Assembly: GCA_951813855.1 (NCBI GenBank)
Contig: OX638380.1
Span: forward strand, 201,060-265,059
DNA length: 64,000 nucleotides
Source of the DNA: an uncultured Verrucomicrobiae bacterium
Lineage (GTDB): Bacteria; Verrucomicrobiota; Verrucomicrobiia; Limisphaerales; AAA164-E04
Direction of reading: 5' to 3'
This document shows, in pieces, positions 1 through 64,000 of this stretch. The position numbers were made by a program, and so were the translations under genes. How positions within the stretch are numbered: the first letter of the stretch is position 1; every line of letters starts with the position of its first letter. A model generated the notes under the pieces. The model had not been told where the DNA came from. It did not search any database and saw only the letters and a program-made list of their open reading frames with translations.

Positions 1-2
1 TC

Positions 3-170
3 GTCACTCCCGACGGCAAGCTGCTGGAATTAGAAGATTTCATCAAGGTGCTGAAAACTTACTCTCCCCAAAAGTCGGTTGCGATCGATTCCTTAGTCAA
101 GCGAATGGAAAAAATCCAGGGGCACGAATCGTTCGAAGACGATTTTTCCATCGTGCGGTTTAATTTATAA
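3..170 (+). CDS. 3' end of a probable PP2C/SpoIIE (RsbU-like) phosphatase domain protein, partial at window edge
   Basis: Manual translation ends ...RMEKIQGHESFEDDFSIVRFNL*. DD followed by hydrophobic residues is the typical PP2C C-terminal motif. Confidence 0.55.
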   Translation, partial: VTPDGKLLELEDFIKVLKTYSPQKSVAIDSLVKRMEKIQGHESFEDDFSIVRFNL

Positions 171-558
171 ATCGAAGCGGTTACCCGGATCCCGCGGCAA
201 AGTTTTCCGCCCGTCGCATTAGCGGTCCGACCGCAGGGGAAAGAGAACAGCCCGGGTCCTACGTATCGATAAATCGAAAGCCGCCCCCGGGACGGACACG
301 CTTTGCCGGGCCAGAAATTCGAATTCCATTGCGTCGTTCCTTAGCTCAAGTTTGACAGGACACGCCTTAAATCCCCATTTTTATTGGTTTAAAAATTCTT
401 CTGGCGCTCCAATTCCACTGGCGAACCGGCTAAGATTACTACTTGGCGATGGGCACGACAGTTTTCTTGATGCTCCCGGCAGCTTCGATGCCCCGAATTC
501 GGTATATTGGAGTTTGATCTTGTGCCGAACTTAGATTGTGTCCCACATGCAGCAGCAA

Positions 559-1895
559 CAAAATTTTTTCATGCTAATAATTCTTGATCGACGATCGTTT
601 TTTTAAGTGCCGAGCGGAGTATTTCGATTCGTCGGAAAAACTTTTTTTCGAATGATTCTTTGAGATAGGCGGCGATTGCCGGTTGAGACGAGTTTCAGCC
701 AGATTGGAAACTAATCCGGTGCGAGCATCGGTCAAACGATCAATTCGCCGACCGAATTAGCAGGGAGGAAGTACCGGTAATCAGGAAGGTCGGTTCAGCT
801 TTTTTTTCGGACGTTTAAACGGGGTGGTTTTCGTGACGGCTCGCAACCCTTGGTACCGATTCGTCTGATGATTGTTAGTAGCTTCGGCCAAATTAGGGTA
901 TCCCGACTGAAGAATGAACGCCAAGGCCAGGTTGTTGCAGAGGGCATTGTTCGTCGGCCCATGGCGAGTTCGCATGAAACAATCGTCTTCGCTCAAAATC
1001 CCGTCGCGATGGCGGTGATTGCCGTTTTCTACCGTCCAATGTCCCCGATTGAGTGACAACAATCGTTGAGCATCGGCAGCCTCTCGAGGTGTTATTTCCT
1101 AGATTATTTTGGAGAAAATTGGTCGTTTAGTCCCACGTTTTCTTATATTGTATTTAGCCAATATCTGGTGCGCCTCCGGTCTTTGATGGTATTAATCAAG
1201 GAACTTTTTTTCCAAGTAGTTTGTTTTCAAGTAGCGTTAATGTCCTTGGGCTGGCGTTGTCATGTCGGCAACGTCAACGTAGAAAAATGAAGTAACCAAA
1301 CGTAATGCGACCCGCGCGGTTCCACCACCGCCCCAATACCATCTTCCTCTCGACTGCAGGAGTCACCACTTGACTCCCGAAATGGCTTCAAGTCTGGAAA
1401 CTCCAAAACATCTTCTATGCGTTCGATGCCGATGACCCCCGGAGATCACTGGGCCGCTAAACTCATGACGAACCATCCCGTGTCATCTGATTGAGACCTC
1501 AAGGGGGTAAAGATTGGAACGATTTCTTGAAATATCACGCTTCGAAAAACCATGCGTCCCCGTTCTTGAAACCCTGACCGATCGTCGGCGCTTCAGACCG
1601 GTTATCGACCACCGCCTTACCAACCGAATCCTCATCCTATTGCAGCCAAAAATAATTCGGGACATTTGGCTCAAAAGAAATTGAAATACAACACTGGGGA
1701 TTCTCCGCCTTCGGATGTTCCTGACCTTTCGCATCAGAAAAACCTCTCGATGGACTTGTGCTCCATTCGGGATTTGTCTGACCCCCAACGGTCGGATCTA
1801 ATGCGTCAGATCAGGAAATTCCGGTACCTGAACAGTTACAATATGGCCCAAAATCGGTGACACTGGTCTTTAGCGATTTGCGTGAAAAAAACCTG
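559..1895 (-). mobile_element. Degraded ISAs1-family element: both ends kept, most of the transposase replaced by unrelated non-coding DNA
   Basis: 559-1083 matches the 3' end of the copies at 8622 and 57474 (ORF 781..1062 has GHWTVEN). About 1840-1895 matches the other end (…GCGTGAAAAAAACCTG). Confidence 0.85.
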
Positions 1896-2340
1896 TTTCC
1901 CTGCCTTTAGCGGGATTCGGTGGATTCCCGTATCTCGCCCCTGAGTGCCGACTGGATGGTGATTCACGGACATGGAATCCTCGCCGCAGAGAGCTTCGTC
2001 GATCCCTGACCCTATTTCGGGATCATGTACGTACCTGCAGGTGAGTCTGGCCCTTTCCCCGATCAATGACATTGCCGTTTTCATCCATCTTGGATTGAAC
2101 GAAGCAACGTGAAATTGACGGTGGGTACACCTTAAATCCAACACGGCATCTTGGCGACGTATACTATGTCGAAACCGTTTCCTAAAACGTTCATATTTGC
2201 GTTCCTCGTCGAACAGCTGCTGTCGACCTCAGCAGTCCCGTCGGTATGCGAAGAAGCGTCAAGTGAACGATGGCCGACGGATGATGGGTCAAGTTGATTA
2301 GGAAGAAGATCACGAGTGCTTGCGGTGGAATTTAGTTTCA

Positions 2341-5300
2341 TCAGGCTACCCAGCATGTCGAGAGCAGTTCGGCCTGTTGCAGGACGGTCAGCATGGCGGC
2401 GTTCTGAAGGTCCGGAGGATAGCCGTGTTCTCCGAGGATACGCTTGACCAGAACCCGCATCCGAGCCCTCGCCGGCTCGCGGTGCTGCCGGTCCACGGAA
2501 GCCTTGCTCTTGAGGCTGTTCAGCAACTCATGAGCGATGACGCGAAGGTGGTCGTTGCCCATCACCTCTACCGCGCTTTCGTTCTGGGCCAATGCGTCGT
2601 AGAAGGCGATCTCCTCTTGGCTGAGGCCTTCTTCCTCGCCGCGCTGGTGGGCGGCGAGGATGTCCTTGGCGAGCCCAATCAGCTCCTGAAGGACCTCCGC
2701 CGTCGTGACGGCATTGTTGTGGTAGCGGGCGATTGCCTCCTCCAGCCTCTTTGAGAATTCGCGGGTCTGCACGACGTTGACTCGGCTTCGCGATCGAAGC
2801 TCGCCGTTGATGAGCTTGCACAGCGCCTCCAAGGCGAGGTTCTTCTTCTCCATTTCCTGGATCTCGGCGAGGAACTCGTCGGAAAGGATGGAGATGTCCG
2901 GCGTATCCAGCCCCGTGGCTTCGAGAATGTCGACGATTTCGGTTGAGACGATGGCGCGGCTGACGATCTGCTGCACGGCCAAATCTCGTTCGGTGGAGGA
3001 CTTGCCGGCACCCGGCACGCTCTTGGCAAGCGCCGCGCGAACGGTTTGGAAGAAGCCCACCTCATCGCGAATGTCGCGCGCCTTGTCGCTGGCGGCAGCG
3101 AGCGCGAACGCTTTGGAGAGCGCGAGCACGGCGTCGTTAAAGCGGCGATGAGTGCGTTTCTTGGCCTCTTTGGTTAATTCCCTGGCCGCCTCTCTTTGCT
3201 GGATCGCCAAGATCCACTCGATGGCGCCGGCGAGCGCTACGAGTCGTTCCTGCGGTGATCCGACAAGGCCCTTGCGGTAGTCGAAGCCATGGAACATGGC
3301 GCTCACGATCTCGTATTTCTCCAGCATCATCGCGACGGCCTTGGCTTCGTCGATATCGGCGTGTCTCCGATCGTCGCGGGAATACTGGCCAAGGGCTGAT
3401 TTTAGATTCTGCGCGATGCCGATGTAGTCTACGATCAGTCCGCCAGGCTTGTCGCGGAATACGCGGTTGACGCGGGCGATGGCCTGCATGAGCCCGTGCC
3501 CCCGCATGTGCTTGTCGACGTACATCGTGTGCAGGCTCGGCGCATCGAATCCGGTAAGCCACATGTCCCTCACGATCACCAGCTTGAGCGCATCGTCCGG
3601 ATCCTTGATCCGCTTGGCGAGTAATTCGCGGCGCGACTTGCCGCCGATGTGCCGTTGCCATTGCTTCGGGTCCGACGCGGTTCCGGTCATGACGATCTTG
3701 AGGATGCCGCTTTCGTCGTCGTCACTGTTCCAGTCCGGGCGTATCCGGATTATCTCGTTGTAGGGCGCGACGCAGAACCAACGGCTCATGCTGACAATCA
3801 TGGCCTTGCCGTCCATGCCGACCACGCGGTTCTCGAAATGCTCGATCAAATCTCGCGCAACCAGACGCAAGCGCTTCTCGGTGCCGACGACGGCCTCGAC
3901 GTTGGCCAATCTGCGCTTGATCCGTTCCTGCTCGCCTTCAACGTCCTCCTCGATCAGCTCCGCGATCTCGTCATCGAGCGCCGGTTTCTCATTCTCATCG
4001 AGCTCGATGCGGGCGAGGCGGCTCTCGTAGTAGATCGGTACCGTCGCGCCGTCCTCGACCCCTCGGCTGATGTCGTAAACGTCAATGTATTCGCCGAACA
4101 CGGCCGGTGTATTCGCGTCCTCCTTTTCGATCGGCGTACCGGTGAAACCGATGAAGGAGGCGTTCGGCAGGGCGTCGCGAAGGTACTTGGCGAAGCCGTA
4201 AGAAATTTCGCCGGTTTTGTGCGCCACCTTGGCACGGAAACCGTACTGGCTGCGGTGCGCCTCATCGGCGATCACGACTACATTCCGGCGGTCGGTGAGT
4301 GCTGGATAGTCAGTTTTACCGTTTTCGGGTGCGAACTTTTGGAGGGTGATGAACACGACGACGCCGGAAGGGCGGGTTAGGATCCGCCGTAGATCCTCGC
4401 GGCTCTCAGCCTGCTGCGGGGTTTGGCGGAGCAGGTCGCGACACATCGAAAACGTGCCGAACAACTGGTTGTCGAGGTCGTTACGATCGGTGAGGACGAC
4501 GACGGTCGGGTTCTCCATTGTGGGGTGGGTGATGATCTGTCCGGCGTAGAACGCCATGAGCAGGCTCTTGCCTGATCCTTGGGTATGCCAGATGACGCCG
4601 ATGCGGCGGTCGCCCTCCGGTTGATCGTTAAAGGTGGTGAAGCCATAGCGGGATGGGGCTTCGCGCATTCCCTCTCCGTGGCCCGGCCTGGCTTGCTGAG
4701 CCTTCGGGAGTGCTCGCAGCGTCGATCGAACAGCCCGCCGCACGGCGTGAAACTGATGGTAGCCGGCGATAATCTTGACGATGCCGGAACCTGTGTCGCC
4801 TAAGACGGTGAAGTCCCGGATCAAGGTCAGAAACCGGTTCCTCTCCAAGACGCCCTTGACGACGGTTTCGAGTTCCGGCGCGCCTTTCGGGGCAATGGTG
4901 GAGGAGTCCATGGTACGCCAAGGCATAAACCGTTCGAGATTGGCCGTTAGCGAGCCGAGGCGCGCTTGCATCCCGTCCGACGTCAAGAGCGCGGCGTTGG
5001 TTCGGAACAGGGAAAGTATCTCGTTCTTGTAGGTTTGGAGCTGGTTGAACGCCCCTTCGAGGGTGGAGTTTTCGTCGCTTGGGTTCTTCAGTTCGATCAC
5101 GGCCAGAGGTAAGCCGTTGATGAACAGCACCACGTCGGGTCGGCGATTCTTCTTATGCTCGATCACCGTGAACTGGTTCACCGCGAGCCAATCGTTGGTG
5201 TCCGCATGGTCGAAGTTGATCAGCCTGGCGACATCGTCGCCGATGCTGCCGTCCTTTCGGACAATCTCGACGGGCACGCCCTCGATCAAGTAGCGGTGCA

Positions 5301-5565
5301 GGCGGCAGTTCTCCTCGATGAGCGAGGGTGTTTCTGACTGACTTACCTTGCGCAACACCTCCTCCAGCACCTCGCCGGGTAGGTGTGGGTTGAAGCGTGC
5401 GAGCGCCTTGCGGAGCCGCTCTGTCAGGAGTACTTCATCGTGGCTGTCGCGCTCCGGTGCCGGACCCTCCGGGCCGATGTCTGGTCCGTAAAGCACGGCA
5501 TAGTCCAGCCCGTCAAGCCATACGAGGGCGGCGTCTTCCACCTCGTTTTCGGTGAGTTTGGCCAT
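2341..5565 (-). CDS. hsdR: Type I restriction endonuclease subunit R
   Basis: Likely start [10 protein letters not shown] at 5565. Nuclease motif [19 protein letters not shown], Walker [13 protein letters not shown] box and QAIARVNR are present; about 1074 aa. Confidence 0.95.
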
Positions 5566-5652
5566 CAGGCGGTCGTGCGGCTCGACCCCAGCACGAACCT
5601 CGCTCGTTCGCGGCGGAGCATCTCGTAAGAGCTCATGCAGCGCAGGCCGAAG
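5463..5652. repeat. Direct repeat copy A (3' end of DUF4411 gene + 5' end of hsdR)
   Basis: Aligns by eye with 7239-7431, e.g. shared CTCGCTCGTTCGCGGCGGAGCATCTCGTAAG. Confidence 0.9.
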
Positions 5653-6071
5653 TCGATACAGGCGTTCGGAATCTTGATCTTTTTGATGGTGTTGGCCGGG
5701 GTCTCTTGCGTGACAACGATGCACTCGTGAGCCAGCGCGTGCGCGACAAGCGAGTGATCAGCAGCCTTCATAAAGGTGGCGACGGCAGTCGGCTGGTATC
5801 CTTTGTCGTTCGCCCAATCGCTCACGATGCTACGCTTTAGCAACACGGTGTCATCCATTGGCAAAAAGAAATCGCTGCCCCGCGCTGCGGCCCACTCCGC
5901 CAGCTCGTCGTCTCCGTCTTGCAGTTCGTCGGCGACCTTTTCGATGCTCGCGACCTTGCCAACCCCGTTCTGCTCAACCAACCAATCCCAGAAGGCGGGG
6001 CAGAAATCGAAACCGTAGTGCAGATTCTTGGCCTGAATGAAGACATCCGAATCGATAAGATAAGTGTTCAT
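5565..6071 (-). CDS. DUF4411 family PIN-domain protein
   Basis: [31 protein letters not shown]…ADHSLVAHA…IVVTQE…KIKIPNAC. Start overlaps the stop of the upstream peptidase gene (ATGA). Confidence 0.85.
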
Positions 6072-7222
6072 CTCATGACCCCGGCTTCGCGTCCGAGATT
6101 GTTGAAGGCTTTGGTACTCCTGACACCCAACATCCGAAACGCATCCCGATAGAGCGTCTGCCCTTCGAGCGTGCTCCCGACCAGCGCACGCACGAACCGG
6201 CGTCCGACCCGCGCGACCGTCGTGCGGTAGAAGTCGCCGCCGGCGGCGCCCGCCTGGACAAGTTTCCGCAGACGCTGGTTCTCCTGAGCCCAAGCGGTAT
6301 CGAAGCGCTCGCGAGTTAGCCAGCCCGCATCGAGCAGGCGTCGCAGGATGACCAACTTGCTGACTTTGAAGGTACGCGACAGTCGAGACAGCACGTCCGG
6401 GAGCGATTCCTTCCGGCGCAGTTCGAATCGCAGTGCTTCCAGCGGCACCAGAAGCTCCGCCGCCACCGCGTTGCACCACACCTCCTCGCGTCGGAAACCC
6501 ATTTCCGGCGCGGTCCCGAGGTTCGACAAGGCCGTAGCGCCAAGCCAGATATGCGCCAACTCGTGGGCGAGCGTGAACATCAGCGCCGCTTTCGTGTCCT
6601 GTCCGTTGACGAAGATCAGCGGGGCGTGCGGATCGCAAAGCGCGAATCCGCGAAACTCGGCGGGATCAAGACGGCGGCTGGTGTTGCTCATCACGATACC
6701 GCTCACCATGACAAGAATACCGGATTCGTCGGCTTGGCGGATAAACTGCCGCAGCGCATCGTTCCAGGTCGAACACTTCCGACGGGCGATCAGATCGAAA
6801 CCCAAGGTCTCTCGGATTTGCGCAGCGACAGTTTCAGGGGCTGCCTCGACAGAGACGCTACCGACGAAGTCGAGCTCCGGTTCGCCGACGGCACGGGCGA
6901 AGTCCTGATACCAGCCCTGCCGTTCCTGGCAGGCGTAGATCATGTCCAACAGGTTGGGGCTGAGCCGCGTAACCTTATGACCGGCGAAAGTGCGGAAATC
7001 TGGTATGGGAACGGCTTCCTCCGGCGGACCCGAGAGGAACAGATAGCCGACCGGCACGTGGACGGCGCGAGCGAACGCTTCCAACTGCTTCAAGGTGGGC
7101 TTGACCTCGCCGCTTTCCCAGTCAGGCAGCTTCTTGAACTTCAAGGTGAGGTCTGCTTGCTCGACCCCGGCGCGTTCGCGCGCCCAACGCAGAAGCTCGG
7201 GATTGATGGGGGCGCGGATCAT
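6068..7222 (-). CDS. XRE-type HTH fused to ImmA/IrrE (peptidase M78) metallo-endopeptidase
   Basis: INPELLRWARERAG…WESGEVKPTLKQL is the HTH. FTLAHELAH is the HExxH motif, followed by EVWCNAVAAELLVP. Confidence 0.92.
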   Translation of the reverse strand: MIRAPINPELLRWARERAGVEQADLTLKFKKLPDWESGEVKPTLKQLEAFARAVHVPVGYLFLSGPPEEAVPIPDFRTFAGHKVTRLSPNLLDMIYACQERQGWYQDFARAVGEPELDFVGSVSVEAAPETVAAQIRETLGFDLIARRKCSTWNDALRQFIRQADESGILVMVSGIVMSNTSRRLDPAEFRGFALCDPHAPLIFVNGQDTKAALMFTLAHELAHIWLGATALSNLGTAPEMGFRREEVWCNAVAAELLVPLEALRFELRRKESLPDVLSRLSRTFKVSKLVILRRLLDAGWLTRERFDTAWAQENQRLRKLVQAGAAGGDFYRTTVARVGRRFVRALVGSTLEGQTLYRDAFRMLGVRSTKAFNNLGREAGVMR

Positions 7223-7238
7223 GGCCACTTGAGCGTTA

Positions 7239-7431
7239 GGCCGTTCGGTCCGATAACCGGTCCGTGCTTCACGGTACAGCCTAGTCCATCGAGCCATACG
7301 AGAGCGGCGTTTTCCACCACGTTTTCGGTGAATCTGGCCATCATGCGGTCGTACGGATCGACCCCAGCACGAATCTCGCTCGTTCGCGGCGGAGCATCTC
7401 GTAAGGGCTCATGCGTCGAACGCAGGCGAAG
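7239..7431. repeat. Direct repeat copy B, containing a stub of hsdR ([21 protein letters not shown])
   Basis: Diverged copy of 5463-5652; its translation parallels [21 protein letters not shown]. Confidence 0.9.
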
Positions 7432-7544
7432 AGGACAGGCGCTTTTGGCCTGGGAAGTCGCACGCCAACCAGTGGCAAGGCCACGATGTGCTCTCCCTTT
7501 TCCAAGAGACCATGCGGTGAATAGGGATTGGCTACTAACGCGGC

Positions 7545-8069
7545 TCATTCAATCCTTTCCGTCCAAAAGAACTGCACTTCCAGCGTTCGAAGCATGACGT
7601 ACGTGTTTTGCCAAGGGACTTTGAACTTGTCGCAAACATCCGGCAGTTTCACCCTCCTCTTTGACTCTGGTGCAGGCTGTTCGTTCGTTACAACGGTTGC
7701 GCCGCACACCTGTTCGCAGGCAACGAGCCAACCGTCTGCGCCTGTCGCGAAATTCTCTTTTGCATGGTCTGAGTCGTTTGGATGGCTTTGAATCCAGTTT
7801 ATAATATCCGTGCGGACGCGCACCACATTATCGGGGGCCACTTTGAGGAAGAATTCATCCGGAACTTCGTTTTTCACCCACCGAACAAGTTCCTCGGTGC
7901 TACGACCGGCAAGCAGTTCGTTGCACACTGGGTCGCCGCTGAAGATCTAGCCCTGCCGATGATGGTGCAACAGACATTTCCAGAAACCGGGGTAAATGTC
8001 GAACGCGTAGTAGAGATTCTTCGCGGTAATGAGAACGTGGGAGTCCACGAAATAGAACTGATCCGTTAT
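7545..8069 (-). pseudogene. Second DUF4411 PIN-domain gene, disrupted
   Basis: Reads TDQFYFVDSHVLITAKNLYYAFDIYPGFW…HRQG*IFSG…GADGWLVA…VVTNE…RVKLPDVC. There is an in-frame TAG near 7949 and ATA where the ATG is expected. Confidence 0.85.
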
Positions 8070-8621
8070 TGGGAGAGTCTCATGCCCAATCGCTCGGCGT
8101 ACTTCTGGAACGTTCCACCCCGGAGGCCTGTTAGTTCATGGGCTTCCCTGAATCCGATTTGCCCCTCCATCGCCGCTCTGATCACATGGGTCGCAAAGAG
8201 TTGGCCTACATGTGCGTTCTGGGTGTTGTAGAATTCGGTTCTAGACGGTTCCGCGCCGCTCAGGCGTTCTTGGCTGACGTAGTGCTCATATAATTCGATA
8301 AAGGCGCTGCGGTCAACGAGCCTGAGGTCCAAGGCTCGACGGGCAGCGACCACGGGGCTCACCTTGAACGAGTGCCCAAGGGCCTCGAAGGGGCGCTGCT
8401 TCCGCCTCACATGCAACCAGCGTTTTCGAAGTTCGCTCGACGGCACGAGAAATTCCGCTACCGCCCGGTTGCACCATTCTTCTACTTTCGTGCCTCCGGG
8501 AAGAAGATGGTCGAAACCGGAAAGCCCCCCCACCGAGCCAGATGTGCGCCAGTTCGTGAGCCATCGTGAACATCTGGGCGGCTTTTGCATCCATGCCGTT
8601 CACGAAAATCAGGGGCGAGTA
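8066..8621 (-). pseudogene. Second ImmA/IrrE peptidase gene, 5'-truncated by ISAs1 and frameshifted
   Basis: [28 protein letters not shown] is in one frame and [14 protein letters not shown] in another. The shift is at or near the C7 run around 8525-8531. Confidence 0.88.
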
Positions 8622-10785
8622 CAGGACTTTTTCATGCTAATAATTTTTGATCGACGATCGTTTTTTTAAGTGTCGAGCGGAGTATTTCGATTCGTCGGAA
8701 AAACTGTTTTTCCGAATTATGCTTCGAGTTAGGCGGCGATTGCCGATTGAGACGAGTTTCAGCCGGACAGGAGACTAAACCGGTGCGAGTATCGGTCGAA
8801 CGATCAATTCGCCGACCGAATCAGCAAGGAGGAAGCGTCGGTAATCAGGAAGGTCGGGTCAGTTTTTTTTCGGACGTTTAAACGGGGTGGTTTTCGTGAC
8901 GGCTCGCAACCCTTGGTTCCGATTCGTCTGAAAATCGTCGGTAGCTTCGGCCATATTAGAGTATTCCGACTGGAGAATGATCGCCAAGGCCAGGTTGTTG
9001 AAGAGGGCATTGTTCGTCGGCCCATGGCGAGTTCGCATGAGACAATCATCTTCGCCGAAAATCCCGTCGCGACGGCGGTGATTGCCGTTTTCTACCGTCC
9101 CATGTCCCCGATTGAGTGACAACAATCGTTGAGCGTCGGCAGCTTCCGGAGGCAACGAAGTGACGCCGTAAGCATATTCCACGGTCTCGGGCCCACCGTT
9201 CAAATGATGACGGTGTCGAAGGATCCGAAAGACTTGGAGGACATGCGGTAATTTGACGGCTCCGGGAAGGGGTTCATAGGTTTGAATGCTCCGTTGATCG
9301 ATGCGGCCATGTCCTTTCTCCGGGTTTTCGGTGAACCGGTCCTGGGCCACTCGATCCCAATCCAGGCTGGTCAAAAATTGAGAGAGTTCGGGGTTGTTCT
9401 CTTTGACCGTGAAGAGAAAATGGGCTCCGTTAACCAGCACGATGGCATCGGCCATGACTCGGTTAGTATGGAGCGCATCGATCGTAATGATGGCTCCCCG
9501 GATATCGACATCCTCCAAGAGAGCCGCCATCGCCGCCTGTTCGCCGCCTTGGTCTCGGCAACTGCGAACGGCGATGGGCACCGCATCTTGATGGCGCACG
9601 AGGATGACGGTCTCGAAATGGTCTTTGCTGTTGCGATTAGCTCCGTTGATCCGCTTCCCGTCAGCAGCCAAGGCTTCCAAGGGTTGTCGAGTCAATTGGG
9701 CCGTTACCCAGCGGTGAGTTACCGTTTGCAACGCTTCCGGATCCGTCTCGGTCATGACCCGGTGAATCGTCGCGAGAGACGGGGCTACGTAACGGTCCTT
9801 GGCGTTGCGCCACGCCCCGAGAGTCTGCAATTGGTTTGGCGTCATTTTTTGGGCGTAACGCGAAGTCGCCAAGGGGCCGACCTTGCCGGCCAATCGAGCT
9901 AAGATGCAGCTAGCGAGGACCATTTCCAGCCGATGTTTGCGTCCTTGGGCTCGGCGAAAATCAGCCATTTCCGCTAGCAGTTGCACCAATGATTTCAACT
10001 GTTTCGGGGACGTTTCTACCCGCTGCACCTGGGGGCCCCAAGACGGATCGTCCTGACGCTTCCTTAATCGGGAACAGGCTTGGGGTCGCAAGGGATAAAC
10101 GTACCTTTCCTTCTTGATATTGTGCCGGGCGGTATAGCGTCCGTTGCTGCGAGCGTAGCCTTGCGATTGCCCTGCCGCCCGCCAATTCCCCGCGCGATAG
10201 ATCGTGCCCGCGAAGTGTCGGGGATCGACGAAAGTTTCGGCCAATTCCAGCGGATGACCCCAGGTCCGTTGCCAATCGGCACTCAAACGGCGCAGCATTT
10301 TGGCCATGACGCAGCTCCCCAGATTGTGCACTTCGCCCCGCTCGGTAAGCAGGAGGAATCGGGTATTGTTGGCAATCAAATGCAGCCGACGAAACTGCTC
10401 TCGTTTTTTCCACCCGAGCCACTTGTCTCGCGGGCGACACTTGAACACTCCGCTTTGCCAGCCGGCTAACGCCAACCACCGGCCTCGGTACTCGGCAACA
10501 TAACGCAGACCGCGTCCGGCAAAGCCTTTGAAACCCAAGCGATGGTTCTGATCCATCAGCGAATCCCAGCGTCTTCGCTCACTGCTCTTCACCAATCGAA
10601 CGGTCACCAGCTTGAGGTTGATTTTGGTGTCCCTGAGGAACCCATAACGACCGGAGAGTGAAAAAGCCAGCTTTATTTTCCCATTTCGAAGGCGCTGAAG
10701 TTTCGGCTCTCTGGTGAAGGGAAAAAGCGAATATGGCCCGAAATCGGTGATACGGGCCTCTAGCGATTAGCGTGAAAAAACCCTG
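8622..10785 (-). mobile_element. ISAs1-family insertion sequence, copy 1 (no target duplication)
   Basis: Imperfect IRs CAGGACTTTTTCATGCTAAT / ATTAGCGTGAAAAAACCCTG. Near-identical to 57474-59638. Confidence 0.93.
8859..10607 (-). CDS. ISAs1 transposase with N-terminal DUF4338 domain, probably impaired
   Basis: [20 protein letters not shown] and EKGHGRID motifs. The ATG of copy 2 is AGG here, and HWTVEN reads HGTVEN. Confidence 0.85.
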
Positions 10786-11802
10786 CTCGGTGGACATGGA
10801 GCTGTTGACGAGAACCACGCCCGCCGTGCCGTTCGGAGCCAAGTGGTGGTGAATGTGCTGGAGCCAAGCGTAGTTGGCGTTGTCCACAGGAGGCGCACCG
10901 AATATCCAACGCGCATCCTCTCGCAGCCGGTTGCCGCCCCAATCCGAAACGTTGAACGGTGGATTGGCCAGAATGTAGTTGGCCTTGAGGTCCGAAAGCT
11001 CGATCTTGTGGAAACTACCCTCGTTGTTCCATCGAATATCGGCGTCAATTCCGCGTACCGCGAGGTTCATCTTGGCGAGGCGCCAAGTCGTGTAGTTACT
11101 CTCCTGGCCGTAGATGGCGAAGTCTCCAATGCGACCGCCGTGTTCCTCGACGAACTTCTCGGATTGGACGAACATGCCGCCAGAGCCACAGCACGGGTCA
11201 TAGACGCGTCCCTTGTAGGGTTCCAGCATCTCGACCAGCAGACGGACGATAGACCGGGGGGTGTAGAACTCACCGCCTCGCTTGCCCTCGGCCCCGGCGA
11301 AGCCTCCGAGAAAATACTCGTACACCCGCCCAAGTATGTCGCGGGAGCGGTCGGCCTTCTCGGCCATGCCAATTCCGCTCACCAAGTTGATCAGCTCCCC
11401 AAGCATGATCTTGTCGAGTGCCGGGCAGACATAGTTCTTGGGGATGATACCCTTTAGCGAGGGATTTTTGGCCTCGATGGCCCGCATGGCGTTGTCAATG
11501 TCCTTGCCGATAGACGACTGTTTGGCCTTGCCTTGCAAACGAGACCAGCGTGCTGCCTTGGGAACCCAGAAGACATTCTCGGCGAGGTACTCTTCAGGGG
11601 CTTCTGCATCGGCCAGATCGTCCTTGAGCAATTCTGCCCGCTTGGCTTCGAAGGCGTCCGAGATGTACTTGAGGAAGATCAGTCCGAGGGCAACATGCTT
11701 GTAGTCGGAGGGTTCCATGTTGCCGCGTAGCTTGTCTGCCACGGTCCATAGCTGGGCTTCGAACCCGAGATTGGCTCCGTTGTTCTTCGCCTTTTTTGCC
11801 AT
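10786..11802 (-). pseudogene. hsdM: Type I R-M methyltransferase subunit M, 3'-truncated by ISAs1
   Basis: [27 protein letters not shown] and ANPPFN motifs. The frame runs into the IS end after [12 protein letters not shown]. Confidence 0.93.
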
Positions 11803-12176
11803 GTTATCCTTGATCCATATGCTCCGACGGAGAAGCAGTTTTACCAGTCGGCTGCAGGAATTTCACGGTCAATCTGACCGATATCTTTCGGGCAGGTTGA
11901 TAGTCCGCAGAATGCGTTGTCGTCCGAATATGAGTAGCGGCTGCTCGAAATATCAATATCAAAGAGGAATACGCGGCCAGGACGGCTGAGGAGAAACTCA
12001 AGTTAGGGCCAAGACCTGCGGCATGCGGTCAAATCCGACCAGATACCACAGGCGAAGTCAGATAGCAGAGAAACTCGACATTTTCTCGGAATCCGCCCGC
12101 TTTCCGGGAGACGATTATGCCAAATATTCCTGCGATCAGGTCTGACTATTCATCACCTTTACGCATGACGTAATTC

Positions 12177-13767
12177 GCTTGTGTCCCATTTGGAGCCTCC
12201 GGGAATCGAAAGATTTCGAGTGATCGGTCTCCTCCATGGACTTTCGGCAGATTGGGATCATCGCCCAATCAGGGAAGAAATATTGGAGCTGAACGATCCG
12301 AACCAACCGAGACCAGATCCTCCCGAGTTGGAGGGTGATCCGAATCTACTCCGGGAAATGATACGCCAACAGGTGTAACAGATCATGGAAGAGGAAATCG
12401 CAGCCTTGATCGGGGCGGCATTAGGCGAAAATAATCCCGAACGCGCCACGTGGCAAGAGTTTCGCCAACGCCCGATCAAGGACGACTGGATGTTTCTCTG
12501 GATCGACGCCACCTAATTGAAAGTCCGTCTCGACGGACACGTCCGGTCAGTCGCCGTATTGATCGCATTGGGAGTCGATTCGGAACGACGCCGCGAGGTG
12601 TTGGGGTAGGATGTCGTTTCCAGCGAATCCCAGCAAAGCTGGTCCGAGTTCTTCCGATCTTTGCCGAACCGCAGTTTGAAACCAGTAAGGCTGATCATCT
12701 CCGACGAACACGAAGGCATCAAGGCCGCGATCGACGCGGCGATGCCTTCGCAGCGACAACGTTGCCGAGTGCCTTTCATTCGGAACTTGCTGGCGCCTGT
12801 CCCCCGGAGCGATCAAGCCCGAGTCGCCGAACTGGTCCGATCCGCTTTCCGAACGAACGAGGCCGAAACAGCTTGGGAACCGTCCGAAACCCCGGCGAGT
12901 CCCGCCTCTTCCGAGGCGAATCAACCAAGCGAAATCCCGTGCCGTTGGCAACAGGTGGCCGCTCAATCGGCAGCTCAATATCCCCAAGTCTCGAAAACGA
13001 TGATCCAAGTCCAAAACGATGTCTTGGCGTCTCAGAAGTTTTCCCTCGTTTGGCAGAACCAATTTCACAGCACCAATTCAATCGAACGACCCAACCGGGA
13101 AATCAAGCGGCGCACAGATGCCGTAGGCGTCTTTCCTGACGTCGACTTGATCCTTCGCCTCGTGGGTGCCTTGATCTGGTAGCAAAACCGCCCGTTGCAG
13201 AACGAGAAAAACTACTTGGATTCCGGGGCAATCCGACAAATCGTCGCCGGCGATTGATCGTTCGCCACAGACGGAGGGTTAGCCCCCGTCAATCGGAAGG
13301 TCGCCGAGATAGCTCCGCACTTTCGGGTTTTTTTCCTTGGGAGGCGTGTTTTCAGGAACTTTTTTTCCCAAATAGCTGTTTTCAATTAGCATCAAGAGCT
13401 ATGGGGCGCTTTGTGGAGTTGGCCATCGCCACGCATCGAAGTGTCCCCTGTCGGCCGTCACGCGATCCGGAGTTGGATGGGTCCCCGCCGGATCGCGGCG
13501 AAGAACCCCCAGAGTATCTCTCCTGACCTCTGCAGAGTCGCTTTCTTGACCCATCCCGGGAAACGCGGGACCAAGGGTTGTAGGCAAGCTCTGAACAAAA
13601 TGAGTGCCGCGCCCGCAGATCGTTACCCCTAGCCTGGATTTCGGTTTGCTGCTTCGGAATCCCGACGCGGACTGGGATGACAATCGTGGTGATCCAGACT
13701 CTGCTGAGGAGCCCGGACTGAGCTGCTCTGCCGAAGGGTTAGTTGCATCACTACCGGGAATTCATTC
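12177..13767 (+). mobile_element. Internally deleted derivative of the two-transposase IS256 element
   Basis: Starts GCTTGTGTCCCATTT. It joins the N-terminus of transposase A to the C-terminal part of transposase B at about 12453 (ISDEHEG, QRCRV, STNSIER), contains several stops, and ends in a degenerate IR. Confidence 0.88.
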
Positions 13768-14153
13768 GAAGCGATTGTTGTTGGGCGAGATTCGCACCCG
13801 CTGGATGGATGTGGCTTTTCACAGCGCACGAAAGCAACGCCTTTTAGACATCCGAAAATACTGAATCGACCTTTCTGACTACCGGCGCTTCCTCTTTGCC
13901 AGTTCGGTCTGGGAAGGGATTGTTTGACCGATAACCGCACCGGTTTCGTTCCCTAATTGGCGGGAACCGTTTTCCATCGGCTACCGCAGCCAATCAAGGA
14001 GGAATATTCGAAAAAGATTTTCCGGCGGATCGAACTACTCCACTTGGCACTGAAAAAACGATTGTGGGGCAGGGAACGCTGGCGTGAAAAAATCTTGATT
14101 GACAATGCGACCGGCATTGCAAACGGCCAATCTTTTCGTTAAATTGGCGGTAT

Positions 14154-17003
14154 ATGTATCCCGGAAAATCAGGGGTCTGCGGAAGGGTCAAGGCGCGAGT
14201 TCGGCAAATTGTTTTACCGCTCGGAATATACGTCCTGTTCGGCGCCGGGACGTACGCGTTCGCCGAACCGGATACGAAAGTTCTCGAAACGAAACCGGCA
14301 GCGAATTCAGCGGCCGAACGGTTGTTTGCCCATCATATCAAACCGCTCCTCAATTCTCGTTGTCTGCCTTGCCATGGCGCACCGGGTAAAAAAATCAGAG
14401 GAAATCTCGATCTCGGTTCGATAGCTGCTGTTTTGAAGGGAGGCGATTCGGGTGCCGCCTTGATCCCGGGCGACGCCGAAAGAAGCCTGATCGTTCGAGC
14501 CGTTGGCTGGCAAGATCCAGATCTTCAAATGCCCCCCAAGGAAAACGACCGGCTTGCTCCGGAACAGATCCAGTGGCTCGAGAAATGGATCAATGCAGGT
14601 GCGCCTTGGCCGGAAGGCCGAAGGCTCCAAGAACTGTTATCTCAGACATCGCCGTCCGATGCCGATCGCCAGGCCGTGCCGATCAAGACTAGCGGTGGAC
14701 TCAACGAGGCTTGGACCCGGCGCCGCTATCCGGTCGGCGACCTCTGGTCTTGGCGGCCGGTGACCGCCCCAGTCCCCCCTGCCGACGGCCACCCCATCGA
14801 CGCCTTTATCGATCGAAAACTGAACCGGCTTCAACTACCCCCTGCCCCCACCGCCGGACGCGCCACGCTGATTCGTCGCGCCACTTACAATTTAACCGGA
14901 CTGCCGCCCACCCCGGAAGCTACTGAGCAATATCTGAACGATCCTCGAACCGATTCGAAGGCATTGGCTCAAATGATCGAACGACTGCTGGCCAGCCCGC
15001 ATTACGGCGAACATTGGGGCCGTCATTGGTTAGACGTCGTGCGTTATGCCGATACTGCCGGGTTCTCGAACGATTTCGACCGCGGCAACGCCTGGCGTTA
15101 CCGCGACTACGTGATCCGATCCTTCAATCGAGACAAACCTTGGAGTCAGTTCGTACGCGAACAAATCGCCGGCGACGAGTTGGACTCGGCTAATTCCGAA
15201 TACCTGATAGCCGTCGGCTTTCTGCGCATGGGGCCTTGGGAACTGACGGGCATGGAGGTTCCGGCGATCGCCCGGCAACAATTCCTGGACGACGCCGTCA
15301 ATTCCATCGGCCAGAGTTTTCTGGGTCACACCTTGCGGTGCGTCAAGTGTCACGATCACAAATTCGATCCCATCCCCACTCGCGACTATTACCGGCTCTA
15401 CGCGACTCTAAACTCGACGCAATTCGCGGAACGTTCGGCTCCCTTTTTACCCGACGAAAACCTCGGCGGTTTCGAAGAACGACGCTATATCCTGCAACGG
15501 GAACGACGCACCCAGGAACGGTTGAAAGAACTCGAGGCGATCCCGATCAAAGCGGTCGCCGCTTGGTTCCAAGAGCGCGACCTCCCTTACCGCACCCGGG
15601 AAGAAGCCCTGAAAGACGGATTCAAACCGGAAGACCTTCCGACCAGGCGGTACGGTTTTTCCGTGGAAGAATTCGGGGTGGAACGCATGTCGCGAAAGAC
15701 CCTCGCCCGGCTGAATTGGGAAAAGGAACGTTACTTGCCGATAGCGTTTTCCGTCTACAACGGCCCCACCCCTCAACTGAAACGCTACAGTAGTCCTCAA
15801 CGACTACCCCAGGATTTGCGGCAAAACGGTCCCGCGGAAACCGGTCACATTCTCACCGGCGGCGATGTCTTTTCGACCGGCGATCCGGTTGCCTACGGAG
15901 CGTTAAGCGCCCTGAACGAGTTGAACCCGAAGCTGAACGGCATCCCCTTCCCTGAGGCCGTCAGCGGCCGCCGCGCCGCTTTGGCCGATTGGGTCGCCGA
16001 TCCGGGCAATCCGTTAACTTACCGGTCCATCGTCAATCGCATCTGGCAATGGCATTTCGGGATCCCGCTCGCCGGCAATCCCAACAACCTGGGAGCGACC
16101 GGCAAAAAGCCGACTCATCCCGAACTGTTGGATTGGCTAACCGCCTATTTTCTGGAATCCGGCGGTTCGATCAAGGCGATGCATCGGCTGATCATGACCT
16201 CTGAAACTTGGCGGCGCGAATCCCGTTACGCCGATGAGCGGCTACTGGACGACCGGGATCCGGATCGCACCAGCTACGCCTCGTTTCGCCCCCGGCGACT
16301 GACCGCCGAGGAACTTCTCGACAGCATGCTAGCGGTCAGCGGCGAACTCAACCGAATGATCGGCGGAATTCCCGTCCGGCCAGAAATCAACCTGGAGGTC
16401 GCCCTCCAACCGCGTATGGTTATGGGTACTTTTGCGACCGCCTGGCAACCGAACCCCTTGCCCAGCCAGCGTCACCGGCGCTCCGTCTACGCGCTCAAAG
16501 CGAGAGGCCTGAGAAATCCTTTCATGGAAGTGTTCGACGAACCAGATCCCAATCTTTCCTGCGAGGCGCGCAACGCGTCCAGCATCGCTCCTCAAGTGTT
16601 CAGTTTATTCAACAGCCAAGCCACGCACGATCGCGCCGTCGCCTTCGCCCTCCGGCTGCAAAAGGAAACCGCCGGCATCGATGAAGCGATCGGACTCGCC
16701 TTCAGCTTGGCGTTTAACCGGTCTCCGGACGCTTTCGAAATCCAGGCTTGCCAGGATCATTTCCGGGACATGCGCGAGCGCCACCGGCACCTCACCATTC
16801 CCAAACCGGAGTATCCGACCTCGATCGTCCGGGAAGCCGTCGAAGAAAACACCGGCGAAAAATTCCGTTTCGTCGAACAACTGGATTTTCTGGAGGATTT
16901 CGTTCCGGACGTAAAAGCCGCCGACGTCGACCTGGACACCAGAGCGTTGGCAGAAATCTGTTTAACCCTGTTCAACAGCAACGAATTCGCCTATATTTAT
17001 TGA
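14154..17003 (+). CDS. Planctomycete cytochrome c / DUF1549 (PSCyt2) / DUF1553 (PSD1) domain protein
   Basis: CLPCH and CVKCHDHKFDPI heme motifs, HPIDAFI, HYGEHWGRHWLDVVRYADT, PTHPELLDWL. Confidence 0.93.
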   Translation: MYPGKSGVCGRVKARVRQIVLPLGIYVLFGAGTYAFAEPDTKVLETKPAANSAAERLFAHHIKPLLNSRCLPCHGAPGKKIRGNLDLGSIAAVLKGGDSGAALIPGDAERSLIVRAVGWQDPDLQMPPKENDRLAPEQIQWLEKWINAGAPWPEGRRLQELLSQTSPSDADRQAVPIKTSGGLNEAWTRRRYPVGDLWSWRPVTAPVPPADGHPIDAFIDRKLNRLQLPPAPTAGRATLIRRATYNLTGLPPTPEATEQYLNDPRTDSKALAQMIERLLASPHYGEHWGRHWLDVVRYADTAGFSNDFDRGNAWRYRDYVIRSFNRDKPWSQFVREQIAGDELDSANSEYLIAVGFLRMGPWELTGMEVPAIARQQFLDDAVNSIGQSFLGHTLRCVKCHDHKFDPIPTRDYYRLYATLNSTQFAERSAPFLPDENLGGFEERRYILQRERRTQERLKELEAIPIKAVAAWFQERDLPYRTREEALKDGFKPEDLPTRRYGFSVEEFGVERMSRKTLARLNWEKERYLPIAFSVYNGPTPQLKRYSSPQRLPQDLRQNGPAETGHILTGGDVFSTGDPVAYGALSALNELNPKLNGIPFPEAVSGRRAALADWVADPGNPLTYRSIVNRIWQWHFGIPLAGNPNNLGATGKKPTHPELLDWLTAYFLESGGSIKAMHRLIMTSETWRRESRYADERLLDDRDPDRTSYASFRPRRLTAEELLDSMLAVSGELNRMIGGIPVRPEINLEVALQPRMVMGTFATAWQPNPLPSQRHRRSVYALKARGLRNPFMEVFDEPDPNLSCEARNASSIAPQVFSLFNSQATHDRAVAFALRLQKETAGIDEAIGLAFSLAFNRSPDAFEIQACQDHFRDMRERHRHLTIPKPEYPTSIVREAVEENTGEKFRFVEQLDFLEDFVPDVKAADVDLDTRALAEICLTLFNSNEFAYIY

Positions 17004-17010
17004 CGGAATC

Positions 17011-18438
17011 ATGCCTGCTCGATCGCCAAATCTTCCTCGTCTCGAACCGGAAGACGGAGTTCTTCCCCGAAGAAACTTCCTGTACGGTTTAGGAGCCAGT
17101 CTGGGCAGTATAGCTTTTTCTTCGTTGCTGGCCGAGGCCGGTTCCCGACCTTCGGAAGCGCGCCCTGGCCATCTCCCCGCCAAGGCCAAACGATGCATTT
17201 TTTTGGTGATGGAGGGCGGCCCCAGCCACATCGATACCTTCGATCCCAAACCCAAATTATCCGAGCTTCACTTGCAGCGGTTTCAACGCCACGGCAAACG
17301 CCAATCCGCGATGGAAAGCGGGCTGCGCTATTTCGTCCGTAGCCCGTTCGCCTTCGGACGTTACGGTCGAAGCGGAGCCAGCATGGGAACCAACTGGCCC
17401 CAGTTGCAGACCGTCGCCGACGAGTTATGTTTCTATCGCGGCTGCCAGGTGGATTCCGTCAATCATCCGACCGCGCAGTTCCAACTCAATACCGGCAATC
17501 AGTTCGGCGGCGACCCGGCCATCGGCTCCTGGATCACCTACGGGTTGGGCACCCTCAACCAAAACCTGCCCGGGTACATCGTCTTGCCGGAATCCGCCTA
17601 TCCCCAAGGCGGCGCGGCCAACTGGACCAACGGTTTTCTGCCGGCCAATCATCAGGGAGTTCCCTTGCGTCCCCACGGCAGTCCCCTGCTCGATCTGAAA
17701 CCCCCGGCCGGGGTCACTCCCGAACATCAACAATCCAATCTCGATTTGCTCAAGCGGTTGAACGAACGGCACCTGCGACGGCATCCCCGACATCAAGAAC
17801 TGGCCGCCCGCATGGATAATTACGAATTAGCTTTCCGCATGCAGTCGGAGGTTCCCGAACTGCTCGATCTCTCGCAGGAAAGTCCACAAGTCCTGGAAAT
17901 GTACGGCGTCGGCCGGCAACCGACCGACGATTTCGGCCGCAAATGCCTGCTGGCTCGCCGGTTGGTGGAACAAGGCGTTCGCTTCGTGCAGTGTTTCCAC
18001 GCCACCTGGGATTCTCACGATTACCTCCAACGTGCCCATAGCGCCTTGATTTCCCAAGTGGATCAGCCGATCGCGGCGCTGATCCGCGACCTGAAACTAC
18101 GCGGTCTGCTCGAAGATACGCTGGTGGTCTGGTGCGGGGAATTCGGCCGCTCTCCGGACAACGGCATGCGGGGCGGCGTCGCCTACGGGCGCGACCATAA
18201 TCCCGACGCCATGACCATCTGGTTTGCGGGAGGAGGAGTCAACGCCGGTCACACGATCGGAGCCACTGACGAAACCGGTGCCGAGGCCGTCGAAGAGGTC
18301 CACCACATTCGCGACGTTCACGTCACTCTGCTTCGCTTGCTGGGCCTGGACGATAACCGCCTCACCTTCTTTCACGGCGGACGCTTCAAGCAGCTCTCCC
18401 AATTCGGAGGCGAAGTCATCGATTCCCTGATCGCCTGA
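17011..18438 (+). CDS. DUF1501 family protein (Tat-type signal, alkaline-phosphatase/sulfatase-like)
   Basis: RRNFL, GGPSHIDTFDPKP, CLLARRLVEQGVRFVQ, GEFGRSP, GRDHNP. It is the usual partner of PSD1 genes. Confidence 0.93.
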   Translation: MPARSPNLPRLEPEDGVLPRRNFLYGLGASLGSIAFSSLLAEAGSRPSEARPGHLPAKAKRCIFLVMEGGPSHIDTFDPKPKLSELHLQRFQRHGKRQSAMESGLRYFVRSPFAFGRYGRSGASMGTNWPQLQTVADELCFYRGCQVDSVNHPTAQFQLNTGNQFGGDPAIGSWITYGLGTLNQNLPGYIVLPESAYPQGGAANWTNGFLPANHQGVPLRPHGSPLLDLKPPAGVTPEHQQSNLDLLKRLNERHLRRHPRHQELAARMDNYELAFRMQSEVPELLDLSQESPQVLEMYGVGRQPTDDFGRKCLLARRLVEQGVRFVQCFHATWDSHDYLQRAHSALISQVDQPIAALIRDLKLRGLLEDTLVVWCGEFGRSPDNGMRGGVAYGRDHNPDAMTIWFAGGGVNAGHTIGATDETGAEAVEEVHHIRDVHVTLLRLLGLDDNRLTFFHGGRFKQLSQFGGEVIDSLIA

Positions 18439-18483
18439 CTTGCCTTTGTCCCGGCGGAGGAGCCGGAGCATCCGCGTCGGCGG

Positions 18484-19383
18484 TTATTTCTCCGGGGGGC
18501 CGTAACCGGCTGCGGGCTGGCCTTCGGCGGTCAGGCGTCCCGTGGCCCAAAGCAGGCCTCGAGTCACCAAATCCAGATAGCGGGGATCGGCCACCGTCTC
18601 GGTATAATGCCCCAAGGTGGTGGAAAACACTCGGGTCTTGTTGGCTCCGTATTCGTTGATCCAGGTAATCACGTAATCGTCGGTCCGCTCTTGGCCTCCC
18701 CTTAGTTTCACCACTTGCTTGCCGGAAGCCAACACCGTAGCCGTATCCAGGATCTTCACGTTGTTATAAAGCTCTTCGCGCAAAGTCCGCCAATTCGGCA
18801 ATCCCTTGACGATCGGATGCTCCGGCAGAGTATAACGAATATCGATCGGTTCCTTGGGGCCATGCCCGCTGGATTGAAGTCCCAGATATTCGAACCACAG
18901 GCTATGAGGCGTGCCCAACACCAACGGTTGCCGGGGATTGCCGATGCGATAGGAATGCATGGCGCAATGCAGATTCACCCCCGGCACGCCGTCACGATGG
19001 GGTTTGAGGACGCTGCGGACTACAGCCTCGTCGGAAATGCCAGCCCCGCATTCGTCGTGAATAACCAAATCATACCCTTGGGCGTAATCTGGATTGCCGA
19101 GAATCGCCAAGGGCGGTTTCGTGCTCCGGTCGTCGGTGTGAACCTGAGCTACGATAACGTTTGCCCGAGCTTCCAGGCCTTGCTTCAACACGTCTTTCTG
19201 ACTGCCGTAATCATGGCAACAACCGCCGGTAATCAACAGGGCCTTAATTGGTTCGGCTGCCTCGAGGGTGCCCGCGACGGCCGGTGCCAGGAACGCCATC
19301 GCGACCCAAGCCCGCCAATACCCGTACCAACTGGAATTCATCCGTTCTTTGTAACCGACCCCGGCGGGACAGGCAATCTTCAT
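18484..19383 (-). CDS. ThuA-like domain protein, secreted
   Basis: Signal peptide, ALLITGGCCHDY, LHCAMHSYR, EELY, RVFSTTLGH. The true start may be the second Met. Confidence 0.85.
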   Translation of the reverse strand: MKIACPAGVGYKERMNSSWYGYWRAWVAMAFLAPAVAGTLEAAEPIKALLITGGCCHDYGSQKDVLKQGLEARANVIVAQVHTDDRSTKPPLAILGNPDYAQGYDLVIHDECGAGISDEAVVRSVLKPHRDGVPGVNLHCAMHSYRIGNPRQPLVLGTPHSLWFEYLGLQSSGHGPKEPIDIRYTLPEHPIVKGLPNWRTLREELYNNVKILDTATVLASGKQVVKLRGGQERTDDYVITWINEYGANKTRVFSTTLGHYTETVADPRYLDLVTRGLLWATGRLTAEGQPAAGYGPPEK

Positions 19384-19549
19384 ATTCGCGCCGTCGGCCG
19401 CGGTTCGTGCGCCGCCGCGACCGCGAGGTCATAAATGAAGGCTTTCGTTTTCGGAACGAATAACCTATCATACCTCCGTTTTCACCAGGTTTCAGGCGTG
19501 CCGCCGGTAAACCGCCTTTAGTCGGAAGACGCATCGTATCCCGGATCCC

Positions 19550-20659
19550 ATGAGCAAATACTTTCCCCTCTTAATCGGAATGGCCTGTTTGACCGTCGCT
19601 CAAGAATCGAAACCCCAAGCCGACGCGAAATCATTCAGCGATGTCGAACTCTACACCCTGAAGAATCAAAACGGCGTAACCGTCAAGATCACCAATTACG
19701 GAGCGATCGTCACCGCCATATCCGTGCCGGACCGTCAAGGCCGGTTCGCCGACGTCGCCCTCGGCTACGACAGCCTGTCGGAATACCTCAACGCCGTCGA
19801 CAAACCATACTTCGGCGCCATTGTCGGCCGCTACGGCAATCGCATCGCCAAAGGAAAATTCACGATCGACGGCCAAACCTATTCACTGGCGACCAACAAC
19901 GGGCCCAACCATCTGCACGGCGGTAATTTTGGGTTCGATAAAGTCGTCTGGCGAGCTCATCACGAACCCGGCAAAAACCAGGTTAAACTCAGTTATCAAG
20001 CTCGGGATCAGGAAGAAGGCTATCCCGGCAATCTCGACGTCACGGTCATCTACCGGTTGTCGGAACGCAACGCGCTCACCGTCGAATACTACGCAACCAC
20101 GGACAAAGCCACCCCGGTCAATCTCACTCAGCACACCTACTTCAATCTCAAAGGAGAAGGTAACGGCGATATTCTGGATCATGAGCTGCAACTCAACGCC
20201 TCCCATTATACTCCGGTCGACGCGACCCTGATTCCCACAGGCGTCATCGCTCCGGTCAAAGGCACTCCCCTGGATTTCACGACCTCCAAACCCATCGGTC
20301 GAGACATTGCGGAGAACCACCGGCAACTCGAATATGGAGCGGGCTTCGACCACAACTGGGTCATCGACGGCGTCGCGAAAACCGGCGACTTGCGGTTAGC
20401 CGCCACCGTACACGAACTGACCAGCGGACGAGTGCTCAGAGTGCTGACGGACCAGCCTGGAATCCAATTCTACTGCGGCAATTTCTTGGACGGCCGATTA
20501 ATCGGAAAATCCCGCCGCCCGTATCAACACCGGGGAGGGTTCTGCCTGGAAACTCAACATTATCCCGATAGTCCGAATCAGCCCAACTTCCCTTCCAGCA
20601 CCTTGCGCCCCGGCGAAAAATATCGCACGACCACGGTTTTCGAATTCGACGTTCGCTGA
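19550..20659 (+). CDS. galM: Aldose 1-epimerase (galactose mutarotase)
   Basis: GRYGNRIA, NHLHGG, EEGYPG, NLTQHTYFNL, GFDHN, CLETQHYPDSPN. Confidence 0.95.
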   Translation: MSKYFPLLIGMACLTVAQESKPQADAKSFSDVELYTLKNQNGVTVKITNYGAIVTAISVPDRQGRFADVALGYDSLSEYLNAVDKPYFGAIVGRYGNRIAKGKFTIDGQTYSLATNNGPNHLHGGNFGFDKVVWRAHHEPGKNQVKLSYQARDQEEGYPGNLDVTVIYRLSERNALTVEYYATTDKATPVNLTQHTYFNLKGEGNGDILDHELQLNASHYTPVDATLIPTGVIAPVKGTPLDFTTSKPIGRDIAENHRQLEYGAGFDHNWVIDGVAKTGDLRLAATVHELTSGRVLRVLTDQPGIQFYCGNFLDGRLIGKSRRPYQHRGGFCLETQHYPDSPNQPNFPSSTLRPGEKYRTTTVFEFDVR

Positions 20660-21147
20660 ATCGGCCCCCAAATGGATCGGCAACGGCCAGCCGGCCGGCG
20701 GTAACCTTTGGAACTTTTCTCGCGTGATCGCGCTCGAACCGGAGTTAACCGAATCGGTTTGTTCCCAACGCCAGTCGACCGAACGCTTTCCATTAATCCC
20801 GTCGGGAATGACCTGAACCCGTGCGCTTTCGCCAGACGGACCGCCGAAGGCGTTTCACGAAAAACGAGCTGGAACCGAAAACGTTCGACCGGCTTCGTTC
20901 CCTGAAAGCCAGGGGCGATGCCATGCCTAAGCCTACAGCCCCTTCTCCCAGCTCGGAATCAAGATCGACAGTTTAAAGCATCGGCGACAGGTCTCATTTT
21001 CCGGTCGGCAAGGCGAAAGCCGCCGAATCAGGCCCAAAACCTGCGGCTCACAACTAATCGTCGACTAATTTGGTGGGGCGACGCCAAACGATAAGCTGGC
21101 GAACGGAAGGCCGGCTCAGCTACTTTGGGAATAGATCAGAATTTACC

Positions 21148-21795
21148 TCAAACTTGAGAAGTGCGCTTTGGTTTTGATTTCGGAGTCGATTCCGCCATAA
21201 TTTCTGCGGTCTCCAAGGAGGCGGCGGTTGACGCGGAAGGACGGGCCGGTGATTCCGGTAATCTGCGAAGTTGCATATACCCAAATAACACCATCACCCC
21301 GGCAATAACACCTCCGATGGTTATGTTAATGATGCGAACTGATTGCAGTTCGTCGTAGATTCTAGTAACGGTATTCTCGAATCTAAATTCGAAGCTTTTG
21401 AGTCTCCTATCATTAGCCGCCATGTAATCGTCAAACCTAGTGTTGAAAGCCTCGGTTTGAGCGTCCAACCTAGCGTTGAAAGCCTTGGTTTGAGCGTCTA
21501 ATTTTGCGTCGAAAACCTTGGTTTGAGCATCTAACTTAGCGTCGAAAGCCTCGGTTTGAGCGTCTAACTTAGCGTCGAGTCTGGCTTCCGAAGCTTTGAT
21601 CTGCTCGTCAATACGAGTGTTGACCGCCACAAATCCAGAATCCATCCTAGACTCCAGACGCTCCAACGCCGAAATTACGAGATCATAAAAAAGTCTGTCG
21701 CCCGACTCCGGGGAACGGGTATCCTGGCCATGGAGAGTGTCGCTGAAAATTAGGAGCGTAACTACGTATATCAGGATCGCAAATATATTTCTCAC
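21148..21795 (-). CDS. Membrane-anchored coiled-coil protein with 11-aa tandem repeats (DUF1640/Bdr-like architecture)
   Basis: N-terminal hydrophobic signal, (F/L)DAKLDAQT(E/K)A repeats and a C-terminal TM helix. GC is lower than in the flanking genes. Confidence 0.7.
   Translation of the reverse strand: MRNIFAILIYVVTLLIFSDTLHGQDTRSPESGDRLFYDLVISALERLESRMDSGFVAVNTRIDEQIKASEARLDAKLDAQTEAFDAKLDAQTKVFDAKLDAQTKAFNARLDAQTEAFNTRFDDYMAANDRRLKSFEFRFENTVTRIYDELQSVRIINITIGGVIAGVMVLFGYMQLRRLPESPARPSASTAASLETAEIMAESTPKSKPKRTSQV
21428..21578. repeat. 33-bp tandem repeat, about 4.5 units
   Basis: Units such as GCGTCTAACTTAGCGTCGAAAGCCTCGGTTTGA recur with period 33. Confidence 0.92.
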
Positions 21796-21982
21796 CTCCT
21801 GATTATCCTTTCTTTTCTTCGGTTTCCAAGTTAATTCTCGGTCTTTCGGTTTTTGAGTCCGGGCCGATTTTTAATTGCCGTAATCCGAGTCGTCGGCGAT
21901 TCCATACGGACCAATCAAACGCGATCCCAGACGAAGCAACCGGTTACCCCTCAGACAATCCGAAACCTTACTCGAAACTCGC

Positions 21983-22588
21983 ATGACCAATATGAACTCC
22001 CCTATTCGATTCGCGTTAGCCCTGGCCTTGATCCTGTTGACCGGCTCGGCAAGCGCCCAAGCTTTACCTTCGGCATTCAACGGCAAGGATTTTTCCGGCT
22101 GGAAACTTCCCGAGAATAACATTTGGTGGAGCGTCCAGGACGGCATCATGAAACTGGACAGCGGTCCCGCAATGAAAGGCTCGACCCTCTGGACCGAAAA
22201 GGAATACGGCAACCTGATCATGCAGTTCGAATTCAAGCTGAGCCGCGGCACCGTAGATACCGGAATCTATCTGCGCACCAGCAGGGAACAGATTCAACTC
22301 GGCATCTCCGGCTCCCTGAAGAGAGACATGACCGGTTCTCCCTACATCTCCGGCAAGGGCTATCCGGTCGAAGCCGAACACGTCAAGGAACTGCTCAAAC
22401 CTCGGGGCTGGAACCACATGACCATCGTCGCCGTCGGCAACAATTATTCGGTATGGCTAAACGGCCGCAAAGTGATGAGTTACGATTCCGAATCCGCCGT
22501 GAAGCAAGGGCCGGTCGGCATTCAATTGCACGGCAGCCGCGACATGTCCGCGGAATACCGGAACATCTACCTGGCCGAATTGAACTAG
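21983..22588 (+). CDS. DUF1080 family (3-keto-disaccharide hydrolase-like) protein
   Basis: Signal peptide, FNGKDFSGW, WSVQDG, GWNHMTI, VWLNG, GPVGIQLHG. Confidence 0.9.
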   Translation: MTNMNSPIRFALALALILLTGSASAQALPSAFNGKDFSGWKLPENNIWWSVQDGIMKLDSGPAMKGSTLWTEKEYGNLIMQFEFKLSRGTVDTGIYLRTSREQIQLGISGSLKRDMTGSPYISGKGYPVEAEHVKELLKPRGWNHMTIVAVGNNYSVWLNGRKVMSYDSESAVKQGPVGIQLHGSRDMSAEYRNIYLAELN

Positions 22589-22629
22589 CCGCGAGGCACC
22601 GGAAAGAGCTCGTCACCCGCCCGGCGCTT

Positions 22630-23472
22630 TCAACCCTGGCTACGCTTGATGCACTGCTGGATCTGCTTTCTGATCCGGCCGTTGTTGGCGATCATCCGGA
22701 AGCGTTGTCCCTCTCCCTCGAAGGAGCGGCAATAGAATTCTCCGCCGGCTTTTTCCAACACGAATCCTCCGGCCAAAATATCCCATAAGTGCACGCCGTT
22801 CTCTACGAAGGCGTCCAGGCGGCCATCCGCTACCCAGCACAAGGCCAACGCGGCCGATCCCATCATTCGGATTTTCCGGGCGCGGTACACCAGGCTATTG
22901 AAAACCGATAGCATCACCTCCAGCGATTCTCGGGATTTCGAAAAGCCGGTCGCCAAAATACACTCCTCCAAGCTGCGGCGTTCGCTCGCCTTGATCGGCT
23001 TGCCGTTCAGCCGGGCCCGGCCCGGCTCCGAAGCGGTCCAGAGTTCGTCCAGAAACGGATCGTACACCACCCCGACGAGCGTCTCGTATTGATCGAAACA
23101 ACGAGCCTGAACCTCGCGCGACGGCGGGTCGCGCCGAGCTTGAAGAGCGATAGCGACGCAAGCGTGAGGAATTCCGTAAGCGAAATTAACCGTGCCGTCG
23201 ATGGGGTCCACCACCCAACGATACTGGCGGTCCACTGGTCCACTGATGCCCTCTTCTCCCAGAACCGGAATCTCGGGAAAACTTTGGCGAAGCCCTTTCT
23301 CGATCAGTCGCTGGCAACGCACGTCCAATTCCAACTTGATGTCGTGTTGCGAAGCGGAATTGACGCGTTTCCGCAAGAATCGATGCCGCATCATGACGCC
23401 GCCGGCCTCCCGGGCGCAATCCTCCGCGACTAGTAGCGCTTTACGTACGGCTTTTCGATTCATCGCATTCAT
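22630..23472 (-). CDS. suhB: Inositol monophosphatase family protein
   Basis: GEEG, WVVDPIDGTVNF, RMMGSAALALCWVADGRLD, WDILAG. Confidence 0.88.
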   Translation of the reverse strand: MNAMNRKAVRKALLVAEDCAREAGGVMMRHRFLRKRVNSASQHDIKLELDVRCQRLIEKGLRQSFPEIPVLGEEGISGPVDRQYRWVVDPIDGTVNFAYGIPHACVAIALQARRDPPSREVQARCFDQYETLVGVVYDPFLDELWTASEPGRARLNGKPIKASERRSLEECILATGFSKSRESLEVMLSVFNSLVYRARKIRMMGSAALALCWVADGRLDAFVENGVHLWDILAGGFVLEKAGGEFYCRSFEGEGQRFRMIANNGRIRKQIQQCIKRSQG

Positions 23473-24445
23473 TAATCATCGTTCCGTTATTCCGGGAACT
23501 GAATTCGCCAAAAATCTCCAAGGCGTCGACGGCCCGGTCGAAAGCCGCCCGCTTATCCGGGGCCAACGAAAGCAACGGCGGTCGGACCGGCCCGAAATCG
23601 AATCCCACGCGCTGCAGGAGAGCCTTGCCGGCCGCGATGGGCTGAACTTGCTTGAGCAAGGTGGTCAAGCGAACCGATTGCCATTGCCTTCTTCGAGCAT
23701 CCTCCAGTGCTCCGGAACGCCATTTTTCGATCATGTCGAGATACAGGAACGCCAGATAATTGTACGTGCTGCCGACGGCCCCGTCCCCTCCCAGACATAG
23801 GGCGGGCAACAACATTTCATCGCATCCGAAGAGCATGTTCAACCGTCCGTTCTCCCAGTTCAGGCATCGTTGCCACTCGCACAAATCAGGATTGGTGAAC
23901 TTGACGCCCCGGAGGGTGGGCAAGCGCTCGTTCGCCTGCTCGAGCCAACGGGAAACTTGAAGCGCGACGCCGGTATTCCTGGGGATGTCGTAATAATAGA
24001 ACGGGAGAGTCCCGGCCGCTTCGGCTACCGGAACCAAATACCCGGTCAACGCCGCCGGATCGTCCGGTTTAAAATAAGACGGCGAAAGTGCGCTCACACC
24101 GTCGGCCGGCAAGCCGGCCGCGTGGGCGGCGAGTGCTATCGAATCGGCCAAGCAGTTATCGCCGACATGCACGATCAATTGCAATCCCTGTCGGCGAGTC
24201 GCCGTTCTCCAGACTTCGGCTAGCCGTTTGCGTTCGGTCAACGTCAACGAGGAAAATTCTCCCGTCGACCCGCAAACGAACACCCCGGCGACTCCGGCTG
24301 TTTTCAAATAGCGGGCGAACGATTCGATCGGCTCCAGATTAAGAGAACAATCGGGATGAAACGGCGTAAAGGGAGCGGCCAGCAAACCGGTTAGCAACTT
24401 GTCCGTTCCGTTCGTCGGCGAACCCATGCGTCTCTCGGGAATCAT
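23441..24445 (-). CDS. Dihydrodipicolinate synthase family protein, N-acetylneuraminate lyase-like (start uncertain)
   Basis: GSTGEF, IVHVG, FYYYDIP, GVKFT, GAVGSTYN. Confidence 0.85.
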   Translation of the reverse strand: MIPERRMGSPTNGTDKLLTGLLAAPFTPFHPDCSLNLEPIESFARYLKTAGVAGVFVCGSTGEFSSLTLTERKRLAEVWRTATRRQGLQLIVHVGDNCLADSIALAAHAAGLPADGVSALSPSYFKPDDPAALTGYLVPVAEAAGTLPFYYYDIPRNTGVALQVSRWLEQANERLPTLRGVKFTNPDLCEWQRCLNWENGRLNMLFGCDEMLLPALCLGGDGAVGSTYNYLAFLYLDMIEKWRSGALEDARRRQWQSVRLTTLLKQVQPIAAGKALLQRVGFDFGPVRPPLLSLAPDKRAAFDRAVDALEIFGEFSSRNNGTMINECDESKSRT

Positions 24446-25545
24446 GGGGCCTCGATGGAATCCAATTTCATCCGGGCGACGGAAGCCTCGATCAAATACC
24501 AAGGGAGAGCGTAGGTGGTCACCCGGTCTACCCGGGCGATATTAACTCCGACGATTTCGCCCTGAGCATTGAACAACGGACCGCCCATCGCCGAGGGAGC
24601 TAACGGAACGGTATGCTGAATGACCTTCGTGAATCCGTTTTGCCGTTCCGAAGCGCCGCCGGTAAACCGCTCGGAAAGCCGTCGTTGAAAAATCGTATCG
24701 AATCCCAACCGGATCGGAATACTCAACCGTTCGTTGTCCCGAAAAACGTTCAAGACGATCTGTTTTTCCGGACGACATTCGTTAATGTAATCGACCAACT
24801 GCCCCGCGTTTTTAATCCGGCGTTCGTCGACGCCGATCACTGTATCGCCGGCCAGCAAGCCCCCGTGAAAGGCCGGTGAATCCGGAACGATTTGAGTGAT
24901 TCTGGCCCCGTTGAAACTGGGATAATTATGCATTAACACCCCCAAAGCCGCCTTGGCCTTGATCTCCCGGGTAACGGCGCTCACTACCCCCAGCCAGTCC
25001 CGATTTTCCTGCCCCGGCGAAAGAACCCAATCGCCCAAGGCCACGGAATCGACCGGCACCCGATACGAAAGCTCCCCGCTCCAACCGGATACTCTCAACA
25101 AGGCTAGATCCAAAGCGCGGTCTTGGCCGGCGATCCGGGCCGGCCTCGCTTCCCCGGCGGGCGATCGTACCGTGACCGATTCGGCATCCGGCAACTCGCT
25201 CAATTTAGTCACGGCGAATCCGGCAGAATCGACTTCGGTAGCCAGGGCCACCGGTTCGGCCCCGGATAGAACTTCCCAGATCGCCGGCTCGTCAACGACT
25301 TCGCTGGAGGTAAAAGCCGTCAAGGTTTGCCACCCGTTAGCTCGATACCGTTCCATCAATTGTTGCCCCAGCGAATATTGCATGTAAGCCTTGATGACTA
25401 CCACCGCCAAACACATCACCACGCACAAATAGAACGAATACCGATGGATCCTAGCCCACGTTTTATCCGGCAGCACTTCTTCCAGACCGCCGAAAAACCA
25501 ATTCGATTTGCCGGGTGTCAAATTGTCCATATCTCGGGGCCGCAA
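24442..25545 (-). CDS. Trypsin-like (S1C) pseudo-protease with an inserted PDZ domain and N-terminal TM
   Basis: VTKLSEL replaces the His motif, DLALL is retained and SAMGGPL replaces GxSGGPL. The PDZ (ALGV…DSPAFHGGLLAGD) lies inside the protease fold. Confidence 0.8.
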   Translation of the reverse strand: MRPRDMDNLTPGKSNWFFGGLEEVLPDKTWARIHRYSFYLCVVMCLAVVVIKAYMQYSLGQQLMERYRANGWQTLTAFTSSEVVDEPAIWEVLSGAEPVALATEVDSAGFAVTKLSELPDAESVTVRSPAGEARPARIAGQDRALDLALLRVSGWSGELSYRVPVDSVALGDWVLSPGQENRDWLGVVSAVTREIKAKAALGVLMHNYPSFNGARITQIVPDSPAFHGGLLAGDTVIGVDERRIKNAGQLVDYINECRPEKQIVLNVFRDNERLSIPIRLGFDTIFQRRLSERFTGGASERQNGFTKVIQHTVPLAPSAMGGPLFNAQGEIVGVNIARVDRVTTYALPWYLIEASVARMKLDSIEAP

Positions 25546-25548
25546 CGA

Positions 25549-26457
25549 TCAGAAATCGGATATTCGTTCCGCCCCATCGAATCGAACCGAACGCCGAGCG
25601 AGCGAAAACTCGCGGTGTTCAACTGGCCAGCGGGATTGATTCGCTCCCCGGAATCCGATCGGCTCCGGCAAGCTCAATAAGCCGGCCGAACCGGTTAATC
25701 GCGGCTCTTGAAGCGAAGGCCAAATCCGCCGGCATAAGTCGGCGGGAATATGATAATTCGAAGTGATATCTTCAGAGATGAAAGTATGTATGCCGACGAT
25801 TCGACCGCTTAGATCGAACAGCGGACCGCCGGAATCGCCGGAGGACAACTGACAGTCGGTTCTAAGCAGCGATTCCCGGCCGATAATGATTCGGCCTACC
25901 CGAAGCACGGCGCCTCGGCCCGGTTCGTAGCCTCTGGGATGCCCTAAAGCGAAACTCCAATCGCCTCTTTGCACGCTGTTTTCAGGCGCCAACGGCGCGA
26001 AAGGCCATTCTCCCGGAGAAACGATTCTGGCGACCCCGATATCATGATGAGGGTGAATATCCTCGATGACTCCGGTTACGATCTTCCCGTTCCACAGCCG
26101 AACGTCAATCTTGATGCCGCGCCTCGTCGCCGAATCGTCCTGTAACCGTTGCAACACGTGCCCCGCCGTCAAGATCAAGCCTTTGGGGGAAACGATGACC
26201 CCGCTCCCGATCTCGCCGACGACCACCGTAGCACGTAACGACTGACTCAATTCGGCCTGCACCCGCTCCTGAATCAGCAAGGCTTCCTCCCGGTTTCGAG
26301 GAGTCTTTTCCACGATCGCCCGGCCGGCCGGCGTATGATTTAGCAACCACCATTCGTAAGCGGGAGGCAGATAATCGGTAAGCATCAACAAGACGATCAG
26401 AATGTAAAAAGGCGCGAGATTCTTCGTGAGGAGATACCAAAAACGAAAAGCCGACAT
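25549..26457 (-). CDS. Trypsin-like serine protease, membrane-anchored
   Basis: GSGVIV, LTAGHV, DIGV and GDSGGPLF give a complete triad. Confidence 0.9.
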   Translation of the reverse strand: MSAFRFWYLLTKNLAPFYILIVLLMLTDYLPPAYEWWLLNHTPAGRAIVEKTPRNREEALLIQERVQAELSQSLRATVVVGEIGSGVIVSPKGLILTAGHVLQRLQDDSATRRGIKIDVRLWNGKIVTGVIEDIHPHHDIGVARIVSPGEWPFAPLAPENSVQRGDWSFALGHPRGYEPGRGAVLRVGRIIIGRESLLRTDCQLSSGDSGGPLFDLSGRIVGIHTFISEDITSNYHIPADLCRRIWPSLQEPRLTGSAGLLSLPEPIGFRGANQSRWPVEHREFSLARRSVRFDGAERISDF

Positions 26458-26550
26458 AGGAATCGCTGGAACGGACCGTCTCCTTCCCCAATACCCCCAA
26501 CCAATCGACCGGTCAATTCAATTTGAGCTTTGACGAAAAAACACCGCTGA

Positions 26551-27630
26551 TTATTCATCGTCCAACCGCCGCAGGATCTTCCGATTGGCTCCGGTAAAGG
26601 CCAATCGCTTCAACTCGCTCCTGGCCACCCAGCGGCAAGAATCGTCGGGCAAGGAAATATCCTGTTCCAGACGGCAGCGGTAAACCAGCAAGGAAATTCG
26701 ATTGACGGTAATGGCATGCTTTATCTCTCCCACGAACTCCAAGGTCTTCGGATTCAAGCCCCAGTTACGTTGCAGCCACGCCCAACCTTCCGGATCGGAT
26801 TCGTCGGTCCGGCAATTAGGAAACTCCCAGAGCAGGCCGTTGATTTGTCCGGCACGCCGCTGCCGGACCAGATAGTCTTCTCCCCGGCTGACGACCAGTA
26901 CTATTTCGCGGCAAGCGACGATCGCCGCCTTCTTCCCCAAATCAGGCAATTCGAGAATCGATCCTTTGTCTTTTGCCCGGCAAAACCGGCTAACCGGGCA
27001 TCGTTCGCAACCCGGAGAACGCGGACGGCAAACGCTGGCTCCCAATTCGATGAGCGCCTGATTTAAATCTCCGCAAGGATTCGACGTGACCGCCGAGGTC
27101 CCGGCGGCTTGCTCCACGAGTTTCCGGGCGTATTCCCAGAGTCGTCGCCGGACGGAAGCGCGGCCGACGCTACCGGTCACTTCATAAAGCCGGCTCAATA
27201 CGCGAACGACGTTGCCGTCCAATACCGGTCTGGCCTGCCCGAATGCGATGCTGGCGACGGCTCCGGCCGTATAGCGGCCGACACCCGGCAAGTTCAGGAT
27301 ATCTTCGAACTTTTCAGGAAACTCTCCCTCGTGCCGACGTTGGATCGCCTGCGCCGCTTCCTGGAGGCGCCGAACCCGGTGGTAATATCCCAATCCTTCC
27401 CACAACTTGAGCAACCGGTCTGGTTCCGCTCGGGCCACCAAGGCGATCGTCGGGAGCTCTCTCATCCACCTTTCCCAATACGGAACGACCGTTTTGACTC
27501 CGGTTTGTTGCAACATGATTTCCGCCACCCAAACGCCGTAGGGGGCCGTAACGCGGCGCCAAGGCAAGTCACGAGCTTGCCGACCGTACCAATCCAATAG
27601 TTCTTTGACGATGTTCGATAGCTGCGACAC
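26551..27630 (-). CDS. mutY: A/G-specific adenine glycosylase
   Basis: RDLPWR, EIMLQQT, WEGLGYY, LPGVGRYTAGA, DGNVVRV and the CxxxxxxCxxCPxxxxC Fe-S motif. GTG at 27630 is the likely start. Confidence 0.95.
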   Translation of the reverse strand: MSQLSNIVKELLDWYGRQARDLPWRRVTAPYGVWVAEIMLQQTGVKTVVPYWERWMRELPTIALVARAEPDRLLKLWEGLGYYHRVRRLQEAAQAIQRRHEGEFPEKFEDILNLPGVGRYTAGAVASIAFGQARPVLDGNVVRVLSRLYEVTGSVGRASVRRRLWEYARKLVEQAAGTSAVTSNPCGDLNQALIELGASVCRPRSPGCERCPVSRFCRAKDKGSILELPDLGKKAAIVACREIVLVVSRGEDYLVRQRRAGQINGLLWEFPNCRTDESDPEGWAWLQRNWGLNPKTLEFVGEIKHAITVNRISLLVYRCRLEQDISLPDDSCRWVARSELKRLAFTGANRKILRRLDDE

Positions 27631-27648
27631 AATGATTTCCGGATTGAC

Positions 27649-28626
27649 ATGACCGAACGCCAGCCGCTCTCCACCTACACCCGCCGTCTCGATGCCGATC
27701 AGCAACGTAAATTAAGAAGCGTTCTCGAGCAAAAGGGTTGTACCTTTCGTTCTTTGCCGCACGCCGAATTCTCGACGCGTCTGGAAACGGCCAATCTTAC
27801 GCTGTACCAAAACGGCAAGCTGTTGGTTCAAGGCAAGGGAACGGAAGATTTCGTTCGTTTCGTATTGGAAACCGAGATCATCCGTAAAGCGGAACTGGGT
27901 TATGAAAGCCTATCGGACCCCGACCGCCTGCTCCCCCGGCTCGGGGTCGACGAAAGCGGCAAAGGAGATTTTTTCGGGCCCCTCTGCATTGCCGGCGTTT
28001 ACGTCAACGAATCGATTGTGGGCCGCTTCGAGACTCTTGGCGTCAAAGATTCGAAGCATTTCAAATCGGCACCGAAAATCACCGCGTTAGCCAAGGAGAT
28101 CATCGGCACTCCAGGTTGCGTCTACGATACGGTCGTCATCGGCAACGAAGCCTACAACCGCATGTACCGCAAGCTGAATTCGATCAATCGCATTCTGGCG
28201 TGGGGGCACGCTCGGGTCATCGAAAACCTCCTGGGCCGGATCCACAACATGACTCCCCCGCCGACGCTGGCCGTCTGCGACCAATTCGCCAACACCAAAA
28301 AAGTCATCGACGACGCGCTAATGACCTCGGGCAGGAAAATCGAATTAAAGCAAAGGCACCGGGCCGAAAGCGATTTCGCTGTGGCCGCCGCTTCCATTCT
28401 AGCTCGTCATGAATTCGTCAACCGGCTGCGACAATTGGAACGGCAGTTCGACCGGGAATTACCCAAGGGCGGTTCGAAAGCAGTCGACACCGCGGGCATC
28501 GAGTTCGTTCGCGTCCATGGCGAACCGGAGTTGGGCAGAGTGGCCAAGCTGCATTTTCGCAACGCCTATCGCGCCCTCGGCAGACCGGAGCCGCCCCGAC
28601 GCCCTTTCCTGCAATACTCCCGATAG
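27649..28626 (+). CDS. rnhC: Ribonuclease HIII
   Basis: N-terminal TBP-like LYQNGKLLVQGK, then GVDESGKGDFFGPL, GVKDSK and VAAASILAR. Confidence 0.93.
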   Translation: MTERQPLSTYTRRLDADQQRKLRSVLEQKGCTFRSLPHAEFSTRLETANLTLYQNGKLLVQGKGTEDFVRFVLETEIIRKAELGYESLSDPDRLLPRLGVDESGKGDFFGPLCIAGVYVNESIVGRFETLGVKDSKHFKSAPKITALAKEIIGTPGCVYDTVVIGNEAYNRMYRKLNSINRILAWGHARVIENLLGRIHNMTPPPTLAVCDQFANTKKVIDDALMTSGRKIELKQRHRAESDFAVAAASILARHEFVNRLRQLERQFDRELPKGGSKAVDTAGIEFVRVHGEPELGRVAKLHFRNAYRALGRPEPPRRPFLQYSR

Positions 28627-28668
28627 GGCGGCTTTACAGGCGGCGAATCTCGACTTACCATCAAACCG

Positions 28669-29781
28669 GTGAGCGGAAGGGCAAAGGAAAGGGTTGTCAT
28701 CGGCATGAGCGGAGGCGTGGATTCGTCCGCCGCGGCAGCCTTGTTAATCGAACAGGGCTACGAGGTCATCGGGATCACGCTCAAATTGTGGCCGCAAGAC
28801 TGCATGTCCCGGGCCGAAGACAAGTGCTGCGGCCCGCAAGCCGTGATGGACGCTCGAAGCGTATCCCACCATCTCGGCATCCCCTACTACTTGATCGACG
28901 AAGCCGATCAGTTCCAACAGGAGGTAATCAACTATTTCGCCGCCGAATACCAGGCCGGACGAACGCCCAATCCCTGTATCGTCTGCAACGAAAAACTCAA
29001 GTTCGGCTCGCTGGTCCGACGAGCGGAAATGCTGGGAGCCAGCAAAATCGCCACCGGTCATTACGCCCGGATCGAACCGGCCGAAACCGGAAACCGGATC
29101 CTTCTCAAGCGGGGCCGAGATCGGGACAAAGACCAAAGCTACTTCCTGTTTTCGTTGCGACAGGACCAATTGGCCAAGGCAGTCATGCCGTTGGGGGAAC
29201 TCTCCAAAAACGATAGCCGGGTAGTCGCCCGGCAACGCCAGTTGCGCACAGCCGACAAAGAAGAAAGCATGGAAATCTGTTTCGTTCCCGACGACGATTA
29301 CCAGTCCTTCCTGACCAAGACGCGAATGGTCGAACCTCATCGAGGAGAAATCGTCGATCAGCAAGGAACGGTGCTGGGGTATCACGACGGTATCGAATTC
29401 TTCACCATCGGACAACGCAAGGGACTGGGCGTTTCGATGCCCTACCCGCTCTATGTCCTGAAACTCGATCCGACCCTGAACCGGGTCGTCGTCGGGCCGG
29501 CCGACCGTTTGGAACAGACGGTCTTCTATATCGAACACTCCAATTGGATTCCGTTCGAGCCTCCGGCCGGGAAATTCCGGGCGACGGCTAAGATCCGGCA
29601 TAATCATCGCGGGATTGAAGCCACCGTTTCGCCCGTTGATGCCGGGCGGGCGATGGTCCGGCTGCATCAACCGCAACGAGCCATTACGCCGGGACAAGCT
29701 TGCGTGTTCTACCAGGACGATCTCGTTCTGGGAGGCGGATGGATCACCCGCGAACACCTCGACGTTTCGCTGGAAGAGTGA
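28669..29781 (+). CDS. mnmA: tRNA-specific 2-thiouridylase
   Basis: MSGGVDSS, GRTPNPCIVCN, ATGHYA, KDQSYFL, FTIGQRKG, AITPGQ. Confidence 0.97.
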   Translation: MSGRAKERVVIGMSGGVDSSAAAALLIEQGYEVIGITLKLWPQDCMSRAEDKCCGPQAVMDARSVSHHLGIPYYLIDEADQFQQEVINYFAAEYQAGRTPNPCIVCNEKLKFGSLVRRAEMLGASKIATGHYARIEPAETGNRILLKRGRDRDKDQSYFLFSLRQDQLAKAVMPLGELSKNDSRVVARQRQLRTADKEESMEICFVPDDDYQSFLTKTRMVEPHRGEIVDQQGTVLGYHDGIEFFTIGQRKGLGVSMPYPLYVLKLDPTLNRVVVGPADRLEQTVFYIEHSNWIPFEPPAGKFRATAKIRHNHRGIEATVSPVDAGRAMVRLHQPQRAITPGQACVFYQDDLVLGGGWITREHLDVSLEE

Positions 29782-29835
29782 CTTGAAATCAATCGGCGAA
29801 ATATCGCACGGAAACCGCCGCAACGCCCGTTAACC

Positions 29836-30117
29836 ATGGCCCTGCTCTCAGAATCAGCAATTCGACAACGAATCGAGTCCCTGCCCGCTTGGCGAATCGA
29901 CGGCAAAAGCATCGTTCGCGAATACGAGTTCAAGGATTTTCCGGAAGCGATTCGATTCGTCGATCGCATCGCGGAAGCGGCGGAAGCCGCCTGGCACCAT
30001 CCCGATATCGACATTCGCTGGAACAAAGTTCGCCTGTTACTGACCACGCACGATCAGGGGGGACTTACCACGAAGGACTTCGATTTAGCGCAAGAATTCG
30101 AACGGCTCGCCGCCTGA
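29836..30117 (+). CDS. phhB: Pterin-4-alpha-carbinolamine dehydratase
   Basis: FKDF, HHPDI, LTTHDQGGLTTKDFDLA. Confidence 0.92.
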   Translation: MALLSESAIRQRIESLPAWRIDGKSIVREYEFKDFPEAIRFVDRIAEAAEAAWHHPDIDIRWNKVRLLLTTHDQGGLTTKDFDLAQEFERLAA

Positions 30118-30131
30118 AGGACCAAGAAGGG

Positions 30132-30153
30132 GCGACCGGTCAAAGACCGGCGC
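30132..30153. terminator. Small GC hairpin between convergent phhB and tRNA
   Basis: CCGGTC-AAA-GACCGG stem. There is no clear U-tract. Confidence 0.3.
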
Positions 30154-30161
30154 AATGGGGG

Positions 30162-30239
30162 TGGTACACCCGGAGCGATTCGAACGCCCAACCTTCTGAT
30201 CCGTAGTCAGATGCTCTAATCCAATTGAGCTACGGGTGC
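30162..30239 (-). tRNA. tRNA-Arg (ACG)
   Basis: Reverse complement is GCACCCGTAGCTCAATTGGATTAGAGCATCTGACTACGGATCAGAAGGTTGGGCGTTCGAATCGCTCCGGGTGTACCA: cloverleaf, ACG anticodon, encoded CCA. Confidence 0.97.
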
Positions 30240-30320
30240 GCCAAGACCGGATGCCACCCTAGAACCGATCGGAACGTCTGACAAGTCGTTTCCCCGATTA
30301 ATTCGAATGTTCCGCTTGAT

Positions 30321-31679
30321 TCAGGGCGTCGAAGCCATCGGAACGGCCAGTTGATCGGTAACCGGATCGATATCGTTGCGATGCCGCTCCATGGCGCCGA
30401 GTAATCGCTGCACGATATCGGGATGCCTCTGAGCGACATTGTACGCTTCCGAAATATCCTTTTCCACGTGATATAATTCGGGAGCGTCCAATTCGACGAC
30501 CCGTCCGTAGTTGACCGGCTGCCGTTGTTTGACGTGCAATTTCCAAGGGCCTTCCCGATAAGCGTGCAACTCCGCCCTGGTCCAGTAGGCCATGTCGGTC
30601 CTCGGACTCTCTCCGTTTCCGAACAGAGCCGGGCTCAAATCGAGAGAATCCATCTTGCGGTCCGTGGGCATTTTGGTGCCGGTGATTTGAGCCACCGTCG
30701 CCATCACGTCCAAGGTAGAACCCATTTCCGAAACGACGCTATTCGCCTTGATCATGCCGGGCCAACGAAAAATGGTAGGAACCCTTTGTCCCCCTTCGAA
30801 CGCAGTTCCTTTCCCTGCTCGCAACGGTCCCGCCGTTCCCCCATGCGTATGAAAAGCCAACCAGGGGCCGTTGTCCGAACTGAACACTACCAGCGTTCTT
30901 TCGGTCAAATCCAATTCCTCTAACGTGTCCATAACCTGTCCGACGCTCCAATCGATTTCCTCGATCACGTCTCCGTAGAGACCGCGGGTGCTTCGTCCCC
31001 GGAACGGTTCGGAAACGAACAACGGGATATGGGGCATGGAATGGGCCAGATAGACGAAGAACGGACGATCCCGATTCTCCTTGATGAACTCCAGGGCTTT
31101 TTCCGTGTAACGGCGGGTGATCGTCCGCTGGTCGGCAGGTTTTTCGACGATAATTTCGTCTCGCATCAACGGCACGTCGTAGTGGCTGGAAGACGGAAAA
31201 TAATCGGGATCCTTCCGGGCTTCGCTCCCGTAACTGGGCGAGCCTTTGACGAAATCCATGTCGTTGGAATAAGGAATTCCGTAATAGGTGTCGAATCCCT
31301 GGGCGGTCGGCAAAAACTGCGGCAGATGCCCGAGATGCCATTTCCCGAAGCAACCGGTGGCATACCGTTTCTGCTTCAGCATCTCTGCCAGCGTCACTTC
31401 GCCGTCGGGAAGACCGCCTCCGGAATTGGGAAACAAGACCACTCGCCGGGCGGAAGTCATTCCGTTGCGAATCGGATAGCGCCCGGTCAACAGGGCGGCT
31501 CGGCTCGGAGTGCATACGGGGGCGGCGACATAAAACTGAGTCCACCGCTGACCTTCGTCGGCCATCCGGTCCAGATGGGGCGTATTGATGACCGGATTAC
31601 CGAACCTGCCCAGATCTCCCCATCCCAAATCATCACAAAAGATGATGACGACGTTCACGAGTATCGATAGCTGCTGCAT
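30321..31679 (-). CDS. Arylsulfatase-family sulfatase (Cys-type), N-terminus possibly truncated
   Basis: IFCDDLGWGD, CTPSRAALLTGR, GKWHLG, SSDNGP. Confidence 0.92.
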   Translation of the reverse strand: MQQLSILVNVVIIFCDDLGWGDLGRFGNPVINTPHLDRMADEGQRWTQFYVAAPVCTPSRAALLTGRYPIRNGMTSARRVVLFPNSGGGLPDGEVTLAEMLKQKRYATGCFGKWHLGHLPQFLPTAQGFDTYYGIPYSNDMDFVKGSPSYGSEARKDPDYFPSSSHYDVPLMRDEIIVEKPADQRTITRRYTEKALEFIKENRDRPFFVYLAHSMPHIPLFVSEPFRGRSTRGLYGDVIEEIDWSVGQVMDTLEELDLTERTLVVFSSDNGPWLAFHTHGGTAGPLRAGKGTAFEGGQRVPTIFRWPGMIKANSVVSEMGSTLDVMATVAQITGTKMPTDRKMDSLDLSPALFGNGESPRTDMAYWTRAELHAYREGPWKLHVKQRQPVNYGRVVELDAPELYHVEKDISEAYNVAQRHPDIVQRLLGAMERHRNDIDPVTDQLAVPMASTP

Positions 31680-32270
31680 GGTCGGATCACGATAGCAAGT
31701 TCGACGCAAAAACCAACGCGAAATCGGGATGGGAGAGAAATCGTCGGATCCAATTCTCGGTTACCCTACCCTGAGTTCAGTGTGATTTGCCGGATTCTGT
31801 TCGGGAGCGGACGAGAGGAACGGAAGCACGATAATCTCCTAAGCAACCGAATAAATCGCTCGACTAGAGGCGACGATTCCGCAATCGTCACGCAGCGTTT
31901 GATCCGGCATATCCGGGGAAAAGCGAACCGAAAAGAGATCAACACTCCCCCTAGTTCATTCGAAAAACTGGACATCAAATTGAAGATCGCCTAATTTCGC
32001 CGGGATTGAACCGGCATCACGAACTTATGGAATCACCCTTGTCCCAAATTGATCAATCTGGTACATAGGCGATTTACAATTGAGGACAGATCACGCTGAT
32101 AACCAATCAACCACGACCACGAAGCCAGAACGATGGACCAATTCGGCCACAACCAGATCGTATCCTTCCTCCGTAGTGCGAAAACCAACCTCGAGTCGCG
32201 TTCGGAATTTAACCCCGGACGGTTGAATTCTTTCGGTAGTCGCTGAAAATAGTGAATCCCCGCGACAGCG

Positions 32271-32534
32271 ATGACTAAAACTGAAAGTGATCTTGAAGAG
32301 TCTCTTGTCACTAAGCTACTGGAACTCAAATACGAACATCGTCGCGAAATTCGTGATCGAGCAACGCTTGAAACGAACTTCAGGAAAAAGTTCGAAGCTT
32401 TGAATCGTGTCAATTTATCCGACAACGAGTTCAAGCGACTCCTCGATCAGATCGTAACACCCGACGTGTACAAGGCCGCACGCTCCTTACGGAACCGAGA
32501 AACTTTCATCCGAGACGACGGCACACCGCTTAAC
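32271..32534 (+). pseudogene. hsdR: 5' stub of a second type I restriction subunit R, cut by an IS
   Basis: ESDLEESLVTKLLELKY…LETNFRKKFEALNRVNLSDNEF…RDDGTPL is a typical HsdR N-terminus. It stops at the IS end. Confidence 0.8.
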
Positions 32535-34329
32535 TAGTGTCTGGTCCAAAAGGGACAATTTTCAATAAATCCTGCATTTCAAGCGGTTTTTTTGTAACAT
32601 TTTGTTCGATTTATTTGTCTAACATTCGAGTCGGAACTTTGATTTTTACCTGAAAAATGGACTTTCAGCGTCCTTGAGACCAATCGTCAGCGTCTTTGAG
32701 ACTAATCTTCGATTTCTAACATGAGAATCTTCAGAACCACTCAACCCGCATTTCAACCAGTACCCTTCGAGGAAATTAAGTTCGACCCCACGCAACGTGA
32801 TGGCGTCGTTCGAATCTTGATTGGGCTACAGAGTGTTTATGGTAACGAATCATTATGGCTCCAGATACAGCAGCTGCTGGAAAATCATTTTCAACAGTTC
32901 GGCGACCAAGGATTCGGTCGTCCAGGCATGAGTGCTTGGACGATTCTAGTTCTGGCTCTCATCAAACACAGTTTAAGATGCAATTACGATCTTTTGCTAA
33001 CCCTCGCTAATTATCATAAGCAGTTGCGATTTGTCTTAGGCCATGGTGATTTCGAACCGGGGGGAGAATATAAACGAACCACCGTGATTCAAAACGTCAA
33101 TCTCTTGACTCCCGAATTGATTGAGGAAATCAACTTGCTGATCGTCAAGCATGGTCAGCAGGTTGCGGGGCATCAAGAAGGAGACCAACTCAAAACGCGT
33201 TGCGATTCGTTCGTGGTGGAAACGGATGTCCATTATCCCACCGATCTCAATTTGCTCTATGATTGCATTCGAACTCTGATTCGTGAATGCAAAAAACGGA
33301 ACCTGAAGGGGTGGAGGCAAAGTCACCATTGGCTGAAGAAGATTCGGAAATTGTTTTTTTCCGTTCGCACCGCTCAGCTGGCGAACCGCCGTCTCGACCA
33401 GGTCCAGGCTTATCTGAAGGCCTGCGACCAAATCCTGGAGCGAGCCAGTGCGTCGTGGGATCGGCTGAGGGAGAAAAAGAAGATCAAGGCGAAAAAACAC
33501 CAGCAAATCCAAGGTTTTTTGAAATTCGGTCGTCTCTTGTCGCGTCAAGCGGATCGGCGAATTCTACAAGGAGAAACCATTCCGGCGGACGAAAAGATCT
33601 ATTCCGTATTCGAACCTCATACGCGGTGGATCCAGAAAGGAAAGGCAGGCAAACCGGTAGAACTCGGGGTGCCCGTTTGCATCGTGGAAGATCAACACCA
33701 ATTTGTTTTGACTTATCGGGTCATGTGGCAAGAAGAGGATGTGCACGTGGCCATCCCGATCCTCGAGGAGACCAAAAAACTATTTCCAGACTTGTTCAGT
33801 TGCAGTTTCGACAAAGGGTTTCATAATCCACCTAATCAGGAGAAACTCCGGGAGATGGTTCCAGAAGTAACCTTGCCCAAAAAAGGGAAACTTACCAAAA
33901 AGGAGCAAGAACGCGAGACTACCGAGGCTTTCAAAATCGCCCGGAAGCAACATCCCGCTGTCGAATCAGCCATCAACCATTTGGAACACCGAGGCCTCAA
34001 TCGAGTCTACTCCTACGGCTCAGACGGATTCAAACGCACCGTAGCTCTAGCCGTTCTCTGTGCCAATTGTTGTCGCCTTGGCAGCCTCGTTCGAAACAAG
34101 GAGCTGCAGCGTCTCTCCAAGCCATTGGTTCGTCCGAAAGCGGCTTAACTAAATCGCCAAATCAATGTCAAGAATGGGAGAGGTGCGTCTTGAATTCTGT
34201 AAAAGATCAAAAAAAAATCGTTTTAAGATAAATATGTCGATTTAACCACTTATTTCGATCTAATTTGAAATTATTTTTTTAGTTTTTAAAGAAATCAACT
34301 ATGGATTTTGACTTTTGGACTAGACACTA
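32535..34329 (+). mobile_element. ISNCY/IS5-like insertion sequence, complete
   Basis: IRs TAGTGTCTGGTCCAAAAG / CTTTTGGACTAGACACTA enclose a 475-aa ORF. Confidence 0.88.
32721..34148 (+). CDS. DDE transposase (ISNCY/IS5-like)
   Basis: GRPGM, DSFVVETDVHYPTD, KIYSVFEPHT, KGKAGKPVELG, SFDKGF, AVESAINHLE. Confidence 0.9.
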   Translation: MRIFRTTQPAFQPVPFEEIKFDPTQRDGVVRILIGLQSVYGNESLWLQIQQLLENHFQQFGDQGFGRPGMSAWTILVLALIKHSLRCNYDLLLTLANYHKQLRFVLGHGDFEPGGEYKRTTVIQNVNLLTPELIEEINLLIVKHGQQVAGHQEGDQLKTRCDSFVVETDVHYPTDLNLLYDCIRTLIRECKKRNLKGWRQSHHWLKKIRKLFFSVRTAQLANRRLDQVQAYLKACDQILERASASWDRLREKKKIKAKKHQQIQGFLKFGRLLSRQADRRILQGETIPADEKIYSVFEPHTRWIQKGKAGKPVELGVPVCIVEDQHQFVLTYRVMWQEEDVHVAIPILEETKKLFPDLFSCSFDKGFHNPPNQEKLREMVPEVTLPKKGKLTKKEQERETTEAFKIARKQHPAVESAINHLEHRGLNRVYSYGSDGFKRTVALAVLCANCCRLGSLVRNKELQRLSKPLVRPKAA

Positions 34330-34331
34330 AC

Positions 34332-34834
34332 TAGTGTCTGGTCCAAAAGGGACGATTTTTCAATAAATCCTGCATTTTAAGCGGTTTTTTTTGTAACATT
34401 TTGTTCGATTTATTTGTCTAACATTCGAGTCGGAACTTTGATTTTTACCTGAAAAATGGACTTTCAGCGTCTTTGAGACCAATCGTCAGCATCTTTGAGA
34501 CTGATCTTCGATTTCTAACATGAGAATCTTCAGAACCACTCAACCCGCATTTCAACCCGTACCCTTCGAGGAAATTAAGTTCGACCCCACGCAACGTGAT
34601 GGCGTCGTTCGAATCTTGATTGGGCTACAGAGTGTTTATGGTAACGAATCATTATGGCTCCAGATACAGCAACTGCTGGAAAATCATTTTCAACAGTTCG
34701 GCGACCAAGGATTCGGTCGTCCAGGCATGAGTGCTTGGACGATTCTAGTTCTGGCTCTCATCAAACACAGTTTAAGATGCAATTACGATCTTTTGCTAAC
34801 CCTTGCTAATTATCATAAGCAGTTGCGATTTGTC
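34332..34834 (+). mobile_element. Tandem second copy of the same IS, truncated by IS66
   Basis: Near-identical to 32535-33035. ORF 34520..34846 repeats the first ~105 aa. Confidence 0.92.
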
Positions 34835-36797
34835 GTAATTGATTAGCGGGTTTGAACGCCATTTTGAACTAAACGATCTGACGAAAAGGATGCATTCCCA
34901 TGATCAAGGATTTCATATTTCGCTTTTGTCAGGAGATGAGTGATCTCATTCCATCCGACGTCCTTGGTTGATCGTCTTGCGGCTTCAGATCAAATATCCT
35001 CGACCAACAACGTTGGCTTTCGAGTGGCATTCGATTGCCGTTCCAGCAAAATTACGGGAATAATCCCAAGCTCCATGATTTCGGAAAACCAATGCTGAAA
35101 GCACGATAAGACCCGAGCCGGTATCAACCGAGGGTGATCGAACTGAGAACTAAAGCGCTGACGCCAACGTCTCCAAAACCGACTCCTTTTTCAGGCGAGA
35201 GGTAGCCGTGACGCTAGTGATGGCCGCCCGACTCTGAGCCCCTCTCTGATTTTTCGAGCACTGGGAAACCTTCCGAGCCTTGACGCCCGGTCGCAGAGCC
35301 CGTTCGGCTCGATTGTTGGTCGGTTCAAGCTTCGGATGGTCCAGAAATCGAAGCAACTGGCCCTTTTGATTCTGGAGCCACAAGCTATTCAGCATCTTTT
35401 GATTATCCGGATCACTCAAGGATCGTGGTCTCAGATGATGATCGAGCTTTTGTTTCAAGTCGATCACTGCCGTCTGAAATTCCCTCGCGGTCCCATGGCC
35501 TGCGAGATTCAACTCCCTCAATTCCATGGCTTGTCGAAAGACATCTTTCGTATAATTGGCGAACCACTTCCCTTTGCCAGCTTTCCGGTCGGCCAAATCG
35601 GTCAAATTTCGTTGCCGGTGAGCCAGGCATCTTTGCTGGGGCACGGAATCAAAGCTCTGATGTTGGTAACTCGTAAAACCGTCAACGACCACGATTCCCC
35701 GAAACGAAGGATCGATCACTTGGGCCACCTCGGCCGCACGATGATGCCGTTCAATTTGATAATAAATCGCCTTCTCGTTGCAAAACGTCATCAAAAAATG
35801 GGGGGTTCCCCCGACTTTCCAACCGGTATCGTCCGTGTGAATGATATCCGCTTGAGCCAGTTCCGCCTTGATTTCCTGAGCCAGTTCGCCAAGTTTCCCT
35901 TGCTCCGCCGCCTTCAGAGCCTTCTGGGTGATCGCACTTTGGGTCACGGGGATCTGGAGATAATCGTTGAGCACCTTCTCCGCCTGGCGTAATGACATTC
36001 CCGAATCGTAATGCAAGGCCAAGGCCAAAGCATAGACTCGGGAGCCAATCCGATGAGCCGTCGCTCCAAACTGATCCTTCGCTAATTCAGGATGCGTGCC
36101 CGGACCTTGTGTCCGCATCCCGTGCACTCCGCGACCTCAATCGAAAAGTATTTGATCACTCGGCCAATGAGTCGGGGCAGATCAATCGTCGTCGCGGTTT
36201 CCGAGGCTTGTCGCTCAAGTTTCGCCCCGCACTTCGGACAGGCCTCGGTATCCAGGGAAGCCTGAAACTCTTGGATTTCATCAGGTTCTCGGGGCTCCGG
36301 CGCTGGTTTATGGCGAAACTTTCCTTGCCCCGGTTTGCGACCGGGCTTTTGGGGGTTTTCTTTGCGTTTGCCCTTGGAAAAAGGGGTAGCCGAACGATGG
36401 TTTTCTCTCTCCGACGATTCCAGTTGTTGCCGCAAATCCTGGTTTTCTTGTTTCAATTGGTCGGCAATCTCGAAATCTGCCGAGAGCGATGCGGGATCAG
36501 TTTGGCAACCACAGGAGCCGATCTGTTGTTGCAAATCTCGGATCAATTGCCGCAATTTCCGAATAACGTTCCGTAATTTCTGATTCTGTTGCTGCAGTTT
36601 CTGATTTTCCGCTTCCAGCGTCTCCACGCGCTGCATCGCAAGCTCAAGAGCCTTAACCAATTCCGCTGGATCCGCTTCGTGCAGTCGATGAGGATCAATC
36701 CCCGGCATGTTGCCTATTATAGCCTCATTAAAAAAAAAGTCAAGTCGAACCTCGAAATTCCTTGAAAAAACCCCATTTTTACCCGCTAATCAATTAC
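34835..36797 (-). mobile_element. IS66-family element with a single TnpC-like ORF (ISBst12-like), frameshifted
   Basis: IR GTAATTGATTAGCGGGT at both ends; CPKCG, HTDDTGW, QRCLAH and PTNNRAERALR motifs. A 1-nt deletion near 36100 relative to the second copy splits ORFs 36082..36708 and 35150..36127. Confidence 0.9.
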
Positions 36798-36949
36798 GGA
36801 TCAGGTATCTAGGCAGTTACAAATATTTTTCATTTTTCGGATTAATAAATTCCTGATCAATTATGACATTACTTTTGCAAAGATTGATCGCAAGCCAATT
36901 TGCACGATTCTGCCCAGTATTCAACGAGTTTGGGGTTTTCGGGCAGACA

Positions 36950-37017
36950 CTATTTAACATATTTATAAATAAATTTCATGCAATTACTATCTGGCCTGAC
37001 TTTAGTGGGAATTGCTG
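36950..37017 (+). mobile_element. Orphan right end of the unclassified DDE element seen at 56082-60347
   Basis: TATTTAACATATTTATAAATAAATTTCA…AGTGGGAATTGCTG matches 60281-60347. Confidence 0.85.
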
Positions 37018-38420
37018 TGAAAACTGCCTTCCGGGGATTTACGAAAGTCCCAAGGACCGCCGGTCATGGGATTGTTGAGGGGTTGTTGTTTCCCGGATTA
37101 CATTGGTGAGAATTGGTCGTTTTGACCCACTATTTCTTAGATCGTGTTGGGTCGTTATCTGGGTGTTTCAGATCTTCGAAGACGCGATTCAAGGAACTTT
37201 TTTCCAAGCAGTTTGATTTTAAGAAGCGATGATGTCTTTGGTCTGACGTTGTCATGTCGGCGATGCGCAGTAGAAGTCACCAGAGTCGAAATTACCCGCA
37301 CCATGGTGCGATCCAACGGTAGCCTATTCCGAATGATGACCGCCCGTTCCCGGAAAACGGTCGTTGGCTTCCGGTTGCCCGTTTCCACCGTTGGAACCCA
37401 TACCAATCATTGCCGCTTCAACTCGGTTATCGACTACCGGATTACTAACCAAGTCTTACTCCTGTTGCAGCCAAAAATAATCCGGGACATTTGGCTTAAA
37501 TGAATTTGAATTACAACATAACGGATCATTGGTCCGAAGCGATGATAAATCAGTAATTGATTAGCGGGTTAAAATGGGGTTTTTTCAAGGAATTTCGAGG
37601 TTCGACTTGACTTTTTTAAATGAGGCTATAATAGGCAACATGCCGGGGATTGATCCTCATCGACTGCACGAAGCGGATCCAGCGGAATTGGTTAAGGCTC
37701 TTGAGCTTGCGATGCATCGCGTGGAGACGCTGGAAGCGGAAACTCAGAAATTGCAGCAACAGAATCAGAAATTCCGGAACGTTAATCGGAAATTGCGGCA
37801 ATTGATCCGAGATTTGCAACAACAGATCGGCTCCTGTGGTTGCCAAACTGATCCCGCATCGCTCTCGGCAGATTTCGAGATTGCCGACCAATTGAAACAA
37901 GAAAACCAGATTGAGTCCCAAGTAGTGGTGTAACTAACCCTTCGGAAGAGCAGCTTGGTTCGGGCTTCTCGGCAGAAGCTGGATCACCACGATTACCACC
38001 CCGACTCGTGTCGGGATTTCGGGGCATGATGTCGAAATCTGGACCAGGGACAAGACTTTTTTTCGGTGGACCGAAATATGTTTTGCGGGGGTCACGCATG
38101 ACGACCTGCGGCCGTAGCACTCGTTTCCTGGGATGAGTCAAGCAAGGGACTCGGAAGAGATCAGGAGAGCTATTCCGGGGCTCGTCGCCTACGATCTGGC
38201 GGGACAAACCAATTCCGGATCGCATCATGCCCGAGAGGAGACACTTCGGTGCGTGGCGGTGGTCAATTCCGCCACGCGTCCCTTGACGCTACTTGAAAAA
38301 AACTACTTGGAAAAAAAAGCACCTGGAAACACGCCTCCCAAGGAAAGGAATCCGAGAGTGCGGGGCCATCTCGGCGACCTTCCGATTGACGAGGGCTAAC
38401 CCTCCGCCTGTGGCGGACGA

Positions 38421-39652
38421 TCAAGCGCCGGCGACGATTGGTCGGATCGCTCCGGGATCCAAGTAGTGTTTCTCGTTCTGCCACTGGCGGTTTTGCTGCA
38501 GGAGCAGAGTGCCCACGAGGCGAAGGATCGAGTTGACGTCAGGAAAGACGCCTACGGTATCCGTGCGCCGTTTGATTTCCCGGTTAAGTCGTTCGATTGG
38601 ATTGGTGCTGTGAAGTTGGTTCTGCCAGGCGAGGGGAAACTGCTGATACGCCAAGACCTCGTTTTGGGCTTGGATCATCATTTCCGAGATTTGGGGATAT
38701 TGAGCTGCCAATTGATCGGCCACCTGTAGCCAACGACACGGGGATTCGCTCGGTTGATTCGCCTCGGAGGGGGGGGATTCGCCGGGATTCCGGACGGTTC
38801 CCGAGCGGTTTCGGGCTCGTCCGTTCGGAACGCGGATCGGATCAGTTCGGCGACTCGGGCTTGATCGCTCCGGGGGACATGCGCCAGCAAATTCCGCATG
38901 AAATGCACGCGGCAACGTTGTCGCCGCGAAGGCATCACCGCCGCGATCGCGGCCTTGAGGCCTTCGTGTTCGTCGGAGATGATCAGCCGGACTGGTTTCA
39001 AACCTCGGTGCTGCAATGATCGGAGGAACTCGGACCAGCTTTTCTGGGATTCGCTGGAAACGACCTCCAACCCCAACACCTCGCGGCGTCCTTCCGAATC
39101 GACTCCCAGAGCGATCAAGACGGCGACTGACCGGACGTGTCCGTCGAGGCGGACTTTCAAATAGGTGGCGTCGAGCCAGAGAAACCTCCAGTCGCCCTCG
39201 ATCGGGCGTTGGCGAAACTCTTGAACCCGTTGATCGAGTTCCCGGCAGATTCGGGACACTTGGCTGCGAGAGAGGTTCGTCGTGCCCAGCGCTTCGGCGA
39301 GTCGCTTCATGCTTCGAGTGGAAACGCCCGGCACCCAAGCCTCCCGAACGACGCCGAGCAAGGTCTCTTCGACGAGACGGCGCCGGGTCAGGAACTGGGG
39401 AAAATAGCTGCCTTTCCGGAGCTTGGGAATCAGCAATTCGAGGTAGCCGACGCAGGTTTGCCAGCCCCGTTTCCGATAGCCGTTGCGTTGATTGGATCGT
39501 TGGGAACGGCGCTGATGAGGCCGGGCGCCGATGAGAGTGGCCACTTCCTCTTCCATGATCCAATTCAACGTGCAACTCATCAGTTCCCGAAGGAAATTGC
39601 ACGTCGGCAGCTTGACTTGGGTTAGCCAAGCCGATAGGGTGTCGGTCGTCAT
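38421..39652 (-). pseudogene. IS256 transposase B, frameshifted near a G run (~38770)
   Basis: RNGYR, IPKLRKGSYFP, GVSTR, WLDATY, ISDEHEGL and QRCRVHF in one frame; STNPIERLNREIKRR in another. Confidence 0.88.
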
Positions 39653-39767
39653 CTCGGGGTGGTTTCGGAGATTTTGGTTTTCTGACTAAGCGCCGAGACT
39701 CTGATCGCGCTCCGGGATGACGGCAAGTCGAATCTGAGAGCGATTACCGGTTTCGCCGACGGTCGGG

Positions 39768-41005
39768 TCACTGGCGATCCGGCTCCGGGTCGGTCTTGTC
39801 GGCGTCGCAAACCCGAGCCAGATCCACGAGGTTCAGATAACTTCGCGCCACGGCCCATTCGTCGTTCTGTTCCATCAACAAGGCCCCGACCAAGCGGAGG
39901 ATGGCGGACTCACAGGGAAAGATTTCGACGGTTCGGGAGCGGCGTTTGATTTCCTTGTTCAAGCGTTCGATCGGATTGGTGCTGCAGATTTTGGGGTGCA
40001 GGCTTTCGGGGTAGGAAAGATAGGCGAGAACTTCCGATTCGGCCTCGTCCATCAGTTGGGCGACCTTGGGAAACCGGCTCCTCAATTCCTCGGCGATCTT
40101 GCCCCATTGTTGTTGAGCCGAAACCTGCTGCCGAAAGGCGAAAACCGTGCGAACCTGGCTGCCGATCGCCGCTCGCTCGCCTTTGCGGACGTGAGCCAGG
40201 AGATTACGCAAGAAGTGCACTTTGCAACGTTGCCACGAAGTGGCCAGCGTGCGCTGAATGGCAGCCTCCAACCCTTGATGGTGATCGGAGATTACCAATT
40301 GCACGCCGCGAAGCCCACGGCGCAGCAGTTTCCGGAGGAAATCGGTCCAGAACGTTTCCGCTTCGCTGCAGCCGAGTTCGAGTCCCAGCACCTCGCGTCG
40401 GCCTTGGTCGTTGACGCCCAGCGGTCCAACCAAAGAAACGGCCACTGGCCTTCGAGCGGTCGATCCAGGAACGATCCCACGCGAGTATCGAGTTCCTGGC
40501 ACTGGCGGGAAACTTCGCTGCGCTTGACACCGCTCAAGCCCATGGCTTGCACCAGGCGATCGACGTTGCGCGTCGAGATCCCTTGCACGTAGGCTTCTTG
40601 AATGACCGAAGTCAACGCGGCTTCCGAGAGCCGGCGCGGGGTCAGAAAGGAGGGAAAGTAACTGCCGTGGCGCAATTTGGGGATCTGCAACTCCACTTCA
40701 CCGGCCCGCGTCTTCCAAGCTCGAGCTCGATAGCCGTTGCGCCACGTGGTGCGTTCGGGATTATTTTCGCCTAACGCCGCCCCGATCAAGGCGGCGACTT
40801 CCTCTTCCATGATCTGTTGCGCCTGTTGGCGGATCATATCCCGGATCAGATTCGGATCGCCATCGAACTCGGGGAGATCTGGTTTCGGTTGGTTCGGATC
40901 GTTCATCTCCAATAGTTCTTCCTTGGTTGGGCGATAATCCCAATCTGCCGAAAGTCCCTGGAGGAGACCGATCACTCGACATCTTTCGATTCCCGGAGGC
41001 CCCAA
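39768..41005 (-). pseudogene. IS256 transposase A, with an internal deletion/frameshift after FLWLD
   Basis: RNGYR, IPKLRHGSYFP and GISTR in one frame; GRREVLG, ISDHHQGL, QRCKVHF and STNPIERLNKEIKRR in another. Confidence 0.88.
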
Positions 41006-41048
41006 ACTACGGTCGCTACGCTCCCTTCGTTGGGGGCCTCCGGGAATC
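40988..41048. repeat. 16-bp perfect inverted repeat (hairpin) inside the IS256 left end
   Basis: GATTCCCGGAGGCCCC … GGGGCCTCCGGGAATC, with GGTCGCTACGCTCCC in the loop. Confidence 0.9.
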
Positions 41049-42585
41049 CACTCCTACACCACTAAATGGGACACAAGCGAAAACCAGGATTGGCGGCAAC
41101 AACTGGAAACGTCAGAGAGAGAAAACCATCGTTCGGCTACCCCTTTTTCCAAGGGCAAACGCAAAGATAACCCCCAAAAGCCCGGTCGCAAACCTGGGCA
41201 AGGAAAGTTTCGCCATAAACCAGCGCCGGAGCCCCAAGAACCGGATGAAATCCAAGAGTTTCAGGCTTCCTTGGATACCGAGGCCTGTCCGAAGTGCGGG
41301 GCGAAACTTGAGCGACAAGCCTCGGAAACTGCGACGACGATTGATCTGCCCCGACTCATTGGCCGAGTAATCAAATACTTTTCGATTGAGGTTGCGGAGT
41401 GCACGGGATGCGGACACAAGGTCTGGGGCACGCATCCTGAATTAGCGAAGGATCAGTTTGGAGCGACGGCTCATCGGATTGGCTCCCGAGTCTATGCTTT
41501 GGCGTTGGCCTTGCATTACGATTTGGGAATGTCATTGCGCCAGACGGAGAAGGTGCTCAACGATTATTTCCAGATCCCCGTGACCCAAAGTGCGATCACC
41601 CAGAAGGCTCTGAAGGCGGCGGAGCAAGGGAAACTTGGCGAACTGGCTCAGGAAATCAAGGCGGAACTGGCTCAAGCGGATATCATTCACACGGACGATA
41701 CCGGTTGGAAAGTCGGGGGAACCCCCCATTTTTTGATGACGTTTTGCAACGAGAAGGCGATTTAAAAAGATGCTGAATAGCTTGTGGCTCCAGAATCAAA
41801 AGGGCCAGTTGCTTCGATTTCTGGACCATCCCAAGCTTGAACCGACCAACAATCGAGCCGAACGGGCTCTGCGACCGGGCGTCAAGGCTCGGAAGGTTTC
41901 CCAGTGCTCGAAAAATCAGAGAGGGGCTCAGAGTCGGGCGGCCATCACTAGCGTCACGGCTACCTCTCGCCTGAAAAAGGAGTCGGTTTTGGAGACGTTG
42001 GCGTCAGCGCTTTAGTTCTCAGTTCGATCACCCTCGGTTGATACCGGCTCGGGTCTTATCGTGCTTTCAGCATTGGTTTTCCGAAATCATGGAGCTTGGG
42101 ATTATTCCCGTAATTTTGCTGAAACGGCAATCGAATGCCACTCGAAAGCCAACGTTGTTGGTCGAGGATATTTGATCTGAAGCCGCAAGACGATCAACCA
42201 AGGACGTCGGATGGAATGAGATCACTCATCTCCTGACAAAAGCGAAATATGAAATCCTTGATCATGGGAATGCATCCTTTTCGTCAGATCATTTAGTTCA
42301 AAATGGCGTTCAAACCCGCTAATCAATTACAATAAATCAAAAATCAAACCGAAATCAAGAGCCGGTCAATTTAGGGAGTGAATCAAAGCAGGTTTTACCC
42401 CCGAGATGTTCGATTGGTATTCGATAAAGTAGCGTTGAAATTTAATAGAGCGGATTTATTATGCCAATCATATGACTAACACGTATTATTGACGGTAACC
42501 GGTAACGGTTATCCCAATCAAACCGACGGTTCTTAATCGTAGAAATTATCGGGTATGTCAAATTAACAAATATTATCAAAACCGC

Positions 42586-44733
42586 TTAATCTAACAGAGA
42601 CCGTAATTGACATAATCGCAGATGGACGAAGTTGTTAGCGAATCGAGAATATGCCGAACGGAAGTAATGCCAAAGCAAAAAGGAGCCGGCTAGGTGAACC
42701 ATCATGTTGTCCATGAAAAAAGAATTATAAAATATAATCAAACACACTTGAATAATTAAAGAAGCCGCAATAAACGTAACAATTGGAAATAAAAAGAATG
42801 CCGAAAATAACTTTACGGAAATAAACCAATGAGAGTGTTTTCCGGTTGCCAGCCAAATACCGTAATATTGCATGGCGGATAATTCGTAATACGATAAATA
42901 GTACGTTCCGATAAAAAAACAAAGGCAAAGCAGAATACTATTCAGGATATAATTGAAGACAGGATCATACATAATCATAAAAAATACCGACAGGAATAAA
43001 AAATAAACGGCCGAAGGAATCAAGAAACGTTTTATTTGCCATTGTTGTAATTCGTATCGAAATCCCCAAAAAAACAATAAAAACGCACCAGTGAAAAAGT
43101 TAAAACAAGAGGTAATTTCGCCAAACTTACCGAAATAAATAATACTTAGCACATTATAACAGATAATTCCGAACACTAATATAAAAATGAATATTAATAA
43201 TAAAAAACGTTTCGTTTGAAATCGTAGATATTCGGTTTTCAGTCCTCGGAAAAAGCATAAAAATGTACACATCAAAAATCCGGAATAAATAAAAAAATGA
43301 AAAGTGTTACGCCCGCCATCTGAATTAGAAAAAATAAAAATAAAATTGATCATAATAAACGATAATGAAACTGGAATTGATAAATATCCAATGAACAGAA
43401 ATGAGTAATGTTTTATTGTCGAACGAACTGGAATAGGAAAGAATTTAATATAAAACACAAAAAAAGTCATTATGGATAAACACAGACAAACGATCAGTTT
43501 ATCGGAATAAATATATCCATCTCTAATGTATAAAGCGAAAAACACCCCTGCCACCCAAACATATCCAATACCCAGTAACACGAAACGATAATGAAGTCGT
43601 AGCTTCAGGAATGAACGGATACCGGCGACTATCGATAAGACAGAGAGAGGCGATATCAGTAACAATTCCATCATTCTCGATTTGCGATCGGAGAGCATTT
43701 GATGGGGAGTTTCTATTGCGACGTTAAAGCGAACGGCTAATTCCATAATAACAAGAAAAAAACAAGCAAAATTTAGATTTGGATGGCGATTTAAATGAGT
43801 ATCAAAAAACAGTGATAAGCAGGAATATAAAATAACCAGGAATAAACCAAAATAAATCAAAGCTTGATTAAAAAAGGGTTTGGGATGAAAAAGACTAATT
43901 AAAATTTGGTGCGGATTTTCATTATCCTTAATGTTGGGTAATCGGCGATAGGATAATCTGATTTCTTCTGTTTTTAAAGTTTTGTTAATTTTGGATTCAA
44001 GTGGTTTGGCAAGCAATCTTTTAATTTGAGATGTCTGAGATAATTCCGATTTAAATTCACGATTCCAAATCGAAAGAAAGCGTTTGTAACTAAATGTAAA
44101 CATGTTAAAGGTAATTGCAAATAAAATAAAAAGAGTTTGTGCATACCCAAAAAGATGAAATTCATTGCCAATCGCGTAGTTACATGGCAGCCAAAGCAGA
44201 AACGTCAAAAATGGAAATATTAAAAAAAACGTATTTTTTTCTTTTGAATTGTTGTGTTTCGGTCGCCCGACTGCCCAATATATCCCGGTTAATAATCCAA
44301 TATAAATAGAAAAACAAATAATTATCAAACATCTCAGCAAATCTGTTAGAGTTACGCCTCCGTTAATCAACGTCAAGGAAAGAATTGGAATAATTGCAAT
44401 AAGACATATGAAACATTGAATGCCTTGGGGTAAGATTTTACCTAATAATATTTCAGAAGAACGTAATCGAGTCAAAAATAATAAGCCGAGAGTGTTGTTG
44501 CGAAGTTCTAAAGCAATAGCATGAGACGAGGATATACCAGCGAAGAGTCCGAAATAAATCGCCGCAATGAAGGTGACTGCTTTTAGGGCTCCTTGTCCGT
44601 CGTTAGGATCATCCGCATGGTTAATATACCAAATAAAAAATACTAACGCGATCGAAGCAGTTCTCAACCAGTATCCCGTGATGTTTCTTGATTGCGAAAA
44701 AAACTCTTTGACTAATACGGCGTTGATTTGCAT
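42586..44733 (-). CDS. ABC-2-type permease-like polytopic membrane protein, paralogue 3 (715 aa, AT-rich)
   Basis: ELRNNTLGLLFLTRL…ILLGKI, NGGVT, and a second half-motif DRKSRMMELLLISPL. Many hydrophobic segments. Confidence 0.78.
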   Translation of the reverse strand: MQINAVLVKEFFSQSRNITGYWLRTASIALVFFIWYINHADDPNDGQGALKAVTFIAAIYFGLFAGISSSHAIALELRNNTLGLLFLTRLRSSEILLGKILPQGIQCFICLIAIIPILSLTLINGGVTLTDLLRCLIIICFSIYIGLLTGIYWAVGRPKHNNSKEKNTFFLIFPFLTFLLWLPCNYAIGNEFHLFGYAQTLFILFAITFNMFTFSYKRFLSIWNREFKSELSQTSQIKRLLAKPLESKINKTLKTEEIRLSYRRLPNIKDNENPHQILISLFHPKPFFNQALIYFGLFLVILYSCLSLFFDTHLNRHPNLNFACFFLVIMELAVRFNVAIETPHQMLSDRKSRMMELLLISPLSVLSIVAGIRSFLKLRLHYRFVLLGIGYVWVAGVFFALYIRDGYIYSDKLIVCLCLSIMTFFVFYIKFFPIPVRSTIKHYSFLFIGYLSIPVSLSFIMINFIFIFSNSDGGRNTFHFFIYSGFLMCTFLCFFRGLKTEYLRFQTKRFLLLIFIFILVFGIICYNVLSIIYFGKFGEITSCFNFFTGAFLLFFWGFRYELQQWQIKRFLIPSAVYFLFLSVFFMIMYDPVFNYILNSILLCLCFFIGTYYLSYYELSAMQYYGIWLATGKHSHWFISVKLFSAFFLFPIVTFIAASLIIQVCLIIFYNSFFMDNMMVHLAGSFLLWHYFRSAYSRFANNFVHLRLCQLRSLLD

Positions 44734-44856
44734 GGAGTTGATTACTGATTCGATTAATTCACACCATCAAGAAAACGGGTTTAAATATTGCGGTAAATTA
44801 ATCATTTTGAATGACTGCATAAAAAAACAGCGGTGAGATTAATTAAAACAACAATG

Positions 44857-47238
44857 TTAAACATTGATCTGTCGAAATTTACGTAATTGATTGGTCGAAA
44901 TTATGTTTAATATCAAAGCTATGGTGATGCGTGCTAAATGCCAGATAATAACTTGTCCCGTCATTACATAAATTTGTTCGATGCGAGATAAACATAAACG
45001 AAGGTGATCTACAATCAAAAAGGCGCTCGTTATTAAAAGAATTAATAAAAATAAAGGGAAAATAAAATTAATGGTAAACAGAATCCATATAATTTTAAAA
45101 TGCGTTAAATTACGTACGGCTAAATACAGACCCAATGATTGAACTAAAGATAATTCATAAAAAGACAAAAATAAACTTCCTCCTAAAAACAATGAAATAG
45201 TTATAAATTCGTACTGTTCAGGGACGAAGCGCCAATCGAATAAAAGCAACAAACAAATGAAATAAATACTCAAACCACCGATTGCAAATAATCTAAATCG
45301 ATTTGTCCGCCAACGTTTTGATCGTGATCTAAATCCCCAAAACAACAATATAATTGTTCCGCATGACAACCAAAAGTAACCCTCGGTTGATTGGCGGTCA
45401 TTAAATAATAACGCAGTAGCCATTAAATAATAAAATCCACCAGCAATGGACAAGTGCGTTATCATCAACAGCACGATTCTATTAGGTTGCAACCGGTTTC
45501 CATTTGATTGCAAAATACAATAAGTTATATAAAGCGATCCGCCAATGAAAGCAAGTAAAATAATAATATTCCCGAACGAATATTTATAATCATCATAAAA
45601 ATAAAAATCAGATGCTAAAATTATAATGAAGAACAGATGACCAATCATTAGAAATAAAAATTTAACTGATCTTAATGGTTTTAGTTCATAACGCAGGCCA
45701 AAAAAGGACAAAAATATAATTCCTGCCAAAAAAAGATAGATAATTGTCCCATGATAAAAATATGTGGAATAAATTGAACTAGATGATAAATTAAAATTAA
45801 CTAAAATTAAGAAATATGCTCCCAATAACGATGTTTGGGCGATTATTATTAGTAAAAAACGTTTAGCGTTCGATCCTATCAACTCTAATCGTAATCCCAA
45901 ATAAATCCAAAAAACTGAGCCGATGAAACAAACGAAGTGTACCATCGGAGTATCCGTTGACCAGGATAGGCTATAATTTTGATTAAGGACAATCGACAAT
46001 ATAAACGCTAAATATCTGATGCTCAACAACAATGAACGGTTAAATTGAAACTGTTTTAAATTTTTAATTAATCCGGAAACAATTGATTTATCGCTCAGTG
46101 GCGAAACCATTAAAAGTTCTATTAATCCTGTTTTACGATCATGCACAATTTGATGGGGCGTTTCCACGGCAACAGTCCAACGAACTACTAATTCCAACAG
46201 CAACAAAAAAAGAATTCCTAACGAAATGAAATCATTAGATTGATCGAAACCATCTAAAATCGAAGATAGAATACATATCATCATAAAGATAAAGATTAGA
46301 TAAATAATGCCTCGAAACCAGAGTTGTTTCGTGTGAAAAACAGCGATTAAATTTTGGTAGGAATTTTCAGCGTCGTTGATACATAATGGTCTGTTTTTAT
46401 TCGATCTGATTTTTGCTGGTTTACCGCCGAGTGTATTTGACTGTGGATTTAAAGCTGCCGACTGAGGGTTTGTTTCCCACCGCCAGTCAAGTCGAAACGA
46501 AAAATAAGCCGCCATGATAAACCCAATTCCGGTTCCGATTAAAACTATGATCGAATTAAAATAACGGGAAGAATCGAATGCGGAACCAATCGTAGTTTCG
46601 ATTAATCCAATTAATGGAAATAAAATAGCACCCAATTCGGAATGAGGGCGCACATAAATTAGGCGTACTTCAAAAACTTCTTTAAAAATAAACGACGTAA
46701 GAAATGGAATCAAATGAATCCCAAAGAGGGTAATAGAAGTAGCAGTCGATGTGTTTTTTAGATCACGAAATACGACTGACCAAAATAGGCCCACCGATAA
46801 TCCTAAAAATGTCATGGCCCATATTGCCAGACAACATCTTAGCACATCCGCCCAAGTTACCCCTCCGCTTAACAACGGAATTGCGAGAAACGGTGTAATG
46901 GCAAGCAGGCATAACAAAAACTGTGTTACTTTTGTAATTAGTTTCCCGAATAAGATTTCGCAGGGTCGTAACGGGGTTAACATTAATAAGCCGAGCGTAT
47001 TGAGTCTTCGCTCGGAACTGATGGTATCGGAAACCGATAAACCGGAACCAAGTCCAAATATTACCATTGAAACGATGGTCACGGTGATGAGAATTTGGTC
47101 CCCATCGTTGGGGATAATAAGAAATGGAATAAACCAAGCTAGAAATATCAACCCTAAGAATACCGCTCGCAACCAGTACCCGGTAACTCTGCGAGATAGC
47201 ATCAGTAGTTCCCTTATCAATATGGTGCCGATTCTCAT
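44857..47238 (-). CDS. ABC-2-type permease-like polytopic membrane protein, paralogue 2 (793 aa, AT-rich)
   Basis: ISSERRLNTLGLLMLTPL…ILFGKL, SGGVT, DRKTGLIELLMVSPL. Confidence 0.8.
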   Translation of the reverse strand: MRIGTILIRELLMLSRRVTGYWLRAVFLGLIFLAWFIPFLIIPNDGDQILITVTIVSMVIFGLGSGLSVSDTISSERRLNTLGLLMLTPLRPCEILFGKLITKVTQFLLCLLAITPFLAIPLLSGGVTWADVLRCCLAIWAMTFLGLSVGLFWSVVFRDLKNTSTATSITLFGIHLIPFLTSFIFKEVFEVRLIYVRPHSELGAILFPLIGLIETTIGSAFDSSRYFNSIIVLIGTGIGFIMAAYFSFRLDWRWETNPQSAALNPQSNTLGGKPAKIRSNKNRPLCINDAENSYQNLIAVFHTKQLWFRGIIYLIFIFMMICILSSILDGFDQSNDFISLGILFLLLLELVVRWTVAVETPHQIVHDRKTGLIELLMVSPLSDKSIVSGLIKNLKQFQFNRSLLLSIRYLAFILSIVLNQNYSLSWSTDTPMVHFVCFIGSVFWIYLGLRLELIGSNAKRFLLIIIAQTSLLGAYFLILVNFNLSSSSIYSTYFYHGTIIYLFLAGIIFLSFFGLRYELKPLRSVKFLFLMIGHLFFIIILASDFYFYDDYKYSFGNIIILLAFIGGSLYITYCILQSNGNRLQPNRIVLLMITHLSIAGGFYYLMATALLFNDRQSTEGYFWLSCGTIILLFWGFRSRSKRWRTNRFRLFAIGGLSIYFICLLLLFDWRFVPEQYEFITISLFLGGSLFLSFYELSLVQSLGLYLAVRNLTHFKIIWILFTINFIFPLFLLILLITSAFLIVDHLRLCLSRIEQIYVMTGQVIIWHLARITIALILNIISTNQLRKFRQINV

Positions 47239-47681
47239 CTCTTCAATTTGGGGTTGAGGTGGATCGGTGCAAAACGGTAAACATTGAGTTTTCGGCAGTC
47301 ATTAATATTTTTATGAACCCGGACTTTTCTAAATGGTCCAAAATTGCTCGATTGGATTCGAGTTGAAATGATCGATAATTTTCTGGATTATCGGCGTATT
47401 TGTTTCGGTTCTTAATGTCGGAGTGTAATCAGCAATGGTGATATTACCGTTGTTCGGCGCTCTATTTGTAGTGTTTATCATAATCTGACACCCTTTAGTC
47501 AAACCGGAATCAATTGCCTGCGAATCGTTGATTGGATTTCCGGTATCTCCGTTTTTACGCGGTAAACTTATTGTCGAATATTTTGACCTGAGTTAGGGCG
47601 GTTTGCCGTACTTGAGTCTTGAATCATTGATGTTTTCGATCGTTTAGTTCGATGCCGAGAAATTCACGTAGGCAATTAGTT

Positions 47682-49343
47682 TTAGCAAATCGTCTTCCGC
47701 ATATCTCTAAATTGCTTGGAGGCGTAATAGCCGAGCGACCAAGCAAGGATAAAACGGATAAGAAACCAAACTAGTAACCATGTGATCAGAGAAAATATTC
47801 CTATTATGCCAGATACATCTATGCCAGGTGCTTCTCCTAAAAAAAAAGTAATATAAACTAAACCATTAATCCAAAAACTTAATGGGAGCAAGAATAGTGG
47901 AATCAAAAAATTAATGGCAAATAATAGCCAAGTAATAGCCAAATGTTTGGATAGCCGCATGGCTAACCAAACCCCATAAGTTTGGGTCGTTTGCAGTTCT
48001 TTAAATGACAATAGAACGTTTCCTATTGAAAAAACCGAAAAAAGTATGATAACCGTGTGATTTGCAACCACTGCAACCGGTACAAAGAGATTCCCGATCA
48101 TGATCCCCGAAAACGGTTCTGTGAGAATCCCGATCGTGATCCCCGAAAGGAAACACGCATATCCGATGGCTAGCAAAAACGACCGTCTAGTTTGGTGCTT
48201 TTTCAATTCTGATAATAAGCCGGAGATTAAGGATTTGTCATTTACAGGTGATACCAATAACAATTCCAACATCCCTGATTTTCGATCATGCACTATTTGC
48301 CGAGGAGCTTCTATGGCAGCTGCCCAACGATTCAACAGTTCCAAAAAACCTAGCCCGAGACAGCACATAGCTATGCCCGTTTTAAACAGTAATAAAATTC
48401 CACTTATTAGTATAATCCAACCCCAAGTTAGTTTCGCGATGCCTTCGATGATCGGTTGTTTTTTAGCGTTAGCCATGACCCAACCCCGATAGGGATTGTC
48501 TTGCCAGCTAAACTGGTACCATCGCAGTTTTCCGGACCGTTTAATTCTTAACCGGTTGAGTTTGTCGCCGGGATTTTTTATGAGTTCGATAGACTGTGGA
48601 TTCGTCTCTTTTTTCCAAACGATTCGGAATGCGATATAAGCTGCCAAAAGCAACGTCGCCCCAGCTCCGAATATGGTTGCGACTGCCTCGAAGTATTTTG
48701 CGGATAGTAAGTCTACGACGGAATAGGTTGCTAACGTAAAAAGCGGCCCGAGGGTAATGATCGTATCGTTGATGCGGACGCCTGGAAATAAATTGGCCAG
48801 CAGGAAAATAAACGGGTAGAAATAAAGCCCCAACATGGTCAGAAAACTGGCGGTTGAAGAGGTTTTTAAGTCCTGGAAGATCGTCGTCCAGAAAAAACCG
48901 ACCGTCAATCCCAGAAAAGTCATGGTCCATATCGCGAGACAGCACTTCATCACGTCGTCCCAGGTAACTCCTCCGCTCAATAGCGGAAGAGCGATAATCG
49001 GAGTGACGGCGAAAAGGCACAGCAAGTATTGCGAAATACCGGTGATCAGTTTTCCCGTCATCACGGCAATCGGTCGTAACGGCGTTAGCATGAGTAGCCC
49101 GAGAGTTTTTTCCCGGCGCTCTGAGCTGATCGAATCAGACGTCGTGACGCTGGCTCCGATTCCGAATATAACCATCGACACGAACGTAACGGTTATCAGG
49201 ATGCCTTCCCCGTCGAGTGCGCTGATAAACGGTAGGAACCAGGTTAAAAATATCAATCCGAGAAACACCATCCGCATCCCATACAGAAGTCTCCGGCGGG
49301 AAAGCATTCGTAACTCTCGGATGACAATTATGCCGATATTCAT
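47682..49343 (-). CDS. ABC-2-type permease-like polytopic membrane protein, paralogue 1 (553 aa)
   Basis: IRELRMLSRR, ISSERREKTLGLLMLTPL…MTGKL, SGGVT, DRKSGMLELLLVSPV. Confidence 0.82.
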   Translation of the reverse strand: MNIGIIVIRELRMLSRRRLLYGMRMVFLGLIFLTWFLPFISALDGEGILITVTFVSMVIFGIGASVTTSDSISSERREKTLGLLMLTPLRPIAVMTGKLITGISQYLLCLFAVTPIIALPLLSGGVTWDDVMKCCLAIWTMTFLGLTVGFFWTTIFQDLKTSSTASFLTMLGLYFYPFIFLLANLFPGVRINDTIITLGPLFTLATYSVVDLLSAKYFEAVATIFGAGATLLLAAYIAFRIVWKKETNPQSIELIKNPGDKLNRLRIKRSGKLRWYQFSWQDNPYRGWVMANAKKQPIIEGIAKLTWGWIILISGILLLFKTGIAMCCLGLGFLELLNRWAAAIEAPRQIVHDRKSGMLELLLVSPVNDKSLISGLLSELKKHQTRRSFLLAIGYACFLSGITIGILTEPFSGIMIGNLFVPVAVVANHTVIILFSVFSIGNVLLSFKELQTTQTYGVWLAMRLSKHLAITWLLFAINFLIPLFLLPLSFWINGLVYITFFLGEAPGIDVSGIIGIFSLITWLLVWFLIRFILAWSLGYYASKQFRDMRKTIC

Positions 49344-49859
49344 CGCTTCGTTCCGGAGTCGAGATCAATCCGTACGGGGCAAGCAAATCTCGTGGCAAGC
49401 CGGATGATCAAGGCCACGGCAGGAATAATCTGAATCGCTCAGTCCCTTGCGGCCGGTCGGCAAAATGATCGACATACGACCGTCGTTAGCCTCGATACGG
49501 ATAGCCATTTCGTTGCGATGATAAGGTTCGGTCAGCGAGAAATCAACTCTTCCCACCGCTCGTTTCGGAAAAAAATCGTTGTTCTGCTCCGCCGTCGCAA
49601 ACGATCATCTCGTTCTCGAGCGGCGACGTTCCCGTTTTCGGGCGCGGTCGGTGTTTTCCCGACGGTTTTCGTTGGACGGTATTGTCGGAATCTCTGCGGA
49701 CGGCAATTTCCCCAGCAGTCGCATCTATCGTTCGGAGGGCATCGGCCTGAGCGGACCTTGGAATCATTGTTCCAGAACCGGCGTTCAAAGCGCCATTGAA
49801 CGCGACGGCTGTGAGCGGCGGGTTCCTTTCGAGCGAGAATCGAATCGAAATTACCCGAT

Positions 49860-50913
49860 TCAAGTCGTGGCGCCTCGGCAATCGGCGATCCAGGACTCGA
49901 CGGTCTCCAGGACGGCTTCCGGTTTCACTTCGCGCAATTCCCCGTCCCGAGGTTTGAATTCTACAATATCCCGCTTCAATGCCCGCGGCCCGACCGCGAT
50001 GCTCAAGGGAAAGCCGACCAATTCCGAATCGTTGAATTTCACGCCGGGACGTTCGTCGCGATCGTCGAGAATCGTTTCGATCTGCCGTTCCGTCAACTGC
50101 CGGTAAAGAGTTTCGGCCAGTTCGAGACTAGGGCATCGAGGCGTAGCGTCCAAGGCGGTGATGCAGACGGTACCCGGCGCGACCGATACCGGCCACCGGA
50201 CTCCCTGATCGTCATGGTATTGTTCGATGATCGCCTGGAGGGTTTCGAGTGACGCCGATTCCGTAACAGCCCATGATGGCGGGTTGTTGTTGTCCCTGAC
50301 CGTTTAGGATGAACGCGTTGAGGCTTTCGCTGTATTTGGTTCCCAGTTTGAAAATATGGCCGACCTCGATGACCGGCCGCATTTCGAGAGGAGCACCGGT
50401 AACGGGGCAGGGTTCGCCGGCCCCGACGGTACGCAAATCCTCCCAGCGAGTCACTTTGATATCGCGTTCGATGCAGACGTTTTGGACATGCCAGTCGTTT
50501 TCGTTGGCTCCCGTAGTCAGTCCCTGACCGTTCTTGAGCAAGTGGTCTGCGATAATCTCTAGCTGATCGACTCCGACGCCCCCCAGACTGCACGGATCGG
50601 CTCCGAGCGTTTCCCGGATTTCTTTCGCTTCGGCGGGGCGGTATTCGGCAGTGCCGAGCACTCCGGCCAACTTGGCCTCGTTGAGCCGGTCGGCACCGGT
50701 CAACAGCAACAGCACCAAGCGGGAGGTTACCCGATAGAACAACAATTTGATTTGTCGCTGGGCAGGGACGTTCCATAGGGGTTTCGTCAACTCCTCGATG
50801 GTCCTGACGCCCGGAGTCGGAAATCGTTCGATGGCCGGTAACGTGGCGGCGTCGACGGGGCAGTGCGGCGGTTTCAGGGCGCTGACGGCTTTGTCCACGT
50901 TGGCGGCGTAACT
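49860..50913 (-). pseudogene. proS: C-terminal part of prolyl-tRNA synthetase, 5'-truncated and frameshifted
   Basis: YAANVDKA, TPGVRTI, TGANE, IEVGHIFKLGTKYS and MGCYGIGVTR, then a shift near 50245, then LDDRDERPGVKFNDSELVG. Confidence 0.9.
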
Positions 50914-51360
50914 CTTGTCCGGCGTGCTTCTATCTCTATTGCCAGATTATGGGCGCTCACGAGCAGATTGGGCTGGTCGCCCTGTCGAGTTGCCGGGAAT
51001 ACGAAAGCGGGGCTATTCGAAAGCATGAATTCACGCGGCCTGATAAAGAGGACGACTGGGTGAGTCACATGGAGTCCTTGGAGGCTCAAACCGGTGCGGT
51101 GTTTTTGACCTATCCGGCCGATCCCGAACTGGATCGGAAATTCTCGGCGGTCGTTTCCCGAACGGTGCAGGTCGATTTCTCGTCGGAAGACGGCGTGAGG
51201 CATAGCGCCTGGGTGATCGCCGAAGAAGAGGAGTTGCGGTTCATCGAGGAACGGTTCGCCGAAATCCCTCGGCTCTATATCGCCGACAGTCATCAACGTA
51301 GCGCCGCGGCTTCTCGGGTGGCGAAAGATCGGGCGGAAAAAAACGGGAGCGGCGGCTTTT
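50914..51360 (+). pseudogene. Internal fragment of a DUF1015 family gene
   Basis: FYLYCQIMG…QIGLVA…IRKHEFTRPDKEDD…QTGAVFLTY…LYIADSHQRSAAA. Cut by IS21 at the 3' side. Confidence 0.8.
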
Positions 51361-51767
51361 TGTATAGCGCGACAATTACAATGCGACACTTGGGGCGTGA
51401 GACGCAAGTGTCATTGCATCGGTCGCGGGGGGCATTCTGCCTGACGGGGTTGGGACGGTCAAGCGGAAAGAGAGAGTCGATCTGCTGGAGGTCAAGGGTA
51501 GCGACGAGCATCCTGCGAAGGGATGCGACGGTTCAAGAAGGGACCGACGCCGTGACGTTGCGAGCGAACTACCCGGACACGGGAGGTAACAATGGTTCCG
51601 ATAAAAACTGCTTGGAAAAGAAAAATCGACTAGTCAGCTTGGAATAGGGTGTCAATCCAGTGCTGGAGCTTCTGTCTTCTGAGGCGGTCGTTCCAGTCTT
51701 TAGCTTCTTGAGGTCTCAGGCGAAATAATGTGGTGAATAACAACTGCTTGGGGAAAAGGAAGGGGGG

Positions 51768-52875
51768 TTATTTCTCGGGATCAACCTCGCGTCTGGAATG
51801 GCTCACCGCCGTCATTAGCGCCCTGTGACCAAAGTGCGCCGGAATGGGGGAGGATGACCGGGCGAGCGGCCTTCGAGGTCGGGCGTCAACCGTCGAACCT
51901 TGCTCCGCTGGTTCGGCAACTTCGGCGGCAGGCATCCGGATTCTCTTTCTCGTGGGCTGATGGTTCACTGAGCGGTGGCGACTGGAACGAGACCGCGGTC
52001 GAGTCGAGGATCGGGATTCCCGAGCCGTGAGAGTGGCTGGTGAAGAGTCGGTTGTGGCGGGAAGGTTGGCGCTGTGAGACGGCTCGGCAGCGCCGTCGGC
52101 CCGGTGGTGTTCCCAAGCGGTGCGGCACCGGTAGCTTTGGGTGTTGATCTCGAAGATGGTGGCGTGATGGACGATTTGATCGAACGCGGCGGCGGCGGTG
52201 GCCTGGTCGGGAAAGATTCGATCCCATTGGGCGAAGGGCAGATTGGCGGTGAGGAGGATGGAGCGTTGTTCGTAGCGATCGGAGATCAGTTCGAAGAGGA
52301 CGGCGCTTTCTTCCCGGTCACGGTTGACGTAGGCGAAATCGTCAAGGATGAGGAGGTGGAATTTATGGAGACGCGCGAGCAGTCCATCGAGATCGAGATG
52401 GCGTTGGGCGACCTGCAGTTTCTGGACGAGGCTGGAGGTTCCGGTGAAGAGCACCTTGAGGCCCTGGCGCCCGAGGGAGAGGCCGATGGCGGAGGCGAGG
52501 TGGCTCTTGCCGACGCCGGGGGGGCCGAAGATGAGGAGGTTGGCTCCCTTGCGGATTCAGCTGTCTTCGGAGGCGAAGGCCTGAACGCGTGCTTGGGGCG
52601 GGGATGGGATGAGGCTGAAATCGAAGCCTTCGAGGTTCTTGCCGGGGAGGAGTTTGGCCTGCCGGGTATGTCGGTCGATGCGGCGGTTGTCCCTTTCGGT
52701 CAATTCGAGTTCGGCGAGGGAGAAGAGAAATTTTGACGCCCGACCAACCCTCCTGGTCGGCGCGTTGAGCCAGGATCCGCCACTCGGCCTCGATGGAGGG
52801 CAATCGCAGCTCGGAGAGCATGAGAGAAAGTCGGTCGGGATCGAAGGCTTGTGGCGGAGTGGAGCGGATGGTCAT
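51768..52875 (-). pseudogene. istB: IS21 helper ATPase IstB, with frameshift and internal stop
   Basis: ELRLPSI, then a shift near 52733, a TGA near 52560, then GPPGVGKSH, LLILDD, LFELISDRYE and TANLPFAQW. Confidence 0.88.
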
Positions 52876-54386
52876 GGCGAGAGGCGGTTGTCGAGCAGAC
52901 TGGAGTACTGGCCGAGGTTGCCCACGGCGTGGTCTTGACGAGGAAGGGAAGGCTCCTGGAACGCAAAGCGAGTTCTCAGGGACTCGATATCGGGGAGGGA
53001 GCCGGTCCGGAACGATTCTTCGATGGCGTCGGCGATTTCCGCTTCGCAGCCGTTTTCGTGGGCCAAGGCAAGAAAATCGACGGTCAGACGGCACGCTTGT
53101 TTTTCGCTCACGGATACCTTCGTTTGATCGAAGAAGTGGCGATAGGCAGCTCGGGGAAAGAGATCATTGCGGTAGGTCAGACGTGCCAGAGCCATGGGTT
53201 GGCGCTTCAGGGACTGGATGACGTGCCGATAATCGATGATGTTGGGACGGTGAGTCCGAAGTCCTCGAGGCAGGGTTTCAATCCTCGTCGCTCCCTGGAA
53301 GAGTTCGATCCGGTCATCGAAGATGCGAGCCTTGAGCCGGTAGCCGATGAGTCGCGAAGGCACTGAGTAGTAAACTTTTCGAATGCGGCAGCCGGCGGTG
53401 CTGGTCACCGTGACCATGACCTCTTCGCAGTCGCAAGGATTCGACGGCGGCAGCGGGTTCAGCTGGCCCCGTTCGGTCTCGATGTCCTTCGCCACCCTGA
53501 CGTTTTCACGAGCGACGATTTCCGCGACGAAGGTTCGGTAGGCGTCCAGGCACTCGAAATCCCGGGATCCTCGGAGTTCCAGCTCGCCTCGAACCCGGTC
53601 CTTGAGATGACGGTGGGCGCTTTCGATGGCGCCGTTTTCGTGGGCCACGCCCCGGTTGTTGCGAAACGGTTTCATCCCGTAGTGTTCGCACAAGGCCTTG
53701 AAGCGTTCGGTCAAGTCCTCCGCTACGTCCTGGGCCAGATTGCGGAAGGCAGCGGAGAGACTGTCGGTTCGGAGCTCGTGGGGGACTCCGTCCAGTTCGG
53801 CGAAGGCACCCTGAATTCCCTCGGCCAAGGCGGTGAAGGACTCGCCGTTAATGACCACGGAGACGTATCGGTAGCACGACCATGGGAGGCGAAAGTGGAA
53901 GTACCTGTGCCGGAGCGATTCTCCCCGGATGGTGACTTCCCCGGACTTCAGGTGGGTGAAGTCGGCAATGGAGAAAGTGCCGGCAGGCCGCTTCGTCTGC
54001 GGGAACATGACTTCTTTTTCCGCACCGTTTTGGGCTCGCCACGCCCGAATCCGCCGTTCCAGGGTTCGGCGGTAGTTCGGCTTGAATTCCGGTTCGGTGT
54101 TCCGCAAATCGTGGAACACCGTGATGGGCTTGATGTCGGGGCATCGCTCCAGAATGGGGTCGACCTTGGATTCGAAGAACATGGCCAAGGGATCCGGACG
54201 AGTGCGCTGGCGGGGCGGAGAATCCTCCGACGGTTGATTTCCGGCCTGGATCTTGGCCTTTTCGAGGGTCCGATAGCCCGTTGAGCGATGGATCCCGATG
54301 GCGGCGGCGGCGGACGCGACTCCTTTTTTCGGGCGCAATTGCATGAACGGTTTCTTCTGTTGAGGTGTGACCCGTCGTTTGGTCAT
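52872..54386 (-). CDS. istA: IS21 transposase IstA
   Basis: RTRPDPL, RRTLERR, ADFT, GGVP-like DGVPHELRTDSLSAA, HENGAIESAH, YSVPSRLIG. Confidence 0.92.
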   Translation of the reverse strand: MTKRRVTPQQKKPFMQLRPKKGVASAAAAIGIHRSTGYRTLEKAKIQAGNQPSEDSPPRQRTRPDPLAMFFESKVDPILERCPDIKPITVFHDLRNTEPEFKPNYRRTLERRIRAWRAQNGAEKEVMFPQTKRPAGTFSIADFTHLKSGEVTIRGESLRHRYFHFRLPWSCYRYVSVVINGESFTALAEGIQGAFAELDGVPHELRTDSLSAAFRNLAQDVAEDLTERFKALCEHYGMKPFRNNRGVAHENGAIESAHRHLKDRVRGELELRGSRDFECLDAYRTFVAEIVARENVRVAKDIETERGQLNPLPPSNPCDCEEVMVTVTSTAGCRIRKVYYSVPSRLIGYRLKARIFDDRIELFQGATRIETLPRGLRTHRPNIIDYRHVIQSLKRQPMALARLTYRNDLFPRAAYRHFFDQTKVSVSEKQACRLTVDFLALAHENGCEAEIADAIEESFRTGSLPDIESLRTRFAFQEPSLPRQDHAVGNLGQYSSLLDNRLSP

Positions 54387-54553
54387 GTTGGTTCTCCGTC
54401 TGCATACGTGGTCGTGCCGACGGGCCAACTATCCACCGATCAGAAGAACTTGCAGCCTTTCCTGGGCAGGGTTCCCCAGACACCGGGGAATCCTTCCCTC
54501 CGATTTGTCGCATTGTAATTGTCGCTGTGTCGCAAAGTAATTGAGACGGAACA

Positions 54554-55383
54554 TTCCTGGAACTGTTTCGGATGTTACAACGAAACGGAGTGTTGAAGCG
54601 ATATTGGTGGGAAGACAAGCATTTTCTCGTGTCGATCGACGGCACCGGTGTTTTCTCTTCCAATCATCTTCACTGTGAACACTGCTGTCAAAAACGACAC
54701 GAAAACGGTGTGATCACCTATTACCATCAAGCCGTGGGAGCCGCCGTGGTTCATCCGGACCAGTCGGAGGTTATTCCGCTGGCACCGGAGCCGGTCAGCA
54801 AGCAATTAATCGGCTCGGAAGCCGACCCGGAGGTGGGCCCGAAGGACGAGGAACTCACCGACTTTCCATGCCGGTATACGGACCGTTACCGATGGGATAA
54901 CAGCAATAAATGACTCATCAACGATGGCGAGAGCCGAGCCATCCGGCGGCTGGTCACCAGGCTTCATCGGGAACATCCCCGCCTGAAGATCGTCGTATTG
55001 GCCGATGGGCTTCAATCCAACGCCCCGTTTATCAAGCTCCTGAAACGGTATCGAATGTCCTTTATCATCGTCGCCAGACCAAGCAATCACGAACATTTAT
55101 TCGAGCTATTTGTGAAAGCGGATGAGACCGGTGAATCCCACCGGCTCGTATGTTGGGACCAAGCTGGCGTCAAGTATACGTACATCTGGGTAAATCAACA
55201 GCCGCTGAACCAAGCTAATCCCGATCTTAAAATTAATTTTTTATGGTGCGAAATCGAAGCTCCGGGTGAAAAGCCGGCGATTTTTTCTTGGGTCACGGAT
55301 TGGGAAATCAATGACTCCAATGTTCAAAAAATAGCGCGGACCGGTCGCCGCCGGTGGCAAATCGAGGATACGTTTAATAGTTT
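54554..55383 (+). pseudogene. Internal fragment of the unclassified DDE transposase (copy A)
   Basis: SIDGTGVFSSNHLHCEHCC, LADGL, RRRWQIEDTFN. Near-identical to copy B, with an internal stop at about 54911. Confidence 0.85.
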
Positions 55384-55500
55384 CAGACTTCCTGACATGA
55401 CCTAACCATAGAAACGATTAAAATTCATCAAAAGCCAATAAAATCAGCTTTTTCGAAAAATGCGGTTGACATTTCGAAATTTTGTGCTAATAATAAAATT

Positions 55501-56081
55501 GTGCACAAATGCGAATCACGGAACTCGTTTAATTTCGATTCTCAGCCTCAAAATGCGATCGTTATCGATGGCCGTCTTGCGATGTCATCGCAAGACGGCA
55601 TGACCTGTTATTTTTCCGATTTGGAACCGGTATTTCAGCATGCCGATAAAGACCAGGCTTCGCGGCGCCTGATCATTGGCATGCTTCATGTGATGAATAA
55701 GATTTCTCAGAAACGTTTGACCGAAGTGTTTGGAGTCCATCGAAACACGGTGTCGTCTACCTCGGCTCAATTCCGTGCTAAGGGAATGGCTTCTTTCTTT
55801 GAAAAAAAAACGGGTCGAGGCCGCACGGTTCTGACTCCAAAGATCATTGAATCAGGAATTCAACTGCTAGCCGAGGGGAAGAGTCAACGCGGTGCCGCCA
55901 AGGTTCTGGGAATCAATCCGGTCACCTTTCATTTGGGTTGTAAAGCGGGACTGATTCAAGTGCCGTCAAAGCCCTTGAAGACGGAGGCTCTCGAAACCGA
56001 GAAAAAGCTGGCTAAGGCCACGGAACGTTCCGAACGAAATACTAAGGACCAGCAGACGTCGAGAGGTCGTGCGACTCATGC
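55501..56081 (+). pseudogene. N-terminus of a putative transposase with two HTH motifs, truncated by an IS
   Basis: PVFQHADKD…SQKRLTEVFGVHRNTV…FFEKKTGRGRTVLT…GKSQRGAAKVLGI. The element begins about 55383 (TCAGACTTCCTGAC), inside another transposase. Confidence 0.6.
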
Positions 56082-57473
56082 CAGCAATTCCCACTGAAGA
56101 AGAAAATCCAGTAAAAACAAGGGTTTTCTCAATCGGGTTTTCGCGCTGATTTCTTTAAATATTTTCAGCATTTCTTCCAAAACTATGCTGCATTAATGGT
56201 GGTTTCGTTGTAATCGCTGTTTTTTCGTATCTTTTCCTGACCAAAACGTGATTTGACGCTTTTTGGCCCTGGATCGGGTGCCGAAATTCGTCTTAACCCG
56301 TTCTCCCGACGTATTTTCCGGCCAGAAAAGCCATCCGAGAGGATCTCGAGTTGTTCTCGAACTCAGGAGGCTGCGATCTGCCGGGGTCTCAGTGTCAGTC
56401 CCATGTTTTGATTCCGTTCGGCGTGCCGACCGGCCTGATCCGTCGTGGAACAAGCCGATCCTCATAACCAATCAACGAAAGGTTTTCCCTGGTGAAATTC
56501 CGCAAAAAGTTACTCAAACCCAATATCATTGGGAGGATTTGGGGGTGTTTTCGCCTCGTTCCCCGCCCCTGCCGCAAAAGCAGGTTCGAGGTCACCGACC
56601 ATTTGATGAGCGCGTTTGCGGCGTTGCAGCAGAAATTTTCCTCGTTACTGGGCTTTGACGAAGCCACTCGAGGTCGGAAACGAAAGGTGACGAGCCGAAG
56701 AACCCGGGCTAACTTGCGCCGACTGTATCGTATCAAACGAGTGCCTTCTGATTCGGGATTACGCAAATTCCTGGATCGGATCAATCCCATTCATCTTCGA
56801 TCCGCGTTCCTGGAACTGTTTCGGATGTTACAACGAAACTGAGTGTTGAAGCGATATTGGTGGGAAAACAAGCATTATCTCGTGTCGATCGACGGCACCG
56901 GTGTTTTCTCTTCCAACCATCTTCACTGTGAACACTGCTGTCAAAAACAACACGAAAACGGTGCGATCACCTATTACCATCAAGCCGTGGGAGCCGCCGT
57001 GGTTCATCCGGACCAGCCGGAGGTTATTCCGCTGGCACCGGAGCCGGTCAGCAAGCAATTAATCGGCTCGGAAGCCGACCCGGAGGTGGGCCCGGAGGAC
57101 GAGGAACTCACCGACTTTCCATGCCGGTATATTGACCGTTACCGATGGGAAAACACCAATCAATGGCTCATCAACGATTGCGAGAGCCGAGCCATCCGGC
57201 GGCTGGTCACCAGGCTTCATCGGGAACATCCCCGCCTGAAGATCGTCGTATTGGCCGATGGGCTTCATTCCAACGCCCCGTTTATCAAGCTCCTGAAACG
57301 GTATCGAATGTCCTTTATCATCGTCGCCAGACCAAGCAATCACGAACATTTATTCGAGCTATTTGTGAAAGCGGATGAGACCGGTGAATCCCACCGGTTC
57401 GTATGTTGGGACAAGGCTGGCGTCAAGTATACGTACATCTGGGTGAATCAACAGCCGCTGAACCAAGCTAATC

Positions 57474-59638
57474 CAGGACTTTTTCATGCTAATAATTTTT
57501 GATCGACGATCGTTTTTTTTAAGTGTCGAGCGGAGTATTTCGATTCGTCGGAAAAACTGTTTTTCCGAATTATGCTTCGAGTTAGGCGGCGATTGCCGAT
57601 TGAGACGAGTTTCAGCCGGACAGGAGACTGAACCGGTGCGAGTATCGGTCGAACGATCAATTCGCCGACCGAATCAGCAGGGAGGAAGCGTCGGTAATCA
57701 GGAAGGTCGGGTCAGTTTTTTTTCGGACGTTTAAACGGGGTGGTTTTCGTGACGGCTCGCAACCCTTGGTTCCGATTCGTCTGAAAATCGTCGGTAGCTT
57801 CGGCCATATTAGAGTATCCCGACTGGAGAATGATCGCCAAGGCCAGGTTGTTGAAGAGGGCATTGTTCGTCGGCCCATGGCGAGTTCGCATAAGACAATC
57901 ATCTTCGCCGAAAATCCCGTCGCGACGGCGGTGATTGCCGTTTTCTACCGTCCAATGTCCCCGATTGAGTGACAACAATCGTTGAGCGTCGGCAGCTTCC
58001 GGAGGCAACGAAGTGACGCCGTAAGCATATTCCACGGTCTCGGGCCCACCGTTTAAATGATGGCGGTGTCGAAGGATCCGAAAGACTTGGAGGACATGCG
58101 GTAATTTGACGGCTCCGGGAAGGGGTTCATAGGTTTGAATGCTCCGTTGATCGATGCGGCCATGTCCTTTCTCCGGGTTTTCGGTGAACCGGTCCTGGGC
58201 CACTCGATCCCAATCCAGGCTGGTCAAAAATTGAGAGAGTTCGGGGTTGTTCTCTTTGACCGTGAAGAGAAAATGGGCTCCGTTAACCAACACGATGGCA
58301 TCGGCCATGACTCGGTTAGTATGGAGCGCATCGATCGTAATGATGGCTCCCCGGATATCGACATCCTCCAAGAGAGCCGCCATCGCCGCCTGTTCGCCGC
58401 CTTGGTCTCGGCAAATGCGAACGGCGAGGGGCACCGCATCTTGATGGCGCACGAGGATGACGGTCTCGAAATGGTCTTTGCTGTTGCGATTAGCTCCGTT
58501 GATCCGCTTCCCGTCAGCAGCCAAGGCTTCCAAGGGTTGTCGAGTCAATTGGGCCGTTACCCAGCGGTGAGTTACCGTTTGCAACGCTTCCGGATCCGTC
58601 TCGGTCATGACCCGGTGAATCGTCGCGAGAGACGGGGCCACGCAACGGCCCTTGGCGTTGCGCCACGCCCCGAGAGTCTGCAATTGATTTGGCGTCATTT
58701 TTTGGGCGTAACGCGAAGTCGCCAAGGGGCCGACCTTGCCGGCCAATCGAGCTAAGATGCAGATAGCGAGGACCATTTCCAGCCGATGTTTGCGTCCTTG
58801 TGCCCGGCGAAAATCAGCCATTTCCGCGAGCAGTTGCACCAATGATTTCAACTGTTTCGGGGATGTTTCTACCCGCTGCACCTGGGGGCCCCAAGACGGA
58901 TCGTCCTGACGCTTCCTTAATCGGGAACAGGCTTGGGGCCGCAAGGGATAAACGTACATTTCCTTCTTGATATTGTGCCGGGCGGTATAGCGTCCGTTGC
59001 TGCGAGCGTAGCCTTGCGATTGCCCTACCGCCCGCCAATTCCCCGCGCGATAGATCGTGCCCGCGAAGTGTCGGGGATCGACGAAAGTTTCGGCCAATTC
59101 CAGCGGATGACCCCAGGTCCGTTGCCAATCGGCACTCAGACGGCGCAGCATTTTGGCCATGACGCAGCTCCCCAGATTGCGCACTTCGCCCCGCTCGGTA
59201 AGCAGGAGGAATCGGGTATTGTTGGCAATCAAATGAAGCCGACGAAACTGCTCTCGTTTTTTCCATCCGAGCCACTTGTCTCGCGGGCGACACTTGAACA
59301 CTCCGCTTTGCCAGCCGGCTAACGCCAACCACCGGCCTCGGTACTCGGCAACATAACGCAGCCCGCGTCCGGCAAAGCCTTTGAAACCCAAGCGATGGTT
59401 CTGATCCATCAGCGAATCCCAGCGTCTTCGCTCACTGCTCTTCACTAATCGAACAGTCACCAGCTTGAGGTTGATTTTGGCGTCCATGAGGAACCAATAA
59501 CGACCGGAGAATGAAAAAGCCAGCTTTATTTTCCCATTTCGAAGGCGCTAAAGTTTCGGCTCTCTGGTGAAGGGAAAAAGCGAATATGTCCCGAAATCGG
59601 TGACACGGGCCTCTAGCGATTAGCGTGAAAAAACCCTG
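57474..59638 (-). mobile_element. ISAs1-family insertion sequence, copy 2, intact
   Basis: Same IRs as copy 1. A 10-bp target duplication CAAGCTAATC lies at 57464-57473 and 59639-59648. Confidence 0.95.
57712..59487 (-). CDS. ISAs1 transposase with N-terminal DUF4338 domain (591 aa)
   Basis: N-terminal [14 protein letters not shown]…RDKWLGW…ANNTRFLLL…ETFVDP…GTIYRAGNW. The C-terminal ISAs1 DDE core includes GHWTVEN. Confidence 0.92.
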   Translation of the reverse strand: MDAKINLKLVTVRLVKSSERRRWDSLMDQNHRLGFKGFAGRGLRYVAEYRGRWLALAGWQSGVFKCRPRDKWLGWKKREQFRRLHLIANNTRFLLLTERGEVRNLGSCVMAKMLRRLSADWQRTWGHPLELAETFVDPRHFAGTIYRAGNWRAVGQSQGYARSNGRYTARHNIKKEMYVYPLRPQACSRLRKRQDDPSWGPQVQRVETSPKQLKSLVQLLAEMADFRRAQGRKHRLEMVLAICILARLAGKVGPLATSRYAQKMTPNQLQTLGAWRNAKGRCVAPSLATIHRVMTETDPEALQTVTHRWVTAQLTRQPLEALAADGKRINGANRNSKDHFETVILVRHQDAVPLAVRICRDQGGEQAAMAALLEDVDIRGAIITIDALHTNRVMADAIVLVNGAHFLFTVKENNPELSQFLTSLDWDRVAQDRFTENPEKGHGRIDQRSIQTYEPLPGAVKLPHVLQVFRILRHRHHLNGGPETVEYAYGVTSLPPEAADAQRLLSLNRGHWTVENGNHRRRDGIFGEDDCLMRTRHGPTNNALFNNLALAIILQSGYSNMAEATDDFQTNRNQGLRAVTKTTPFKRPKKN

Positions 59639-60347
59639 CAAGCTAATCCCGATCTTAAAATTAATTTTTTATGGTGCGAAATCGAAGCTCCGGGTGAAAA
59701 GCCGGCGATTTTTTCTTGGGTCACGGATTGGGAAATCAATGACTCCAACGTTCAAAAAATAGCGCGGGCCGGTCGCCGCCGGTGGCAAATCGAGGATACG
59801 TTTAATAGTTTGAAAAATCGCGGGTACCAGTTGGAGCACAATTATGGCCACGGAAAAGAACATCTCGCCACGGTTTTTCTGTTTTTGATGATGCTGGCGG
59901 TGCTGGTAGATCAAATGGAACTGATCGCCTGCTCTCTCTTTAAACGGGCGCCTCAGATGATCGGATCGCTCCAGGAAGTCTGGGTAGAAATCAGATGCCA
60001 TCTTCGCATGCATCGTCTCAAGGATTGGAACCACCTCTACCAGTTACTCGGGTATGGGATGCTCGACTTCGTGCCTAAACCTGCTGCCCTCACCTAGTCG
60101 GCGATATTCTGACCGGGATCGCTAGTCGGCGACCTCAAAAAAAACTCGATTTAGATCGAGCTCGGAGTGGTGCGTTCTGACCTCGTTCATCTATCGGGCG
60201 AAACGCAAAATAAATCACCTGATCAAGGGAAAAAACGAAATTTTATCTGAAATCAGTCTTGAAAATCCGTTTTTCGAAAGTATTTAACATATTTATAAAT
60301 AAATTTCACACAATTACTATCTGACCTGACTTCAGTGGGAATTGCTG

Positions 60348-61654
60348 TCGTCTGCATGGCCCGCACCCAAAACGATGATTTGCTTAAAACACTTCAATAT
60401 GAATTAAAATACATTGAGAACGAATTCTATTACGGCATATTTTCCGGGCTTTTCTCAGAAGTCAATCTAAGCTCCGACAAACTCGGCAGGACCTACGCAG
60501 ACCGAAACATGCTGCTTTGTACGATCATCACTAAGATCGATGATCGACTTATGGATTTCTCGACTGATAACGACACCTTAATCCACGCTTATGAGTACTT
60601 AATCGACGAGTTTGCTGCAAATGTAAATTGGATGGTCGGTGATTTCCACACTCCGTATCGAGTATCTAACATTCTTTCCGAGATTGTCACTCTCGACAGC
60701 CAAAAACCGAAAAAAGGCAAACGGGCTTACCTCGCCAGAATAATGGACTTTGCTTGCGGAACGGGTTCGCTACTACTAAATGTCCGTAAGCGCATGGGGA
60801 TAAATGGCATCGGTAAGGTTTACGGACAGGAGAAAAAAATTCCATTTACAATCTTGCACGAATGAACATGCTGCTTCACGGATTGAAAGACTCAGATTTC
60901 AAGCTATACCACGGTGATTCTCTAACCAACGACTGGGACATGCTCCGTGAAATTGACCCAACCAAAAAACTTAATTTTGACGCTGTGATTTCATTCCCGC
61001 CGTACTTCTATCAATGGGACTCGGACCCAACGTTAAGTGATGACATTCGTTTTGTTAACTATGAATTTGATCCGAAGTCATCACCTGATTTCGCTTTTTT
61101 ACTTCATGGATTTCACTATCTCAAAAAGAATGGTGTTATGGCCATCATTATGGCGCAACGCACTATGTTACGCGACGCGGACGTAACGAATATTCACCGC
61201 AAACTCATCACCGACGGACACGTCGACACAATTATCGGCTTACCGGGCAATATATTTCACTCAACCGGCACTCCTTTTAGCATTGTTGTTTTGAAGAAGT
61301 GCCGAAAAACGAATGACGTTTTGTTTATCAACGCATCCGAACATTTCAAAAAAAGGCAGACGGAAAAACTACTTATCAAATCAACATGTAAAAAAGATTA
61401 TCGACACCTATCGGGAGCGCCCCGAATACGTTGTTCAATACGCCAGACGCGTGAAAAGAGAAGAAATCGAGGTCAACGATTTTGAACTTAATATTACCAG
61501 CTATGTCAACACGGACGAATTGGATTTCGCGATTGATTTATCGGCAACACACTCGGATCTGGTCAAAATTAATAAACAAACTTGGGAAGTAACGGTAAAG
61601 CACAACGAGTTTCTCAAGGAGCTTGGCCTATCTTCATTGCCAACAACCGATTAA
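60348..61654 (+). pseudogene. hsdM: Second type I methyltransferase subunit M, 5'-truncated, with two frameshifts
   Basis: AYEYLI…GDFHTP, MDFACGTGSLL, YGQE, MNMLLHG, IIGLPGNIF, VLFINAS. Motif IV reads SFPPY. Shifts fall at A7 runs near 60835 and 61350. Confidence 0.88.
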
Positions 61655-61844
61655 CCCGAGCCCAGCAAAAATTAATTCCGTTCAATCTTGGTATACGTTT
61701 TTCGCTTAACTCGGTTCTTTTGAACGCAGTAAAAAGATCCATTCACCCAGCGAACGAGCACCCCGTTCGGTCACTATCGAAAATCAAGATTTCGTTACGC
61801 TGACGGTTACTTCAACACTATTGTGTTGCTCTGGAATCCGATTA

Positions 61845-62165
61845 TTACCGGCGCTTCAGACCACTCAATTTACGGAAAAGCGTTCGTGCAAAATCAGCGA
61901 AAGCGCCAACGAGTCGAAGAAACGCCGACTTCACGTTACCCTCTCCTGACGAATCGGATCGACGGCTCCACAACTGTGACACCAAGTCTTCCCCTTTTAC
62001 ATGAACAATTTTGCCGTCCTTCATTATCGCAACGGTGAGACCGTGTTCGGCTGCTCGCCGGTGAGCGCGTTCCGCTGCTCTGAGCATCGCGGCTTCGAAG
62101 CCGTCAATATCTGAATTCTGAGTTGTCGTTGTCTTTCGAGGCGTGATTGATTCTAGCGATTTCAT
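61845..62165 (-). CDS. Small protein coupled to the zeta-like ATPase (putative antitoxin)
   Basis: AAMLRAAERAHRRA…GLTVAIMKDGKIV resembles the usual partner of this ATPase family. ATGA overlap at 62162-62165. Confidence 0.6.
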   Translation of the reverse strand: MKSLESITPRKTTTTQNSDIDGFEAAMLRAAERAHRRAAEHGLTVAIMKDGKIVHVKGEDLVSQLWSRRSDSSGEGNVKSAFLRLVGAFADFARTLFRKLSGLKRR

Positions 62166-62686
62166 TCGTTTTGACCCTTTTCAATCAAATTCGGAACCGG
62201 CCCAGTGTTGTCATAAACGGTCCATTCATTCACTAATTTCTGATAGATGCAATTGAAATTGCGCCACCCTTCGTCGTAACGCCGTCGAACGACCGCCTCC
62301 GGCACGTCGTGTCCACCTTCCGATACTCGCTGGCGGACGCGAGATATCGCTATCTCCGGTATCGCCAAACGCAGATAAATCAGTTTCACGAAATAGCCTC
62401 GCTCTCGCCAAAACGGAATTCTGCGCCCGTAATTTCGGCCGCTCAAGGTAGTCTCGAAGGAAAAACTTTTTCCCTCTGTCACGTACCTATCAATCGTTTC
62501 GAGCATCAGACGACCGGCACGAAACGCGACGGAAGACGGTCGAAAAGGATGCAAACCGGCCGCAATCAAATCCGCGTTGACGAAATTGAGGCACTCCGCC
62601 TCATTCGGCAAGACCTCCGTTGCGAAAGTCGTCTTTCCCGCCCCGTTCGGCCCGGCGATGATCACTATGATTCCCCGCGAAGTCAC
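62162..62686 (-). CDS. Zeta-toxin-like P-loop kinase/ATPase (COG4185-like)
   Basis: IAGPNGAGKTT, FVNADLIA, FETTLSG, RVRQRVSEGGHDVPE, YDNT. Confidence 0.88.
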   Translation of the reverse strand: MTSRGIIVIIAGPNGAGKTTFATEVLPNEAECLNFVNADLIAAGLHPFRPSSVAFRAGRLMLETIDRYVTEGKSFSFETTLSGRNYGRRIPFWRERGYFVKLIYLRLAIPEIAISRVRQRVSEGGHDVPEAVVRRRYDEGWRNFNCIYQKLVNEWTVYDNTGPVPNLIEKGQNE

Positions 62687-62776
62687 TCGCTCGTTCGCTC
62701 CCGCCTGAATCCCGTCCCGTTAACGCCCTCTCGTTTTGTTTGGCGTAACGACGAAATTGCGATTAAACATACCTTC

Positions 62777-64000
62777 CTAGGCGAGCAGGGGTTTGACGAC
62801 TCGACCGCCGACGTCCGTCAAGCGATAGTCACGACCTTGGAACTTGAAGGTCAACGCCTCGTGATCGATCCCCATCAGGAATTGAATCGTGGCGTGAAAA
62901 TCGTGAACGTTCACCGGATCACGAACGATATTATAACTGTAATCGTCGGTTTGACCGTAACTGACGCCGGGCTTGATTCCTCCGCCGGCCATCCAGACCG
63001 TGAAACAACGTGGATGATGATCGCGCCCGTAACTCTTGGGTCCCAGATCGCCTTGGCAATAAACGGTTCGACCGAATTCTCCGCCCCAGATGATCAGAGT
63101 TTCATCCAACAGCCCTCGTTGCTTCAGATCCTTGATCAGTGCCGTCGTAGCAAGGTCGGTATCCTGGCAGCGGGCACGCAATTGATTCGGCAAATTACCA
63201 TGAGTGTCCCAGCCGCGATGAAACAGTTGGATAAATCTCACGCCCCGTTCGCTCAACCGCCGAGCCAACAAGACATTGTAAGCGTAGGTTCCCGGTTTCC
63301 GGGCGTCCTCGCCGTATAACGCAAAGGTGCTTTCCGGTTCGGAGGACAGATCCGTCAATTCCGGAACGGACATCTGCATGCGGTAAGCCATTTCGTATTG
63401 GGTGATCCGGGCCTGAATTTCGGGATCGGCCAATTCCTGGTACCGAAGCGAATTCAAGGCCTTGATATCGCGCAAAGTGTGTTGCCGAATGTCCGGGGCG
63501 ATACCCTCGGGGTTGTTCAGATAGAGCACCGGCGGCCCTTGAGAACGAAACCGTACGCCCTGATGTTCCGAAGGCAAAAACCCCGCGCCCCACAACCGGT
63601 CGTATAACGGCTGGCCCCCCTTCCCGGAAATCATAGCCACAAAGGCCGGCAAATACTGGTTTTCGCTGCCGAGTCCATAACTGGCCCAGGCTCCGATGCT
63701 GGGACGTCCGGCAAGATGAAACCCAGTCTGAAGAAACGTGATGGCGGGATCGTGATTGATTGCTTCGGTATGCAACGACTTGACGATGCAAAGCTCGTCG
63801 GCGACCGAAGGCAAATGTTGGAAAACTTCCGAGAGCCTGTGGCCGCTTTGCCCATACTGCGGAAACCGAAAAATCGAACGGGCGGCAGGAAACGAAGCCT
63901 GACCGGAGGTCATGCCTGTCAACCGTTGCCCTTTGAACACCGATTCAGGAACTTCTTGGCCATGAACTCGGTTCAGATGGGGTTTGTAATCGTACAAATC
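62777..64000 (-). CDS. DUF1501 family protein, 5'-partial at window edge
   Basis: TEAINHDPA, RPSIGAW, LLARRLSERGVRFIQ, WGGEFGRT, GRDHHP, RLTDVGG. Confidence 0.93.
   Translation of the reverse strand, partial: DLYDYKPHLNRVHGQEVPESVFKGQRLTGMTSGQASFPAARSIFRFPQYGQSGHRLSEVFQHLPSVADELCIVKSLHTEAINHDPAITFLQTGFHLAGRPSIGAWASYGLGSENQYLPAFVAMISGKGGQPLYDRLWGAGFLPSEHQGVRFRSQGPPVLYLNNPEGIAPDIRQHTLRDIKALNSLRYQELADPEIQARITQYEMAYRMQMSVPELTDLSSEPESTFALYGEDARKPGTYAYNVLLARRLSERGVRFIQLFHRGWDTHGNLPNQLRARCQDTDLATTALIKDLKQRGLLDETLIIWGGEFGRTVYCQGDLGPKSYGRDHHPRCFTVWMAGGGIKPGVSYGQTDDYSYNIVRDPVNVHDFHATIQFLMGIDHEALTFKFQGRDYRLTDVGGRVVKPLLA

What the first reader, a model, noticed from the sequence alone, without database searches (positions are those of the whole stretch)
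5565..8621. HTH-ImmA/IrrE peptidase + DUF4411 PIN cassette embedded, twice, inside a type I R-M operon
Seen: the order is hsdM - [peptidase2, PIN2] - [HTH-peptidase1, PIN1] - hsdR on one strand, with overlapping stop/start codons (6068-6071; 5565). The two cassettes are strongly diverged, so they are not a recent duplication. Known: ImmA/IrrE/CapP-type M78 peptidases are stress- or ssDNA-activated switches, HTH-M78 fusions serve as antitoxins (RosmerTA), PIN domains are RNases, and PrrC occupies this slot in other type I loci as a backup. Inference: a protease-gated PIN toxin acting as an abortive-infection or guard layer coupled to R-M, in a variable cargo slot.
Basis: partly seen in the sequence, partly recalled or inferred. 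Interest (0 to 1): 0.7.

Follow-up and report, generated by a model that had tools for sequence, protein, structure and literature searches.

The report
Toxin pair in broken restriction operon
One intact gene pair, likely a DNA-damage-triggered toxin and its antitoxin like a recently solved system from the tuberculosis bacterium, sits in a known cargo slot of a restriction-enzyme operon that a jumping gene has broken here, and the second pair is a broken relic, so this is a decaying example of a known kind.

Summary
Partly confirmed. Cassette 1 (7222-5565) has open frames and both overlaps are real. It is a homologue of M. tuberculosis VapBC52 (PDB 9VZY; PMC13273310), an HTH-M78 antitoxin that self-cleaves on ssDNA and frees a DUF4411 PIN tRNase. 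FR site, HEXXH and PIN acidic residues are kept; the switch cysteine is serine clade-wide. 'Twice' is misleading. Cassette 2 is a pseudogene (5' half missing, frameshift, in-frame TAG), an ISAs1-type element cuts hsdM at codon 339, and hsdS is absent, so no working R-M remains. The R-M link is real in relatives: 33 of 56 well-flanked close homologues lie between hsdM/S and hsdR. Family-wide, 7 of 54 loci are near hsdM against 4 of 150 ordinary PIN genes. The pair rides with eight hsdR lineages and shares the slot with Kiwa, SIR2, Schlafen and Abi genes, so it behaves as swappable cargo, not a dedicated guard. Toxin-antitoxin modules in this slot are published (DarTG2). The scan saw this pair before on other DNA. 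Whether PIN1 is still active here is open.

The parts
10786..11802 (-). hsdM, first 339 codons only, cut by the IS
   Evidence: 85% identical to residues 1-338 of 518-aa relatives
8621..10785 (-). ISAs1-type insertion sequence (DruA-like + DDE transposase ORF 10607-8859) without target-site duplication
   Evidence: 28 of the other 33 full-length copies have a 9-12 bp duplication, this one has none
8066..8620 (-). peptidase 2 remnant: 3' half only, frameshift in G7 run 8525-8531 just after HELAH
   Evidence: 66-87% identical to the intact stand-alone paralogue at G000:1191200; seen in X7 contig
7545..8069 (-). PIN2 (DUF4411) pseudogene: no usual start codon, in-frame TAG at 7949-7947
   Evidence: TAG in X1 and X3 contigs
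7241..7441 (-). relic of an earlier PIN 3' end plus about 34 codons of hsdR; 82% direct repeat of 5470-5664
6068..7222 (-). HTH-M78 peptidase 1 (384 aa), VapB52-like antitoxin: F76-R77, H220-E221-H224, E247; Ser233 at the switch-cysteine position
5565..6071 (-). PIN1 (DUF4411, 168 aa), VapC52-like; D7, E49, D105, E123 kept, 8 of 66 near-invariant positions changed
2341..5565 (-). hsdR (1074 aa), open frame, orphan of its hsdM and hsdS
   Evidence: 27 of 503 near-invariant positions changed

Best explanation
Cassette 1 is a homologue of the VapBC52 toxin-antitoxin pair that sits in the hsdS-hsdR cargo slot of a type I restriction operon, and it likely works as a DNA-damage switch in which the antitoxin cuts itself and frees a tRNA-cutting toxin. 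SHOWN: homology of both proteins to 9VZY; FR site, zinc ligands and PIN acidic residues kept; enrichment of relatives in this slot; in this genome the operon is broken and cassette 2 is a pseudogene. PREDICTED: one peptidase wraps a PIN dimer with its N-terminal HTH and C-terminal helices. INFERRED from VapBC52 and CapP: ssDNA from phage replication or DNA breaks activates the peptidase, it cleaves at F76-R77, the PIN dimer is released and cuts tRNA, and the infected cell stalls. INFERRED: the tie to R-M is shared transcription and shared mobility, not a physical guard; here two IS copies recombined (or one deleted adjacent DNA), removing the hsdM 3' end, hsdS and the 5' half of peptidase 2. 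The family-level mechanism is about 0.65 likely; that this copy's PIN is still active is about 0.4.
For: Top PDB hits are 9VZY_A for the peptidase (E 1.4e-23, residues 8-348) and 9VZY_D/9VZZ_A for the PIN (E 3e-8; E 1.5e-30 over all 157 profile positions, with D7 on the D6 mutated in 9VZZ). The paper names these entries as VapBC52. R77 is in 192 of 193 homologues and F76 in 143 of 149 at 50% identity or more; H220, E221, H224 are each in 192 of 193 and E247 in 193 of 193. The complex model (1 peptidase, 2 PIN, Zn) scores 0.85 against a best control of 0.02, runs agree in at least 96% of contacts, partner pLDDT at least 90; the mark was reached by 51 of 78 solved and 2 of 108 mismatched pairs. 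Contacts fall in residues 2-114 and 345-382, as in VapBC52's two interfaces, but the pass may come from likeness to a solved complex. Context: 33 of 56 genome loci and 15 of 29 metagenome loci with full flanks lie between hsdM/S and hsdR. The hsdS stop overlaps the peptidase start in 22 of 49 loci with hsdS upstream, and hsdR starts within 70 bp of the PIN end in 33 of 80. Cargo behaviour: 8 hsdR lineages; peptidase-hsdR identity correlation 0.38 against 0.83 for hsdM-hsdR in 23 loci; other slot genes carry KwaB, Abi_C, SIR2, Schlafen, AAA_13, PIN and Fic domains.
Against: The switch cysteine of VapB52 (C229) aligns to Ser233, and serine is there in 146 of 149 close homologues, so auto-inhibition must differ and ssDNA gating is not tested. 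No toxicity, cleavage or phage assay exists for this clade. In the VapBC52 paper protection from phage D29 came from the toxin expressed alone; co-expression with the antitoxin did not protect. PIN1 departs from 8 of 66 near-invariant columns (relatives' median 1.5%; 1 of 129 is as high), and contigs of X5 and X7 join a repeat end to position 5687 inside PIN1 (side only 30 letters). No sigma-70-like promoter was found between the IS and peptidase 1. The Foldseek search gave no match at E 0.001 or better (best: CapP 7T5T, E 1.3e-3) and 9VZY did not appear among the listed rows.
Confidence: 0.7

Rival explanations
1. This copy is no longer functional: cassette 1 is an early pseudogene decaying with the rest of the operon. 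This concerns the state of the copy, not the identity of the family.
For: hsdM (12 of 210, highest of 45 sequences), hsdR (27 of 503) and PIN1 (8 of 66) all show excess changes at near-invariant positions. Six of PIN1's 8 changes lie in the predicted antitoxin interface (19 of 66 columns; P=0.006, noticed after the fact). A repeat end joins inside PIN1 in 2 of 4 runs. The IS separates the cassette from the hsdM promoter region. Two other copies in this genome are broken.
Against: Both frames are open and the four PIN acidic residues are kept. The peptidase is as conserved as its relatives at near-invariant columns (2 of 154). A codon test against 8 relatives did not single out PIN1 (pN/pS 0.10, relatives 0.00-0.21) or hsdR (0.11, relatives 0.06-0.27), and gave the peptidase the highest value (0.30), so the decay signal is mixed.
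Confidence: 0.5
2. A selfish addiction module that hitch-hikes on and stabilises R-M islands, with no anti-phage role of its own.
For: Patchy spread (11 of 301, 23 of 401, 13 of 251 and 11 of 201 genomes in four phyla); near-identical copies across phyla; many decayed copies; the intact VapBC52 pair did not protect against D29.
Against: It is enriched next to hsdM over ordinary PIN genes in the same genomes (7 of 54 against 4 of 150, Fisher P=0.009, loci not independent). Its slot neighbours carry defence-type domains. An ssDNA-sensing peptidase is more than addiction needs.
Confidence: 0.2
3. A PrrC-like guard: the module monitors the HsdRMS complex and fires when a phage inhibitor disables restriction.
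For: Same slot as PrrC and DarTG2; translational coupling on both sides; 59% embedding in the close clade; some co-divergence with hsdR.
Against: 47 of 54 family-drawn loci have no hsdM within 10 kb (contigs are often short). Embedded and free copies are interleaved on the tree (15 changes). The pair pairs with hsdR lineages under 55% identical to each other. Payne et al. describe PrrC as almost exclusively embedded, which this is not.
Confidence: 0.08
4. The HTH-peptidase is mainly a transcriptional controller of hsdR (fused CapH-CapP or C-protein-like), with the PIN secondary.
For: The VapB52 N-terminal domain resembles C.Csp231I; a vapC plus CapH-CapP fusion was noted in one DISARM locus; hsdR is coupled to the PIN stop.
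Against: In 22 of 49 loci there is no intergenic space for an operator; no shared upstream motif was evident by eye; the HTH is predicted to bind the PIN, and is needed for toxin binding in VapBC52.
Confidence: 0.07

Closest known systems
VapBC52 of Mycobacterium tuberculosis (PDB 9VZY, 9VZZ; PMC13273310)
   Same: HTH-M78 peptidase-C-terminal helices antitoxin of about 390 aa upstream of a DUF4411 PIN; FR motif at the same place; HEXXH plus third zinc ligand; predicted 1:2 complex with N- and C-terminal interfaces.
   Different: Serine instead of the switch cysteine; distant sequence relationship; lies in a type I R-M slot; activity of this copy unknown.
HTH-DUF955/COG2856 + DUF4411.1 three-component TA prediction (PMC5499597; PMC2701414)
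   Same: Identical gene pair and order; the 2017 paper also reports PIN TA modules in type I R-M operons in general.
   Different: In the passages I read they do not count DUF4411 in R-M operons; their Figure S7 could not be seen.
DarTG2 in the EPEC RRDM island and other type I-embedded modules (PMC12255303; bioRxiv 2024.01.29.577857); PrrC (mechanism recalled)
   Same: A toxin module between hsdS and hsdR on the same strand; the site is called a potential recombination hotspot for defence systems.
   Different: Different toxins; PrrC is almost only embedded, whereas this family is mostly free-standing.
CapP/CapH and IrrE/DdrO (bioRxiv 2022.04.27.489752; 2026.05.16.725639)
   Same: M78 peptidase fold; Phe-Arg cleavage site; ssDNA activation. 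67% of CBASS CapP and IrrE lack the cysteine switch, so its absence has precedent.
   Different: They cut a separate repressor and have a GAF domain; here HTH and peptidase are fused and the output is a bound toxin.
RosmerTA (RmrA) and spr1629
   Same: HTH-M78 fusion antitoxin; PADLOC RmrA E 1e-16.
   Different: PIN1 hits no PADLOC model; spr1629 scores 25.7 bits against a cut-off of 335.

Membership tests
HTH-DUF955 + DUF4411.1 TA family (VapBC52 type) | HTH fused to M78 peptidase, directly upstream of DUF4411 | tested here: met
   (M78 E 5e-13; HTH_31 weak, E 0.0075; DUF4411 E 8e-51)
HTH-DUF955 + DUF4411.1 TA family (VapBC52 type) | HEXXH and third zinc ligand | tested here: met
   H220, E221, H224, E247
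HTH-DUF955 + DUF4411.1 TA family (VapBC52 type) | FR motif after the N-terminal HTH | tested here: met
   F76-R77 aligned to VapB52 FR
HTH-DUF955 + DUF4411.1 TA family (VapBC52 type) | PIN acidic active-site residues | tested here: met
   D7, E49, D105, E123 invariant in 11 sequences and in 127-129 of 129; neighbours N9, Y106, H122 are changed
VapBC52 (the characterised system) | cysteine switch on the zinc | tested here: not met
   Ser233; 146 of 149 close homologues and 120 of 120 closest proteins have Ser; 5 of 44 distant ones have Cys in that column
VapBC52 (the characterised system) | 1:2 complex with N- and C-terminal interfaces | tested here: inconclusive
   model passes, 0.85 against 0.02, but the stoichiometry was imposed and a like complex is solved
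VapBC52 (the characterised system) | ssDNA-triggered self-cleavage; tRNA cleavage; toxicity | not testable with these tools
   needs bench work
functional type I R-M system | complete hsdM, hsdS and hsdR | tested here: not met
   hsdM cut at codon 339, no hsdS; the genome's other type I locus is only 51% (R) and 62% (M) identical
PrrC-like guard of type I R-M | near-obligate embedding in type I operons | tested here: not met
   7 of 54 family-drawn loci near hsdM; 33 of 56 in the close clade
PrrC-like guard of type I R-M | physical association with HsdRMS | not tested
RosmerTA | RmrA antitoxin with an RmrT toxin | tested here: not met
   weak RmrA hits only; PIN1 and PIN2 hit no PADLOC model

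The most novel reading that the evidence does not exclude
A serine-switch clade of VapBC52-type modules, wired by overlapping codons into type I hsd operons, is a restriction-coupled relay: ssDNA made after HsdR cuts or stalls on invading or unmethylated DNA triggers antitoxin self-cleavage and frees a tRNase, turning failed or excessive restriction into growth arrest. The slot is refilled by recombination at conserved hsdS 3' and hsdR 5' ends, which leaves the stubs seen here and in relatives.
Probability: 0.2. Interest if true: 0.65.

Novelty: new member of a known kind. Interest (0 to 1): 0.3.

Why it matters
As found, it is a decaying local example. It extends a toxin-antitoxin type solved in one pathogen to a large environmental family (at least 8000 homologues) and shows that one clade favours the hsdS-hsdR slot. 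If the relay reading held, it would give a direct, testable link between restriction damage and abortive infection, and show how an M78 peptidase is gated without the cysteine switch. Intact relatives, not this locus, are the ones to test.

Tried and rejected
Two working cassettes: rejected. Assembly error behind the breaks: rejected for the TAG, the G7 frameshift and both IS junctions. Missing hsdM 3' end moved elsewhere by IS rearrangement: not found, and no other full IS copy carries a matching flank. The hsdS-peptidase relic at G000:808.6-810.1 kb as the lost half of cassette 2: not supported (47% to the paralogue that peptidase 2 matches at 66-87%). X1 joint 10786-8622 is not an empty site, because it runs IS end to IS start; X3 joint 6257-8626 (side 21) was set aside because other X3 contigs span it. 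Strain variation in cassette 1 was not resolved beyond. The codon pN/pS test did not confirm selective decay of PIN1. The promoter scan was at chance level, 3 found against 2.1 expected. Foldseek gave no significant match. The tree is FastTree only, with 42 of 132 rows unlabelled for short flanks or partial context. Left out of the family-wide count: three centre genomes chosen by similarity, G000, two sub-cut-off hits and one 23-residue fragment; the PIN control used the 150 listed of 320 matches; one of the 7 hsdM matches is below the Pfam cut-off. Literature searches found no paper on DUF4411 pairs in type I operons; supplements of Payne et al. and Figure S7 of PMC5499597 were not seen and may list it.
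Full report
OBSERVATION. On the minus strand the window reads: hsdM 5' part (11802-10786), an insertion sequence (10785-8621), a peptidase fragment (8620-8066), PIN2 (about 8069-7545), a short relic (7441-7241), HTH-peptidase 1 (7222-6068), PIN1 (6071-5565) and hsdR (5565-2341). Only cassette 1 has open frames. Peptidase 2 starts at the IS end, lacks its HTH half and shifts frame in a G7 run; PIN2 has no usual start codon and an in-frame TAG. hsdM ends at codon 339 of about 518, its 3' part is not elsewhere in the 4.89-Mb genome, and the operon has no hsdS. The IS lacks the 9-12 bp target duplication that 28 of the other 33 full copies have, which fits a deletion (inference). Contigs of four public runs from two studies show the same TAG, frameshift and junctions (the best holder may be the source sample).

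WHAT CASSETTE 1 IS. Both proteins have their best solved relative in one complex: 9VZY_A for the peptidase (E 1.4e-23) and 9VZY_D/9VZZ_A for the PIN (E 3e-8 alone, 1.5e-30 by profile). These are M. tuberculosis VapBC52. In PMC13273310 (I read the abstract, Results parts 1-2 of 5, the phage section, the Discussion and data availability; no supplements) the antitoxin binds a PIN dimer 1:2 through N- and C-terminal domains, self-cleaves on ssDNA near an FR motif, and the toxin cuts tRNAs; the toxin alone, not the pair, protected M. smegmatis from phage D29. The window's peptidase keeps F76-R77, H220-E221-H224 and E247; PIN1 keeps D7, E49, D105 and E123. A 1:2 model scores 0.85 against 0.02 for the best control, with contacts from both ends of the peptidase; the mark was reached by 51 of 78 solved and 2 of 108 mismatched pairs, and the pass may reflect likeness to a solved complex. 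One feature fails: the switch cysteine is serine here and in 146 of 149 homologues at 50% identity or more. This has precedent, since IrrE and two thirds of CBASS CapP lack the switch (passages of bioRxiv 2022.04.27.489752 and 2026.05.16.725639). The gene pair itself was predicted as a toxin-antitoxin type in PMC2701414 and PMC5499597 (passages).

THE LINK TO RESTRICTION. Among the 80 closest loci in one-genome-per-species data, 56 have full flanks; 33 lie between hsdM/S and hsdR, 5 have hsd genes on one side and 18 have none. In metagenomes the figures are 15, 1 and 13 of 29, not dereplicated. These sets were chosen by similarity to the window and tested with its own hsd genes, so they describe one clade. 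A family-drawn sample from four phyla gives 7 of 54 loci within 10 kb of an HsdM_N match, against 4 of 150 ordinary PIN genes in the same 51 genomes and about 0.8% by chance; many contigs are short, so these are lower bounds, and loci are not independent. The coupling is tight where present: the hsdS stop overlaps the peptidase start in 22 of 49 loci. But the pair occurs with eight hsdR lineages, embedded and free copies alternate on the tree (15 changes against 30 for shuffles), and within the main lineage it tracks hsdR far less than hsdM does (0.38 against 0.83). The same slot holds KwaB, Abi_C, SIR2, Schlafen, AAA_13, PIN and Fic genes in relatives (13 of 19 proteins scanned for this; the rest gave other or no families). 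Toxin modules in this slot are in print: DarTG2 between hsdS and hsdR (PMC12255303, passages) and thousands of genes embedded in type I, BREX and DISARM systems (bioRxiv 2024.01.29.577857, passages). Two earlier notes of this scan mention the same kind of pair as cargo in another restriction-like operon and in a prophage (not checked).

STATE OF THIS COPY. At near-invariant columns hsdM (12 of 210), hsdR (27 of 503) and PIN1 (8 of 66) depart more than nearly all relatives, while the peptidase does not (2 of 154). A codon test did not confirm this contrast. Contigs of X5 and X7 join a repeat end to 5687 inside PIN1. HsdR cannot cut without its M and S subunits (established knowledge), and the genome's other type I locus is only 51-62% identical. 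So restriction is likely dead here, and PIN1's activity is uncertain (about 0.4).

MECHANISM. Most likely, in intact members: the peptidase holds the PIN dimer shut; ssDNA from phage replication or broken DNA activates it; it cuts itself at Phe-Arg; the PIN cuts tRNA and the cell stalls. Homology, motifs and context are shown; binding is predicted; trigger, cleavage, target and defence role are inferred from VapBC52 and CapP. R-M supplies a promoter and a vehicle, and possibly the ssDNA, an idea already raised for CapP. A PrrC-like guard is unlikely because embedding is optional.

VERDICT. A new member of a known kind, in a broken locus; 'twice' is one open cassette plus relics, and no fetched locus has two full cassettes. 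What my searches did not find in print is the strong preference of this serine-switch clade for type I operons; unseen supplements may hold it. Interest 0.3; the restriction-to-tRNase relay is about 0.2 likely and would merit 0.65.

Noticed in passing
window 7241-7441; L131, L136, L152, L199: Duplicated hsdR 5' stubs (up to three in L199; with a PIN 3' end in L131 as here) sit in the slot in 4 of 80 genome loci, with more downstream in L135, and in none of 90 other loci. hsdS 3'-end-like sequence also precedes the peptidase where hsdS is not adjacent (L125, L128, L152, L156, L178). This suggests cargo is stacked by recombination at conserved hsd ends.
   Followed up: partly
window 5565-6071: PIN1's changes cluster at residues 78-80 and 101-107 and at 9 and 122, mostly in the predicted antitoxin interface, while the facing antitoxin residues are unchanged. 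Unexplained.
   Followed up: partly
G000:C1 1191200-1192860 (L001); 4192215-4193523 (L002); 808600-810100 (L004): Three more copies in this genome: one with open frames and no hsd gene nearby, one broken, and one broken peptidase start directly behind a broken hsdS.
   Followed up: partly
L003 5809-14445: The genome's other type I operon has an HsdS fused to a nucleotidyltransferase domain and a Schlafen/AlbA_2-HATPase gene in the hsdS-hsdR slot.
   Followed up: no
window 8859-10607: The ISAs1-type transposase carries an N-terminal DruA-like domain; 34 full-length copies were counted in the genome.
   Followed up: partly
window 10786-11802: The hsdM remnant varies between runs: a 12-bp insertion in X1 and a 1-bp deletion in X5, as expected of a pseudogene.
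   Followed up: no
L255 4437-14521: A same-genus genome (G302) has hsdM-hsdS-[trypsin-like protease, DUF3644]-hsdR with only a 35-codon trace of the peptidase.
   Followed up: no
L103, L237: The cassette also occupies other gaps of type I operons: hsdM-[pair]-hsdS and hsdR-[pair]-hsdM.
   Followed up: no

Follow-up and report, generated by a model that had tools for sequence, protein, structure and literature searches.

Tandem amplification of a transmembrane hairpin in two of three probable ABC-exporter membrane proteins of a Verrucomicrobial bacterium

In the 64,000-nucleotide stretch of DNA analysed here (the window), three intact genes lie in tandem on the minus strand and encode paralogues of 553, 793 and 715 aa. 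In the two longer ones a helix hairpin has been amplified in tandem. Our overall reading, to which we give a probability of roughly 0.6, is that all three are ABC-exporter membrane proteins whose ATPase is encoded at an unlinked site in the genome. The result is an unusual variant of a common Verrucomicrobial family, probably still transporter-like.

Results

Each gene was defined by its ORF and translation.

47682-49343, minus strand: gene for the 553-aa protein (P0003), of ordinary architecture
44857-47238, minus strand: gene for the 793-aa protein (P0002), core as in P0003 plus five hairpin units
42586-44733, minus strand: gene for the 715-aa protein (P0001), core as in P0003 plus four hairpin units

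That these are three intact reading frames for motif-sharing paralogues had been proposed in an earlier note on this DNA, and the ORF list and alignment agree. Identity to the 553-aa protein is 46% for the 793-aa and 28% for the 715-aa protein, and all three carry ERRxxTLGLLxLTP, DRKxxxxELLxxSP and the tail YEL...Q..G.WLA. They are lineage-specific paralogues within a widespread Verrucomicrobial family (3928 representatives at E<=1e-3, usually about 540 aa long), whose members consist of two fused NosY-like type V (ABC-2) ABC-exporter membrane domains in one chain, as in Rv1217c. The N and C halves of P0003 are homologous (hhalign 84.9%, E 6.4e-6), and at the sequence level the family profile finds NosY over residues 1-112 (E 1.6e-4); the Pfam ABC2_membrane scores of the three proteins are all under gathering (26.1/27.2, 22.6/27.2, 18.7/31.6). 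The AF2 model of P0003 (pLDDT 86.2, pTM 0.87) has 6+6 long helices, and in Foldseek it finds NosY (E 3e-5, target TM-score 0.70-0.79 among the top ten) and a full-length match of 535 columns to Rv1217c (8k1n_C). We count the paralogy, the two-domain build and the fold class as established.

The DRKxxxxELL motif, which the earlier note had treated simply as a shared motif ahead of the repeats, can be placed more exactly. It is a second copy of the N-terminal ERRxxTLGLL and, by position, the coupling helix of the second, divergent ABC-2 domain, since it follows that domain's second helix and so matches CpH2 of Rv1217c between TM8 and TM9; hhalign aligns it to the N-terminal ERREKTLGLLMLTP motif.

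48246-48302, minus strand: second coupling-helix motif of P0003 (residues 348-366, R-Q-I-V-H-D-R-K-S-G-M-L-E-L-L-L-V-S-P), with D353, R354, K355, E360, L361, L362, S365 and P366 invariant in A1

P0001, P0002 and P0003 all keep the N-terminal amphipathic helix along with the two coupling-helix motifs. Conservation of the coupling motif in all three argues for continued work with an ATPase and against the neofunctionalisation that the earlier note had envisaged.

Between two conserved motifs lie helix-hairpin units of about 60 aa, one in the 553-aa, five in the 793-aa and four in the 715-aa protein. The amplified units are recognised by a unit HMM, and their boundaries in the earlier note correspond to the coordinates given here.

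48003-48224, minus strand: single native hairpin of P0003 (residues 374-447), counterpart of P0002 unit 1
45160-46077, minus strand: five tandem hairpin units of P0002 (residues 388-693; 59, 66, 61, 60 and 60 aa)
42889-43626, minus strand: four hairpin units of P0001 (residues 370-615; 58, 68, 60 and 60 aa)

Smith-Waterman scores of unit pairs were judged against 200 shuffles (B, units of the 793-aa protein; C, units of the 715-aa protein). The pairs B2-B3, B2-B4, B2-B5, B3-B5, B4-B5, C3-C4 and C1-C4 reach z 3.9-7.4, many pairs with B1, C1 or C2 do not rise above the shuffles, and the single unit of P0003 and B1 are clear counterparts (z 9.7). Profiles of units u1-u5, built from seven orthologues of the 793-aa protein, match each other in register (u2-u3 P 4.6e-7, u2-u5 6.8e-7, u2-u4 4.7e-6, u3-u5 7.9e-6, u4-u5 4e-4), against a best P of 0.0038 in 25 control comparisons with other TM hairpins of the same proteins. 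For units c1-c4 of the 715-aa clade (four sequences) we obtained P 5.8e-7 for c3-c4 and 1e-5 for c1-c4, and between clades 5.7e-9 for c4-u5 and 1.8e-6 for c3-u4; the 16 controls for this set gave one short 11-column match at P 2.8e-4. As far as profile similarity can tell, the internal repeat is thus real for units 2-5 of the 793-aa protein and units 1, 3 and 4 of the 715-aa protein. The first unit of the 793-aa protein resembles the others only weakly (P 0.004) and is a repeat by position and topology only; in the 715-aa protein the second unit matches no other unit significantly (best P 0.017) and is counted by position, length and hairpin topology only. At the DNA level Tandem Repeats Finder saw no array, and the one recurring similarity, of 66-72% identity over 58 nt, falls at the unit junctions of the 715-aa gene every 180 nt. 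We conclude that the amplification is old.

The predicted structures agree with this picture and, together with the profile comparisons, uphold the earlier description of ABC-2-like paralogues with 1, 5 and 4 units. From motif to tail AF2 places ten helices in the 793-aa protein (residues 383-708) versus two in the 553-aa protein, whose single hairpin is formed by helices 369-408 and 429-463. Over residues 422-671 of P0002 the pLDDT is about 45, so the packing and peripheral position of the extra helices are a proposal. The K+R count alternates, with 12 in the four loops taken as cytoplasmic versus 2 in the five taken as outer; this positive-inside pattern is kept in every unit. The outer loops vary in sequence, with many Tyr, Asp, Ser and Asn residues. 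Because a hairpin is two helices, each extra unit leaves the topology unchanged. P0002 would then have 20 helices and P0001 18, against the ordinary 12, and the repeated unit would, by its position, correspond to TM9-TM10, the helix pair that follows the second coupling helix and is equivalent to TM3-TM4.

The unit numbers are shared with orthologues from other assemblies. Those of P0002 have 785-796 aa at 66-73% identity and those of P0001 702-734 aa at 69-74%, the latter all with four units; five units are present in 7 of the 8 sequences of the five-unit group (7 distinct), and four in all 7 full-length sequences of the four-unit group. The exception is an in-register 5-to-2 variant in one close relative, in which three units are lost and a hairpin is kept. 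The earlier note had called the family expandable: unit number can indeed change, but it is stable within orthologue groups. In a tree, units at the same position group together across orthologues, with support. Between clades the strongest matches are c4-u5 and c3-u4, so at least two of the extra units are older than the split of the five- and four-unit types. The unit HMM has no match in 159 of 197 family sequences, and multi-unit matches are confined to the P0002/P0001 clade. Among 149 family ORFs in 78 loci, all 22 of at least 610 aa are N-terminal start over-calls or C-terminal additions, and these likewise account for the extra length in 28 family ORFs from relatives. Ordinary members thus do without the extra helices; the amplification turned up in this small clade alone, where each orthologue group keeps its unit number apart from the one variant.

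dN/dS is 0.44-0.58 overall, 0.26-0.37 in domain 1 and 0.3-0.6 in the amplified units (0.61 in those of P0002), values that do not bear out the suggestion that the family is diversifying. Values of 0.5-0.6 already indicate that constraint is weak. The one region where dN/dS rises to 1.06-1.67 is the single P0003 unit (59 codons, three paralogues compared), and we read this as relaxed constraint rather than demonstrated diversifying selection. Between the two five-unit copies of this genome neutrality (dS 0.33) would predict about 44 changes to a stop codon, against none observed, so the open frames are maintained by selection against truncation, as the earlier note had supposed; ln P of such open frames by chance is -44 to -52.

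The genes lie in a low-GC cassette.

42331-50921: low-GC cassette; blastn of the island against the genome gives segmental duplicates of 82-94% identity
41079-42330: part of an IS66-family element, left border of the cassette; blastn copies of 91-99%, DDE_Tnp_IS66 match
50212-50898, minus strand: fragment of proS (prolyl-tRNA synthetase) that travels with the cassette; tRNA_edit and tRNA-synt_2b matches

In this genome (G000) the duplicates lie at 942926-953646, 955651-963748, 4719818-4723801 and 4728220-4729515. The cassette has a GC content of 0.33-0.39 in surroundings of about 0.57, and the GC3 values of the three genes are 0.33, 0.34 and 0.50 versus 0.64 +/- 0.10 for 1621 long ORFs. The lowest (0.33-0.34) belong to the two long genes and mark them as compositionally foreign or drifting. 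The IS66-family element has more than 20 copies in the genome and the proS fragment four; upstream of the 943-kb cassette, at 936103-938391, there is a proS frame that has the core, editing and anticodon domains. Of the four-unit type P0001 is the only uninterrupted copy, the other two being broken by ISAZ013-type and DDE_Tnp_1 transposase genes, so that this type is at least redundant. The broken surroundings remarked on before are IS elements and a duplicated proS fragment, and the intactness of the four-unit gene does not extend to its own paralogues elsewhere.

As had been noted, the window holds no ATPase, and we found none beside any family cluster in this genome. Among 61 family loci with enough upstream sequence, 17 have an ATPase directly upstream on the same strand. 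An HMM built from these finds one G000 gene at 513 bits, the next scoring 196; this gene (2445284-2446288) is 63-67% identical to the family-linked ATPases, and 20 of 21 genomes, G000 among them, have a single copy of the cognate type. In other Verrucomicrobia this ATPase stands beside such permeases; it adjoins a family gene in G011, G012 and G023. No family gene lies within 20 kb of it in G000 and in the nine, out of ten, other genus genomes that could be judged; in the tenth (G008) it sits at a contig end. Unlinked permeases are the rule in the genus, ordinary 540-aa members included. The missing local ATPase is thus explained by a single conserved cognate-type ATPase elsewhere in the genome, with which we infer that the paralogues pair. 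In nine loci the ATPase comes after a gene of 717-879 aa, and in G000 after one of 948 aa; the DUF4350 matches of this accessory-like gene are all sub-threshold.

A predicted complex of P0001 with ATPase residues 20-300 scores 0.41 (best control 0.00), with at least 82% of contacts agreeing between runs and a partner pLDDT of at least 75. Of 80 solved complexes 58 pass the mark, as do 2 of 110 mismatched pairs; only 7 of the 80 pass with a score of 0.60 or less, and both mismatches lie in that range. Since similar complexes have already been solved, this pass may reflect memorisation. The predicted complex would thus back the pairing weakly.

Discussion

How could the expanded proteins work? 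We propose that the ERRxxTLGLL and DRKxxxxELL coupling helices dock onto an ATPase dimer, and that the hairpin after the second was amplified to five units in the 793-aa protein and four in the 715-aa protein, each unit having a basic turn on the cytoplasmic side and, on the outer side, a short loop that is acidic or aromatic. The proteins would remain membrane domains of an exporter that draws its power from the unlinked ATPase, which, beside its large putative accessory gene, would serve many dispersed permease paralogues. The extra hairpins may lie at the lipid-facing edge of domain 2, giving a larger membrane footprint and leaving the inter-domain interface untouched.

A less probable explanation, to which we would give perhaps one chance in five, is that the extra hairpins are tolerated ballast, neutral expansions that add nothing functional to redundant, decaying paralogues drifting towards AT and being lost to IS elements. 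Against it, none of the stops expected between the two five-unit copies is seen; the five- and four-unit builds are kept at 66-74% identity across separate assemblies, the units group by position in the tree, the 5-to-2 deletion respects the register and retains a hairpin, and every unit has the positive-inside pattern. Decay does have its signs, in the dN/dS values (overall, in the P0002 units, and near or above 1 in the P0003 unit), in the GC3 of the long genes, in the transposase genes interrupting two of three copies of the four-unit type, in further fragments that carry stops, in the position of the cassette amid IS copies of an IS-rich genome, and in the three units lost by one close relative. 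That the similarity of the units is an artefact of assembly or of chance among hydrophobic segments we consider very improbable. TM segments do share composition, and pairs with B1, C1 or C2 do not exceed shuffles, nor is c2 significant; but the in-register profile matches reach P 5.7e-9 where 41 TM-hairpin controls give at best 2.8e-4, on 11 columns, the unit HMM finds nothing better than iE 0.25 on five distant paralogues, orthologues with units come from other assemblies, and the second five-unit copy in this genome differs from P0002 at 28% of residues.

It is also unlikely, somewhat more so than ballast, that these are neofunctionalised, ATPase-independent membrane proteins whose helical array serves as scaffold, interaction surface or decoy. 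That neither the window nor any cluster of the genome has a linked ATPase would fit this, but a conserved single-copy cognate-type ATPase exists, unlinked permeases are usual in the genus even for ordinary members, and all three proteins keep the coupling-helix motifs and the N-terminal amphipathic helix. The variable outer loops and the atypical, multiply copied cassette would also be consistent with a new role at a surface. The proteins are, however, predicted to reside in the inner membrane of a bacterium that we take to have two membranes, so that the loops would not be at the cell surface, and no PADLOC family matches them. The host-interaction surface, secretion scaffold and phage-receptor decoy of the earlier note find no support.

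The reading as exporter membrane proteins also draws on known systems. Rv1217c-Rv1218c of Mycobacterium tuberculosis (PDB 8K1M/8K1N/8K1O; PMC11406275) is like the family in having both type V domains and 12 helices in a chain of about 550 aa, with a connecting helix (CnH) before TM1/7, the first helix of each domain, and a coupling helix (CpH) after the second, between TM2-3 and TM8-9; its TMs 1/2/5 and 7/8/11 make the inter-domain contacts, and its partner is a homodimer of a separate ATPase. It aligns with the P0003 model over the whole length, but with Foldseek TM-scores of 0.41-0.49 and 11-13% identity, and the family profile has no sequence-level match to it. Moreover, it has no repeated hairpin, its ATPase gene is adjacent by name, and we do not claim drug efflux for P0001-P0003.

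NosY of the NosDFY(L) ABC transporter (PDB 7O0Y, 7O12, 7QBA, 7ZNQ) is the best fold match of the P0003 model and the sole match of the family sequence profile, and it too works with an ATPase, together with a periplasmic accessory protein. It differs in having one domain of six helices (about 270 aa) per chain and forming dimers, whereas the family fuses two divergent domains, the second carrying 1, 4 or 5 hairpins; nor is the upstream accessory-like gene of the family loci NosD. An ABC-2 motif of the E-R-E-x-G-T-L-E type is common to NosY and the family.

Sharing of one ATPase by many unlinked membrane components is found with MsiK of Streptomyces and group II ECF transporters. Like G000, these combine a single ATPase gene with many dispersed membrane-component genes in one genome, but they are importers of other fold classes; sharing here would follow only from gene counts and positions.

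Ordinary 540-aa members (e.g. in Pedosphaera parvula and Akkermansia muciniphila bins; L098, L051) have the same two-domain build and both motifs, and occur in tandem arrays of 1-4 paralogues, at 17 of 61 loci behind one ATPase and a large upstream gene. They differ in having one hairpin after the second coupling helix and a genome-typical GC content (0.51-0.66 in the relatives read). Some of them carry additions of another kind: a C-terminal RCC1-like domain in a protein of about 1000 aa, and a second copy of the whole of domain 2 in one of 871 aa.

Permease family and fold

Our analysis indicates that the three permease paralogues of the window belong to a known fold class and to a large, undescribed Verrucomicrobial family of fused type V permeases, in which two NosY-like membrane domains (domain 1 and domain 2) lie in one chain of about 540 aa. 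The new feature is the conserved tandem amplification of one hairpin of domain 2, which would bring P0001 and P0002 to 18 and 20 helices. The genes are as follows.

Window 47682-49343, minus strand: P0003 gene, intact ORF, 553 aa
Window 44857-47238, minus strand: P0002 gene, intact ORF, 793 aa
Window 42586-44733, minus strand: P0001 gene, intact ORF, 715 aa

Identity to P0003 is 46% for P0002 and 28% for P0001. All three proteins share an N-terminal domain of ~250 aa, a first motif, ERRxxTLGLLxLTP, around residue 75, a second, DRKxxxxELLxxSP, around residue 355, and a tail of the form YEL...Q..G.WLA. Their Pfam ABC2_membrane matches are confined to the N-terminal domain and lie below the gathering score (26.1 against 27.2 for P0003, 22.6 against 27.2 for P0001, 18.7 against 31.6 for P0002). 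The family relatives P0076 (32.7 against 27.2) and P0122 (52.2 against 31.6) are above it, and in a further relative, P0100, a second sub-threshold match falls on domain 2. An NCBIfam search returned only noise, PADLOC gave no match, Rfam gave none in window 41000-52000, and a promoter and terminator scan yielded fewer sites than shuffled sequence did.

An exhaustive search with P0003 recovered 3928 representatives at E ≤ 1e-3, mostly of 520-580 aa. Hardly any source names came from cluster look-up; the one informative name, on a distant member, is 'ABC-type transport system involved in cytochrome c biogenesis permease component'. Verrucomicrobia are the home of the family: of 596 pattern matches in genome contigs, 565 encode relatives, the 80 loci that we kept are labelled as Limisphaerales, Pedosphaera, Akkermansia and similar groups, with a few bins under other labels, and a family match occurs in 37 of the 41 genomes that belong to the window's order. 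Genomes of the same genus hold no close counterpart of the three genes (the best is 37% identical), and no relative was found either in a scan of genome contigs with the three-protein alignment or in scans of metagenome contigs with a 5-unit alignment and with the relative P0005. A keyword search of the literature, itself weak evidence of absence, returned no description of the family or of hairpin amplification.

The two halves of the chain are homologous (hhalign 84.9%, E 6.4e-6, from an alignment of 138 family members), and the second motif aligns onto the first. The P0003 model (pLDDT 86.2, pTM 0.87) has 6+6 long helices, six in each domain and without domain swapping, as in the type V fold. 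In each domain a short amphipathic helix (residues 3-16 and 284-292) lies ahead of the first long helix, and the second long helix is followed by a short one (71-85 and 348-364) that bears the motif. Foldseek matches this model to NosY, ABCG25, ABCG2, ABCA4 and PmtCD, with NosY as the best match (E 3e-5, TM-scores on the target of 0.70-0.79 in the top ten); NosY is also the sole match of the family profile among PDB sequences (E ≤ 1).

The full-length structural match of P0003 is Rv1217c (8k1n_C, 535 columns in Foldseek), and this alignment, like hhalign and the model itself, shows two non-identical membrane domains per chain. In the published account of Rv1217c (PMC11406275), two TMDs of type V fold lie within one chain, a connecting helix stands ahead of TM1/7, a coupling helix lies between TM2-3 and between TM8-9, and the inter-domain contacts are made by TMs 1/2/5 and 7/8/11. 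Identity between 8k1n_C and the P0003 model is 11%, and the family profile finds no sequence match to Rv1217c; the two resemble each other in architecture rather than through close relatedness. Because the helix positions of the P0003 model match that account, for connecting and coupling helices alike, the DRKxxxxELLxxSP motif is by position the second coupling helix, with a predicted ATPase contact, and the repeated unit would be the TM9-TM10 hairpin. By the same analogy the hairpin would face the lipid.

The hairpin repeat

The unit is a helix hairpin of ~60 aa between the second motif and the tail, present once in P0003, five times in P0002 (u1-u5, or B1-B5) and four times in P0001 (c1-c4, or C1-C4). 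That these are tandem units, as the earlier note had proposed, is confirmed by profile comparison for P0002 units 2-5 and P0001 units 1, 3 and 4. With the unit boundaries of that note and 200 shuffles per comparison, Smith-Waterman scores exceed the shuffles (z 3.9-7.4) for B2-B3, B2-B4, B2-B5, B3-B5, B4-B5, C3-C4 and C1-C4; many pairs involving B1, C1 or C2 do no better than shuffles. Profiles were built from seven orthologues for the P0002 units and from four sequences for the P0001 clade. Among P0002 units 2-5 the profile-profile comparisons give, in register, P = 4.6e-7, 6.8e-7, 4.7e-6, 7.9e-6 and 4e-4, against a best P of 0.0038 among 25 controls, each of which set a unit against a different TM hairpin from these proteins. 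Within the P0001 clade c3-c4 reaches P = 5.8e-7 and c1-c4 P = 1e-5, and across clades c4-u5 reaches 5.7e-9 and c3-u4 1.8e-6; one of the 16 controls for these two sets reached 2.8e-4, over 11 columns only. P0002 unit 1 is weakly like the other units (P = 0.004) and is the counterpart of P0003's single unit (Smith-Waterman z 9.7), and P0001 unit 2, with a best P of 0.017, counts as a unit through its position, length and topology alone. Judged by these comparisons the hairpin repeat is real, with P0002 unit 1 and P0001 unit 2 as its weak members.

Between motif and tail AlphaFold2 places 10 helices in P0002 as against 2 in P0003, although in P0002 this repeat zone is modelled with low confidence (pLDDT ~45). 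The P0002 loops alternate between basic and acidic or aromatic, with 12 K+R in the four presumed inner loops and 2 in the five presumed outer ones. At the DNA level the units resemble each other only over a 58-nt stretch at the junctions, with a 180-nt spacing in the P0001 gene, and Tandem Repeats Finder reported no array; the copying of the units is thus old. With the repeat zone as query, the ESM Atlas returned scores no higher than 0.84, under the trusted level.

Unit number across relatives

An HMM built from the window's own ten units, whose matches to those units are circular, finds five units in the relatives P0004-P0008 and in a second copy within G000, the window's genome, four in P0040 and in one fragment, two in P0009 and one in P0003-like proteins. 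It has no match in 159 of 197 family sequences, and in five distant paralogues nothing better than iE 0.25. The 149 family ORFs in 78 loci of named Verrucomicrobial genomes always have a core of ~510-570 residues; the 22 among them of at least 610 aa all owe their length to an over-called N-terminal start or to an addition at the C-terminus. The length of 28 ORFs from further relatives is likewise explained without extra hairpins. Since long family ORFs are explained in these other ways, the extra helices are not a common property of ordinary homologues, which lack them, and the earlier note's view of the three proteins stands on this point.

The unit number is kept among orthologues: four units are present in all those of P0001 type (702-734 aa, 69-74% identity) and five in those of P0002 type (66-73% identity). 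In the unit tree each position forms its own supported clade; the tree resolves neither the deeper forks nor the order of duplications. One relative records a loss. P0009 (597 aa) is ~90% identical to P0008 (796 aa) on either side of a ~200-aa gap (89% as measured over the C-terminal 176 columns), units 2-4 being gone in register with a hybrid hairpin left. Units are gained and lost, but rarely.

Genomic setting

In G000 the family accounts for ~30 ORFs and fragments, spread over at least seven clusters, and the three genes sit in a cassette with copies elsewhere in the genome.

Window 42331-50921: three-gene cassette, with diverged segmental copies at four other G000 sites, 82-94% identity
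Window 50212-50898, and G000 937354-938010, 955674-956357 and 4722543-4723199: proS segment, four copies
Window 41079-42330: IS66-family element, found at >20 other G000 sites with 91-99% identity
Window 39768-41005: IS256-like transposase gene, frameshifted

The copy at 943-953 kb keeps its 538-aa and 785-aa genes whole, with transposase genes splitting the 4-unit gene; in the copy at 955-963 kb the 5-unit gene is absent and the 4-unit gene is split here too. A proS frame with core, editing and anticodon domains is present solely at G000 936103-938391, upstream of the 943-kb copy, and the proS fragments travelled with the permease cassette in segmental duplication. The broken surroundings in which the earlier note saw these intact ORFs consist of IS elements (IS4-like, IS66, IS256 and Mu-like) and a duplicated gene fragment.

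G000 is very IS-rich, and the window also carries IS4-like and Mu-like transposase genes. ORFs of ~600 aa that join an N-terminal DruA-like domain (PF14236) to DDE_Tnp_1_assoc and DDE_Tnp_1 occur at two or more sites (window 57712-59487, minus strand; G000 938664-940547, plus strand). GC3 is 0.33-0.34 in the P0002 and P0001 genes and 0.50 in the P0003 gene, against a mean of 0.64 ± 0.10 over 1621 long ORFs, of which 31 are under 0.35; the two long genes with their spacers (window 42331-47681) have a GC of 0.31-0.40 in a genome of 0.555. Composition forms a gradient along a single cassette, for which foreign origin and AT drift are both options.

The ATPase

A PF00005 search of the family clusters in G000 found no adjoining match, the nearest lying 4.4 kb off on the other strand. 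The three genes are therefore without a linked ATPase, as had been claimed, and so are the family clusters of this genome generally. Elsewhere in the family, of the 61 loci whose upstream sequence is long enough, 17 encode an ABC ATPase of ~320 aa immediately ahead of the leading family gene and in the same orientation. It often heads arrays of 2-4 permease paralogues, and in 9 loci it is itself preceded by a gene of 717-879 aa. The search for a cognate ATPase suggested in the earlier note led to one such gene in G000, unlinked to the permeases.

G000 2445284-2446288: cognate-type ATPase, 334 aa

An HMM of the array-heading ATPases scores this gene at 513 bits and the next gene at 196, and it is 63-67% identical to them and their orthologue. 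Across G000 2445284-2449142 (locus L114, 7285-11143) a 948-aa gene lies upstream of the ATPase, with no permease gene alongside. Four large upstream genes were compared with Pfam: two have sub-threshold DUF4350 matches (20.2 and 22.5 against 30.4) and two have no match, and for the G000 948-aa gene the DUF4350 match is weak. ABC-2 systems of three parts, GldAFG-like or NosDFY-like, have a large accessory protein of a recognisable family, GldG/ABC_transp_aux or NosD.

The cognate-type ATPase is single-copy in 20 of the 21 genomes searched, and a family gene lies beside it in three of them, G011, G012 and G023. Within the genus, G000 and 9 of the 10 further genomes have no family match (P0002 as query, E ≤ 1e-10) within 20 kb of it; in the tenth, G008, the ATPase lies at a contig end, and this genome was left out of the neighbour count. 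In G001 the ATPase beside a family gene (L030/L034) is not an orthologue of the G000 gene and was therefore set aside.

Complex prediction for P0001 with one copy of the ATPase (residues 20-300) passes with a score of 0.41, the best control scoring 0.00. Of 80 solved complexes 58 attain the mark, as do 2 of 110 mismatched pairs, and those passing at 0.60 or under comprise 7 of these 80 and both mismatches. Runs agree in at least 82% of contacts, with a partner pLDDT of at least 75. The pass may reflect memory, similar complexes having been solved, and the prediction lends weak support to the pairing. The simplest reading of the gene distribution would be that one ATPase serves many dispersed permease paralogues. 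One conserved ATPase with a putative accessory gene and up to ~20 dispersed permease paralogues in one Limisphaerales genome raise the question of shared ATPases in exporters.

Selection and function

Between paralogues inside G000 (dS 0.15-0.43), Nei-Gojobori dN/dS is 0.44-0.58 overall, 0.26-0.37 in domain 1, 0.61 across P0002's five units and 0.31-0.47 across the P0001 units. It rises above 1 in P0003's single unit alone (1.06-1.67, over only 59 codons); diversifying selection, as the earlier note's wording implied, is not shown. Its suggestion that selection keeps the ORFs open fares better. With 5.6% of single-base changes creating a stop, ~44 stop-creating changes would be expected between the two 5-unit copies at a dS of 0.33, and 0 are present; on this count truncation has been selected against, while amino-acid constraint is weak.

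How might such proteins work? Most likely, at a probability of about 0.6, P0001-P0003 still serve as membrane domains of exporters, domain 2 being enlarged in the two long ones, and would work with the unlinked ATPase. A rival reading, in which the extra hairpins are ballast tolerated in redundant copies, has the weak amino-acid constraint on its side and the open frames and the constant unit numbers among orthologues on the other, and we regard it as unlikely. More doubtful still is the idea of new functions independent of an ATPase; the distance between permease and ATPase genes would suit it, and the retained coupling-helix motifs and the conserved cognate-type ATPase point the other way.

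One more reading, speculative and improbable as matters stand, treats the hairpin that follows the second coupling helix as an evolvable 'accordion' module of a type V ABC membrane domain. In-register gain and loss would set how many copies a protein has (1, 2, 4 and 5 units are seen). A change in that number would alter the lateral gate of domain 2 or its surface towards the lipid, and with it what a shared ATPase exports. If this were true, a family of exchangeable membrane modules would diverge in the number of helix pairs, which our keyword literature search did not find described for ABC transporters. The membrane domains of ABC exporters are regarded as fixed in helix count per fold class, and here natural, conserved and selected proteins have 18 or 20 predicted helices in an otherwise ordinary fused type V permease. 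If functional, P0001 and P0002 show where the type V fold tolerates insertion, and the 1, 2, 4 and 5-unit proteins form a natural series for probing helices outside the inter-domain contacts. These data give no sign of pathogenicity or of a new kind of system.

Other enlargements occur in the family. In P0183, a metagenomic P0001 orthologue, the basic cytoplasmic loop before unit 2 carries a tandem micro-duplication of ~10 residues, two similar L-P-M-x-x-R-S-T stretches in a row, a small-scale in-frame repeat gain in the unit region. An 871-aa member in a seven-gene tandem array of a genome of the same genus (G006, locus L024, 12032-14647) has the whole second membrane domain twice (N-C-C), which is another route to enlargement. 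Members of ~1000 aa (P0089, P0161 and others such as L031 4348-7326, L096 and L097) have a C-terminal extension, which in three of the five scanned has no Pfam match and in two is an RCC1-like beta-propeller.
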